Part shown: one piece after another, positions 1 through 20,000 of the stretch
How the letters are laid out: the number at the start of each line of letters is the position of its first letter
Position numbering within the stretch: position 1 is the first letter of the stretch
Virus record (IMG/VR): IMGVR_UViG_3300030406_000618
Length of the DNA stretch: 20,000 nt
From: an uncultured virus (IMG/VR IMGVR_UViG_3300030406_000618)
Taxonomy: Duplodnaviria; Heunggongvirae; Uroviricota; Caudoviricetes
Reading direction: 5' to 3' (one strand)
Translations under genes and position numbers: made by a program
The notes under the pieces: generated by a model
The model's database searches: none
Told to the model about the DNA's origin: nothing
What the model saw: only the letters and a program-made list of their open reading frames with translations

Positions 1-1045
1 TTTGTCTTAAAAATGTTATATTAGCTGGTGTTACAGCAGAAGTATCTGTAGATGTCGGTACAAAGTATTCACCACCATCTGTTAATACTTGTAAGTTTCT
101 TGAAGATACTAAATGTCTAATTTCGTTTACTCTATCACCAGACACAAATACATTTAGGGCTTCATCAGAATTACCTGATCCTACATCAAAATTAAAATAT
201 CCACCTACTTGTGATCCTATTACAGCAGCAGGAGCATCTCTTACTCCAGCAAAGTATAATCTATTATCATGGAAGGTAACTGCTTGTGGAAAACCTCTAA
301 CAGCAGATATTAATTGTTCTTCCCAATCTGCTTCAGCACTAGTTCCAGCTAATGTTTCTAATATTGTAATAGTAACTACAGTTGCACTTGTATATCCAGT
401 TATCTTTGCTTGTTTACCACCAATTTTTAAATACGTGCCATTATGATTTACATCCCAAGTATTAGCACTAGCTGTAAGTGTAACACCTGTTCCACTTGTA
501 GCAGAAGGAGTAACTGTTACTGATGTAGGTGCATATTTGTAAAAAGGCTGTGTAGTTTTATTAATACCACCTACTTGAACTGTATCATCATCTTCAAACT
601 CAAATAAAGAAACATTAAAATTACTAGCACTAGTTCTTTTGATTTCAATAATAGGATTATTTCTATGTGTGAGAAATACCGTATCGCCAAACTGTGCAAA
701 GTTTAATTCAAATAATTGAGCTGTAGTCCAATTACAATTAGATGTTATATTAGCTTGTATACTTGCACCTGAACTATCAAATACATCTAATCTATTATTT
801 GATAATGCAAAAACTGCTAGTTCATCATTAGAAAAAATAAAAGGTATGATTCTTGATTTGCCTGGTAATACAGATTTAAATGTAGTTCCAGGTCTACGCA
901 TAATACCACCTTCATCTAATAAATACCAATTACGCAAAGTTTTAGCACCATTAAAGTATGCATTAGCATCTGTTCTAGTAACAAGTGAGGAGTTAAGTTC
1001 ACCACTTGAAAAGTTGGTGTATACTGTTCTTAGTACACTAGCCAC
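1..1045 (-). CDS. Tail tubular protein B (T7 gp12-like nozzle), 5' part; runs off the window
   Basis: Not in the ORF track; N-terminus translated by hand. GTG start at 1045-1043 overlaps the upstream TAG. It reads MASVLRTVYTNFSSGELNSSLVTRTDANAYFNGAKTLRNWYLLDEGGIMRRPGT, matching the typical 'NF..GEL ... N ... GG..RRPG' N-terminus. It follows tubular protein A. Confidence 0.85.
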   Translation of the reverse strand, partial: MASVLRTVYTNFSSGELNSSLVTRTDANAYFNGAKTLRNWYLLDEGGIMRRPGTTFKSVLPGKSRIIPFIFSNDELAVFALSNNRLDVFDSSGASIQANITSNCNWTTAQLFELNFAQFGDTVFLTHRNNPIIEIKRTSASNFNVSLFEFEDDDTVQVGGINKTTQPFYKYAPTSVTVTPSATSGTGVTLTASANTWDVNHNGTYLKIGGKQAKITGYTSATVVTITILETLAGTSAEADWEEQLISAVRGFPQAVTFHDNRLYFAGVRDAPAAVIGSQVGGYFNFDVGSGNSDEALNVFVSGDRVNEIRHLVSSRNLQVLTDGGEYFVPTSTDTSAVTPANITFLRQ

Positions 1046-1641
1046 TAGTACCCCCTAGTCGTTAATCTATTTGTTATAAATCTTTTTGAGTTTAATCTCT
1101 TTGTAGAAACTTCTTGGCTTTCAATATTCTTTGATATTAATATTTGTCTTTCTGCTAAATCAGAAAACTGTTTTATCATAGCTGCATCTCTTGCTACTGA
1201 TCCTGCAAAAATAGATGCTAATTGATATTCTAAACATAGTTGAAAGTATGCTGGAAACTGTGATTCATCTTGTCTGAATACATAATCAGCAATAACTGCA
1301 GAAGAAGAACCATATCCATTTAAAAAAACTTTATCACCATATCTTGCATATTGAATAGGTACATCAGCAACAGTTAAAGTATTTAGTTGTAGTAAATCTG
1401 GTGATGTTGGTAACTGATAAGCATATTCATATCTACCAGTTGGTGTTGCTGTTAATAAACTTAATTGTTGTTGTTCTGTGGCAAAGGTCCATCTATGTCT
1501 AGATAGTGTAGACTCTACAATATTCTCATAGATGTTTGATGCTACTAGAGCCTCAGTGCTTCCATCTGAGAATGAAGATATTGGTTGAGCACCAATCATA
1601 ATCAATGCTCTTGCACATATGTCTACTTTAGTACTTGCCAT
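1045..1641 (-). CDS. Tail tubular protein A (T7 gp11-like adaptor)
   Basis: 198 aa with 'DICARALIMIGAQPISS', 'HRWTFA' and 'YAYQLP' motifs; lies between the capsid genes and tubular protein B. Confidence 0.85.
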   Translation of the reverse strand: MASTKVDICARALIMIGAQPISSFSDGSTEALVASNIYENIVESTLSRHRWTFATEQQQLSLLTATPTGRYEYAYQLPTSPDLLQLNTLTVADVPIQYARYGDKVFLNGYGSSSAVIADYVFRQDESQFPAYFQLCLEYQLASIFAGSVARDAAMIKQFSDLAERQILISKNIESQEVSTKRLNSKRFITNRLTTRGY

Positions 1642-1645
1642 AGTT

Positions 1646-1667
1646 AAAGGGGGGAATAAATCCCCCC
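1646..1667 (-). terminator. Probable leaky intrinsic terminator after the capsid genes
   Basis: Minus strand GGGGGGA-TTTAT-TCCCCCC (7-bp stem, 1649-1667) followed by only TTT. Position is analogous to T7 Tphi. Confidence 0.65.
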
Positions 1668-1674
1668 AATATCA

Positions 1675-1923
1675 TTATGATAATAATGCAGTTGTTACTG
1701 TAGAGGATGTTGCAGCTGATACGATTAAGATATCTACTACACCATTTGATCCACCACTGTTTACAATGATTACATCACCAGCGTTCAGATCGCCTGTCGC
1801 TGATAAAAAGTAATCTGCATCATCAATAGTTCCTATAGCATCTCCGTCAGAGTAGTACCATAAGGAATTGCTATCTCCCATTTGAGAGATCTTCTTAATT
1901 GGATTTGAAGTTGCGTATGCCAT
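1675..1923 (-). CDS. Small virion protein, possibly capsid decoration
   Basis: 82 aa, AGGAG SD, directly after the major capsid gene and inside the same terminator-bounded unit; beta-rich, with 'DYF..A...L..GDVIIV'. Confidence 0.6.
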   Translation of the reverse strand: MAYATSNPIKKISQMGDSNSLWYYSDGDAIGTIDDADYFLSATGDLNAGDVIIVNSGGSNGVVDILIVSAATSSTVTTALLS

Positions 1924-1932
1924 TATTTACTC

Positions 1933-2766
1933 CTACTCTGCACACTTCTGGATTCTTACACCATCACCATCAATTAGGACTGCTCCCATTGACATATATG
2001 AAGTTGTAAGGTGTGCTACTTTCTCAGGGATATAGTTTACTTCAGTTCTTACGTCTGAACCTACGCCCATACCTAGAGATGATTTATGGAAAGCAATAGT
2101 GTGTCTATCTGTTGAACCAGATGTTGGTAGACCACTAAAACCCATCCACATGAAAGACAACCATCTTTTAGCTGTCATTCCACCTTTGTAAGGTAGATCT
2201 GCTTCACCGATATATTCAGCTCTTGAGAACTGATCTATATCTAATAGGTCAGACCACTGTTTTGGACCGACTACCCAGTATCTTTGTCCATCATCTGGCA
2301 CATCATTGTTACCAAAGATTTCAAAAACATTCTGAGCTTTGTCTAAGTTCATACCAGTAGTACTACCAGCAGAGTTATTTGCTAGTGCAGTTGCACCTGA
2401 ATTGTAAGTATCTGTGATGATTTCATCAGTCTTACGACCTAGAGCATATGCAGCATTTTGTGCTACAATATTTCTCTCATCAATATTTACTTTCAATTCG
2501 TCTAGTTTGTCTACGTAATCAGCAGCATAAAAGTCTGATAGTGTTGCAGTTACATTTGAGTGTACTGAGTTCATAGCGACAACCTCAGCGTGTCTTGCTT
2601 TAGTTGAAGCAGAACCTTTCGCTACTTTTTGGAACTGAACAGTATTTCCCTTTACACCATTGACATTACGTACCATGGACTTCAATTTTGAGCCCATACG
2701 TTGATAAGCCATGTGAACTTCAGCTTCAAACTGTTTCACAAATGCTTGATCTATTGTTGCTGTCAT
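1933..2766 (-). CDS. Major capsid protein (HK97 fold, BPP-1/N4 gp56-like)
   Basis: 277 aa with 'TIDQAFVKQFEAEVHMAYQRMGSKL', 'AAYALGRKTD' and 'NDVPDDGQRY' motifs; downstream of the scaffold gene. Confidence 0.92.
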   Translation of the reverse strand: MTATIDQAFVKQFEAEVHMAYQRMGSKLKSMVRNVNGVKGNTVQFQKVAKGSASTKARHAEVVAMNSVHSNVTATLSDFYAADYVDKLDELKVNIDERNIVAQNAAYALGRKTDEIITDTYNSGATALANNSAGSTTGMNLDKAQNVFEIFGNNDVPDDGQRYWVVGPKQWSDLLDIDQFSRAEYIGEADLPYKGGMTAKRWLSFMWMGFSGLPTSGSTDRHTIAFHKSSLGMGVGSDVRTEVNYIPEKVAHLTTSYMSMGAVLIDGDGVRIQKCAE

Positions 2767-2871
2767 TGTGTTTTACCTTTCATTGTTAAATCCAAGTTGT
2801 CGTCATAAACATTTCTAAGTTATCCATCACTGGGCAAAGTCCAGTTTAAATCGGCTTGTTAGTTGAGATAT

Positions 2872-2900
2872 ATTATATTTTCGTCATCTTTACAAGACAA
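2872..2900 (-). promoter_or_regulatory. Sigma70-type promoter for the capsid gene
   Basis: TTGTCT (2900-2895), 17-nt spacer, TATAAT (2877-2872), about 100 nt upstream of the capsid ATG. Confidence 0.6.
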
Positions 2901-3127
2901 GATGCAGGAAAAACATTGACATCAGCGTATGTGTATGATCCATCGCTTTCCTTGATATAACTTGCAAATGTCTTGATATACTTCTTATTCTTTGAATAAA
3001 TGTATGCTTCTGTAGTAATAATAGCTGGAGATAGATTTTCCATATCTTTATCAGACAACCATGCACTATCTCCAGTAGGATCTTCCCATATAAGTACGTA
3101 TTTCTTATATGGAAACTTTTTAGCCAT
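2873..3127 (-). CDS. Hypothetical phage protein
   Basis: 84 aa; start overlaps the scaffold stop; 'LIWEDPTGDSAW' W-x-D motif is seen in small phage proteins. Confidence 0.7.
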   Translation of the reverse strand: MAKKFPYKKYVLIWEDPTGDSAWLSDKDMENLSPAIITTEAYIYSKNKKYIKTFASYIKESDGSYTYADVNVFPASCLVKMTKI

Positions 3128-3869
3128 ACTTTTTCTGATATAGATCAGTTACTTTTCTAATATATGCAGGATCTTTTGTACCTTCTTTCCAGTACCTTGG
3201 ATCTTGCATCATAGATTGTAAATCTCTTTCATCTAGTTCTACATCTACTACAGTATTAGTATTAGGTAATGCTTTGTTTTTAGACAAAGACATTATCTCT
3301 TCTAAAGCTTTAATCCCTTCAGCAGTACTAGCCATATTGGCAATAGCATTATAGGCATCAGTAGATAAATACTTTTTGCTCCAAAGATCAGCAGCTTCGA
3401 TACGCTCTTTGGCATTATCTCCCAGTTTGCCCATTTCTTCTTGTAAATTTGGCAAACCAGCAATCTCATTATTAACAAAAGCCTCCACTCCCTGGTTGAA
3501 TACATCCTGTGATAATCCATTATCTCTACAAATTTGTTCCCAAGACTTAACAAGTGCTTGTTCTGGATCAACGGATATTTCAACATCTTTTGGTATTTCT
3601 GGTAGCTTTATTTCATATGATTCAGGAACGCTAGACTTTCTTTCTGCTTCCAGATCTTCACGTAATTGTTTCGTAAGATCTTCAGTTCGCATTCCAAGTT
3701 TTTGCTCCAATGCTTTGTATGATGCACCCAGTTCTTCAACTTTAATTTCATTTCTATCTGTATCCCAAAACTTCTCTGGAATATACTCAGGTATTTGAAC
3801 TTCAGTAGTGTTTTCTTGAGATACCTGTTGTGTTGTTTCTTGTGTTTCTTGTACTTGTTCTTCTGACAT
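3120..3869 (-). CDS. Capsid assembly scaffolding protein
   Basis: 249 aa, acidic, with 'PEYIPEKFWD', 'SYKALEQKLG' and C-terminal 'MMQDPRYW...DPAY' motifs; between portal and capsid. Confidence 0.85.
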   Translation of the reverse strand: MSEEQVQETQETTQQVSQENTTEVQIPEYIPEKFWDTDRNEIKVEELGASYKALEQKLGMRTEDLTKQLREDLEAERKSSVPESYEIKLPEIPKDVEISVDPEQALVKSWEQICRDNGLSQDVFNQGVEAFVNNEIAGLPNLQEEMGKLGDNAKERIEAADLWSKKYLSTDAYNAIANMASTAEGIKALEEIMSLSKNKALPNTNTVVDVELDERDLQSMMQDPRYWKEGTKDPAYIRKVTDLYQKKYG

Positions 3870-4144
3870 TATGCCTCCTTATCAGATTCAATTCTTTTCT
3901 TGATGATGAAATATAAATATCTCATGCCTTCAAGATGTCGTAGATGTTCATTGCTAATATCTTTACCTGCAACTGCATCTACTGTTATGGATCTTAAATA
4001 ATCCAAAATCTTTGCACCAACAACGGTGCTAAAAACTGCATTCATTTCTGAATTAAGTTCTCTTTCTTTTTCTTCTGTTCGATAAAATCCATCAATAGAT
4101 AGATGGCTTCCTTTAGGTTTGTTCTGGAGCTGCTCCCAACTCAT
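3869..4144 (-). CDS. Bbp19-like protein
   Basis: 91 aa with 'VFST..GAKILDYLRS ... LRHLEGMR'; typical gene between portal and scaffold in BPP-1-like podoviruses. Confidence 0.7.
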   Translation of the reverse strand: MSWEQLQNKPKGSHLSIDGFYRTEEKERELNSEMNAVFSTVVGAKILDYLRSITVDAVAGKDISNEHLRHLEGMRYLYFIIKKRIESDKEA

Positions 4145-5690
4145 TTGTTCCTCCTTGTTGTTGCATTACTTGTTGCATTTGCTGTACTACTTGTTGTTGT
4201 TCAGCTGCATCTCTAATTAGTTTTTCAGGAAGGTTCATTTTCTCTGCCAAGTACCTAGCTACTTCTTCTTGTTTTACAATAAGATTTAGTACTTGTGGTC
4301 CAAATGTTTGACCTAGCGTTGCGTTGAATCTATTTACATCTGCAATATCTTGCTCGTTTTGTGCTCTAGACAATGGTGATTCTGGAACAATTTTTATTTC
4401 TTTGTTATTCAAAGAAGGTAACTCTATTCTGCCTTGTTTCTTTAAAATATAAATAACACGTCTAATTAATGGCATAATAAATTCTGATTGTAATCTTCCA
4501 AATGAAGATCCAATTTGTCTAGATAAATCTGCCATTCTTTCTGCTACTTCAGTAGCTGACATTGGTGTACCTTTGGTTGGACCTAATGTTTCCATGTATA
4601 ATGCTTTACGAATATTTTGCCTCATATCATCTAATACTAACTGTGCAACATCAAATCTACCTGCTCCATTAATAGGAACTAGTCCTCTAGATCCAGGAGC
4701 TACTGGAATAATTGTTCCAGGCACTAATTGAATGTTATCTGGATTAATAACTCCATCATCTTCTAATTGATAAATACCAGATATATTCATCTGTGCATTT
4801 TCTAAAATTAATTCAATAGTTAAGTTTGTAGTCTTGATAGCAGACATAGCATTAAATACTGGACCACGACCATATACTTCACCACTAGCTTTATTCCATC
4901 TAAATGTAATAAATGGATTAGAACCTTGTCCTTCAAAAGTATCTTCAAGAATAATCGTTTCAAAATCTTTTACACATACTACATAATCATAAACTTCTTT
5001 ATTTGGATCTTTATAATTTCTCATTGTACCTTCGATTACAGTACACTTGACATCTGGATCATTTAAAATCTTATCTTCTATATCTTCAAAGTTTCCATCT
5101 GGATATAAAACTTTTAAATCACCTAATCTAATATTTCTTTTTCTATAAATACAATCTACTCTATTATCTGGACCTGCATTTAAATATACATGAGGTAATG
5201 GTATAGAATTAAATACTACTGGATTAGTTGATGTACCTTCATTCACTAACATTACACCTGTACCAATAGCTAAATCCATAAATGATTCATGCACTTCTTG
5301 ATTAAAGTTAGATGAATGTAATATTTCAAATATATAATTAGTTATTTCATCTAACTGTGCATCTATCTGTGGTGCTATATTTGGAGGTATCTCTATACCT
5401 GCTTTTAAATTAATCCATCTTCCAAATGTAGGAGTGATACCTGCTTGTAGTCTTGAAGCAAACTCTTGAATACCTACAACAGCTGTTTCATCAAAGATTC
5501 TATCTGTCCTTTTTTCTCCAGGAGCTTCTTCATAAAATGCTTCTCTACCTGGCATAGTATATTCATATGCTTCTTCAAACTTTGGAATCCAATGAGATTT
5601 TAATTGTTCTGATTGTGCAAACTTTTTTAAAAAAGATTTAGGATTCATTACTCCAGTATTTGGAGAAGATCTATAATTAAAACTGTACAT
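4113..5690 (-). CDS. Portal (head-to-tail connector, T7 gp8-like)
   Basis: 525 aa with 'RWNKASGEVYGRGP', 'MSATEVAER', 'FGRLQSEFIMPLI' and 'SPLSRAQ' motifs; Gln-rich tail. Confidence 0.95.
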   Translation of the reverse strand: MYSFNYRSSPNTGVMNPKSFLKKFAQSEQLKSHWIPKFEEAYEYTMPGREAFYEEAPGEKRTDRIFDETAVVGIQEFASRLQAGITPTFGRWINLKAGIEIPPNIAPQIDAQLDEITNYIFEILHSSNFNQEVHESFMDLAIGTGVMLVNEGTSTNPVVFNSIPLPHVYLNAGPDNRVDCIYRKRNIRLGDLKVLYPDGNFEDIEDKILNDPDVKCTVIEGTMRNYKDPNKEVYDYVVCVKDFETIILEDTFEGQGSNPFITFRWNKASGEVYGRGPVFNAMSAIKTTNLTIELILENAQMNISGIYQLEDDGVINPDNIQLVPGTIIPVAPGSRGLVPINGAGRFDVAQLVLDDMRQNIRKALYMETLGPTKGTPMSATEVAERMADLSRQIGSSFGRLQSEFIMPLIRRVIYILKKQGRIELPSLNNKEIKIVPESPLSRAQNEQDIADVNRFNATLGQTFGPQVLNLIVKQEEVARYLAEKMNLPEKLIRDAAEQQQVVQQMQQVMQQQGGTNELGAAPEQT

Positions 5691-6445
5691 TACTTAAATG
5701 TTCCACCAAATCCTCTACCCTTAACTGTAAGAAATGGTCTTTCATTATTAGATACGTTTCCAATACCGTATCCAGCTAAAACTTTTTCTATTTTTCTTTT
5801 TCTTTCATTTTCTCTTATATTGCTTTCACTTTGTTCTATTGGTGTTTTAGTTGTATTTGTATTATTACTACTATCATTTTTAAAAAAACTAGTTCCTCTT
5901 ATCGCATTAAAAATAGCACCAACAGGTGATGATTCTATTAATCCTGCTTTTCTAACCATGGTTGGTGTATTAGATCCATCTATATATTCTAAAGTATTAT
6001 ATCCAGTTACAGCTCTAGAAATATCACCACCTAATTGTTTTAGCGTAGGAGCATTTGCAGTTAGTTGTGGTGTTTGTTTTGAAAGTATAGTTTCACCTTT
6101 TTCGTTTTTCATTCCTGTTCCAACAAAACTCATTCTTTCTACTCCATCAGAACCAGTAAATTTCTTACCACCTAACATTTCTCCTACTTCTTGAGTACGT
6201 AAATCGTTTGCATATTTTTCTACATTAGCTGGTCTACGATATTTAGAACCTATTTCACCGATATTTTTACTAATAGCATTAAAAGATTTTCCTGTAGTTC
6301 TTTTAATTGTTTCTGCTTGTTGTGTTGTAGCAGTAGCTAATCCAGTAGTTCCAGACATAGCCAAAGATTGACCTGGACCCATTCCAGATACTTTTTTTTT
6401 ATTATTTCCTCCTCCACCTCCAGATGTTGGTTTACTTGATCCCAT
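5690..6445 (-). CDS. Hypothetical virion-associated protein (Gly/Thr/Lys-rich)
   Basis: 251 aa; TAATG coupling at both ends; immediately upstream of the portal gene. Confidence 0.7.
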   Translation of the reverse strand: MGSSKPTSGGGGGNNKKKVSGMGPGQSLAMSGTTGLATATTQQAETIKRTTGKSFNAISKNIGEIGSKYRRPANVEKYANDLRTQEVGEMLGGKKFTGSDGVERMSFVGTGMKNEKGETILSKQTPQLTANAPTLKQLGGDISRAVTGYNTLEYIDGSNTPTMVRKAGLIESSPVGAIFNAIRGTSFFKNDSSNNTNTTKTPIEQSESNIRENERKRKIEKVLAGYGIGNVSNNERPFLTVKGRGFGGTFK

Positions 6446-6657
6446 TATGTTTCTTGTCCTTCTGTAAAAAATCCAGCTCCACCAGCTCTTGTAAACAATG
6501 ATCTATTACCGAGCTTACCTTCGATAAATCTTTTTTTTCTTTTAGCCATAGCTTCTTCTTGTTCTTTTTTTATACGTTCTTCCTCCATACGCTTTTCTTT
6601 TAATTGTCTTTCTAGCTCTGGATCAGGCTTATATTTTGGTGTTCTTAAAAATCCCAT
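6445..6657 (-). CDS. Small virion/ejection protein candidate (T7 gp6.7/7.3-like position)
   Basis: 70 aa; MG start, Pro-rich segment, charged helix and 'G.RSL' C-terminal motif. Confidence 0.6.
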   Translation of the reverse strand: MGFLRTPKYKPDPELERQLKEKRMEEERIKKEQEEAMAKRKKRFIEGKLGNRSLFTRAGGAGFFTEGQET

Positions 6658-7052
6658 TGTTCACAACCATGTTTCTTTAAGTATTTATATAACTGAAAAG
6701 GGGTAATAATCAATCTATTTATTCCTAGCACTCTCATAATGACAGTTACACAAGAATGTTCTCTCAACCATGCAGCTTGAAATAATCTCCACTTATGGCG
6801 AAATGTCTTGCATTTTAAAATAATACCATCATGTTGTTTTATATAGACCATCATCTGATCTACTTCTGTACCATCTATAATATTTAAGTCTAATCTTCTG
6901 TGTATATGTTCTACTACCATCCATTTATCTTTTTTTGGAAAGTATGCAAAAGCACCACAATGTGCCATCCCATTTTTTCTGAACCTGTGATACCACTCAT
7001 GGTTTGGTGGATCATAAAAAAATACTAGCCATTCCTTCGGAAAATATCCCAC
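6645..7052 (-). CDS. Putative permuted papain-like (NlpC/P60) His...Cys enzyme
   Basis: 135 aa with 'GMAHCGAF' early and 'HSCVTVIMRVLG...ITPFQLY' late; His-before-Cys order plus a TP..L tail. Confidence 0.5.
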   Translation of the reverse strand: MGYFPKEWLVFFYDPPNHEWYHRFRKNGMAHCGAFAYFPKKDKWMVVEHIHRRLDLNIIDGTEVDQMMVYIKQHDGIILKCKTFRHKWRLFQAAWLREHSCVTVIMRVLGINRLIITPFQLYKYLKKHGCEQWDF

Positions 7053-8548
7053 TTTTTCCTCCTGTTCATAGAACTACGATCAAATATATTCCAGTTCTTA
7101 TAAGCATTAGATACTTGTGGTTTTGCTGGACCTATAGTTAATGATCTACCTTCTCCTGCACCTAACATTAAATATTGTAGTGCATCATGTACGTGTGAAA
7201 ATTTATTTTTATTAGGTTTATCCTCATATCTTTCTCCAGAAGTTTGTATTCTTCTATAGTGGTATCCACCAAGAAAACCTTTTCTTAGTTGTTTACAGGA
7301 TGGCGATAGTAAGAAACCAGACTTACCATCAACCATCCTATTTAATGCAGCTTCTACTGATTCTATTCGTAGAGATACATCATTTGATGGAGCTGGAAAG
7401 GCTTGGATACCTTGTTGTCTTAGTATCTGAAAAGGAGTAGTTTCATCTGTCTGTGCCCTAAAATCTCCAGCTGGATCACCAAATATTTTTAAATCTTTAT
7501 CTGCACAATGTTTAATAATCTCATGTTTTAGTAATTCACTAAATTTAACTGTGCCTATATCAAAACAAACTAATTCATGAAGTATCAACCATCTACCATC
7601 TGGTAGCTTTTGACCAAATACTGCAGAAGGTGTTAAGCCAAAGTCTAATCCAATATATACTGTAGTAGGTGCAAAAGGTATTTCTTCATCTGCTATATGG
7701 ACATCTTCTCTAAATGATCCATATACCAGTTTACCATCTTCTATAGTTCCTAATCTATTTAAAACATAAACATCAATCCAACTTTTAGATTTTCCTCTGA
7801 TAATATTTGGATAGTAATCTGGGGTAACATTTCTGATATTTTCTGCTGTATCATTAAGTACATAACCTTTAATTTTATCATCTTCTTTTTTTTCAATCAT
7901 TCCTGGAGGCTGTACAAAAAACTTCCAGTTATCTGGTTTAACTAACATTACAGATTCTTCTTGACTCATATGATCTGGAAAAGGAACTTCTCCAGACATA
8001 ATAGACCACCAATGATCTTCATCAGGTGCGTTAGTATCTGCTATTACACCATACCATGATGGTCCACCATCTTTCATAGAAGGATATCTACCTACACGCA
8101 TTGTACACGCATCTACAATAGATTTAGGAATCTCTCTTGCTTCATTTATCCATACACCAGTTAATTCTAAAGACAAGAGTTTCTTGACATCTTCAGGTCT
8201 ATCTAGTGCTAAAAAAATAACTTCTAGTTCTACATCACCTACATGAATGTTATGTGTATACGGAACTGAATATGTAAAGTTTCCAAATGAGTTTTCTGGA
8301 AACCAATCTAACCATGTTTTGATTGTTGTAGTCTTTAACTGTGGGTTAGTATTTCTTATAACTGCCCATCTAGATTTACGTTTACCATCTGGACTAGGTG
8401 TTTGTTTTAATGCACGTCTAAATAATTCAATACAGCAGGATACAGATTTACCAGATCCTACTGGACCACGTACACCTCTAAAGAAAGATTCATCCTTCAT
8501 AAAGGATTTAATAACCTCTCCAGGTGCTTTATAATTTAATTCTGTCAA
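7025..8548 (-). CDS. terL: Terminase large subunit
   Basis: 507 aa; Walker A 'GPVGSGKS', Walker B 'VWINEARE', 'DTN' coupling motif, and nuclease motifs 'GLDFG', 'GDPAG' and 'SHVHDALQY'. Confidence 0.95.
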   Translation of the reverse strand: MTELNYKAPGEVIKSFMKDESFFRGVRGPVGSGKSVSCCIELFRRALKQTPSPDGKRKSRWAVIRNTNPQLKTTTIKTWLDWFPENSFGNFTYSVPYTHNIHVGDVELEVIFLALDRPEDVKKLLSLELTGVWINEAREIPKSIVDACTMRVGRYPSMKDGGPSWYGVIADTNAPDEDHWWSIMSGEVPFPDHMSQEESVMLVKPDNWKFFVQPPGMIEKKEDDKIKGYVLNDTAENIRNVTPDYYPNIIRGKSKSWIDVYVLNRLGTIEDGKLVYGSFREDVHIADEEIPFAPTTVYIGLDFGLTPSAVFGQKLPDGRWLILHELVCFDIGTVKFSELLKHEIIKHCADKDLKIFGDPAGDFRAQTDETTPFQILRQQGIQAFPAPSNDVSLRIESVEAALNRMVDGKSGFLLSPSCKQLRKGFLGGYHYRRIQTSGERYEDKPNKNKFSHVHDALQYLMLGAGEGRSLTIGPAKPQVSNAYKNWNIFDRSSMNRRKKWDIFRRNG

Positions 8549-8736
8549 GCAATACCATTATCTACAGATTTTTTAATTAATTTGTAGATAGTTTCTGGTA
8601 GTAAAGATTCGATAAACTTATCAGCTTCTTTATCAGAGAATCGTAAGTCATCAGGATAATGTTTGAAATGTTCTTTCTTCACTATCTTACGAAGTCTTTG
8701 ACGATCCTCGTAAGATAGCTCCTCTGCGTACCTCAT
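8545..8736 (-). CDS. Hypothetical protein
   Basis: 63 aa; stop overlaps the terL start. Confidence 0.7.
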   Translation of the reverse strand: MRYAEELSYEDRQRLRKIVKKEHFKHYPDDLRFSDKEADKFIESLLPETIYKLIKKSVDNGIA

Positions 8737-8738
8737 GT

Positions 8739-8849
8739 TTAATTAAATATTAATCCTAAGATTATTAAAGTAGGAATAGCACATACAAATATTTTTCCTT
8801 TGTAATTAAGTCTATCCCACTTTCTTTGTATTTTTACTATTAAATCCAT
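8739..8849 (-). CDS. Small membrane peptide (36 aa)
   Basis: Hand-translated MDLIVKIQRKWDRLNYKGKIFVCAIPTLIILGLIFN; TAATG-coupled to the upstream ORF; one C-terminal hydrophobic helix. Confidence 0.6.
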   Translation of the reverse strand: MDLIVKIQRKWDRLNYKGKIFVCAIPTLIILGLIFN

Positions 8850-9019
8850 TATGCTCTCGCTTTCTTTTTAGCTGTTGCTGATAGATCTTTGAAATGTACT
8901 AAAGGTTTACTAGATGCAGTATGAGTCTTGCCTGAATGTAATTTACCATTAGGCATTTTATGATATGCACCTTTGTGTTCAGTACCATTTTTAAAATAAT
9001 GTTTTACGCCTTTGCCCAT
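8849..9019 (-). CDS. Small Lys/His-rich protein (56 aa)
   Basis: Hand-translated MGKGVKHYFKNGTEHKGAYHKMPNGKLHSGKTHTASSKPLVHFKDLSATAKKKARA; TAATG coupling at both ends. Confidence 0.7.
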   Translation of the reverse strand: MGKGVKHYFKNGTEHKGAYHKMPNGKLHSGKTHTASSKPLVHFKDLSATAKKKARA

Positions 9020-9129
9020 TACTTTTTCTTCTTACTAGCCATAATCTTTTTCTTCAAAGCAGGTGGAAGTTTGTTCTGTTTTCCTTTTAGCTTTTTAGAT
9101 CCAGCAGCTGGTTTTTTCATTCCATACAT
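9019..9129 (-). CDS. Small Lys-rich protein (36 aa)
   Basis: Hand-translated MYGMKKPAAGSKKLKGKQNKLPPALKKKIMASKKKK; TAATG coupling; GGAGG upstream. Confidence 0.65.
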   Translation of the reverse strand: MYGMKKPAAGSKKLKGKQNKLPPALKKKIMASKKKK

Positions 9130-9377
9130 TATGATACCCTCCTAAACGGTTTTGTTTTGGCAGATATAGATTTGGGTTGTCTTACAAACTGTTTCCCTTT
9201 CTTACTGCCTTTTCTCTTAGCTCTAGTTGTAGCTGCATACTCTGCAGGAGTCAATGCTTTGATCGCAGCTTCTGGTAAGTAGCGTTCACCAGTTTTGGCA
9301 GATGGCTTTCCAGATTTGGTTCTCCATTTCTGGTTAGTCCATGCTTTCAAACTTTTTTGAGATTTAGATAAAGCCAC
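9129..9377 (-). CDS. Basic protein resembling the C-terminal half of DUF5872-type proteins
   Basis: 82 aa, GTG start; 'QKSLKAWTNQKWRTKSG...ERYLP' motif. Confidence 0.7.
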   Translation of the reverse strand: MALSKSQKSLKAWTNQKWRTKSGKPSAKTGERYLPEAAIKALTPAEYAATTRAKRKGSKKGKQFVRQPKSISAKTKPFRRVS

Positions 9378-9378
9378 T

Positions 9379-9489
9379 TTATTTTCCTTTTATTACTTTA
9401 CTTAAAGTCTGTGCTTGTTTTTTATGTGAATTAGAAGCTTTCTTTAAACCTTTAATTACTTTTTTTATTGTCTTAATTTTCTTTTTCAT
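9379..9489 (-). CDS. Small Lys-rich protein (36 aa)
   Basis: Hand-translated MKKKIKTIKKVIKGLKKASNSHKKQAQTLSKVIKGK; GGAGG SD and TAATG coupling. Confidence 0.65.
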   Translation of the reverse strand: MKKKIKTIKKVIKGLKKASNSHKKQAQTLSKVIKGK

Positions 9490-9662
9490 TATCTATATCC
9501 TCCACCTTTTGCTTTATATTGTTTAGCTAACATCTGAGCCTTCCTTGCTGACCATTGCCCAGGCTTTCCTCCTTTTCCTCCAGCTTTAATACGATTAAAT
9601 AAACTTTTTCTCATTCCAGGCTTGGTATAATTACCTGCCTCATTGACTTTACTCTTTACCAT
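9489..9662 (-). CDS. Basic protein resembling the N-terminal half of DUF5872-type proteins (57 aa)
   Basis: Hand-translated MVKSKVNEAGNYTKPGMRKSLFNRIKAGGKGGKPGQWSARKAQMLAKQYKAKGGGYR. Confidence 0.75.
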   Translation of the reverse strand: MVKSKVNEAGNYTKPGMRKSLFNRIKAGGKGGKPGQWSARKAQMLAKQYKAKGGGYR

Positions 9663-9937
9663 TTTGATTTATTAGCCCAAAACGCAGCTGACATCTTGCC
9701 TTTGGCTATATTTTTTCGATGTCTAGCTTTAAATGATTTTCTTTTCATTTTCATTCTCTTAGACTCTCCTGCTTTTGGTTTACCAGCTGTACTAGCTCCC
9801 TGTTCACCATATCTAATAGTTTTTATTTTATTGCCTTCTTTGGCGACTACGACATGAGATTTTTTAGGATGATTAGGGGTACGTTTAGGTTTGTTATATC
9901 CAGATACACCTATCCTTTTTAAAAGGCTTTGGCTCAT
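9656..9937 (-). CDS. Conserved Lys/Arg-rich phage protein
   Basis: 93 aa with 'KSHVVVAK..IRYGEQG', 'RKSFKARH' and 'SAAFWANKSKW' motifs; ATGA overlap. Confidence 0.75.
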   Translation of the reverse strand: MSQSLLKRIGVSGYNKPKRTPNHPKKSHVVVAKEGNKIKTIRYGEQGASTAGKPKAGESKRMKMKRKSFKARHRKNIAKGKMSAAFWANKSKW

Positions 9938-10284
9938 TTTATACTAATCAATAAATTACTAGGATCTTTTATTGCAGATAATAAACCATTAGCAAACTTT
10001 TTATAACTATTAGTCATTTTTTTTACACCAATAGTATTAAAGTTATCTACATTGTTCATCATAGCTTTAAAACCTAAAGCACCAGTATCTTTAAGAAATG
10101 AATTCTTTAATGTAGATTTATTATAACCTATCTCTTTAAATGTATTAACTTGTTTATCAGATAAACCAGACCAATACTTATTAAAAACGTCATTATCTTC
10201 CATTAACCTTATTAATTCTTTCTCTTTTATCTTTTTTGATGTGTTTTTTGCACCAGGCAACATTGATTGTCTTGTTTTAACCAT
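9934..10284 (-). CDS. Hypothetical basic protein
   Basis: 116 aa ORF heading the Lys-rich cluster. Confidence 0.7.
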   Translation of the reverse strand: MVKTRQSMLPGAKNTSKKIKEKELIRLMEDNDVFNKYWSGLSDKQVNTFKEIGYNKSTLKNSFLKDTGALGFKAMMNNVDNFNTIGVKKMTNSYKKFANGLLSAIKDPSNLLISIK

Positions 10285-10290
10285 AAACGT

Positions 10291-10318
10291 ACTTTACCCA
10301 AAAAAAAAATATATTCAA
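10291..10318 (-). promoter_or_regulatory. Candidate sigma70 promoter giving a leaderless mRNA
   Basis: TTGAAT (10318-10313), 16-nt spacer containing T10, TAAAGT (10296-10291), 6 nt, then ATG at 10284; no SD. Confidence 0.4.
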
Positions 10319-10542
10319 CGCTGTTTGTAGTGTTCATAACATAGAAAATAATAACTACCTACCTCGTTCTTGATATGAAACGGAGCAAATTCTCCACACT
10401 CACAACAACGACAATACTTAATGTGTTCTTTATGTGTCCATTTTAGTATTTGTAACAGATTGTAACACGGACCTTTTTCGCTATTAATGTGAGTAGAGGA
10501 CCTTTCTCTGTGCTGTCGCTCCTGTTTTCTAACCCCCCTCAT
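10315..10542 (-). CDS. Small zinc-finger-like protein (start uncertain)
   Basis: C-terminal half has CCEC...LCYEH (CxxC/CxxH). The N-terminal part looks less protein-like. Confidence 0.45.
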   Translation of the reverse strand: MRGVRKQERQHRERSSTHINSEKGPCYNLLQILKWTHKEHIKYCRCCECGEFAPFHIKNEVGSYYFLCYEHYKQR

Positions 10543-10926
10543 CTAATCTAGGTCTATCTTGATAGAGAGATTTCCTCCTACACTGTGCTGTACCTTATCA
10601 GGAGCTTTGAACCCACTCCTATCTAGGATGTCCTTCGACGCCTCTAGCTTCACGTAATCAGACTTCGCATCTTGTGCGAGTCTTACGATAGTCTTGACTG
10701 CTGGGATAGCTCCCACCAGACCTATCTCTGCTATACGTGAGCGGTAGTACTCTTGTACCTTTGGAAGTCGTAGCGTCTTACTAGCAGTAACTCTACCAGC
10801 TTCTCCCTTTGCATATCCTGCTATTTGACTAGCTTTTGCTACGGAGCAACCTTCTGCTACGAGGGTATCAATTAGCTTACGTTGTTTGTTTGTAAGACCA
10901 TCAGGTCCTTTTATGTGACTGCCCAT
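10543..10926 (-). CDS. terS: Terminase small subunit
   Basis: Likely start is MGSHIKG at 10926 rather than 11079. HTH segment 'LTNKQRKLIDTL..GCSVAKASQIAGY...ASKTLRLPKVQEY', then 'VKLEASKDILDRSG' and a C-terminal beta strand. Confidence 0.8.
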   Translation of the reverse strand: MGSHIKGPDGLTNKQRKLIDTLVAEGCSVAKASQIAGYAKGEAGRVTASKTLRLPKVQEYYRSRIAEIGLVGAIPAVKTIVRLAQDAKSDYVKLEASKDILDRSGFKAPDKVQHSVGGNLSIKIDLD

Positions 10927-10931
10927 AACGA

Positions 10932-10961
10932 TAGATACCTTGCTACGGTTTATGTTGTCAA
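10932..10961 (-). promoter_or_regulatory. Candidate late-operon promoter
   Basis: Perfect TTGACA (10961-10956), 18-nt spacer, TATCTA (10937-10932), 5 nt, then the terS ATG; no SD. Confidence 0.45.
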
Positions 10962-10978
10962 GTGAAAAATTGTAAACA

Positions 10979-11422
10979 AACGAGAGATGTTCCCTCTCTC
11001 GTGCTCTCTCCCTAGTGGGATGATCTAGGATCATCAGTTTAAAAGGTAAATAAAATTGACTTATTAGCGTAATAGCCATGACTAGTTGTCATGTCTATCA
11101 GTACGCCCATGTATCTCTAGTTCGCTCTGCTCCCAAGAGCTACTATGTTTCTCAGTCGAGCTGAGAATAACAAGCAATCCAATTTTATTTTTACTCTCTC
11201 TCGATAATGCTCCATTCGTGGCGACAGAGTTAGGGGGGGTATCAGCTATGTACACGCCACGAACTACCAGTAGATTCTTTCACCAGTCAAGCCATAAAGG
11301 CTCTCGGTGCAACAAGTTGCTTGACGTTTATATCACTTCGTGAAGCGATCAAACAACTGGTCGCACTGACTGTCTTAGAATCTATGGTTGCTAAAGTGGG
11401 CATTAACGAGAGATCGACTCTC
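10979..11422 (+). ncRNA. Large structured intergenic element (ncRNA, 5' leader or origin)
   Basis: Many nested stems, e.g. 11048-11058/11180-11190 (11 bp perfect), 11197-11212/11398-11413, 11216-11224/11255-11263 and 11271-11278/11377-11384. G-U pairs favour the + strand. Confidence 0.55.
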
Positions 11423-11444
11423 ATCATATCAAAGGAGATATACA

Positions 11445-11804
11445 ATGAAGATAACAAGTAACAAAATATATGTAGTTCACACACAATACTATGAGGATTA
11501 CAATATGGAGGCTTCATCATGGAATGAAGGATATTACAAATTTAAAGGAGGAGATACATACTTCCTCTTTGGATTTGACAAAATGGCTACAGCAGTAGCA
11601 TTTGTACATAAGGAATTATGTTATCCAACTGAGTTTCCATCTGGCTACGATGAAATGACATATGATGAAGCAGAAAAATTATATGCTGAGTACACGGAGC
11701 ATGGAGGTGAGGTAAAGAAAATAGACTTACATCAGTGGATGGAGTTGAATGATGGAGGAAGAACGCATAGCGTATCAAAAGATGAAGGAGGCAGAAATGC
11801 ATAA
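11445..11804 (+). CDS. First early gene; conserved phage hypothetical protein
   Basis: AAGGAG SD then ATG at 11445 (MKITSNK...); 'HTQYYEDY...YKFKGGDTY' motif. Confidence 0.75.
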   Translation: MKITSNKIYVVHTQYYEDYNMEASSWNEGYYKFKGGDTYFLFGFDKMATAVAFVHKELCYPTEFPSGYDEMTYDEAEKLYAEYTEHGGEVKKIDLHQWMELNDGGRTHSVSKDEGGRNA

Positions 11805-11976
11805 TCCATTGGAAAAAGAAGCATGTGATATCATAGATAGAATTAGATATCTTGAGGAATCAGGTGCACCTAAGGATGAAATTGATCTTGAAAGACAAAG
11901 ACTTCAAGGAACAATGTATGGTAAAGAACTAGAATACAATGATGTAGAGGAGGTAAATTATGTCATACACAAATAA
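11797..11976 (+). CDS. Hypothetical acidic protein
   Basis: AGGAGG SD before ATG 11797 (MHNPLEK...). Confidence 0.65.
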   Translation: MHNPLEKEACDIIDRIRYLEESGAPKDEIDLERQRLQGTMYGKELEYNDVEEVNYVIHK

Positions 11977-12472
11977 ACCAAGACACCTAGATACGGATGA
12001 AGCTAACATCCAAGCCATTACTATGGTAGCTAACCAAGATTGGTATCAGATACTAGGACATCTTGTTGATGAAACATCTGATGTAGATGTCAATTACTCA
12101 CAGTTATTATTGTGGCAGATATACAATTCATCCAAACGATCTGTGTTTTCATTCAGCTTCAATGCACAGTATTACAAAGATAAACAGATGAATAGTTATC
12201 AGGTTGATAGGGAGTCCACATCAGGACAAGAGATAGCTGAAACCAATGCAAACTACATGGTTTTACAAGGTAAAACATGGAACGCATTGGCTGAGAAATA
12301 CAAAGCTATCAATGAAGCTAGTATCAAACTATATGAAATGTTGTACCAACAACATCCAAAAGATAGGAAGATCACCAAAGTAAGTAAAGGTGAAATGAGA
12401 ACACTAGCTGACATGACACCAGAGGAAGTCAAAAGAATTACTGAGGTGAATAATCAGATGTTCGGATACTAA
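11960..12472 (+). CDS. Hypothetical protein
   Basis: 170 aa, GGAGG SD. Confidence 0.75.
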   Translation: MSYTNKPRHLDTDEANIQAITMVANQDWYQILGHLVDETSDVDVNYSQLLLWQIYNSSKRSVFSFSFNAQYYKDKQMNSYQVDRESTSGQEIAETNANYMVLQGKTWNALAEKYKAINEASIKLYEMLYQQHPKDRKITKVSKGEMRTLADMTPEEVKRITEVNNQMFGY

Positions 12473-12489
12473 TCTGAAATAATATTTCA

Positions 12490-12529
12490 GCTAGTGGGGT
12501 TTATACCCCATTAGCAAAAATTTTTTTTT
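12490..12529 (+). terminator. Probable terminator ending the first early unit
   Basis: GCTAGTGGGGT-TTAT-ACCCCATTAGC (11 bp, one G-U) followed by A5 then T9; the T-run is displaced from the stem. Confidence 0.55.
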
Positions 12530-12549
12530 CAGCGAGGACCAGGGGTATG

Positions 12550-12578
12550 TTGAATATACCGAGCACTCGTGTTACAAT
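12550..12578 (+). promoter_or_regulatory. Sigma70 promoter with extended -10
   Basis: TTGAAT, 17-nt spacer ending TGT, TACAAT; AT-rich tract upstream; SD and ATG 12596 follow. Confidence 0.65.
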
Positions 12579-12595
12579 AAAAAGAAGGAGATAAG

Positions 12596-12904
12596 ATGAT
12601 CAAATCAAAAGTAGCATTTGATGCAGCAGAACGTGCAGCATCATGGGGGGTAAAAAAAATAACAGGTGGTAAATTTTCTGCCTATGCTGAGTATATCGGA
12701 ACATTCTTTCTGATCTACTGTGGCTTAGGTGGTGGCTTTATTGCTATGTGTTTATTCCTTGGTATCAATCCAACATTAGTTGTGTCAGTAGTAGCTGCAC
12801 CAATATGGATTGGTATTGTATTTCTAACTAACAATCTAACTAAGATAGCAGTACATCTAAAGGATGTTGATAGTAATCCAACATCTAAAAGAAAGAAGAA
12901 GTAA
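12596..12904 (+). CDS. Small inner-membrane protein (2 predicted TM helices)
   Basis: 102 aa; two long hydrophobic segments and a basic C-tail; AGGAG SD. Confidence 0.75.
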   Translation: MIKSKVAFDAAERAASWGVKKITGGKFSAYAEYIGTFFLIYCGLGGGFIAMCLFLGINPTLVVSVVAAPIWIGIVFLTNNLTKIAVHLKDVDSNPTSKRKKK

Positions 12905-13194
12905 TGTCCTTGTTAAGGAAAATACAAGACAGTGATATACCACCATCAGATTATGAAGGTGATACTCTAGATGATGTAGCACTAGATTATCTGATGAAGG
13001 TATATGATGAGAATAAATTTGTAGGATTTGATACATGGGAAGAACTAAAAGAAAACTGCTATATATCAATGTTGCAAGGAGGATATCCATTTAGACTAAA
13101 AGATGAAATCTATGAAGTTGTTGATGATGCAATCAGAGATGACTATCCAGATCCAGGCTATGAGGATATACCGAAGGAGGAAGATGATGACTAA
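12904..13194 (+). CDS. Highly acidic protein (candidate DNA mimic)
   Basis: 96 aa; hand count of 29 D/E versus 9 K/R; TAATG coupling. Confidence 0.7.
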   Translation: MSLLRKIQDSDIPPSDYEGDTLDDVALDYLMKVYDENKFVGFDTWEELKENCYISMLQGGYPFRLKDEIYEVVDDAIRDDYPDPGYEDIPKEEDDD

Positions 13195-13402
13195 TCTGTT
13201 AGATAGGAATGTCATAGAAAATATACTGACTGATCTTGGTAAATGTCAGGAGGAGTCAGGTGTTATCATGACTGATGCTAAGTATGTGTTTGAAGCATCA
13301 CAAAATTTAGAGGATCGTATCAAAGATATAAGTGATCGTTTAAATAAACTAATTGAAACTTGGGAGGAACGAGATGACTACAAGAAAGCAAATGCACGTT
13401 GA
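13187..13402 (+). CDS. Hypothetical coiled-coil protein
   Basis: AGGAGG SD at 13175-13180 favours a start at 13187 (or 13184). Confidence 0.65.
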   Translation: MTNLLDRNVIENILTDLGKCQEESGVIMTDAKYVFEASQNLEDRIKDISDRLNKLIETWEERDDYKKANAR

Positions 13403-13553
13403 ATTAAGTGTATCAGTACCTTGCTTCAGATGTAATGGACTAGGTGTGATACCATGGGGTGATGCTCCTGATGAATGTGATCAATGTGAAGAATGTGAAG
13501 GACATGGTGAATGGCTGGAAAAAGTAGACATGAAGGAGGAAAATAATGAGTGA
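13374..13553 (+). CDS. DnaJ-type zinc-finger microprotein
   Basis: Two CxxCxGxG repeats (CFRCNGLG, CEECEGHG); GGAGG SD before ATG 13374. Confidence 0.7.
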   Translation: MTTRKQMHVELSVSVPCFRCNGLGVIPWGDAPDECDQCEECEGHGEWLEKVDMKEENNE

Positions 13554-13800
13554 TTCTATGAAAGTATTACAACTTAGATGGATTGAATCAGTACAAAAGA
13601 TGTATGATGCTCTTGATAAAGATGTAGTAAAGTATGGTAAATATAAATTTGATGAGGTTGTATTAGTACATAACGAAATGATAACACAACTCTGTTCTAC
13701 TATAGATAATATAGAAGAAGAATTAATTAAGACAACTCATACGATTAAGTATTTGAATGAAGCAGCAGTAAAACTAAAGGAGGCTATCAAAAATGGGTAG
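13546..13800 (+). CDS. Hypothetical coiled-coil protein
   Basis: 84 aa, AGGAGG SD, overlaps both neighbours. Confidence 0.7.
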   Translation: MSDSMKVLQLRWIESVQKMYDALDKDVVKYGKYKFDEVVLVHNEMITQLCSTIDNIEEELIKTTHTIKYLNEAAVKLKEAIKNG

Positions 13801-14203
13801 ATATTACGAAGGCGATATAGAAGGTAAGTTCTGGTTTGGTGTACAATCTAGTGATGATGCAGATTTTTTTGGACAACAAGGATTTCAACCAGAGTGGCTT
13901 GAATATTTCTTTGATGAAAAAGACTTGGAAAAAATACAGAAAGGTGTAGATACTTGTCTAACAAAACTTGGTGATAAGAAAAAATTATTAGATGATTTCT
14001 TTGAAAGAGTAGAAGGTTATACAAGAGAAGAAGTATGTAAGGTATTAGATGTACCAGTACCAAAAGTAGGTATGTCAATACAAGATCATAACAAAAGTAA
14101 ATACCATTATTATTTAGAATGGTATGCACGATATGAACTAGGTAAGAAGATACTAGATCGTGTTAAATCAAATGGTTTCTGTTCGTTTAGAGCAGAAATA
14201 TAA
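13793..14203 (+). CDS. Conserved phage hypothetical protein
   Basis: 136 aa; 'MGRYYEGDIEGKFWFGVQSSDDADFFG' N-terminus; AGGAGG SD. Confidence 0.75.
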   Translation: MGRYYEGDIEGKFWFGVQSSDDADFFGQQGFQPEWLEYFFDEKDLEKIQKGVDTCLTKLGDKKKLLDDFFERVEGYTREEVCKVLDVPVPKVGMSIQDHNKSKYHYYLEWYARYELGKKILDRVKSNGFCSFRAEI

Positions 14204-14208
14204 GTTTA

Positions 14209-14585
14209 ACTGGGTGCATTGGTCTTTGTAGCAGTGAGTGAAAGAAAGCTGATAGGCTTGGTAAGACAAGTTAGCGTAAAGAGGGTGAGACCTACCTCTG
14301 CCCAGTAAAAAGTTTCCGTATGGAACTGTGTAGGAAAGACATAAGGTAGTAAGCGTAAAGCTAAAGCTGGTGGCTACACGCCTACACAGAAAGTTTCGTG
14401 ATACTGAGTAGCTCTCGGTATCGGCTGACTGAACAACTCTTTAACAGAGGGGTAAGGTACACTTGAGATGAAGTATGGGCAAATGCCTGAGGTACTCGAA
14501 GGTGGTTGTAAGTAGGCAAATGATGAATGTATATCTGTAGCTGAAAGCATGAGGGTAATAACACTAATCCCTCGCCCTTGGCGAA
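14209..14585 (+). ncRNA. Candidate large structured ncRNA (about 380 nt)
   Basis: 400-nt gap in a tightly packed operon, GC-richer than the flanks. Stems at 14209-14215/14300-14306, 14326-14334/14381-14389, 14400-14408/14414-14422, 14433-14438/14504-14509 and 14551-14555/14569-14573, with many G-U pairs and A-rich junctions. Confidence 0.65.
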
Positions 14586-14603
14586 TGTAACAAAGGAGGA
14601 AAT

Positions 14604-15407
14604 ATGTTACCACAAGAACTAATGTTTCAGGTACGTGAAGAACCTGTATATAACCAACATGGCTCAAGGCTAGATGGCTACAAGCAGTTGGTTAAAGACG
14701 AGAACAACGAACTGATTGCAGTTCACAAGAACACATACCGAGTCATATCACATGACACAGTATATGATAAAGCTAAAGATTTTCTAACAGATAACTTTAA
14801 CACCAATGGTATGACTGAGGAACACAAATGGTCTAACCATGGTGCTGTAATGGCTACTAGATTCTCTTTACCAGAGTATCAGATACCATTCAAAGATACT
14901 TCTATTGGTCTAGAAGCTGTAGTATGGAACAGCTACAATGGTATGCGTTCATTTAGATTTGATCTAGGTTTCTACCTGTGGTTATGTCTTAATGGACTCA
15001 AGAATTCGGTATGGGATATCAGTTTGAATACTGCACACAAAGGTAGTGGTGAGATTAAACTAGCATTACCTGGTGGTTATGCAGCTCTTGATGGACTACA
15101 AACTGTATATAACTACATGACTAACTGGTTAGAAACACCAGTACAAGACTATGAATTATATAGTGAAATAGATAGATTGTGCTATCAGCCAACACGTACT
15201 GACAAGAGTCATGTCAATCAACAACATAGAAATTATATTGTAGATCAGTATGAAAACAATTATGCAAAGACATATGGACCTAATAAATTCAGTGCATATC
15301 AAGCAATTACACACTGGAGTACACATTATCCTAGCGATTCCGTAAATACTCGTTATGATAGAGAAAGGAAAGTGTCTAACATGGCTTGGTTTAGCCAAGC
15401 AGCGTAG
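14604..15407 (+). CDS. DUF932 family protein
   Basis: 267 aa with 'YRVISH', 'NSYNGMRSF', 'LCLNG', 'H' and 'AYQAITHWSTH' motifs; AGGAGG SD. Confidence 0.8.
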   Translation: MLPQELMFQVREEPVYNQHGSRLDGYKQLVKDENNELIAVHKNTYRVISHDTVYDKAKDFLTDNFNTNGMTEEHKWSNHGAVMATRFSLPEYQIPFKDTSIGLEAVVWNSYNGMRSFRFDLGFYLWLCLNGLKNSVWDISLNTAHKGSGEIKLALPGGYAALDGLQTVYNYMTNWLETPVQDYELYSEIDRLCYQPTRTDKSHVNQQHRNYIVDQYENNYAKTYGPNKFSAYQAITHWSTHYPSDSVNTRYDRERKVSNMAWFSQAA

Positions 15408-15413
15408 AGATTA

Positions 15414-15458
15414 GATGGGAGTGCACTTCTTCATCTTATTCCTCCTCGTACTCCCATC
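15414..15458 (+). ncRNA. Hairpin A with anti-SD/anti-AUG loop (candidate antisense sRNA)
   Basis: 11-bp stem GATGGGAGTGC/GTACTCCCATC; loop ACTTCTTCATCTTATTCCTCCTC. Confidence 0.55.
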
Positions 15459-15503
15459 CTTCAATCAATGAATCATGTAACTAAATTAACAAAGGAGAGC
15501 TTT

Positions 15504-15632
15504 GTGATAGAAAAATGTAAATCATGTAATAGAAAGTATACAAGGGCTATGCTTATAGATTTTCAACAAGCTAGATTTTGTATAAAATGTTTTAATAGGA
15601 GAGGATATGAAAACAAAAACAAGAATAGTTAA
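15504..15632 (+). CDS. Zinc-finger microprotein (42 aa)
   Basis: Hand-translated from GTG after AAGGAG: MIEKCKSCNRKYTRAMLIDFQQARFCIKCFNRRGYENKNKNS; two CxxC motifs. Confidence 0.6.
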   Translation: MIEKCKSCNRKYTRAMLIDFQQARFCIKCFNRRGYENKNKNS

Positions 15633-15891
15633 GAAACTATGGAAGGGTATGTATATTTCACTTAGAGATTACGAAATCCAACAAGCTATTGATAAGAACT
15701 ACACTATCCAGGCAGTTCATAAAGGTGAAGTAATGATGCTTACACCATCAAGATTAAAAGATATTGATTTATCTATAGGAACTCCACAGAAATCAGTGTA
15801 TAGTGGTAAGTCTTATAGACTAATAGATGTGAGGTGGAATCCATATGACAGATCAGATAAATCCGAGTCATTACAAGCAAGGAACAATTGA
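15607..15891 (+). CDS. Hypothetical protein
   Basis: 94 aa, AGGAG SD. Confidence 0.7.
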   Translation: MKTKTRIVKKLWKGMYISLRDYEIQQAIDKNYTIQAVHKGEVMMLTPSRLKDIDLSIGTPQKSVYSGKSYRLIDVRWNPYDRSDKSESLQARNN

Positions 15892-16045
15892 AACATATGA
15901 TTTTATAATGGACAAAGAACTATCGTATCCTCTGGGTAATGTTGTGAAATATATTATAAGGCACAAACATAAAGGAGGAGTTGTAGATCTACAAAAAGCT
16001 ATGTGGTATCTACAACGAGCAATAGATGACTACGATAGACGTTAA
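15845..16045 (+). CDS. DUF3310 (SaV/T7 gp1.7-like) protein
   Basis: 'INPSHY..G.IE', 'GNVVKYIIR..HKGGVVDLQKAMWYL' signature. Confidence 0.88.
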   Translation: MTDQINPSHYKQGTIETYDFIMDKELSYPLGNVVKYIIRHKHKGGVVDLQKAMWYLQRAIDDYDRR

Positions 16046-16367
16046 ACTTTTAGTAAGAAAATTTGCAAGTGATAGTAAGCTACGTAATAGACCGAAGAAA
16101 AATTATAATATGTCCGATCCAATGCAACGTAAGCAGTGGTGGATTGATAAGGTTTGTTACTTTTGTTATCTCAAGCATGATAAAGAAACTGCCCAGGCAT
16201 TACATATTGAGCTTACTAAACCGTATGTACATCCAACAGCCAAAGCTATGGCAAAAGAACTTTGGTCTGATAAGAAAAGATTTGACGAAATAATAACGAG
16301 GAGGACAAATGAATATACACAAGCAAAAGAAAGTTATAGACAGAAGTCAAGGAATCGGAGGAAGTGA
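16026..16367 (+). CDS. Hypothetical basic protein
   Basis: 113 aa; overlaps both neighbours in operon fashion. Confidence 0.65.
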   Translation: MTTIDVKLLVRKFASDSKLRNRPKKNYNMSDPMQRKQWWIDKVCYFCYLKHDKETAQALHIELTKPYVHPTAKAMAKELWSDKKRFDEIITRRTNEYTQAKESYRQKSRNRRK

Positions 16368-16920
16368 TGCTACTAAGATAGTAGCTGGTGATTGGAAAGA
16401 TCTATACCTAGAAAAGAAAGGTCTAAAAGAAAATGAAGATCTATCTTTTGTACTACCAGTACAGCTAGGTATATATACCGAAGATTTCAATAGAGATTGG
16501 TTTGCTGCACAAACAGATATGCCAGTTAAAGAATGTGATTGGACACTCTTACACAATCCAGTAGATAAGAATGGAAGTAAGTGGATGATGGCTAATCTGG
16601 ATGGTTTTGTATTAAACCAAGATCTTAAAACAATAGGTGTCTTTGAAGCAAAGCACGTACACGCATTTACTAAAGATGATTCTATACTAGAAAAATACTA
16701 TGCACAGATACAGCACTATATGATTGTATCTAATTTACCACAAGCATGGTTATCTATTATCTTTGGTAATAATAAATGGAAGTCATTTCATGTACAAGCT
16801 GACAAGAAGTTTCAAAAGAAACTAATCAAAGCAGAGGAAATGTTTTGGCAACATATTATTAATGATGAAGAACCTGCTGATTATGTAGAGTTCAGTTCGA
16901 TAGGAGGAACTAATGACTAA
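16309..16920 (+). CDS. YqaJ/lambda-exonuclease family recombination nuclease
   Basis: 'R..GIGGSD', 'G...E', 'ANLDG', 'FEAK' and 'YYAQIQHYM' motifs. Confidence 0.92.
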   Translation: MNIHKQKKVIDRSQGIGGSDATKIVAGDWKDLYLEKKGLKENEDLSFVLPVQLGIYTEDFNRDWFAAQTDMPVKECDWTLLHNPVDKNGSKWMMANLDGFVLNQDLKTIGVFEAKHVHAFTKDDSILEKYYAQIQHYMIVSNLPQAWLSIIFGNNKWKSFHVQADKKFQKKLIKAEEMFWQHIINDEEPADYVEFSSIGGTND

Positions 16921-17371
16921 CAAAAGATATTGGGATCAACTAAAAACTACTGATCCTAGATTTACTAAGAAGATTAACAAAGGCTTTGGTGAACTAACTA
17001 CCATTGATCCAATGTACCAGATTATGAAGATGACTGAAGTATTCGGTCCATGTGGTATTGGATGGGGATGGGATTGTAAATACACGTACACAGATAGTAT
17101 GGTATTTGCAGAGGTAACTATTTGGTTAGATTGTAAATCACAAAACTACGGACCTGTATCTTCTGTTCAATCATTACACAAAAGTAATGGTAAACTAGAT
17201 GATGAATGTACTAAGAAAGCTATGACTGATGCACTCACTAAAGCATTATCTCATGTTGGTGTAAGTGCAGATGTATTCTTAGGTATGCATGACAACAGTA
17301 AGTATGTTGAAAAAGTCAAAGCAGATATAAAATCTAATGTAGATAAATCGAAAGTTAAGGAGGTTATATGA
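16913..17371 (+). CDS. Sak/Rad52-like single-strand annealing protein
   Basis: 'TTIDPMYQIMKMTEVFGPCGIGWG' and 'KKAMTDALTKALS..G..AD' motifs; follows the exonuclease. Confidence 0.82.
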   Translation: MTNKRYWDQLKTTDPRFTKKINKGFGELTTIDPMYQIMKMTEVFGPCGIGWGWDCKYTYTDSMVFAEVTIWLDCKSQNYGPVSSVQSLHKSNGKLDDECTKKAMTDALTKALSHVGVSADVFLGMHDNSKYVEKVKADIKSNVDKSKVKEVI

Positions 17372-17673
17372 AGTGTATAAGAGCTGGACATTATCAAACA
17401 ACTATAGCTTATGGGCATAGCCTAAACATTATAGTAAATATAGTGAAGGTAACGCCTAGGTTTCAGGACTCTGTTACTAAATGGAGGCTGACCATTGATG
17501 ATACTCTTATCAAGAATCAACATAAATCTGATTGGGATTCTTACGCAACTGCTAAGAGGAAAGCTATTAGAATGTGTGAGAATCTACTAATGAATGACAT
17601 CATTAGAAAGATTGAGAAGGCTTTTCCTAGACCAAAGGTAAAGTCAGATAACCTAGTAGAGTTAAGGAGGTAA
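17368..17673 (+). CDS. Hypothetical protein
   Basis: 101 aa, AGGAGG SD, ATGA overlap. Confidence 0.7.
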   Translation: MKCIRAGHYQTTIAYGHSLNIIVNIVKVTPRFQDSVTKWRLTIDDTLIKNQHKSDWDSYATAKRKAIRMCENLLMNDIIRKIEKAFPRPKVKSDNLVELRR

Positions 17674-17674
17674 T

Positions 17675-18082
17675 ATGATTAACAAAGTAATACTAGTAGG
17701 TAGATTGGGTGTCGATCCAGAGATCAAAGCTACCAGTAAAGGTGATGAATATGCTAACTTTAGTTTAGCTACATCAAAAAAGATCAAGACTAAAGATGGT
17801 ACGTGGCAAGAAAAAACTACTTGGCACAAAATTACTACCTTTGATCCTAATCTAACAAATACTATCAAGAACTATGTATCTAAGGGTACTATGTTATATC
17901 TTGAAGGTGAAATAGATGTATCAGAATATACTGATTCTAATGGTAATAAAAAGTATAATACTTCTATCATTATACCAAGAGTCACTGGTATCATGAAGAT
18001 GTTAGGTGGTAAAGGTGATGCTAAACAAGCACCTGCCAAAGACATCAATGATGATCTACCAGATGATCCAATACCATTTTAG
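17675..18082 (+). CDS. ssb: Single-stranded DNA-binding protein
   Basis: 'INKVILVGRLGVDPE' and 'KTTWH' motifs; acidic tail ending DDPIPF. Confidence 0.95.
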   Translation: MINKVILVGRLGVDPEIKATSKGDEYANFSLATSKKIKTKDGTWQEKTTWHKITTFDPNLTNTIKNYVSKGTMLYLEGEIDVSEYTDSNGNKKYNTSIIIPRVTGIMKMLGGKGDAKQAPAKDINDDLPDDPIPF

Positions 18083-18088
18083 TAAAGT

Positions 18089-18177
18089 TTAGTTGCTTTC
18101 ACCCAGCAGCTAATTGGGTGGTGATACTTTCTTCAAGTGTTATCTCCGCAAAATAACTACTCCTAGTATTGCCACCC
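18089..18177 (+). ncRNA. Hairpin B with anti-SD loop plus an upstream hairpin (candidate antisense sRNA)
   Basis: 13-bp stem 18116-18128/18165-18177 (2 G-U); loop TTCTTCAAGTGTTATCTCCGCAAAATAACTACTCCT; upstream stem 18089-18097/18105-18113. Confidence 0.55.
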
Positions 18178-18182
18178 TATAA

Positions 18183-18431
18183 ATGATAGAAAGAATTATG
18201 GATATGATAATCAAAGGAGAACTAGATCAACTTGTAGATACACTTAATGATTACAGTGTTTATCTCAAACAGTTCGGTTATGACACCGATACTATTTTTG
18301 CAGCATATGCCATCATGGCAGCTTCGCTATCAGGTAAAAAGATCAATAAAAATCAAACTACAGATGCTATTAAAGAACGTATGAAAGAACTTAGTGTTGT
18401 TCAAGCACGTGCTTCTGGTACAATTCACTAG
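18183..18431 (+). CDS. Hypothetical protein (start uncertain)
   Basis: 82 aa; last + strand ORF, converging on the minus-strand genes. Confidence 0.6.
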   Translation: MIERIMDMIIKGELDQLVDTLNDYSVYLKQFGYDTDTIFAAYAIMAASLSGKKINKNQTTDAIKERMKELSVVQARASGTIH

Positions 18432-18681
18432 CATATTCCACTGCATCAAAATTATGATGTTCCCAAAACCTATGTTCTGGTTTATACTTACCCCATGTCA
18501 GCTCTGAATGGTGTTCAAAACACAACGGTACTACAAGTTGATTAGACCTTTTATGTTGAACCTGGCTACCACGTAGATGATGAACATTCATTGGTGTATT
18601 TGACATACAACCTGGAACACAACATCCGTGTTCAATTATTTTCATAAAATATTTTTTTTCTTTAGATGTATATTTTGCCAT
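18391..18681 (-). CDS. HNH-like zinc-binding nuclease (Ref/DUF968-like)
   Basis: 'GCCVPGC', 'VHHLR' and 'VVPLCFEHH' motifs; start 18681 (MAKY) or 18693. Confidence 0.65.
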   Translation of the reverse strand: MAKYTSKEKKYFMKIIEHGCCVPGCMSNTPMNVHHLRGSQVQHKRSNQLVVPLCFEHHSELTWGKYKPEHRFWEHHNFDAVEYASELYQKHVLEQH

Positions 18682-19474
18682 CCCATGAACCATCCTTCTT
18701 CAACAACATTGGAATGATTGAAGGTACACCATTGGTGATGACTCCACAAGATAATATTGGCTTTGCCATGTTTACTTTCATATAAGCCATAGCCATAGAT
18801 TTTTTATCTACAAGACATCCTACACACATACCCCAGTTCAAATGAAAATCATTACCTACATATTCTATATTTGATTGAGTATGATAATGTCCTTGAACTA
18901 CAGAAGCAGACATCATTTGTACTGCCTTTACAATATTTTTACATACTTGATGTGCAAAGTATACTCTACCCATAGGTGTTTCTTCCCAATGAGATTCTTT
19001 CCAAACCCATCCATGACCTACATCTAGTATTTCATTGTAGTCTTTTAGAAAAAATTTAGACATACCTTTTGCCATGGCACGTCTTAGAACCATAGATCCA
19101 TGATTAGATTCTAGTAATGTCATTACAGGAAAGATTGCTTCTAGCTTCTTCATATGATATCTACCGATTTCAAGTTCATCAGCAGGTGAAGGTAGATCTG
19201 GATTAATTATGTGAGAAACATTAATTGAGTGCCAATCCATTTCATCTCCGATATGAATGACATTCGTAGGATTATACTTATTAGCCAGAGCTTCAAGAAA
19301 CCTATAGCTATCAGGGTGGTGATAAGGCACGTGGAGGTCAGAGATGACCAAAATTCTAGCGTTTTTTCCTGTTTTAAGAGCTGTAGAAGGGGTAATTTCA
19401 CCTTTCCTAGGTCTACCCCTACCCCTTTTTATTATCTTTAAATTTACCTGCGACTTTTTCGGCTGATCTTCCAA
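18662..19474 (-). CDS. Calcineurin-like metallophosphoesterase with N-terminal AT-hook
   Basis: 'ISDLH', 'IGDEMD', 'SNH', 'H' and 'GHYH' motifs; N-terminal KRGRGRPRK; TTG start 8 nt after AGGAGG. Confidence 0.85.
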   Translation of the reverse strand: MEDQPKKSQVNLKIIKRGRGRPRKGEITPSTALKTGKNARILVISDLHVPYHHPDSYRFLEALANKYNPTNVIHIGDEMDWHSINVSHIINPDLPSPADELEIGRYHMKKLEAIFPVMTLLESNHGSMVLRRAMAKGMSKFFLKDYNEILDVGHGWVWKESHWEETPMGRVYFAHQVCKNIVKAVQMMSASVVQGHYHTQSNIEYVGNDFHLNWGMCVGCLVDKKSMAMAYMKVNMAKPILSCGVITNGVPSIIPMLLKKDGSWDGKIYI

Positions 19475-19805
19475 CTGTATATCCTCCTATACCAACTAGG
19501 ATAATGTTTAATAGAGAATTTTGTACAGACTCTGGAATGTTTGGTGCAGTAAACCCAAACCAATGGGCTACCATAAGACCAGCAAATACCAACATCATTA
19601 TTGGTCGCCAGTTTCTTTGTAAAAATCCTCCTTGTGCTTCTATTTGAATTGTTTTTGCAGCACCTTCTAGCTCTGCTAGTTCTCCTGCAATGATTTTTTC
19701 TTGTACTTTAGCTTTTAGTTTATCTGCTTCTCCTTTGTTATCAACAACCTTATCTATGGTTTTGAATACAGCTCCTGCTACAGGACCAAGTAAATTAAGC
19801 AACAT
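19419..19805 (-). CDS. Holin (GTA holin 3TM-like)
   Basis: 'LQRNWRP', two TM segments and 'GYTVGRSAEK'; directly after the lysozyme. Confidence 0.8.
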   Translation of the reverse strand: MLLNLLGPVAGAVFKTIDKVVDNKGEADKLKAKVQEKIIAGELAELEGAAKTIQIEAQGGFLQRNWRPIMMLVFAGLMVAHWFGFTAPNIPESVQNSLLNIILVGIGGYTVGRSAEKVAGKFKDNKKG

Positions 19806-20000
19806 CTATCTCCCTCATAGCTAATGCTAATGCTGAAGCTCTATTTGGTGTTTGACGATACCAAAGAGAGTCAATCATTTCGTCAGAAGCATCAGTATAT
19901 CTACCATCACTAAGTGCAGATAACATACCTTTGAATTTAGATACGCCACCTTCACCCATCTGATAGACCATTTCTATTATTATTTCTTTTGCATTTGTAT
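19795..20000 (-). CDS. Endolysin, T4-lysozyme-like (GH24), 3' part
   Basis: Hand-translated ...EMVYQMGEGGVSKF...EMIDSLWYRQTPNRA..., matching T4 lysozyme MVFQMG and SRWYNQTPNRA. Confidence 0.9.
   Translation of the reverse strand, partial: TNAKEIIIEMVYQMGEGGVSKFKGMLSALSDGRYTDASDEMIDSLWYRQTPNRASALALAMREIDVA

What the first reader, a model, noticed from the sequence alone, without database searches (positions are those of the whole stretch)
10979..11422. About 440-nt two-domain folded element between the divergent terS and early operons, bracketed by a 10-nt direct repeat
Seen: domain A is closed by AAATAAAATTG/CAATTTTATTT (11048-11058/11180-11190). It encloses three hairpins (GCGTA..CATGAC/GTCATG..TACGC; GCTCT/AGAGC; TTCTCAG/CTGAGAA). 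Domain B is closed by TCTCTCG-A-TAATGCTC/GGGCATTA-A-CGAGAGA (11197-11212/11398-11413). It encloses TTCGTGGCG/CGCCACGAA and a multibranch arm (ACCA-G-TAGATTCT/AGAATCTA-TGGT, CAGTCA/TGACTG, GCGATCA/TGGTCGC and small hairpins). AACGAGAGAT occurs at 10979 and 11405, each starting a local GAGAG/CTCTC hairpin, and either copy can pair with the central TCTCTCG, allowing alternative folds. Inference: a second large ncRNA, a regulatory or antitermination leader of the earliest transcript, or a structured replication origin/primer RNA. The last option is attractive because no initiator gene is visible.
Basis: partly seen in the sequence, partly recalled or inferred. Interest (0 to 1): 0.75.

Follow-up and report, generated by a model that had tools for sequence, protein, structure and literature searches.

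The report
Conserved folded element in phage control region

Summary
Every stem, coordinate and the 10-nt repeat are in the sequence. The 516-nt spacer folds far better than shuffles on both strands (z -5.9 and -5.7).

Domain B (11197-11413) is a three-way junction found in 20 of 38 terS-linked relatives, in five sequence clades. 12-13 of 35-37 consensus pairs show compensatory changes; 0 of 500 shuffles reach the observed score. Domain A (11048-11190) keeps only a covarying closing stem; its interior is lineage-specific.

Rfam 15 has no match. The phage is a roughly 33-kb pelagiphage-like podovirus with two divergent gene arms and no recognisable polymerase, primase, helicase or initiator. 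This spacer is its only divergent control region.

Three tests place the selected fold on the minus, terS-sense strand:
- wobble positions: 31 against 0;
- folding energy: lower on minus in 21 of 21 spacers;
- C(GAA)G hairpin tips recur on that strand.

An early-mRNA leader is therefore disfavoured.

My weights are a leftward late-sense RNA about 0.35, a single-stranded-DNA initiation signal or origin on the minus strand about 0.3, and a plus-strand early leader about 0.2. No transcript, end or origin data could be obtained.

The parts
10543..10926 (-). terS (terminase small subunit), first gene of the late arm
   Evidence: PF03592 Terminase_2, E 1.2e-07; phrog_2538, E 1.9e-12
10927..10976 (-). 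Conserved block just upstream of terS with promoter-like hexamers on the minus strand: TTTACA (10976..10971), TTGACA (10961..10956), TATCTA (10937..10932)
   Evidence: Nearly invariant flanks around an AT-rich variable core in all 16 printed relatives. Promoter function is inferred, not shown.
10980..11002 (-). Hairpin h_L, ACGAGAGA-N7-TCTCTCGT. It is terminator-like on the minus strand in this window only.
   Evidence: 8-bp stem followed by TTGTTTACAA. The stem covaries: CGAGAGA/TCTCTCG becomes CGAGAGG/CCTCTCG in L021. L025 has an A.C there, which is G.U on the minus strand. Absent in L019, L024 and L031.
11019..11035 (.). Small hairpin GATGATC-TAG-GATCATC
   Evidence: shared with L036
11048..11190 (-). 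Domain A: an 11-bp closing stem enclosing three hairpins
   Evidence: The interior is shared only with L036. The closing stem covaries across clades: AAATAAAATTG/CAATTTTATTT; TAACCATTG/CAATGGTTA; TAAACATTG/CAATGTTTA; AAACGATTG/CAATCGTTT.
11197..11413 (-). Domain B: a three-way junction. P1 is 11197-11213 with 11397-11413. P2 is 11215-11263. The long arm P3-P4-P5 is 11266-11388.
   Evidence: The same architecture appears in 11 separately folded relatives. Covariation. Strand tests.
11241..11246 (.). ATCAGC (GCUGAU on the minus strand), an invariant unpaired motif in the P2 loop
   Evidence: Invariant in all 12 rows of A2
11308..11365 (.). TGCAAC ... GTCGCA: a conserved helix with a fixed A.C on the plus strand, which is G.U on the minus strand
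   Evidence: The same two half-motifs recur as a hairpin, GTCGCAC..GTGCAAC, in unrelated spacers (L031, L032, L053, L054).
11333..11343 (-). Tip of P5: TCAC-TTC-GTGA, which is C(GAA)G on the minus strand
11408..11422 (.). Hairpin h_R, GAGAG-ATCGA-CTCTC. It shares its GAGAG arm with the right-hand strand of P1, so the two helices exclude each other.
   Evidence: present in all 12 family sequences with varying loops
11426..11441 (+). Hairpin ATATC-AAAGGA-GATAT carrying the Shine-Dalgarno sequence of early gene 1
   Evidence: The pair U-A becomes C-G in 4 of 12 rows. One G.U occurs on the plus strand, in L025.
11445..11804 (+). First early gene (119 aa, no known family)
   Evidence: Relatives carry different first genes behind an identical 60-nt upstream block.

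Best explanation
The spacer holds a previously undescribed, evolutionarily maintained folded element. The fold is selected on the strand that has the sense of terS.

My committed reading is a non-coding RNA transcribed leftward, in the late sense. It would start at the right edge of the spacer, next to or just inside the start of early gene 1. It would then run through domain B, domain A and hairpin h_L to the terS promoter region.

It would act in cis as the upstream leader of the 26-kb packaging and structural operon. At the same time it would be antisense to the leader of the first early gene, coupling early shut-off with late expression.

The five arms of one motif (minus-sense order: GAGAG, UCUCUCG, CGAGAGA, ACGAGAGA, UCUCUCGU) allow mutually exclusive helices: h_R against P1, and P1 against h_L. 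This gives the RNA a possible conformational switch.

Shown: the fold, its conservation and covariation, its strand bias and its genomic setting. Inferred: that the folded molecule is RNA, where it starts and ends, and what it controls.
For: Fold and conservation:
- z is -5.9 and -5.7 for the whole spacer.
- Domain B is found in 20 of 38 terS-linked loci, with one copy per complete genome.
- 97% of cells are paired, against 88% in shuffles and 31-50% when partners are slid. 12 of 35 and 13 of 37 pairs carry compensatory changes. 0 of 500 shuffles reach the observed covariation score.
- Eleven relatives folded separately give the same P1/P2/P3-P5 layout, although the arm sequences differ.

Strand:
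- The minus strand is more stable in 12 of 12 domain-B sequences and in 21 of 21 whole spacers.
- Its excess stability over shuffles is larger in 9 of 9 sequences.
- Positions paired on only one strand, and flanked on both sides by pairs common to both strands, are A.C type (G.U on minus) in 16 cells and G.T type in 0 for domain B. For the 21 spacers the count is 31 against 0.
- The coding arms, used as a control, give 12:6 and 5:9.
- The consensus energy is -29.9 (minus) against -25.4 (plus).

Possible start: an extended -10-like TGATATGAT lies on the minus strand at 11431..11423. It would place a start 1-3 nt before P1 (read). Similar TGnTA motifs occur in clades I-IV and in the L025 subclade of clade V, but not in L021.

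Possible end: h_L is terminator-like on the minus strand in this window.
Against: - No leftward promoter is demonstrated, and the simple scan found none there.
- The conserved block stops exactly at the ATG while the first gene differs among relatives. A promoter inside gene 1 would therefore not be conserved.
- In other spacer types the minus-strand closing helix includes the complement of the Shine-Dalgarno sequence. That pushes any start into gene 1.
- The U-tract after h_L is absent in L013, L014 and L021.
- terS has its own conserved promoter-like block, so a long leader is not required.
- C(GAA)G tips are a hallmark of stable DNA mini-hairpins rather than of RNA.
- A cUUCGg tetraloop sits on the plus strand in clades II and III. 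The Shine-Dalgarno hairpin of L025 has a plus-strand G.U.
- A looser wobble count is much less one-sided: A.C 23 against G.T 16. Helix-end positions are even, 11:11.
- The relatives are not independent. The 31 cells correspond to roughly 15 independent events.
Confidence: 0.35

Rival explanations
1. A single-stranded-DNA initiation signal, or structured origin, on the minus strand. When the spacer is unwound by divergent transcription, recombination or a passing fork, the minus DNA strand folds. This strand is the template for the early genes and the lagging-strand template for a leftward fork. The fold would recruit host primase, RNA polymerase or a restart primosome. The phage, which encodes no initiator, primase, helicase or polymerase, would get its replication (or early transcription) started this way.
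For: - The same strand evidence as above applies. It also holds with DNA energy parameters: minus is more stable in 16 of 16 spacers, z -4.1 to -11.2.
- No promoter is needed for this reading. That fits a conserved block ending at the ATG and closing helices that reach the complement of the Shine-Dalgarno sequence.
- C(GAA)G is the commonest hairpin tip on the minus strand, in 7 of 16 spacers and at least 5 lineages.
- CTTCG against CGAAG is 20:1 in 6.7 kb of spacers, against 7:6 in the rest of the window. The exact heptamer GCGAAGC is present in L020, L069 and L030.
- A review (PMC13037366, passages read) places GCGAAGC and other GNA mini-hairpins at the G4 complementary-strand origin, at RSF1010 ssiA and at N4 early promoters.
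- No replication gene beyond SSB and exonucleases was found in the window or in a complete relative.
- Cumulative GC skew has its minimum at about 11 kb.
- Frpo-type single-strand promoters are about the same size and are stimulated by SSB (PMC11541004, passages read).
Against: - This is a double-stranded-DNA podovirus, and no stage with single-stranded DNA is shown.
- The GC-skew switch coincides with the switch in gene orientation, so it is not independent evidence.
- I found no -35/-10 pair in the stems in the Frpo arrangement, only a weak -10-like CATTAT (read).
- There is no DnaA box in the spacer.
- Known priming signals are mostly 60-150 nt, not a 220-nt three-way junction with a second domain.
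- Large folded DNA signals are so far known from plasmids and single-stranded phages.
Confidence: 0.3
2. A plus-strand 5' leader of the early operon. The early promoter would lie upstream of the fold. The structured leader would control translation of gene 1 through the (CU)n strand pairing with the purine-rich region at or next to the Shine-Dalgarno sequence. Alternatively it would modify RNA polymerase to read through the terminator at 12490-12515.
For: - The fold always abuts the ribosome-binding site, whatever the first gene is.
- In other spacer types the closing helix pairs a (CT)n run directly with AAGGAGA.
- The Shine-Dalgarno hairpin covaries and has a plus-strand G.U in L025.
- A cUUCGg tetraloop occurs on the plus strand in clades II and III.
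- A strong intrinsic terminator follows the third early gene.
- The plus strand is also far more stable than shuffles, z -5.1 to -8.1.
Against: - The wobble test gives 31:0 against this strand.
- Several conserved helices carry fixed A.C mismatches on the plus strand.
- The plus strand is the less stable strand in 21 of 21 spacers.
- No early promoter was found upstream of the fold (my own reading).
- A 17-bp helix over the Shine-Dalgarno sequence (L032) would block an early gene that should be made at once.
Confidence: 0.2
3. A protein-binding DNA region: a packaging (pac/cos) site or terminal-repeat boundary recognised by terS, or an operator array for an early regulator. The four CGAGAGA copies would be the binding sites.
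For: - CGAGAGA occurs four times, in both orientations, and only in this spacer.
- The P1 arms are invariant rather than covarying: 12 of 12 identical.
- The region lies directly upstream of terS, where cos sites lie in lambda-like phages (recalled knowledge).
Against: - Protein sites do not explain compensatory changes in P2, P3, P4, P5 and the domain A stem, nor the strand bias.
- The left pair of copies is missing in L019, L024 and L031.
- No end mapping was possible.
Confidence: 0.08

Closest known systems
Single-strand initiation signals and single-strand promoters (G4-type complementary-strand origin, RSF1010 ssiA, F-plasmid Frpo, N4 early hairpin promoters)
   Same: - The fold is strand-specific and lies on the strand that is the template for the adjacent early genes.
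- The size, 220-440 nt, is comparable with Frpo.
- GNA-type mini-hairpin tips, C(GAA)G, are present.
- An SSB gene lies in the same early arm.
- The host machinery would have to be recruited.
   Different: - No -35/-10 pair was found in the stems.
- The genome is double-stranded, with no known single-stranded stage.
- The architecture is a three-way junction plus a second domain.
- No sequence similarity was tested or claimed.
ColE1 RNA II primer and T4/T7 transcript-primed origins
   Same: - A long structured transcript would run toward an AT-rich stretch.
- The minus-sense RNA has purine-rich tracts (GGGAGAGAGCACGAGAGAGGGAA) that would form stable RNA-DNA hybrids.
- There is no phage initiator.
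   Different: - No promoter, RNase H site or antisense partner is shown.
- The purine tract near terS is missing in several relatives (L019, L024, L031).
- This type is known from enterobacterial plasmids.
Phage late-operon leaders and cis-acting antitermination RNAs (lambda PR' 6S leader, HK022 put, Bacillus EAR)
   Same: - A structured non-coding RNA lies upstream of a very long late operon transcribed by host polymerase.
- In this window a terminator-like hairpin lies between the fold and the first late gene.
   Different: - It is far larger than put or EAR.
- There is no Rfam match.
- No Q- or N-like protein was identified. The only hint is a chance-level one, E 0.0079, for a 66-aa zinc ribbon.
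- The terminator is not conserved.
phi29 packaging RNA (pRNA)
   Same: - A three-way junction is closed by the paired 5' and 3' ends.
- It has two domains.
- It lies next to packaging genes.
- Sequence identity among relatives is very low while the fold is conserved.
   Different: - This phage has terS and a T7-like portal, so it does not need a pRNA.
- I looked for loop-loop complementarity that covaries and found none.
- pRNA is 120-174 nt.

Membership tests
Any Rfam 15 family | Score at or above the family's gathering threshold | tested here: not met
   0 matches in the window. 0 matches in 10 relatives' loci, 61,859 bases. At E up to 10 on 10800-11600 there were only two chance hits outside the fold, SNORD14 and mir-205.
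Riboswitch or cis-regulatory 5' leader of the early operon | The fold is selected on the sense strand of the downstream gene | tested here: not met
   Wobble test 31:0, and energies 21 of 21, in favour of the opposite strand. Weak counter-signals on plus: cUUCGg in two clades and one G.U.
Riboswitch or cis-regulatory 5' leader of the early operon | An expression platform: a terminator, or Shine-Dalgarno sequestration that competes with the closing helix | tested here: inconclusive
   h_R competes with P1 but has no U-tract. The Shine-Dalgarno sequence sits in its own small covarying hairpin. In other spacer types it is inside the closing helix.
Frpo-type single-strand DNA promoter | The fold lies on the template strand of the downstream genes | tested here: met
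   The minus strand is the template for the early genes and is the strand under selection.
Frpo-type single-strand DNA promoter | -35 TTGACA and -10 TATAAT with proper spacing inside the stem, oriented toward the genes | tested here: not met
   Reading the far arm of P1/P2 on the minus strand gives only CATTAT as a weak -10 and nothing like a -35 at 16-18 nt.
Frpo-type single-strand DNA promoter | The DNA is single-stranded when the element acts | not testable with these tools
   The structural genes are those of a T7-like double-stranded-DNA virion. No data on replication intermediates.
G4-type or ssi priming signal | Hairpins with stable mini-hairpin tips (GCGAAGC or other GNA) at the priming site | tested here: met
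   C(GAA)G occurs at the P5 tip (11333-11343) and in 7 of 16 relatives' spacers. The motif's link to origins comes from PMC13037366 (passages read).
G4-type or ssi priming signal | Supports primer synthesis on SSB-coated single strands | not testable with these tools
   Needs a biochemical assay.
phi29-type pRNA | The phage lacks a small terminase and uses the RNA to bridge portal and ATPase | tested here: not met
   terS is present at 10543-10926.
cos/pac site | Genome termini map to the site | not testable with these tools
   Only assembled contigs could be laid. IMG/VR labels G003 as having terminal repeats, but its contig ends are 10 kb from the element.
DnaA-dependent origin | A cluster of DnaA boxes | tested here: not met
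   TTATCCACA with up to 1 mismatch gives 9 matches in the window against 7.6 expected, none within 10927-11444. No DnaA-domain protein was found.

The most novel reading that the evidence does not exclude
A double-stranded-DNA podovirus of marine bacteria, with no replication or transcription enzymes of its own, carries a 220-440-nt folded single-stranded-DNA signal in its only control region. The signal lies on the template strand of the early genes. It has mini-hairpin C(GAA)G tips like those of G4, RSF1010 ssiA and N4. It would recruit the host primase or RNA polymerase to start replication or early transcription. This would be a phage counterpart of the plasmid Frpo/ssi elements, diversified into many unrelated sequence types across this phage group.
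Probability: 0.3. Interest if true: 0.85.

Novelty: new variant of a known kind. Interest (0 to 1): 0.7.

Why it matters
Phages of this two-arm, enzyme-poor type are among the most abundant viruses of ocean bacteria. How they time their genes and start replication with host enzymes only is unknown. Du et al. 2021 (PMC8477408, passages read) describe a similar layout for the HTVC010P group and leave this open.

This spacer is the single place where both arms start. It is filled by a fold that evolution keeps while swapping its sequence. 16 different spacer types were tested, and all are significantly structured on the minus strand.

It is therefore a concrete, testable handle on late-gene control or origin function. 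Whichever molecule it proves to be, it is a structured element family not yet in Rfam.

Tried and rejected
- **Named phages:** blastn ('distant') of the spacer found no match. The nearest held record, G001, is a fragment without the region.
- **Nearest named relative:** Pelagibacter phage EXVC031P (terL 66% identical) has a different long hairpin in the same spacer, not this family.
- **Expression data:** one search for sequencing runs and one laying of 4 runs gave only assembled contigs. An RNA-library contig of a relative spans terS, the spacer and gene 1. A 225-nt contig equals 11202-11428. Neither shows strand, ends or transcription.
- **Pattern scans:** Only L359 and L399 are true members. 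Absence from bacterial genomes is therefore not shown.
- **Viral-contig pattern scan:** it mostly refound the same contigs. L090 was the only new one.
- **Promoter searches on both strands (and reading):** no convincing early promoter and no proven leftward promoter.
- **Ideas dropped because they were not consistent across clades:** pairing of the G-run in the P2 loop with the C-run near h_L; loop-loop complementarity of the pRNA type; a hammerhead-like CUGAUGA core (only CUGAU is conserved); and the 10-nt repeat as terminal-repeat boundaries (the left copy is missing in three relatives).
- **Protein coding inside the fold:** rejected, because gaps among relatives are not multiples of three and the arm is replaced wholesale.
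- **Literature:** 'pelagiphage' with 'noncoding RNA' gave 2 irrelevant papers. 'EXVC031P' gave 0. 'HTVC010P' with 'intergenic' gave 5, none describing this element.
- **Earlier findings of this scan:** nothing by place, sequence or words.

Full report
**What is there**

The window comes from a podovirus. Its late arm on the minus strand holds a T7-type portal, terL and terS (10543-10926). Its early arm on the plus strand starts at 11445 and holds a YqaJ/RecE-like exonuclease, a second exonuclease, SSB and a DUF932 protein. The nearest named phage is Pelagibacter phage EXVC031P, with terL 66% identical over 98% of its length.

A complete relative, G003 (32,786 nt), has only these two arms. They diverge at this spacer and converge about 6.6 kb to the right. 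No polymerase, primase, helicase or initiator was found among the 14 of its larger proteins that I scanned against PHROGs, nor among the window's early-arm proteins. Du et al. 2021 describe a similar two-arm layout, without RNA or DNA polymerase, for HTVC010P-type pelagiphages (PMC8477408, passages read). This window's terL does not match that group. The spacer 10927-11444 is thus the only divergent control region of the genome.

**Check of the observation**

- The spacer folds to -159.1 kcal/mol on plus and -164.3 on minus, against shuffle means near -126. That gives z -5.9 and -5.7, with 0 of 100 shuffles as stable.
- The 400-nt gap at 14204-14603 serves as a control and is not structured (z -0.96 and -0.34).
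- CGAGAGA occurs four times in 20 kb, all in the spacer. 0.76 are expected, and 0 of 200 shuffles reach four.

**Relatives**

A search of IMG/VR with terS gave 69 loci. The first early protein gave 6.
- BLAST of the spacer against them shows that domain B is 69-94% identical in 14 loci. The domain A interior is shared only with L036.
- Motif spacing identifies domain B in 20 of 38 loci examined, forming five sequence clades.
- The 60 nt upstream of the early ATG are identical in clades I-III although the gene behind them differs.
- Each of 11 sequences folded on its own gives the same layout: closing helix P1, hairpin P2, long arm P3-P4-P5 and a small hairpin holding the Shine-Dalgarno sequence. 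The arm sequences themselves differ, for example UAGAUUCU/AGAAUCUA, CCUUUC/GAAAGG and AUUUUAC/GUAAAAU.
- On the MAFFT alignment of 12 sequences, 97% of cells are paired, against 88% in shuffles and 31-50% when partners are slid.
- On that alignment, 12 of 35 (plus) and 13 of 37 (minus) pairs show changes on both sides, and 0 of 500 shuffles reach the observed covariation score.
- P1 itself never varies, so it says nothing either way.
- The domain A closing stem covaries among clades. Clade V lacks domain A.
- Rfam has no match in the window or in 10 relatives.

**Strand**

- The minus strand is more stable in 12 of 12 domain-B sequences and in 21 of 21 whole spacers, including spacer types unrelated in sequence.
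- It is also more stable in 16 of 16 spacers with DNA parameters.
- Its excess over dinucleotide shuffles is larger in 9 of 9 sequences.
- I ran a symmetric wobble test. It counts positions paired in only one strand's fold and flanked on both sides by pairs common to both folds.
- The test gives A.C (G.U on minus) 16 and G.T 0 in domain B, and 31 against 0 in the 21 spacers.
- The same test on the coding arms gives 12:6 and 5:9.
- Some of these mismatches are fixed across distant clades, such as TGCAAC/GTCGCA and GTCGCAC..GTGCAAC.

Results against this reading:
- A looser count is only 23:16.
- Helix-end positions are 11:11.
- Clades II and III have a cUUCGg tetraloop on plus.
- One G.U in the Shine-Dalgarno hairpin is on plus.
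- The sequences are related, so the 31 cells amount to about 15 independent events.

**RNA or DNA**

The commonest hairpin tip on the minus strand is C(GAA)G, in 7 of 16 spacers and at least five lineages.
- CTTCG outnumbers CGAAG by 20 to 1 on the plus orientation of the spacers, against 7 to 6 elsewhere in the window.
- A 2026 review (PMC13037366, passages read) describes GCGAAGC and related GNA mini-hairpins as extraordinarily stable DNA motifs. It finds them at the G4 complementary-strand origin, at RSF1010 ssiA and at N4 early promoters.
- A minus-sense RNA needs a promoter at or beyond the early start codon. The conserved block ends exactly at that ATG.
- In other spacer types the minus-strand closing helix reaches the complement of the Shine-Dalgarno sequence. 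A DNA fold needs no promoter.
- Against DNA: the virion is of a double-stranded type, no single-stranded stage is known, and I found no -35/-10 pair in the stems as in Frpo (PMC11541004, passages read). The GC-skew minimum at 11 kb cannot be separated from gene orientation.

**Verdict**

The fold is real, conserved, covarying and not in Rfam.
- With probability about 0.75 the selected strand is the terS-sense strand.
- I commit to a leftward, late-sense RNA at 0.35. It would be a leader of the late operon and antisense to the early leader, with alternative pairings among the CGAGAGA/UCUCUCG copies.
- A minus-strand DNA initiation signal or origin follows closely at 0.30.
- A plus-strand early leader stands at 0.20.
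- A protein-binding packaging or operator region stands at 0.08.

No transcript, terminus or origin data could be obtained, so the function remains inferred.

Noticed in passing
window 10927-10976 (minus strand): The block just upstream of terS is nearly invariant in all printed relatives, except for an AT-rich 8-nt core. It holds TTTACA, TTGACA and TATCTA hexamers. TATCTA ends 5 nt before the ATG, so terS may have a very short leader or none.
   Followed up: partly
window 12490-12515 (+) and 12550-12578 (+): A strong intrinsic terminator (11-bp stem, 6 G-C pairs) follows the third early gene. A promoter-like site with a TG extension comes next. The first three early genes may therefore form a separate immediate-early unit.
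   Followed up: no
window 14204-14603: A 400-nt gap without ORFs lies before the DUF932 gene. It is not more structured than shuffles on either strand (z -0.96 and -0.34). The corresponding gap in relative G003 is only about 220 nt.
   Followed up: partly
L008, L016, L020, L027, L030, L032, L035, L053 (spacers upstream of terS): Relatives without domain B carry other spacers of 180-650 nt, unrelated in sequence and equally structured. They share a (CT)n run as one strand of the last closing helix, a GTCGCAC..GTGCAAC hairpin, and the ribosome-binding block AAAGGAGATATA..ATG. The spacer looks like a hot spot for module exchange.
   Followed up: partly
L024, L013, L015, L019, L031 (just upstream of the terS -35-like hexamer): One or two tandem copies of ACATCTGTT are present on the minus strand. 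The window has GTTTGTTT at this place instead.
   Followed up: no
window 13353-13553 (+): A 66-aa zinc-ribbon protein of the DnaJ CXXCXGXG type (E 0.00036, below Pfam's cut-off). It has a chance-level match to Q-like antiterminators (phrog_127, E 0.0079).
   Followed up: no
window 10315-10542 (-): A 75-aa cysteine-rich protein lies directly after terS, with no family match. It may be a zinc-binding nucleic-acid binder.
   Followed up: no
L076 3594-3930 (Pelagibacter phage EXVC031P, spacer between terS and the early gene): The nearest cultured relative has a different element in the same place: a single long imperfect hairpin of about 120 nt.
   Followed up: partly
whole window, 300-nt windows: In both arms the sense strand folds more stably than its complement. 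The means are -61.6 against -52.6 in the late arm and -66.1 against -57.9 in the early arm. This is a compositional strand asymmetry that follows gene direction.
   Followed up: partly

Follow-up and report, generated by a model that had tools for sequence, protein, structure and literature searches.

A probable tandem array of exchangeable RNA cassettes, one of them a compact manA relative, in an operon of a marine podovirus

What occupies the gene-free gap of about 400 nt (14204-14603) that separates an ORF of 136 aa from a DUF932 gene in this viral genome? In the window, i.e. the whole stretch of 20,000 nucleotides that was analysed, it lies in an operon on the + strand, between the upstream stop codon and the ribosome-binding site of DUF932; the virus is a marine podovirus and a relative of pelagiphages. 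The initial annotation had read it as one multi-domain structured RNA of about 380 nt, possibly a relative of ROOL or GOLLD and perhaps a partner of the DUF932 protein. What it observed is partly confirmed and what it concluded is partly supported: all 13 motif pairs that it named are present where it had placed them, no + strand ORF of at least 40 aa lies between the two flanking genes, and a phage-borne, sense-strand, structured non-coding region is supported. Overall, we consider it probable that the gap consists of three RNA cassettes in tandem, each able to fold and to be exchanged independently, which follow each other in the order A, B and C. The modular anatomy and the manA kinship, taken jointly, we hold to be highly probable.

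Table 1. Positions of the features discussed in the text, numbered from the first letter of the window.
Feature	Position	Strand	Basis or remark
Terminator-like hairpin (12490-12515) and promoter-like TTGAAT-17-TACAAT (12550-12578)	12490..12578	+	ahead of array operon
Upstream ORF, 136 aa	13793..14203	+	ORF list; kept across DUF932 loci
Junction AAGTTT, ORF stop into A	14202..14207	+	repeated at 14310-14315 (A/B) and 14391-14396 (B/C)
Cassette A (TTT...AAAAAG), 108 nt, multi-branch, closed by ACTGGG(T)/(G)CCCAGT	14205..14312	+	located stems
Cassette B (TTTCC...CAGAAAG), 81 nt	14313..14393	+	17-mer and core scans
Cassette C (TTTCG...AACAAAG), 202 nt, compact manA-family RNA, 11 helices	14394..14595	+	model R1, covariation
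Outer helix of C, 5' strand TTCGT	14395..14399	+	RNAalifold pairs 13-17 with 201-205
Match to Rfam manA RF01745, model 1-192, full length	14402..14581	+	cmscan
Outer helix of C, 3' strand GCGAA	14581..14585	+	pairs with TTCGT 14395-14399
Shine-Dalgarno AAGGAGG of DUF932; AAG shared with the 3' end of C	14593..14599	+	unpaired in consensus fold
DUF932 protein gene, 267 aa	14604..15407	+	Pfam PF06067, E 1.7e-8
Cassette D, begins TAAAGTTTAG, two strong hairpins, directly after SSB stop codon	18083..18182	+	sequence, folding

The TAA stop codon of the upstream ORF (14201-14203) overlaps the first AAGTTT junction, and at E up to 1 the ORF itself has no match in Pfam. At the Rfam gathering threshold, the whole window gave zero matches. 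A cmscan of 14100-14700 with E up to 10 returned manA and four chance-level matches; neither ROOL nor GOLLD was listed even at this E value, which speaks against the relationship first proposed, the 3' cassette being instead a sub-threshold manA member. The units found here are also about 200 nt or less, and ROOL and GOLLD are far larger. A CRISPR repeat was rejected (RF01350, matched only at E 8), as were snoRNA matches (E 0.85-4.4) and a tRNA-like fold for cassette A, where the linkers are too long and ARAGORN was negative, finding neither tRNA nor tmRNA. A blastn search of the 400-nt gap against cultured phages gave no match.

The manA match falls on cassette C and reaches 34.4 bits (E 3.3e-7), under the gathering score of 55.2; with the same model, 8 of the 16 related loci reach 33.5-40.8 bits. 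Conserved blocks that align between C and the model are GCUGACUGAA-AA, GUAAGGU and the UGAGGGUA...AAUCCCUC terminal hairpin. In the reverse direction, model R1, built from 16 compact relatives of C, recovers five canonical manA RNAs at 28.7-39.3 bits, all of which pass the Rfam cut-off with the Rfam model (L052 122.2, L095 67.6, L080 63.5, L108 62.5 and L059 59.6 bits). C is linked to accepted manA members through intermediates. The likeness to manA as described in 2010 (PMC2864571) comprises the whole-model alignment, the conserved blocks and a marine, phage-borne setting. The differences are that C has one hairpin in the inner junction where the model has three, so that the full manA helix set is not present (in the cmscan alignment, model positions from about 77 to 100 are deleted and broken pairs are marked), and that C carries an extra, covarying outer helix. 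Moreover, canonical manA RNAs occur in T4-like cyanophage and without AAGTTT junctions, whereas C occurs in a pelagiphage-like podovirus and inside AAGTTT cassette arrays. In short, C belongs to the manA RNA family as a divergent and compact member. In Pelagibacter phage EXVC031P, the nearest cultured phage by portal protein (55% identity), R1 found no credible match, the best being a short fragment at 11.1 bits.

Strong covariation supports a fold of C with 11 helices, enclosed by the outer helix. In alignment A2, with 38 distinct sequences, 97.7% of the cells are paired, and both sides are changed in 29 of the 42 pairs, in an alignment that was fitted to the model and is biased toward the model's own pairs. 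None of 500 shuffles reached this, and slid controls gave at most 13 pairs. Because many of the pairs are G-U, the fold is specific to the + strand RNA. In the case of the outer helix, all five pairs are changed on both sides in A2, with variants such as TTCAC/GTGAA, AAAGACCTA/TAGGTCTTT and TTTCGGA/TCCGAAA among the relatives. Three of the hairpins first described here, namely GATACTGAG (14400) with CTCGGTATC (14414), GGC/GCC and GAGGG/CCCTC, covary among relatives. The closure ACAACT/GGTTGT with its inner ACTT/AAGT, which had been taken for a third domain, gives way to the consensus fold, as it pairs in 73.2% of the cells and shows little covariation. A palindromic UAGCU loop is conserved in the first hairpin of C; we record it as a lead only.

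A DUF932-specific role has to be weighed. IMG/VR holds 47 related DUF932 loci, of which 37 could be scored for occupancy; the other ten had too little upstream DNA (four of these were inspected separately). In 18 of the 37 the gap measures 9-11 nt, nine have C alone, five have C with another 5' cassette and one has a different cassette alone. Cassettes A, B and C were also found behind SSB and in front of unrelated ORFs, and the suggested partnership with DUF932 does not hold against these counts. In the cultured-phage collection, tblastn gave no match for DUF932.

A related explanation casts C, perhaps joined by A and B, as a riboswitch-like 5' element through which the DUF932 message is regulated in its translation or stability. 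Since 2010 manA has stood as an orphan 'riboswitch candidate', rated a probable riboswitch by Weinberg et al. (PMC2864571), and its Rfam class is 'Cis-reg'. In the window, 8 nt separate the end of C from the Shine-Dalgarno sequence and 18 nt separate it from the ATG. Among 26 distinct close relatives of C, 14 directly precede a Shine-Dalgarno sequence and start codon, with the cassette end about 20 nt upstream, and canonical manA RNAs in other phages stand behind promoter-like sequences and just 5' of ORFs; both patterns are consistent with a cis-regulatory leader. Against it, the remaining 12 relatives precede further cassettes and not an ORF, the genes downstream of cassettes are mutually unrelated, and nearly half of the scored DUF932 loci, i.e. 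those with the shortest gaps, have no leader at all. A conserved expression platform was not found in the gap: terminator-like and promoter-like sites are absent from the + strand of 14204-14603, there is no conserved anti-Shine-Dalgarno pairing, and the CUCUUU/AAGGAG pairing in the minimum free energy fold of the window is lost where the P2 strand of relatives differs. manA also has no known ligand. Altogether, we regard control of the DUF932 message as unlikely.

The array of exchangeable cassettes that we favour is seen in the comparison of loci. In L291, a 99% identical metagenome contig, the same site holds A and C between flanks that are 99.5% and 98.4% identical to the window. Exactly B is missing, as a clean 81-nt unit between 8-nt direct repeats of AAAGTTTC. 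After SSB, A followed directly by C was found in L171/L290, L292 and L293, and B with C in L163, L177-L179, L182 and L185; in L176 the order is C, another cassette and then B. Overall, B occurs without A in L163 and L176-L187, and A without B in L171 and L291-L293. The SSB-downstream gap in 77 loci ranges from 3 to 588 nt (L230 and L231, with truncated SSB matches, are omitted, and L263 has no visible stop codon). The 15 or more cassette types in this gap are a count by eye; single-linkage clustering of cassette pieces merged nearly all of them, some junctions being unsplit, and no cluster count is given. Gain, loss and exchange of cassettes take place at short, conserved (A)AAGTTT junctions; always on the sense strand, the cassettes fill two or more intergenic hot spots and appear in many unrelated gene contexts. 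Such near-identical phages, which differ in presence, absence or order of compact manA and unclassified RNA modules at defined sites before unrelated genes, amount to a natural experiment, and what they show speaks for free-standing RNAs rather than for a regulator tied to one gene.

Neither A nor B has a match in Rfam, yet both recur elsewhere as modules. A also occurs as a diverged variant in L289. Its closing stem (ACTGGGT at 14209, GCCCAGT at 14300) shows T.G to C-G and ACTGGG/CCCAGT to ACGGGC/GCCCGT changes. Cassette B has a small TTCC/GGAA hairpin followed by a 9-bp closing stem (CTGTGTAGG at 14326, CCTACACAG at 14381), inside which a conserved core, AAGGTAGTRRGCGTAAAGC...GCTGGTGGCTAC, holds a variable apical stem with inserts of 3 to about 60 nt. 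In L245/L271/L273 the closing stem is of a second class, TGTATACTG/CAGTATATA. The closing stems of the first two proposed domains, now A and B, are supported by compensatory changes, in a comparison of very few independent variants (three sequence types for A, two closing-stem classes for B). The CATTG/CAGTG hairpin fared less well, as CAGTG becomes CACCG in L289. B was identified in nine of the 16 loci of a 17-mer scan, the other seven matches being chance, and in all 20 loci of a core scan; in the 17-mer scan for A, four of five matches were chance. With blastn and nhmmer against the initial locus set, A and B gave L163 only, for B. The repeat AGCGTAAAG occurs at 14273 and 14352.

The junction enrichment is seen on the sense strand only. 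In 54 distinct SSB-downstream arrays, AAGTTT occurs 3.33 times per kb versus 0.82 in the flanks, an approximately fourfold enrichment, and its reverse complement 0.45 versus 0.47. An empty DUF932 site reads TATAAGGAGGAA(A/C)...ATG and a filled one TATAAG-TTT...ACAAAG-GAGGAAATATG. AAG flanks every unit on both sides and is present once at the empty site, and the TTT and A-rich tail of each cassette lengthen its closing stem. This anatomy could also be read at the DNA level, as MITE- or REP-like palindromic mobile elements, in which the closing stem would be the terminal inverted repeat and AAG a target duplication of 3 bp, or as scars of recombination, in either case with no RNA function; the AAGTTT junction could be merely such a scar. 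Closing stems and flanking AAG fit this comparison, as do the clean presence or absence of a unit between direct repeats and the 97-100% identity of A and B copies across contexts, expected with recent spread. However, relative to the genes, cassettes were seen solely in sense orientation, enrichment of the junction is confined to one strand, and G-U pairs together with compensatory changes maintain the fold of the + strand RNA. Selection on RNA is indicated by the conserved unpaired cores of B beneath apical stems of variable length and by C being a member of a structured-RNA family; in the loci seen, the arrays have no linked gene for a transposase or nuclease. A purely DNA-level origin is in our view quite improbable.

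A single RNA of about 380 nt, with domains that cooperate through a loop-loop contact between GTCTTT (14222) and AAAGAC (14335), appears more improbable still. The two 6-mers are complementary and lie in predicted loops, and the three units would share one transcript in the window. But A occurs without B, B without A, and B may even follow C, i.e. the three cassettes are found independently of one another; GTCTT has a partner within A (AAGAC, 14264-14268), and both 6-mers are invariant in the DNA loci, so that no covariation stands behind the contact. Finally, a minus-strand protein gene does not account for the gap and has a negligible probability: only two minus-strand ORFs occur there (14374-14667, of 97 aa, and 14382-14564), and long open frames in several relatives are set against a + strand that is 60% purine and makes minus-strand stop codons rare by composition, stops in all three minus frames of L016 and L018, frame-shifting 1-nt indels, variable columns of 23/28/24 at codon positions 1/2/3 without an excess at the third, and no Pfam match at E up to 1.

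It is important to add that folding energies count against our main explanation. The whole 400 nt fold with z -0.96, and 15 of 100 shuffles fold equally well; for the minus strand z is -0.34 (40 of 100 shuffles equally good). Taken singly, A has z -1.35 (19 of 200), B z -2.23 (5 of 200) and C z -0.50 (57 of 200). The energies of the whole gap, A and C are no better than those of shuffles.

If the array of cassettes is taken as the working explanation, several steps of a mechanism can be proposed. Firstly, the array would be transcribed together with its operon. Promoter-like sites overall are not above shuffles (28 versus a mean of 31.6). RNA-library contig X17 runs from the upstream ORF through an alternative cassette of 77 nt and C into DUF932, and contig X19 joins B to C; these data are assembled contigs from four runs with partial cover, in which strand, ends and level are unreadable and DNA carry-over is possible. 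Secondly, the cassettes may work as autonomous folded RNAs and not as a DUF932-specific leader; that they function as free or trans-acting RNAs is conceivable, with the chances slightly against it. Thirdly, the single-stranded AAG-UUU junctions would probably serve as micro-homology for recombination and also as points of cleavage at which the units are released. The junction presumably resembles an RNase E-type site, and we consider its cleavage rather doubtful. Lastly, C would be likely to self-associate into RNA-only oligomers, by analogy with canonical manA in vitro.

This last step rests on recent work. ROOL, GOLLD and OLE are reported to form RNA-only complexes (Nature 2025, PMC12286853), and manA RNAs are reported to form RNA-only assemblies of 8, 10 and 60 subunits in vitro via kissing loops, the 60-mer being a cage (Ren et al. 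2026, bioRxiv 10.64898/2026.07.01.735769). According to the same preprint, the manA homo-oligomers are pentamer-based, by cryo-EM. The multimeric, ornate RNA suspected in the initial annotation stands as a resemblance through these manA oligomers, and falls as far as ROOL or GOLLD membership is concerned. The reported cages belong to the family of C, which gives the idea of multimers a basis. As C is under the gathering threshold and without two of the three inner manA hairpins, assembly behaviour is not transferable from the published constructs.

Two further phage systems are instructive. In the PeSL of T4-type phages, short conserved intergenic motifs are described as mediating insertion, deletion and replacement of modules among phages that are close relatives (Arbiol et al. 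2010, PMC2839356; PeSL cassettes also in Comeau et al. 2014, PMC4122927). The AAAGTTTC repeats that bracket the B indel between L291 and the window are a motif-bounded indel of this kind. PeSL, in contrast, are units of promoter and terminator that flank genes, and the + strand of the gap has neither a sigma-70-type promoter nor a terminator stem-loop; here the units are complex non-coding RNAs and the repeated motif has 6-8 nt. In cyanophage S-CREM1, wcaG, manA and abiF are reported within about 800 nt (PMC9964418), which likewise sets manA amid other small structured RNAs in an intergenic phage stretch. As that source presents them, the neighbours in S-CREM1 are Rfam families, whereas A, B and others here lie outside Rfam and are parted by a common junction motif. 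At E 0.1, an Rfam search of 20 array-bearing loci gave manA, one chance lncRNA match and nothing else.

The locus therefore offers minimal natural manA variants for assembly studies and defined junctions for processing tests, and it suggests that intergenic 'hot spots' of phages are possibly accessory-RNA islands, comparable to accessory-gene islands. In a wider and, taken as a whole, unlikely scenario, this abundant marine podovirus lineage would shuffle a library of at least 15 RNA cassettes on AAGUUU junctions at a few hot spots. The junctions would both recombine and be cleaved, and manA-type units would form oligomers or cages that act in infection, e.g. by sequestering a host factor or a defence protein; manA, instead of being a riboswitch, would then be a single element in an RNA arsenal that diversifies. 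The window holds a further unit, cassette D, at its SSB site, and this one does fold better than shuffled sequence, with a minimum free energy of -31.2 kcal/mol and z -5.43 (0 of 200 shuffles as good).

The window comes from a marine podovirus genome; judged by the portal protein, Pelagibacter phage EXVC031P (55% identity) is its nearest relative in culture. The minus strand encodes the structural proteins (portal, T7-type scaffold, capsid, tail tube), and a plus-strand operon of small overlapping genes includes DUF932, a YqaJ nuclease and SSB. One promoter-like site lies ahead of this operon; taken together, such sites were no commoner than in shuffles (28, shuffle mean 31.6). The 400 bases between the 136-aa ORF and DUF932 contain no plus-strand ORF of at least 40 aa, and the initial annotation had described them as a single multi-domain RNA of about 380 nt. 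Comparison with related loci shows that this gap consists of three exchangeable RNA cassettes (A, B and C) arranged in tandem on the sense strand within the operon, the last being a compact manA variant, and that gain and loss of cassettes occurs at short conserved junctions.

Features of the plus-strand operon and of the cassette array
Feature	Position	Strand	Remark
Terminator-like hairpin	12490-12515		ahead of the plus-strand operon
Promoter-like TTGAAT-17-TACAAT	12550-12578		ahead of the plus-strand operon
136-aa ORF	13793-14203	+	5' border of the gap
Cassette A	14205-14312	+	
Cassette B	14313-14393	+	
Cassette C	14394-14595	+	
Outer helix of C	14395-14399 / 14581-14585	+	new feature; encloses the whole unit; 5/5 pairs covary
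DUF932 gene	14604-15407	+	3' border of the gap
Gap downstream of SSB	18083-18182		starts TAAAGTTT; strong fold, z -5.43

The site upstream of DUF932 is polymorphic. It was compared in 37 loci, 10 of 47 having been left out for too little upstream DNA. In 18 of the 37, only 9-11 nt (TATAAGGAGG...) separate the stop codon from the ATG, and in 3 a different upstream gene abuts DUF932. The others hold C alone (220-223 nt, 9 loci), C preceded on its 5' side by either of two other cassettes (294-306 nt, 5 loci), one of these two cassettes with C absent (113 nt, 1 locus), or 176 nt reading as a small ORF (1 locus); the A+B+C arrangement occurs only in the window. Filled sites read TATAAG/TTT...ACAAAG/GAGG (slashes at the junctions). 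Every unit starts with TTT and ends with an A-rich tail and AAG, and therefore AAGTTT is found at 14202, 14310 and 14391; the closing stem of each unit is lengthened by its TTT and A-tail. The metagenome contig L291 matches the window at 99.5% identity across the 760 nt that lead up to and include A, and at 98.4% across the 669 nt that start with C; precisely the 81-nt unit B is missing from it, between two AAAGTTTC copies. The small-ORF-like 176 nt (ATGAAAAAATTT...) occupy the insertion site at L009:805-980, with no RNA cassette. At L031:1117-1330, C with the same Shine-Dalgarno-bearing tail is followed by a small extra ORF before DUF932.

A second hot spot for cassettes lies downstream of SSB, where the length of the non-coding stretch varies between 3 and 588 nt among 77 loci (L230 and L231 excluded for incomplete SSB matches; L263 has no stop codon in view). 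These gaps are made of A, B and C together with at least a dozen other closed-stem units, as judged by eye, nearly all preceded by (A)AGTTT. Within 54 distinct arrays AAGTTT reaches 3.33 per kb versus 0.82 per kb in the flanks, and the reverse complement shows no enrichment (0.45 versus 0.47 per kb). Canonical manA RNAs of other phages have no AAGTTT junctions and lie behind promoter-like sequences, just 5' of ORFs. Many SSB-downstream arrays share a conserved 3' end of about 100 nt, ATATGGTTSGGG...CCTGGAAAACC.ATTAAAT.ATTCCAGG...TTGACA...TATATA (L232, L235, L236, L239, L249, L252, L254-L256 and L260), whose promoter-like TTGACA/TATATA pair lies just before the next ORF, of 73 aa.

In the case of A, L171/L290, L292 and L293 show the SSB stop codon followed directly by A and then directly by C, and L289 carries a diverged variant after another ORF. 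The closing stem of A shows compensatory changes (T.G to C-G; ACTGGG/CCCAGT to ACGGGC/GCCCGT). The CATTG/CAGTG hairpin initially drawn within A is lost in L289, which retains a CAG/CTG to CACC/GGTG helix in its place. The GTCTT loop of A (14222-14226) has a complementary AAGAC inside A at 14264-14268, in the CTTG/CAAG hairpin loop or at its stem edge, which may be an alternative partner to the contact between A and B proposed earlier. B was confirmed in 9 of 16 loci of one scan and in 20/20 loci of the scan for its core, with varying neighbours (C, another cassette, B in L176). Its core, AAGGUAGURRGCGUAAAGC...GCUGGUGGCUAC, is invariant, its apical stem ranges from a 3-nt loop up to inserts of about 60 nt, and two wholly unlike 9-bp closing stems occur, CTGTGTAGG/CCTACACAG and TGTATACTG/CAGTATATA. 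A, B and the other cassettes of 20 array-bearing loci matched no Rfam family.

Searching Rfam at gathering thresholds gave no match for C. With E-value reporting, 14402-14581 aligned to the full manA model (RF01745) with a score of 34.4 bits (E 3.3e-7), the cut-off being 55.2 bits; the conserved manA blocks align and two of three inner hairpins are absent. Sub-threshold manA matches were also found in 8/16 related loci (33.5-40.8 bits). Neither ribozyme models nor those of ROOL and GOLLD, raised earlier as possible kin, matched even at E 10. RNAalifold on an alignment of 16 relatives of C predicted 42 pairs, 9 with compensatory change, and a covariance model (R1) built from both was run on IMG/VR sources from a pattern scan, giving 37 matches in 81 sources and 28 in 60 further sources; C is a single copy in the window. 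By the Rfam model, L052 (122.2 bits), L095 (67.6), L080 (63.5), L108 (62.5) and L059 (59.6) exceed the manA cut-off, and other matches form a continuum of scores down to 28 bits; the compact form therefore grades into accepted manA RNAs. A second alignment held the 41 R1 matches with E <=1e-15 (38 distinct sequences). Here pairs form in 97.7% of cells and both-side changes affect 29 of 42 pairs, in an alignment that is itself fitted to the model; 0/500 shuffles reached these values, and partner sliding gave at most 13 both-side-changed pairs. The originally suggested closure, ACAACT/GGTTGT with ACTT/AAGT, showed pairing in just 73.2% of cells and covaried little. C represents a compact variant not previously described within the known manA family.

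All the stems and repeats of the initial annotation are present where it had placed them. The gap has 44% G+C compared to 35% for the window, and 60% purines, above the window as a whole. Thermodynamic folding gave no support (z -0.96 for the whole gap and -0.34 for the minus strand; A -1.35, B -2.23, C -0.50). Because this energy is no better than that of shuffles, the structured RNA would fall by the annotation's own measure; the comparative evidence rescues it.

The gap region was found in marine metagenome runs from several studies. Among contigs from four RNA libraries, one (X17) runs from the upstream ORF through a 77-nt alternative cassette and C into the beginning of DUF932, another (X19) joins B to C, and two carry a variant of A. 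These contigs, which show no strand, ends or level, are consistent with co-transcription, DNA carry-over being possible. We suggest that the cassettes function independently as folded RNAs. The single-stranded AAG/UUU junctions would fit the RNase E preference, and besides providing micro-homology for recombination they may be cut by a nuclease.

A cis-regulatory role of the cassettes is a serious rival, albeit one that we consider unlikely. Among 26 distinct close relatives of C, 14 lead into a Shine-Dalgarno and start codon and 12 into more non-coding cassettes, and neither a conserved terminator nor a conserved anti-Shine-Dalgarno pairing was found for C. The suggested partnership with DUF932 is not borne out, as close relatives of C sit upstream of unrelated small ORFs or other cassettes. 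A minus-strand gene was rejected: L016 and L018 have stops in all three frames, 1-nt indels cause frameshifts, the variable columns are spread over codon positions 1/2/3 as 23/28/24, Pfam gave no match to the minus-strand ORF, and the purine-rich plus strand accounts for the many open minus frames. In the MFE fold of C alone, CUCUUU (14437-14442) pairs with the Shine-Dalgarno AAGGAG (14594-14599); this pairing is not conserved, is impossible in relatives with a different P2 strand, and is probably due to chance.

The array principle is like PeSL shuffling in T4-type phages (PMC2839356), with the difference that the shuffled units here are non-coding RNAs without their own promoter or terminator. 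The wcaG-manA-abiF cluster of cyanophage S-CREM1 (PMC9964418, Table 4) also resembles the array. A literature search of limited coverage turned up no account of RNA cassette arrays delimited by AAGTTT.

Because manA RNAs are reported, in a July 2026 preprint (bioRxiv 10.64898/2026.07.01.735769), to form octamers, decamers and a 60-subunit cage via kissing loops in vitro, self-assembly would be the best functional guess for C. In the first hairpin of C (14400-14422; columns 11-48 of the second alignment), the apical loop carries the palindrome AGCU (UAGCU) in 9/16 distinct hairpin sequences, kept although the stems differ; other loops read UAAUUA or UUGCAA, and 4 sequences have no palindrome. 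The AGCU loop could suit a homotypic loop-loop (kissing) contact, which is only a lead. In two unrelated viral contigs, tRNA genes were seen at L105:875-948 and L069:371-452 (Rfam tRNA, 60 and 48.9 bits), about 70-110 nt from weak manA-like R1 matches.

Follow-up and report, generated by a model that had tools for sequence, protein, structure and literature searches.

A conserved plus-strand RNA hairpin with an invariant UCCUCC loop motif between the DUF932 and zinc-ribbon genes of an uncultured phage

The intergenic RNA hairpin that we describe here, hairpin A, combines a conserved plus-strand structure, an invariant anti-Shine-Dalgarno (anti-SD) motif in its loop and a fixed position between two phage genes, and no specific conserved target stands out for it. 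It lies at 15414-15458 (+ strand) of the window, by which we mean the whole stretch of 20,000 nucleotides of viral DNA that was analysed. Its 5' arm (15414-15424) and 3' arm (15448-15458) form an 11-bp stem with one G.U pair, which closes a G-free loop of 23 nt (15425-15447), for a total length of 45 nt; the loop carries UUCCUCCUC in the window, and its 3' half contains the UCCUCC anti-SD core (15440-15445). Folded as + strand RNA, the element has a dG of -17.9 and a z of -4.3. It occupies a gap of about 60 nt between the stop codon of the DUF932 gene (14604-15407, +; Pfam PF06067, E 1.7e-8), which ends 6 nt short of the stem, and the start of a small zinc-ribbon gene (15468-15632, +; 54 aa, CxxC...CxxC), whose ATG follows the hairpin by 9 nt and is preceded by no SD. 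The zinc-ribbon protein matches no Pfam family above the cut-off, and its predicted structure (pLDDT 77.9) retrieves generic zinc-finger folds only in Foldseek (best E 0.23), none of them an informative match.

The surroundings of the hairpin set limits on what it can be. Neither a promoter nor a terminator was found in the 9 nt that separate it from the next gene, and the placement in a 3' UTR given in the preliminary description is therefore not retained. No U-tract or T-run follows hairpin A or the second hairpin of the window, hairpin B (18116-18177, +), and a terminator scan of the window, which lists a classic terminator at 12490-12515, lists neither of them; for want of a run of U 3' of the stem, an intrinsic (Rho-independent) terminator is ruled out for both. 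A scan of the window for strong-stem hairpins with CUCC loops returned A and B only, 2.7 kb apart, which excludes a dispersed repeat family.

The comparison with relatives shows how strictly the element is maintained. Hairpin A follows DUF932 at each of the 66 loci, in 36 distinct sequences and down to a DUF932 identity of 56%, and UCCUCC is present at all 66 and occupies invariant columns in the alignment of 35 sequences, so that the anti-SD motif announced for loop A is real; its longest form among the relatives is CCUCCUCC. The stems are of three types and the loops of several, the lineages having swapped the stem and the remainder of the loop around a constant UCCUCC. In the group 1 alignment (19 sequences), all 11 pairs are 100% paired, with one compensatory pair and 6 G.U cells; in group 2 (16 sequences), which has a different stem and loops of 28-41 nt, pairing is again 100%, with one compensatory pair and 20 U.G cells. 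The compensatory and G.U changes of hairpin A are compatible with the + strand only, and the folds of the - strand are weaker for A and B alike. Stems that stay 99-100% paired, compensatory changes and an abundance of G.U pairs identify both hairpins as RNA structures of the + strand, as had been proposed. Hairpin A is retained where recombination has altered the tail of DUF932 or the N-terminus of the zinc-ribbon protein, and over 15468-15505 the differences between the window and the L003 type are synonymous or conservative only.

Beyond these relatives the element was not encountered. Such a hairpin is absent at 13 distant zinc-ribbon homologues that have no DUF932 gene upstream, and a scan of 185,579 species genomes with the group 1 hairpin pattern gave 11 matches in unrelated bacteria, none informative. 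The nearest virus record in the collection searched has no match to positions 15000-18400 of the window, megablast against phage records gave no match, and distant blastn against phages gave only short matches, to two Pelagibacter phages; since the isolates closest to it belong to the Pelagibacter phages, an alphaproteobacterial host is probable. Pelagibacter phage Hodr has neither a strong-stem CUCC-loop hairpin nor a DUF932 match.

With which messages could the loop pair? Loops A and B were compared by RNAduplex with the 44 start regions of the window, and loop A pairs with many of them, at -15 to -23 kcal/mol, its best partner being the start near 13375 (-22.8). This best partner changes from genome to genome, and no common one exists in 24 genomes. 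A recurrent good partner in relatives is the start region of a RecE-like exonuclease (16284-16323, +; ATG at 16309), for which matched loop/start pairs score -17.44, as against -16.14 over all pairs, with none of 2000 permutations as low (26 pairs, from lineages that are not independent). The SD flavour of this gene, GAGGAAGG or GAGGAGG, tracks the presence or absence of CCUUCCUC in the loop in 26 of 26 distinct loop/start pairs; in the window itself, the exonuclease start reaches just -13.3 to -16.1 with loop A. Two additional pairings were considered and rejected, namely a pseudoknot between loop A and the downstream SD and a further block of complementarity (AUAUAC) at the start of the exonuclease: neither persists from one variant to the next, the loop sequence changing and the target staying the same.

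The explanation that we propose, tentatively, is that hairpin A is a single cuckoo-like module of generic SD pairing that gates translation in a polycistronic phage mRNA. Its loop would expose UCCUCC in single-stranded form and would bind the GGAGG-type ribosome-binding sites of the phage messages generally, not that of one early gene, thereby damping their translation. The stem would in addition gate translation of the zinc-ribbon gene, because it begins close enough to the DUF932 stop codon for a ribosome halted there to reach it, and because an SD-less start follows its end by 8-14 nt. We thus infer that UCCUCC works through pairing with SD sequences and that the stem couples the DUF932 and zinc-ribbon genes; the loop may act either within its own mRNA or as a released small RNA. 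In favour of this module are the fixity of UCCUCC amid variable stems and loops, the many start regions available as partners and the fixed spacing between the hairpin and its two genes. A generic repressor that is co-transcribed with its own targets would, on the other hand, be an odd design, and this counts against the proposal.

The evidence on coupling is divided, and part of it also weighs against the SD-pairing module. The distance from the DUF932 stop codon to the stem is 5-9 nt in 11 variants, that from the stem to the zinc-ribbon start is 8-14 nt, and in the L025, L013 and L016 types the sole in-frame ATG of the zinc-ribbon ORF lies within the 5' arm of the hairpin. An SD precedes the zinc-ribbon start in some group 2 variants and is absent in the window, where 19 of the 44 called starts have no SD motif (some of these starts being imprecise), so that an SD-less start is not rare. 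In a model in which the ribosome at the DUF932 stop opens the stem, the accessibility of the start in group 1 rose from 0.37 to 0.65, from 0.45 to 0.64, from 0.49 to 0.76 and, in L028, from 0.44 to 0.57, a modest gain only; in the window itself it went from 0.60 to 0.57, and in group 2 it did not rise. The modest or absent gain, the SD of some group 2 variants, the 13 distant homologues that lack the hairpin and the frequency of SD-less starts all count against the SD-pairing module.

The same observations bear on a purely cis-acting coupling hairpin, an explanation that we consider unlikely and that nevertheless survives better than the others. Here the SD-less zinc-ribbon start would be blocked until the ribosome finishing DUF932 melts the stem, and the loop motif would either not act by pairing at all or do no more than offer the GGGAG/GAGGG of the 5' arm an alternative partner. 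The fixed stop-to-stem and stem-to-start distances, the start codons situated inside the stem and the SD-less start of the window are what such a device would lead one to expect; moreover, in several group 2 variants the minimum free energy fold is an alternative one, in which the 5' arm pairs with CCUCC of the loop and the 3' arm with the downstream SD. Coupling in cis leaves unexplained, however, why exactly UCCUCC should be invariant in a loop that is otherwise free to change, the model yields little or no gain in accessibility, and the distant zinc-ribbon genes do without the hairpin.

That the hairpins are elements of RNA processing or stability, i.e. nuclease sites or protective ends of operon mRNA segments with no pairing target, seems to us improbable. 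This possibility draws on the sequence AAGTTT, which is found ahead of each nearby structured module (14202, 14310, 14391 and 18085), on GAGTTTAG, which precedes the L003-type hairpin A, and on a study in Rhodobacter, in which GUUUCC is one of the places where the CcsR precursor is cleaved by RNase E (PMC8034643). Contigs from RNA libraries of two studies furthermore stop at 15403 and 15405, just 5' of the stem; these ends coincide with a point of strain divergence, however, and may be assembly breaks. The window contains AAGTTT 32 times for 25.7 expected, which is no enrichment overall, and processing offers no reason for the invariant UCCUCC. The RNA-library contigs, from four runs, carry no information on strand, ends or level, and nothing follows from them about a small RNA: they cover the DUF932, ssb and 82-aa genes of relatives, one of them entering an L003-type hairpin A and two spanning a type 2 hairpin B into the next gene.

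Near the hairpins the phage carries arrays of structured RNA cassettes, among them those at 14204-14603, of which relatives have copies too, and one of these cassettes is manA-like. Positions 14402-14581 of the window align over the whole manA RNA model (RF01745) with 34.4 bits and an E of 1.3e-7 in a 231-nt search, a score that falls short of the gathering threshold (55.2), and the alignment lacks several of the model's helices. The literature retrieved on the manA motif concerns cyanophages and metagenomes.

The preliminary description had proposed that A and B are related small RNAs, derived from 3' UTRs, which block the starts at 12596 and 11445 and thus constitute a protein-free switch from early to middle genes; our analysis leaves this very unlikely. 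Pairings between pyrimidine-rich loops and purine-rich starts are a chance expectation and call for ranking and shuffle controls before a target is named. The complementarities themselves do exist in the sequence: loop A with 12586-12599 (+), where a 2-nt bulge separates 5 bp from 9 bp, loop B with 11434-11451 (+), where a 5-nt mismatch separates 7 bp from 6 bp, and the loop B segment 18153-18164 with 17358-17367. The two starts were expected to head the ranking; among the 44 start regions, 12596 comes 9th-10th for loop A and 11445 comes 2nd for loop B, and when both strands of the entire window were scanned, the former is outside the top 15 and the latter is 15th, the loop's own antisense being counted first. 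Composition-matched shuffles are as good at the named target itself in only 8 of 300 cases for loop A and 1 of 300 for loop B, which speaks for the switch, but these targets were picked post hoc, and 234 and 221 of the 300 shuffles, respectively, match or beat their scores at some start. Neither start is accordingly retained as the particular target of its loop.

Covariation between loop A and the first gene after the early promoter was found, weakly. Matched pairs score -14.62 and mismatched ones -13.18, with 7 of 5000 permutations as low, and in the window and in L033, whose first genes are otherwise different, loop and first gene are complementary over 14-15 nt, both points being in favour of the switch. 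Against it, 13 of the 15 loop/first-gene pairs show pairing at the SD level only, extended pairing being limited to two combinations, and the first gene is seldom within the four best partners of loop A in relatives. Among 10 control genes submitted to the same matched-versus-mismatched test, one, the exonuclease, was positive and 9 gave no signal, with lineages that are again not independent; the association of loop and start for these two genes thus appears weak and confounded with lineage. For loop B, the material consisted of one other variant with an identical target: in the L010 type, C-to-U changes relative to the window keep the pairing to the unchanged 11445 start by G.U pairs, as the switch would have it.

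The 5' arm (18116-18128) and 3' arm (18165-18177) of hairpin B form a 13-bp stem with two G.U pairs around a 36-nt loop (18129-18164), and the alignment of this hairpin (20 sequences, 13 pairs) is 99.2% paired, with 2 compensatory pairs and 25 G.U or U.G cells. The stem and the 3' flank are conserved, and the loop is a different sequence in 18 of the 20 variants, so that the likeness of the A and B loops (TTCTTCA..TTAT..CTCC) holds in the window and is lost in the relatives. A small hairpin (18089-18113, +), with AAAGTTT ahead of it, lies between the ssb stop codon and hairpin B, with which it folds at a dG of -31.2 and a z of -5.2; it is also present in L071, and other relatives have other modules at this place. 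On the 3' side, a conserved leader in which ATGATAGAAAGA is invariant (18178-18200, +) leads to position 18198, where the start codon of the 82-aa gene is aligned; another ATG, upstream at 18183, is out of frame in relatives. Hairpin B is an element separate from A, without a conserved anti-SD loop: it forms the final structured module in an array of RNA cassettes and serves the 82-aa gene as its conserved leader hairpin. With a B loop that is replaced, targets that are not special, best partners that differ by genome and, after hairpin A, a gene that begins within 9 nt and no terminator, the switch by two small RNAs loses its support. As for a role of the minus strand or of the DNA, in which the loops would display a ribosome-binding site with a mini-ORF or the hairpins would serve protein binding or replication, the reverse complements do read as an SD and a start codon followed by mini-ORFs of 7 and 8 codons, but it is hardly credible, given that the G.U cells (6, 20 and 25) would become A.C mismatches, that the - strand folds are weaker and that the frame, length and start of the mini-ORFs are not conserved in relatives, the L003-type and L028-type loops having no ATG.

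SAR11 phages are among the most abundant marine viruses, and to our knowledge almost nothing is known of how their genes are regulated. Could a conserved anti-SD hairpin within an operon be a virus-borne control of translation at the RNA level? If so, hairpin A would resemble a family so far known only from the host alphaproteobacteria; our full-text literature searches found no description of a phage-borne element of this kind. Together with the neighbouring arrays of structured cassettes, the conserved anti-SD hairpin suggests that this phage lineage devotes an unusually large effort to non-coding RNA. In a more speculative joint reading, which we regard as doubtful, a SAR11 phage would carry its own one-module cuckoo anti-SD RNA directly before a small basic zinc-ribbon protein, the pair would throttle phage genes with a strong SD, such as that of the RecE-like exonuclease, and the hairpin would be one of several RNA cassettes released at AAAGUUU junctions; hairpin A and the zinc-ribbon protein would then parallel CcsR and its small partner protein CcaF1.

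Intercistronic hairpins that couple translation are familiar from the RNA phage MS2 and from many operons, and they need no conserved loop motif. Hairpin A resembles them by its proximity to the upstream stop codon and by a downstream start that is SD-poor and situated just behind or inside the stem; it differs from them by its conserved loop motif and by the modest effect of its modelled opening. Rfam returned no family at gathering score for the window and 13 relatives, with chance-level rows only at the hairpins and none at A for E up to 10. The staphylococcal RNAIII and Rsa RNAs, whose C-rich loops of the UCCC type are proposed to seed pairing with ribosome-binding sites (PMC4615179), differ from hairpin A as independent Gram-positive transcripts with another motif. 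The closest comparison is with the cuckoo/CcsR (alpha-r14) RNAs, which are co-transcribed with a small gene and, in Rhodobacter, are cut from its UTR by RNase E (PMC8034643). Members of this family accumulate as small RNAs and bind Hfq. They consist of 2-4 adjacent hairpins, contain the full CCUCCUCCC and neighbour DUF1127, whereas a single hairpin stands at the junction considered here, with an invariant UCCUCC extended at most to CCUCCUCC and with DUF932 and the zinc ribbon as neighbours; hairpin A is in addition phage-borne and placed between two genes, with no terminator. The published description defines the cuckoo module as a hairpin of 24-50 nt with variable stems and a conserved loop of 9-27 nt that bears a CCUCC-type anti-SD motif (PMC4615179), and while the group 2 loops (28-41 nt) exceed this range, the 45-nt hairpin A, with its 23-nt loop, its variable stems and its conserved loop motif, fits the description, which makes the cuckoo analogy of the preliminary description an apt one for this element.

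The hairpin that follows the DUF932 gene (14604-15407), hairpin A (15414-15458, + strand), and the one that follows ssb, hairpin B (18116-18177, + strand), are both recovered by folding where the preliminary description had placed them, and both fold more weakly on the minus strand than on the + strand. No T-run follows either hairpin, and neither was listed by the terminator scan of the window. Hairpin A consists of an 11-bp stem closing a 23-nt loop devoid of G (15425-15447), at -17.9 kcal/mol (z -4.3). Relatives were gathered around the DUF932 and ssb genes, and TCCTCC (15440-15445 in the window) lies at most 80 nt after DUF932 in every one of the 66 loci with 90 nt or more retained downstream; these represent 36 distinct sequences, with DUF932 identity down to 56%, the locus L001 being identical to the window and thus not independent. 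The stems are of three types. In group 1 (19 sequences) 100% of the stem cells pair, and the alignment shows a single compensatory pair and 6 G.U cells. The stem of group 2 (16 sequences), of 10 bp with an added inner helix of 4 bp, is entirely unlike that of group 1; its pairing is again 100%, here with a single compensatory pair and 20 U.G cells. When the 35 sequences are aligned together, TCCTCC corresponds exactly to the invariant loop columns, the rest of the loop occurring in several unrelated versions. The paired stems, with their compensatory and G.U cells, and the invariant loop motif indicate that hairpin A is a + strand RNA structure, the conserved single-stranded part of which is an anti-SD core; the abstracts of published work name CCUCC as this core. 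The analysis confirms both hairpins and the anti-SD character of loop A. In three contigs (L017, L020 and L021), a group 1-like DUF932 (88% identity to the window) ends in a group 2 tail and is followed by the hairpin and zinc-ribbon gene of group 2, which places a recombination joint at the very end of DUF932.

Hairpin A had been considered a 3' UTR element; it is intercistronic. Its stem begins 5-9 nt after the DUF932 stop, and the next gene, which encodes a zinc-ribbon protein of 51-56 aa in nearly all relatives, has its ATG 8-14 nt downstream of the stem. From 15468 to 15505, all differences between the window and the L003 type are synonymous or conservative, so the zinc-ribbon gene (15468-15632, + strand) starts at 15468, and this start has no SD. 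In three variants (L025, L013 and L016), the sole in-frame zinc-ribbon ATG is inside the 5' arm of hairpin A, 7-8 nt past the DUF932 stop, so that the protein can be made only if ribosomes open the stem. The zinc-ribbon ORF of these variants (4812-4988 in L025) is without its usual N-terminus, hairpin A encoding the first 17 residues. From these distances and the start inside the stem, hairpin A should affect the translation of the zinc-ribbon gene.

The reading that we tentatively prefer is that hairpin A is a generic SD-pairing module which also gates the zinc-ribbon gene: loop A would pair with SD sequences generally, and the hairpin would additionally control the translation of its neighbour. 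The four start regions with which loop A pairs best differ each time across 24 genomes. A main rival, possible if somewhat doubtful, is that hairpin A acts purely in cis as a coupling hairpin. When a ribosome is modelled at the DUF932 stop, four group 1 variants show a rise in the mean unpaired probability around the start, from 0.37-0.49 to 0.57-0.76; the window (0.60 to 0.57) and group 2 show none. Such a hairpin is absent at 13 more distant zinc-ribbon genes without an upstream DUF932. The other main rival, which we consider unlikely, makes hairpin A a processing or stability element.

The switch originally proposed, in which hairpins A and B shut off the early genes starting at 12596 and 11445, respectively, retains a small probability. 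The quoted base pairs exist and are not exceptional among start regions. Neither start ranks top: among 44 start regions, 12596 is 9th or 10th for loop A (-16.4), the best of these regions being a start near 13375 (-22.8) and the median about -12, and 11445 is 2nd for loop B (-17.9). When the whole window was scanned on both strands, 12596 fell outside the 15 best sites of loop A and 11445 was the 15th for loop B. Shuffles of the same composition match or beat the named target at some start in 234/300 cases for loop A and 221/300 for loop B; at the named site itself, only 8/300 (loop A) and 1/300 (loop B) shuffled loops do as well. The post hoc choice of target therefore explains the match. 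The two specific targets are thus not supported. It is reasonable to regard 12596 as the head of a transcription unit, given the canonical intrinsic terminator (12490-12515, + strand) and the sigma-70-like promoter with an extended -10 (12550-12578, + strand) ahead of it, which are kept in relatives, where they precede different first genes.

The small probability left to the switch is due to an unexplained matched-pair signal. The test for covariation between loop and target gives a weak positive for the first gene, that following the terminator and promoter: over 15 distinct loop/start pairs, matched pairs with loop A average -14.62 versus -13.18 for all pairings, a mean as low being reached in 7/5000 permutations of sequences that fall into few lineages. 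Nine of ten control genes give no such signal. The RecE-like exonuclease gene (ATG at 16309) gives a stronger one (-17.44 versus -16.14, 26 pairs, 0/2000 permutations). Its SD (in the start region 16284-16323 of the window, and in relatives) is GAGGAAGG in 18/18 pairs with CCUUCCUC (CCTTCCTC) in loop A, and GAGGAG(G/A) in 8/8 pairs where loop A is without CCUUCCUC, these lineages not being independent; 7 of 8 base pairs would persist if the partners were swapped. Subject to the caveat of few lineages, these signals count against the generic SD-pairing reading. Pairing with the first gene extends beyond the SD in the window and L033 only. The exonuclease start has a second block of complementarity, which several loop variants no longer keep although the target itself is unchanged.

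Hairpin B has a 13-bp stem and a 36-nt loop (18129-18164); folded together with the small hairpin upstream of it, it has an energy of -31.2 kcal/mol (z -5.2). Across 20 sequences its stem is maintained, with 99.2% of cells paired, 2 compensatory pairs and 25 G.U or U.G cells; its loop is not conserved. The loop first described is common to the window and the L010 type only, the latter having CTTC for the first CTCC and TTTTTCA for TTCTTCA; the loop of the remaining 18 variants is a different one, which contains GAAAGGA and has a C-rich end. That A and B are related is therefore not supported, the likeness being specific to the window. The 11445 homologue and hairpin B co-occur in the window and the L010 type only, where the start region is identical and the C-to-U transitions of the loop keep G.U pairing (-17.9 and -18.7). 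Conservation extends to the 3' flank of hairpin B, where ATGATAGAAAGA (18183-18194) is invariant in 20 variants, up to the next gene; it is more conserved than the coding sequence downstream, and its ATG is in frame with that gene in the window only.

The window comes from an uncultured podovirus-like phage, with T7-type structural genes on the minus strand (portal, capsid, scaffold, tail tube and large terminase) and a + strand block from about 11445 to 18431 that comprises small unknown genes, DUF932, a kinase-like fragment, the RecE-like exonuclease, a second exonuclease or annealing-type gene, and ssb. A perfect 9-bp hairpin (11215-11263), whose 31-nt loop contains a run of seven G, sits between the two blocks. 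Among isolates, the nearest is Pelagibacter phage EXVC031P Hodr (terminase identity 66%), and at the DNA level the only matches are to short segments of two further Pelagibacter phages, which makes SAR11 the probable host.

Ahead of DUF932, a 400-nt non-coding gap (14204-14603, + strand) holds three structured modules, each preceded by AAGTTT (14202, 14310, 14391). A 9-bp helix (14326-14389) closes the second. The third (14402-14581, + strand) aligns end to end with the Rfam manA RNA (RF01745); its score, 34.4 bits (E 1.3e-7), falls short of the gathering score of 55.2, so this probable pelagiphage carries what may be termed a manA-like RNA. In relatives (e.g. L049, L063, L073, L089, L096 and L111), one to several structured modules lie between ssb and the gene after it, each preceded by AAAGTTT, some of them identical to the 14310 and 14391 modules of the window; their varying number and order suggest shuffled RNA cassettes.

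The cuckoo RNAs are described as a family of 2-4 adjacent hairpins of 24-50 nt, each with CCUCCUCCC, a motif resembling an anti-SD, in a loop of 9-27 nt on highly variable stems (PMC4615179), and those of Sinorhizobium are located in a 5' UTR (PMC8034643). Compared with these accounts, hairpin A is alike in its module design and in being co-transcribed with a small gene, and differs in the number of hairpins, the full motif, the neighbouring gene and the match to the family model. These last are defining features of the family, and we therefore regard hairpin A as cuckoo-like in its presumed working principle and not as a member.
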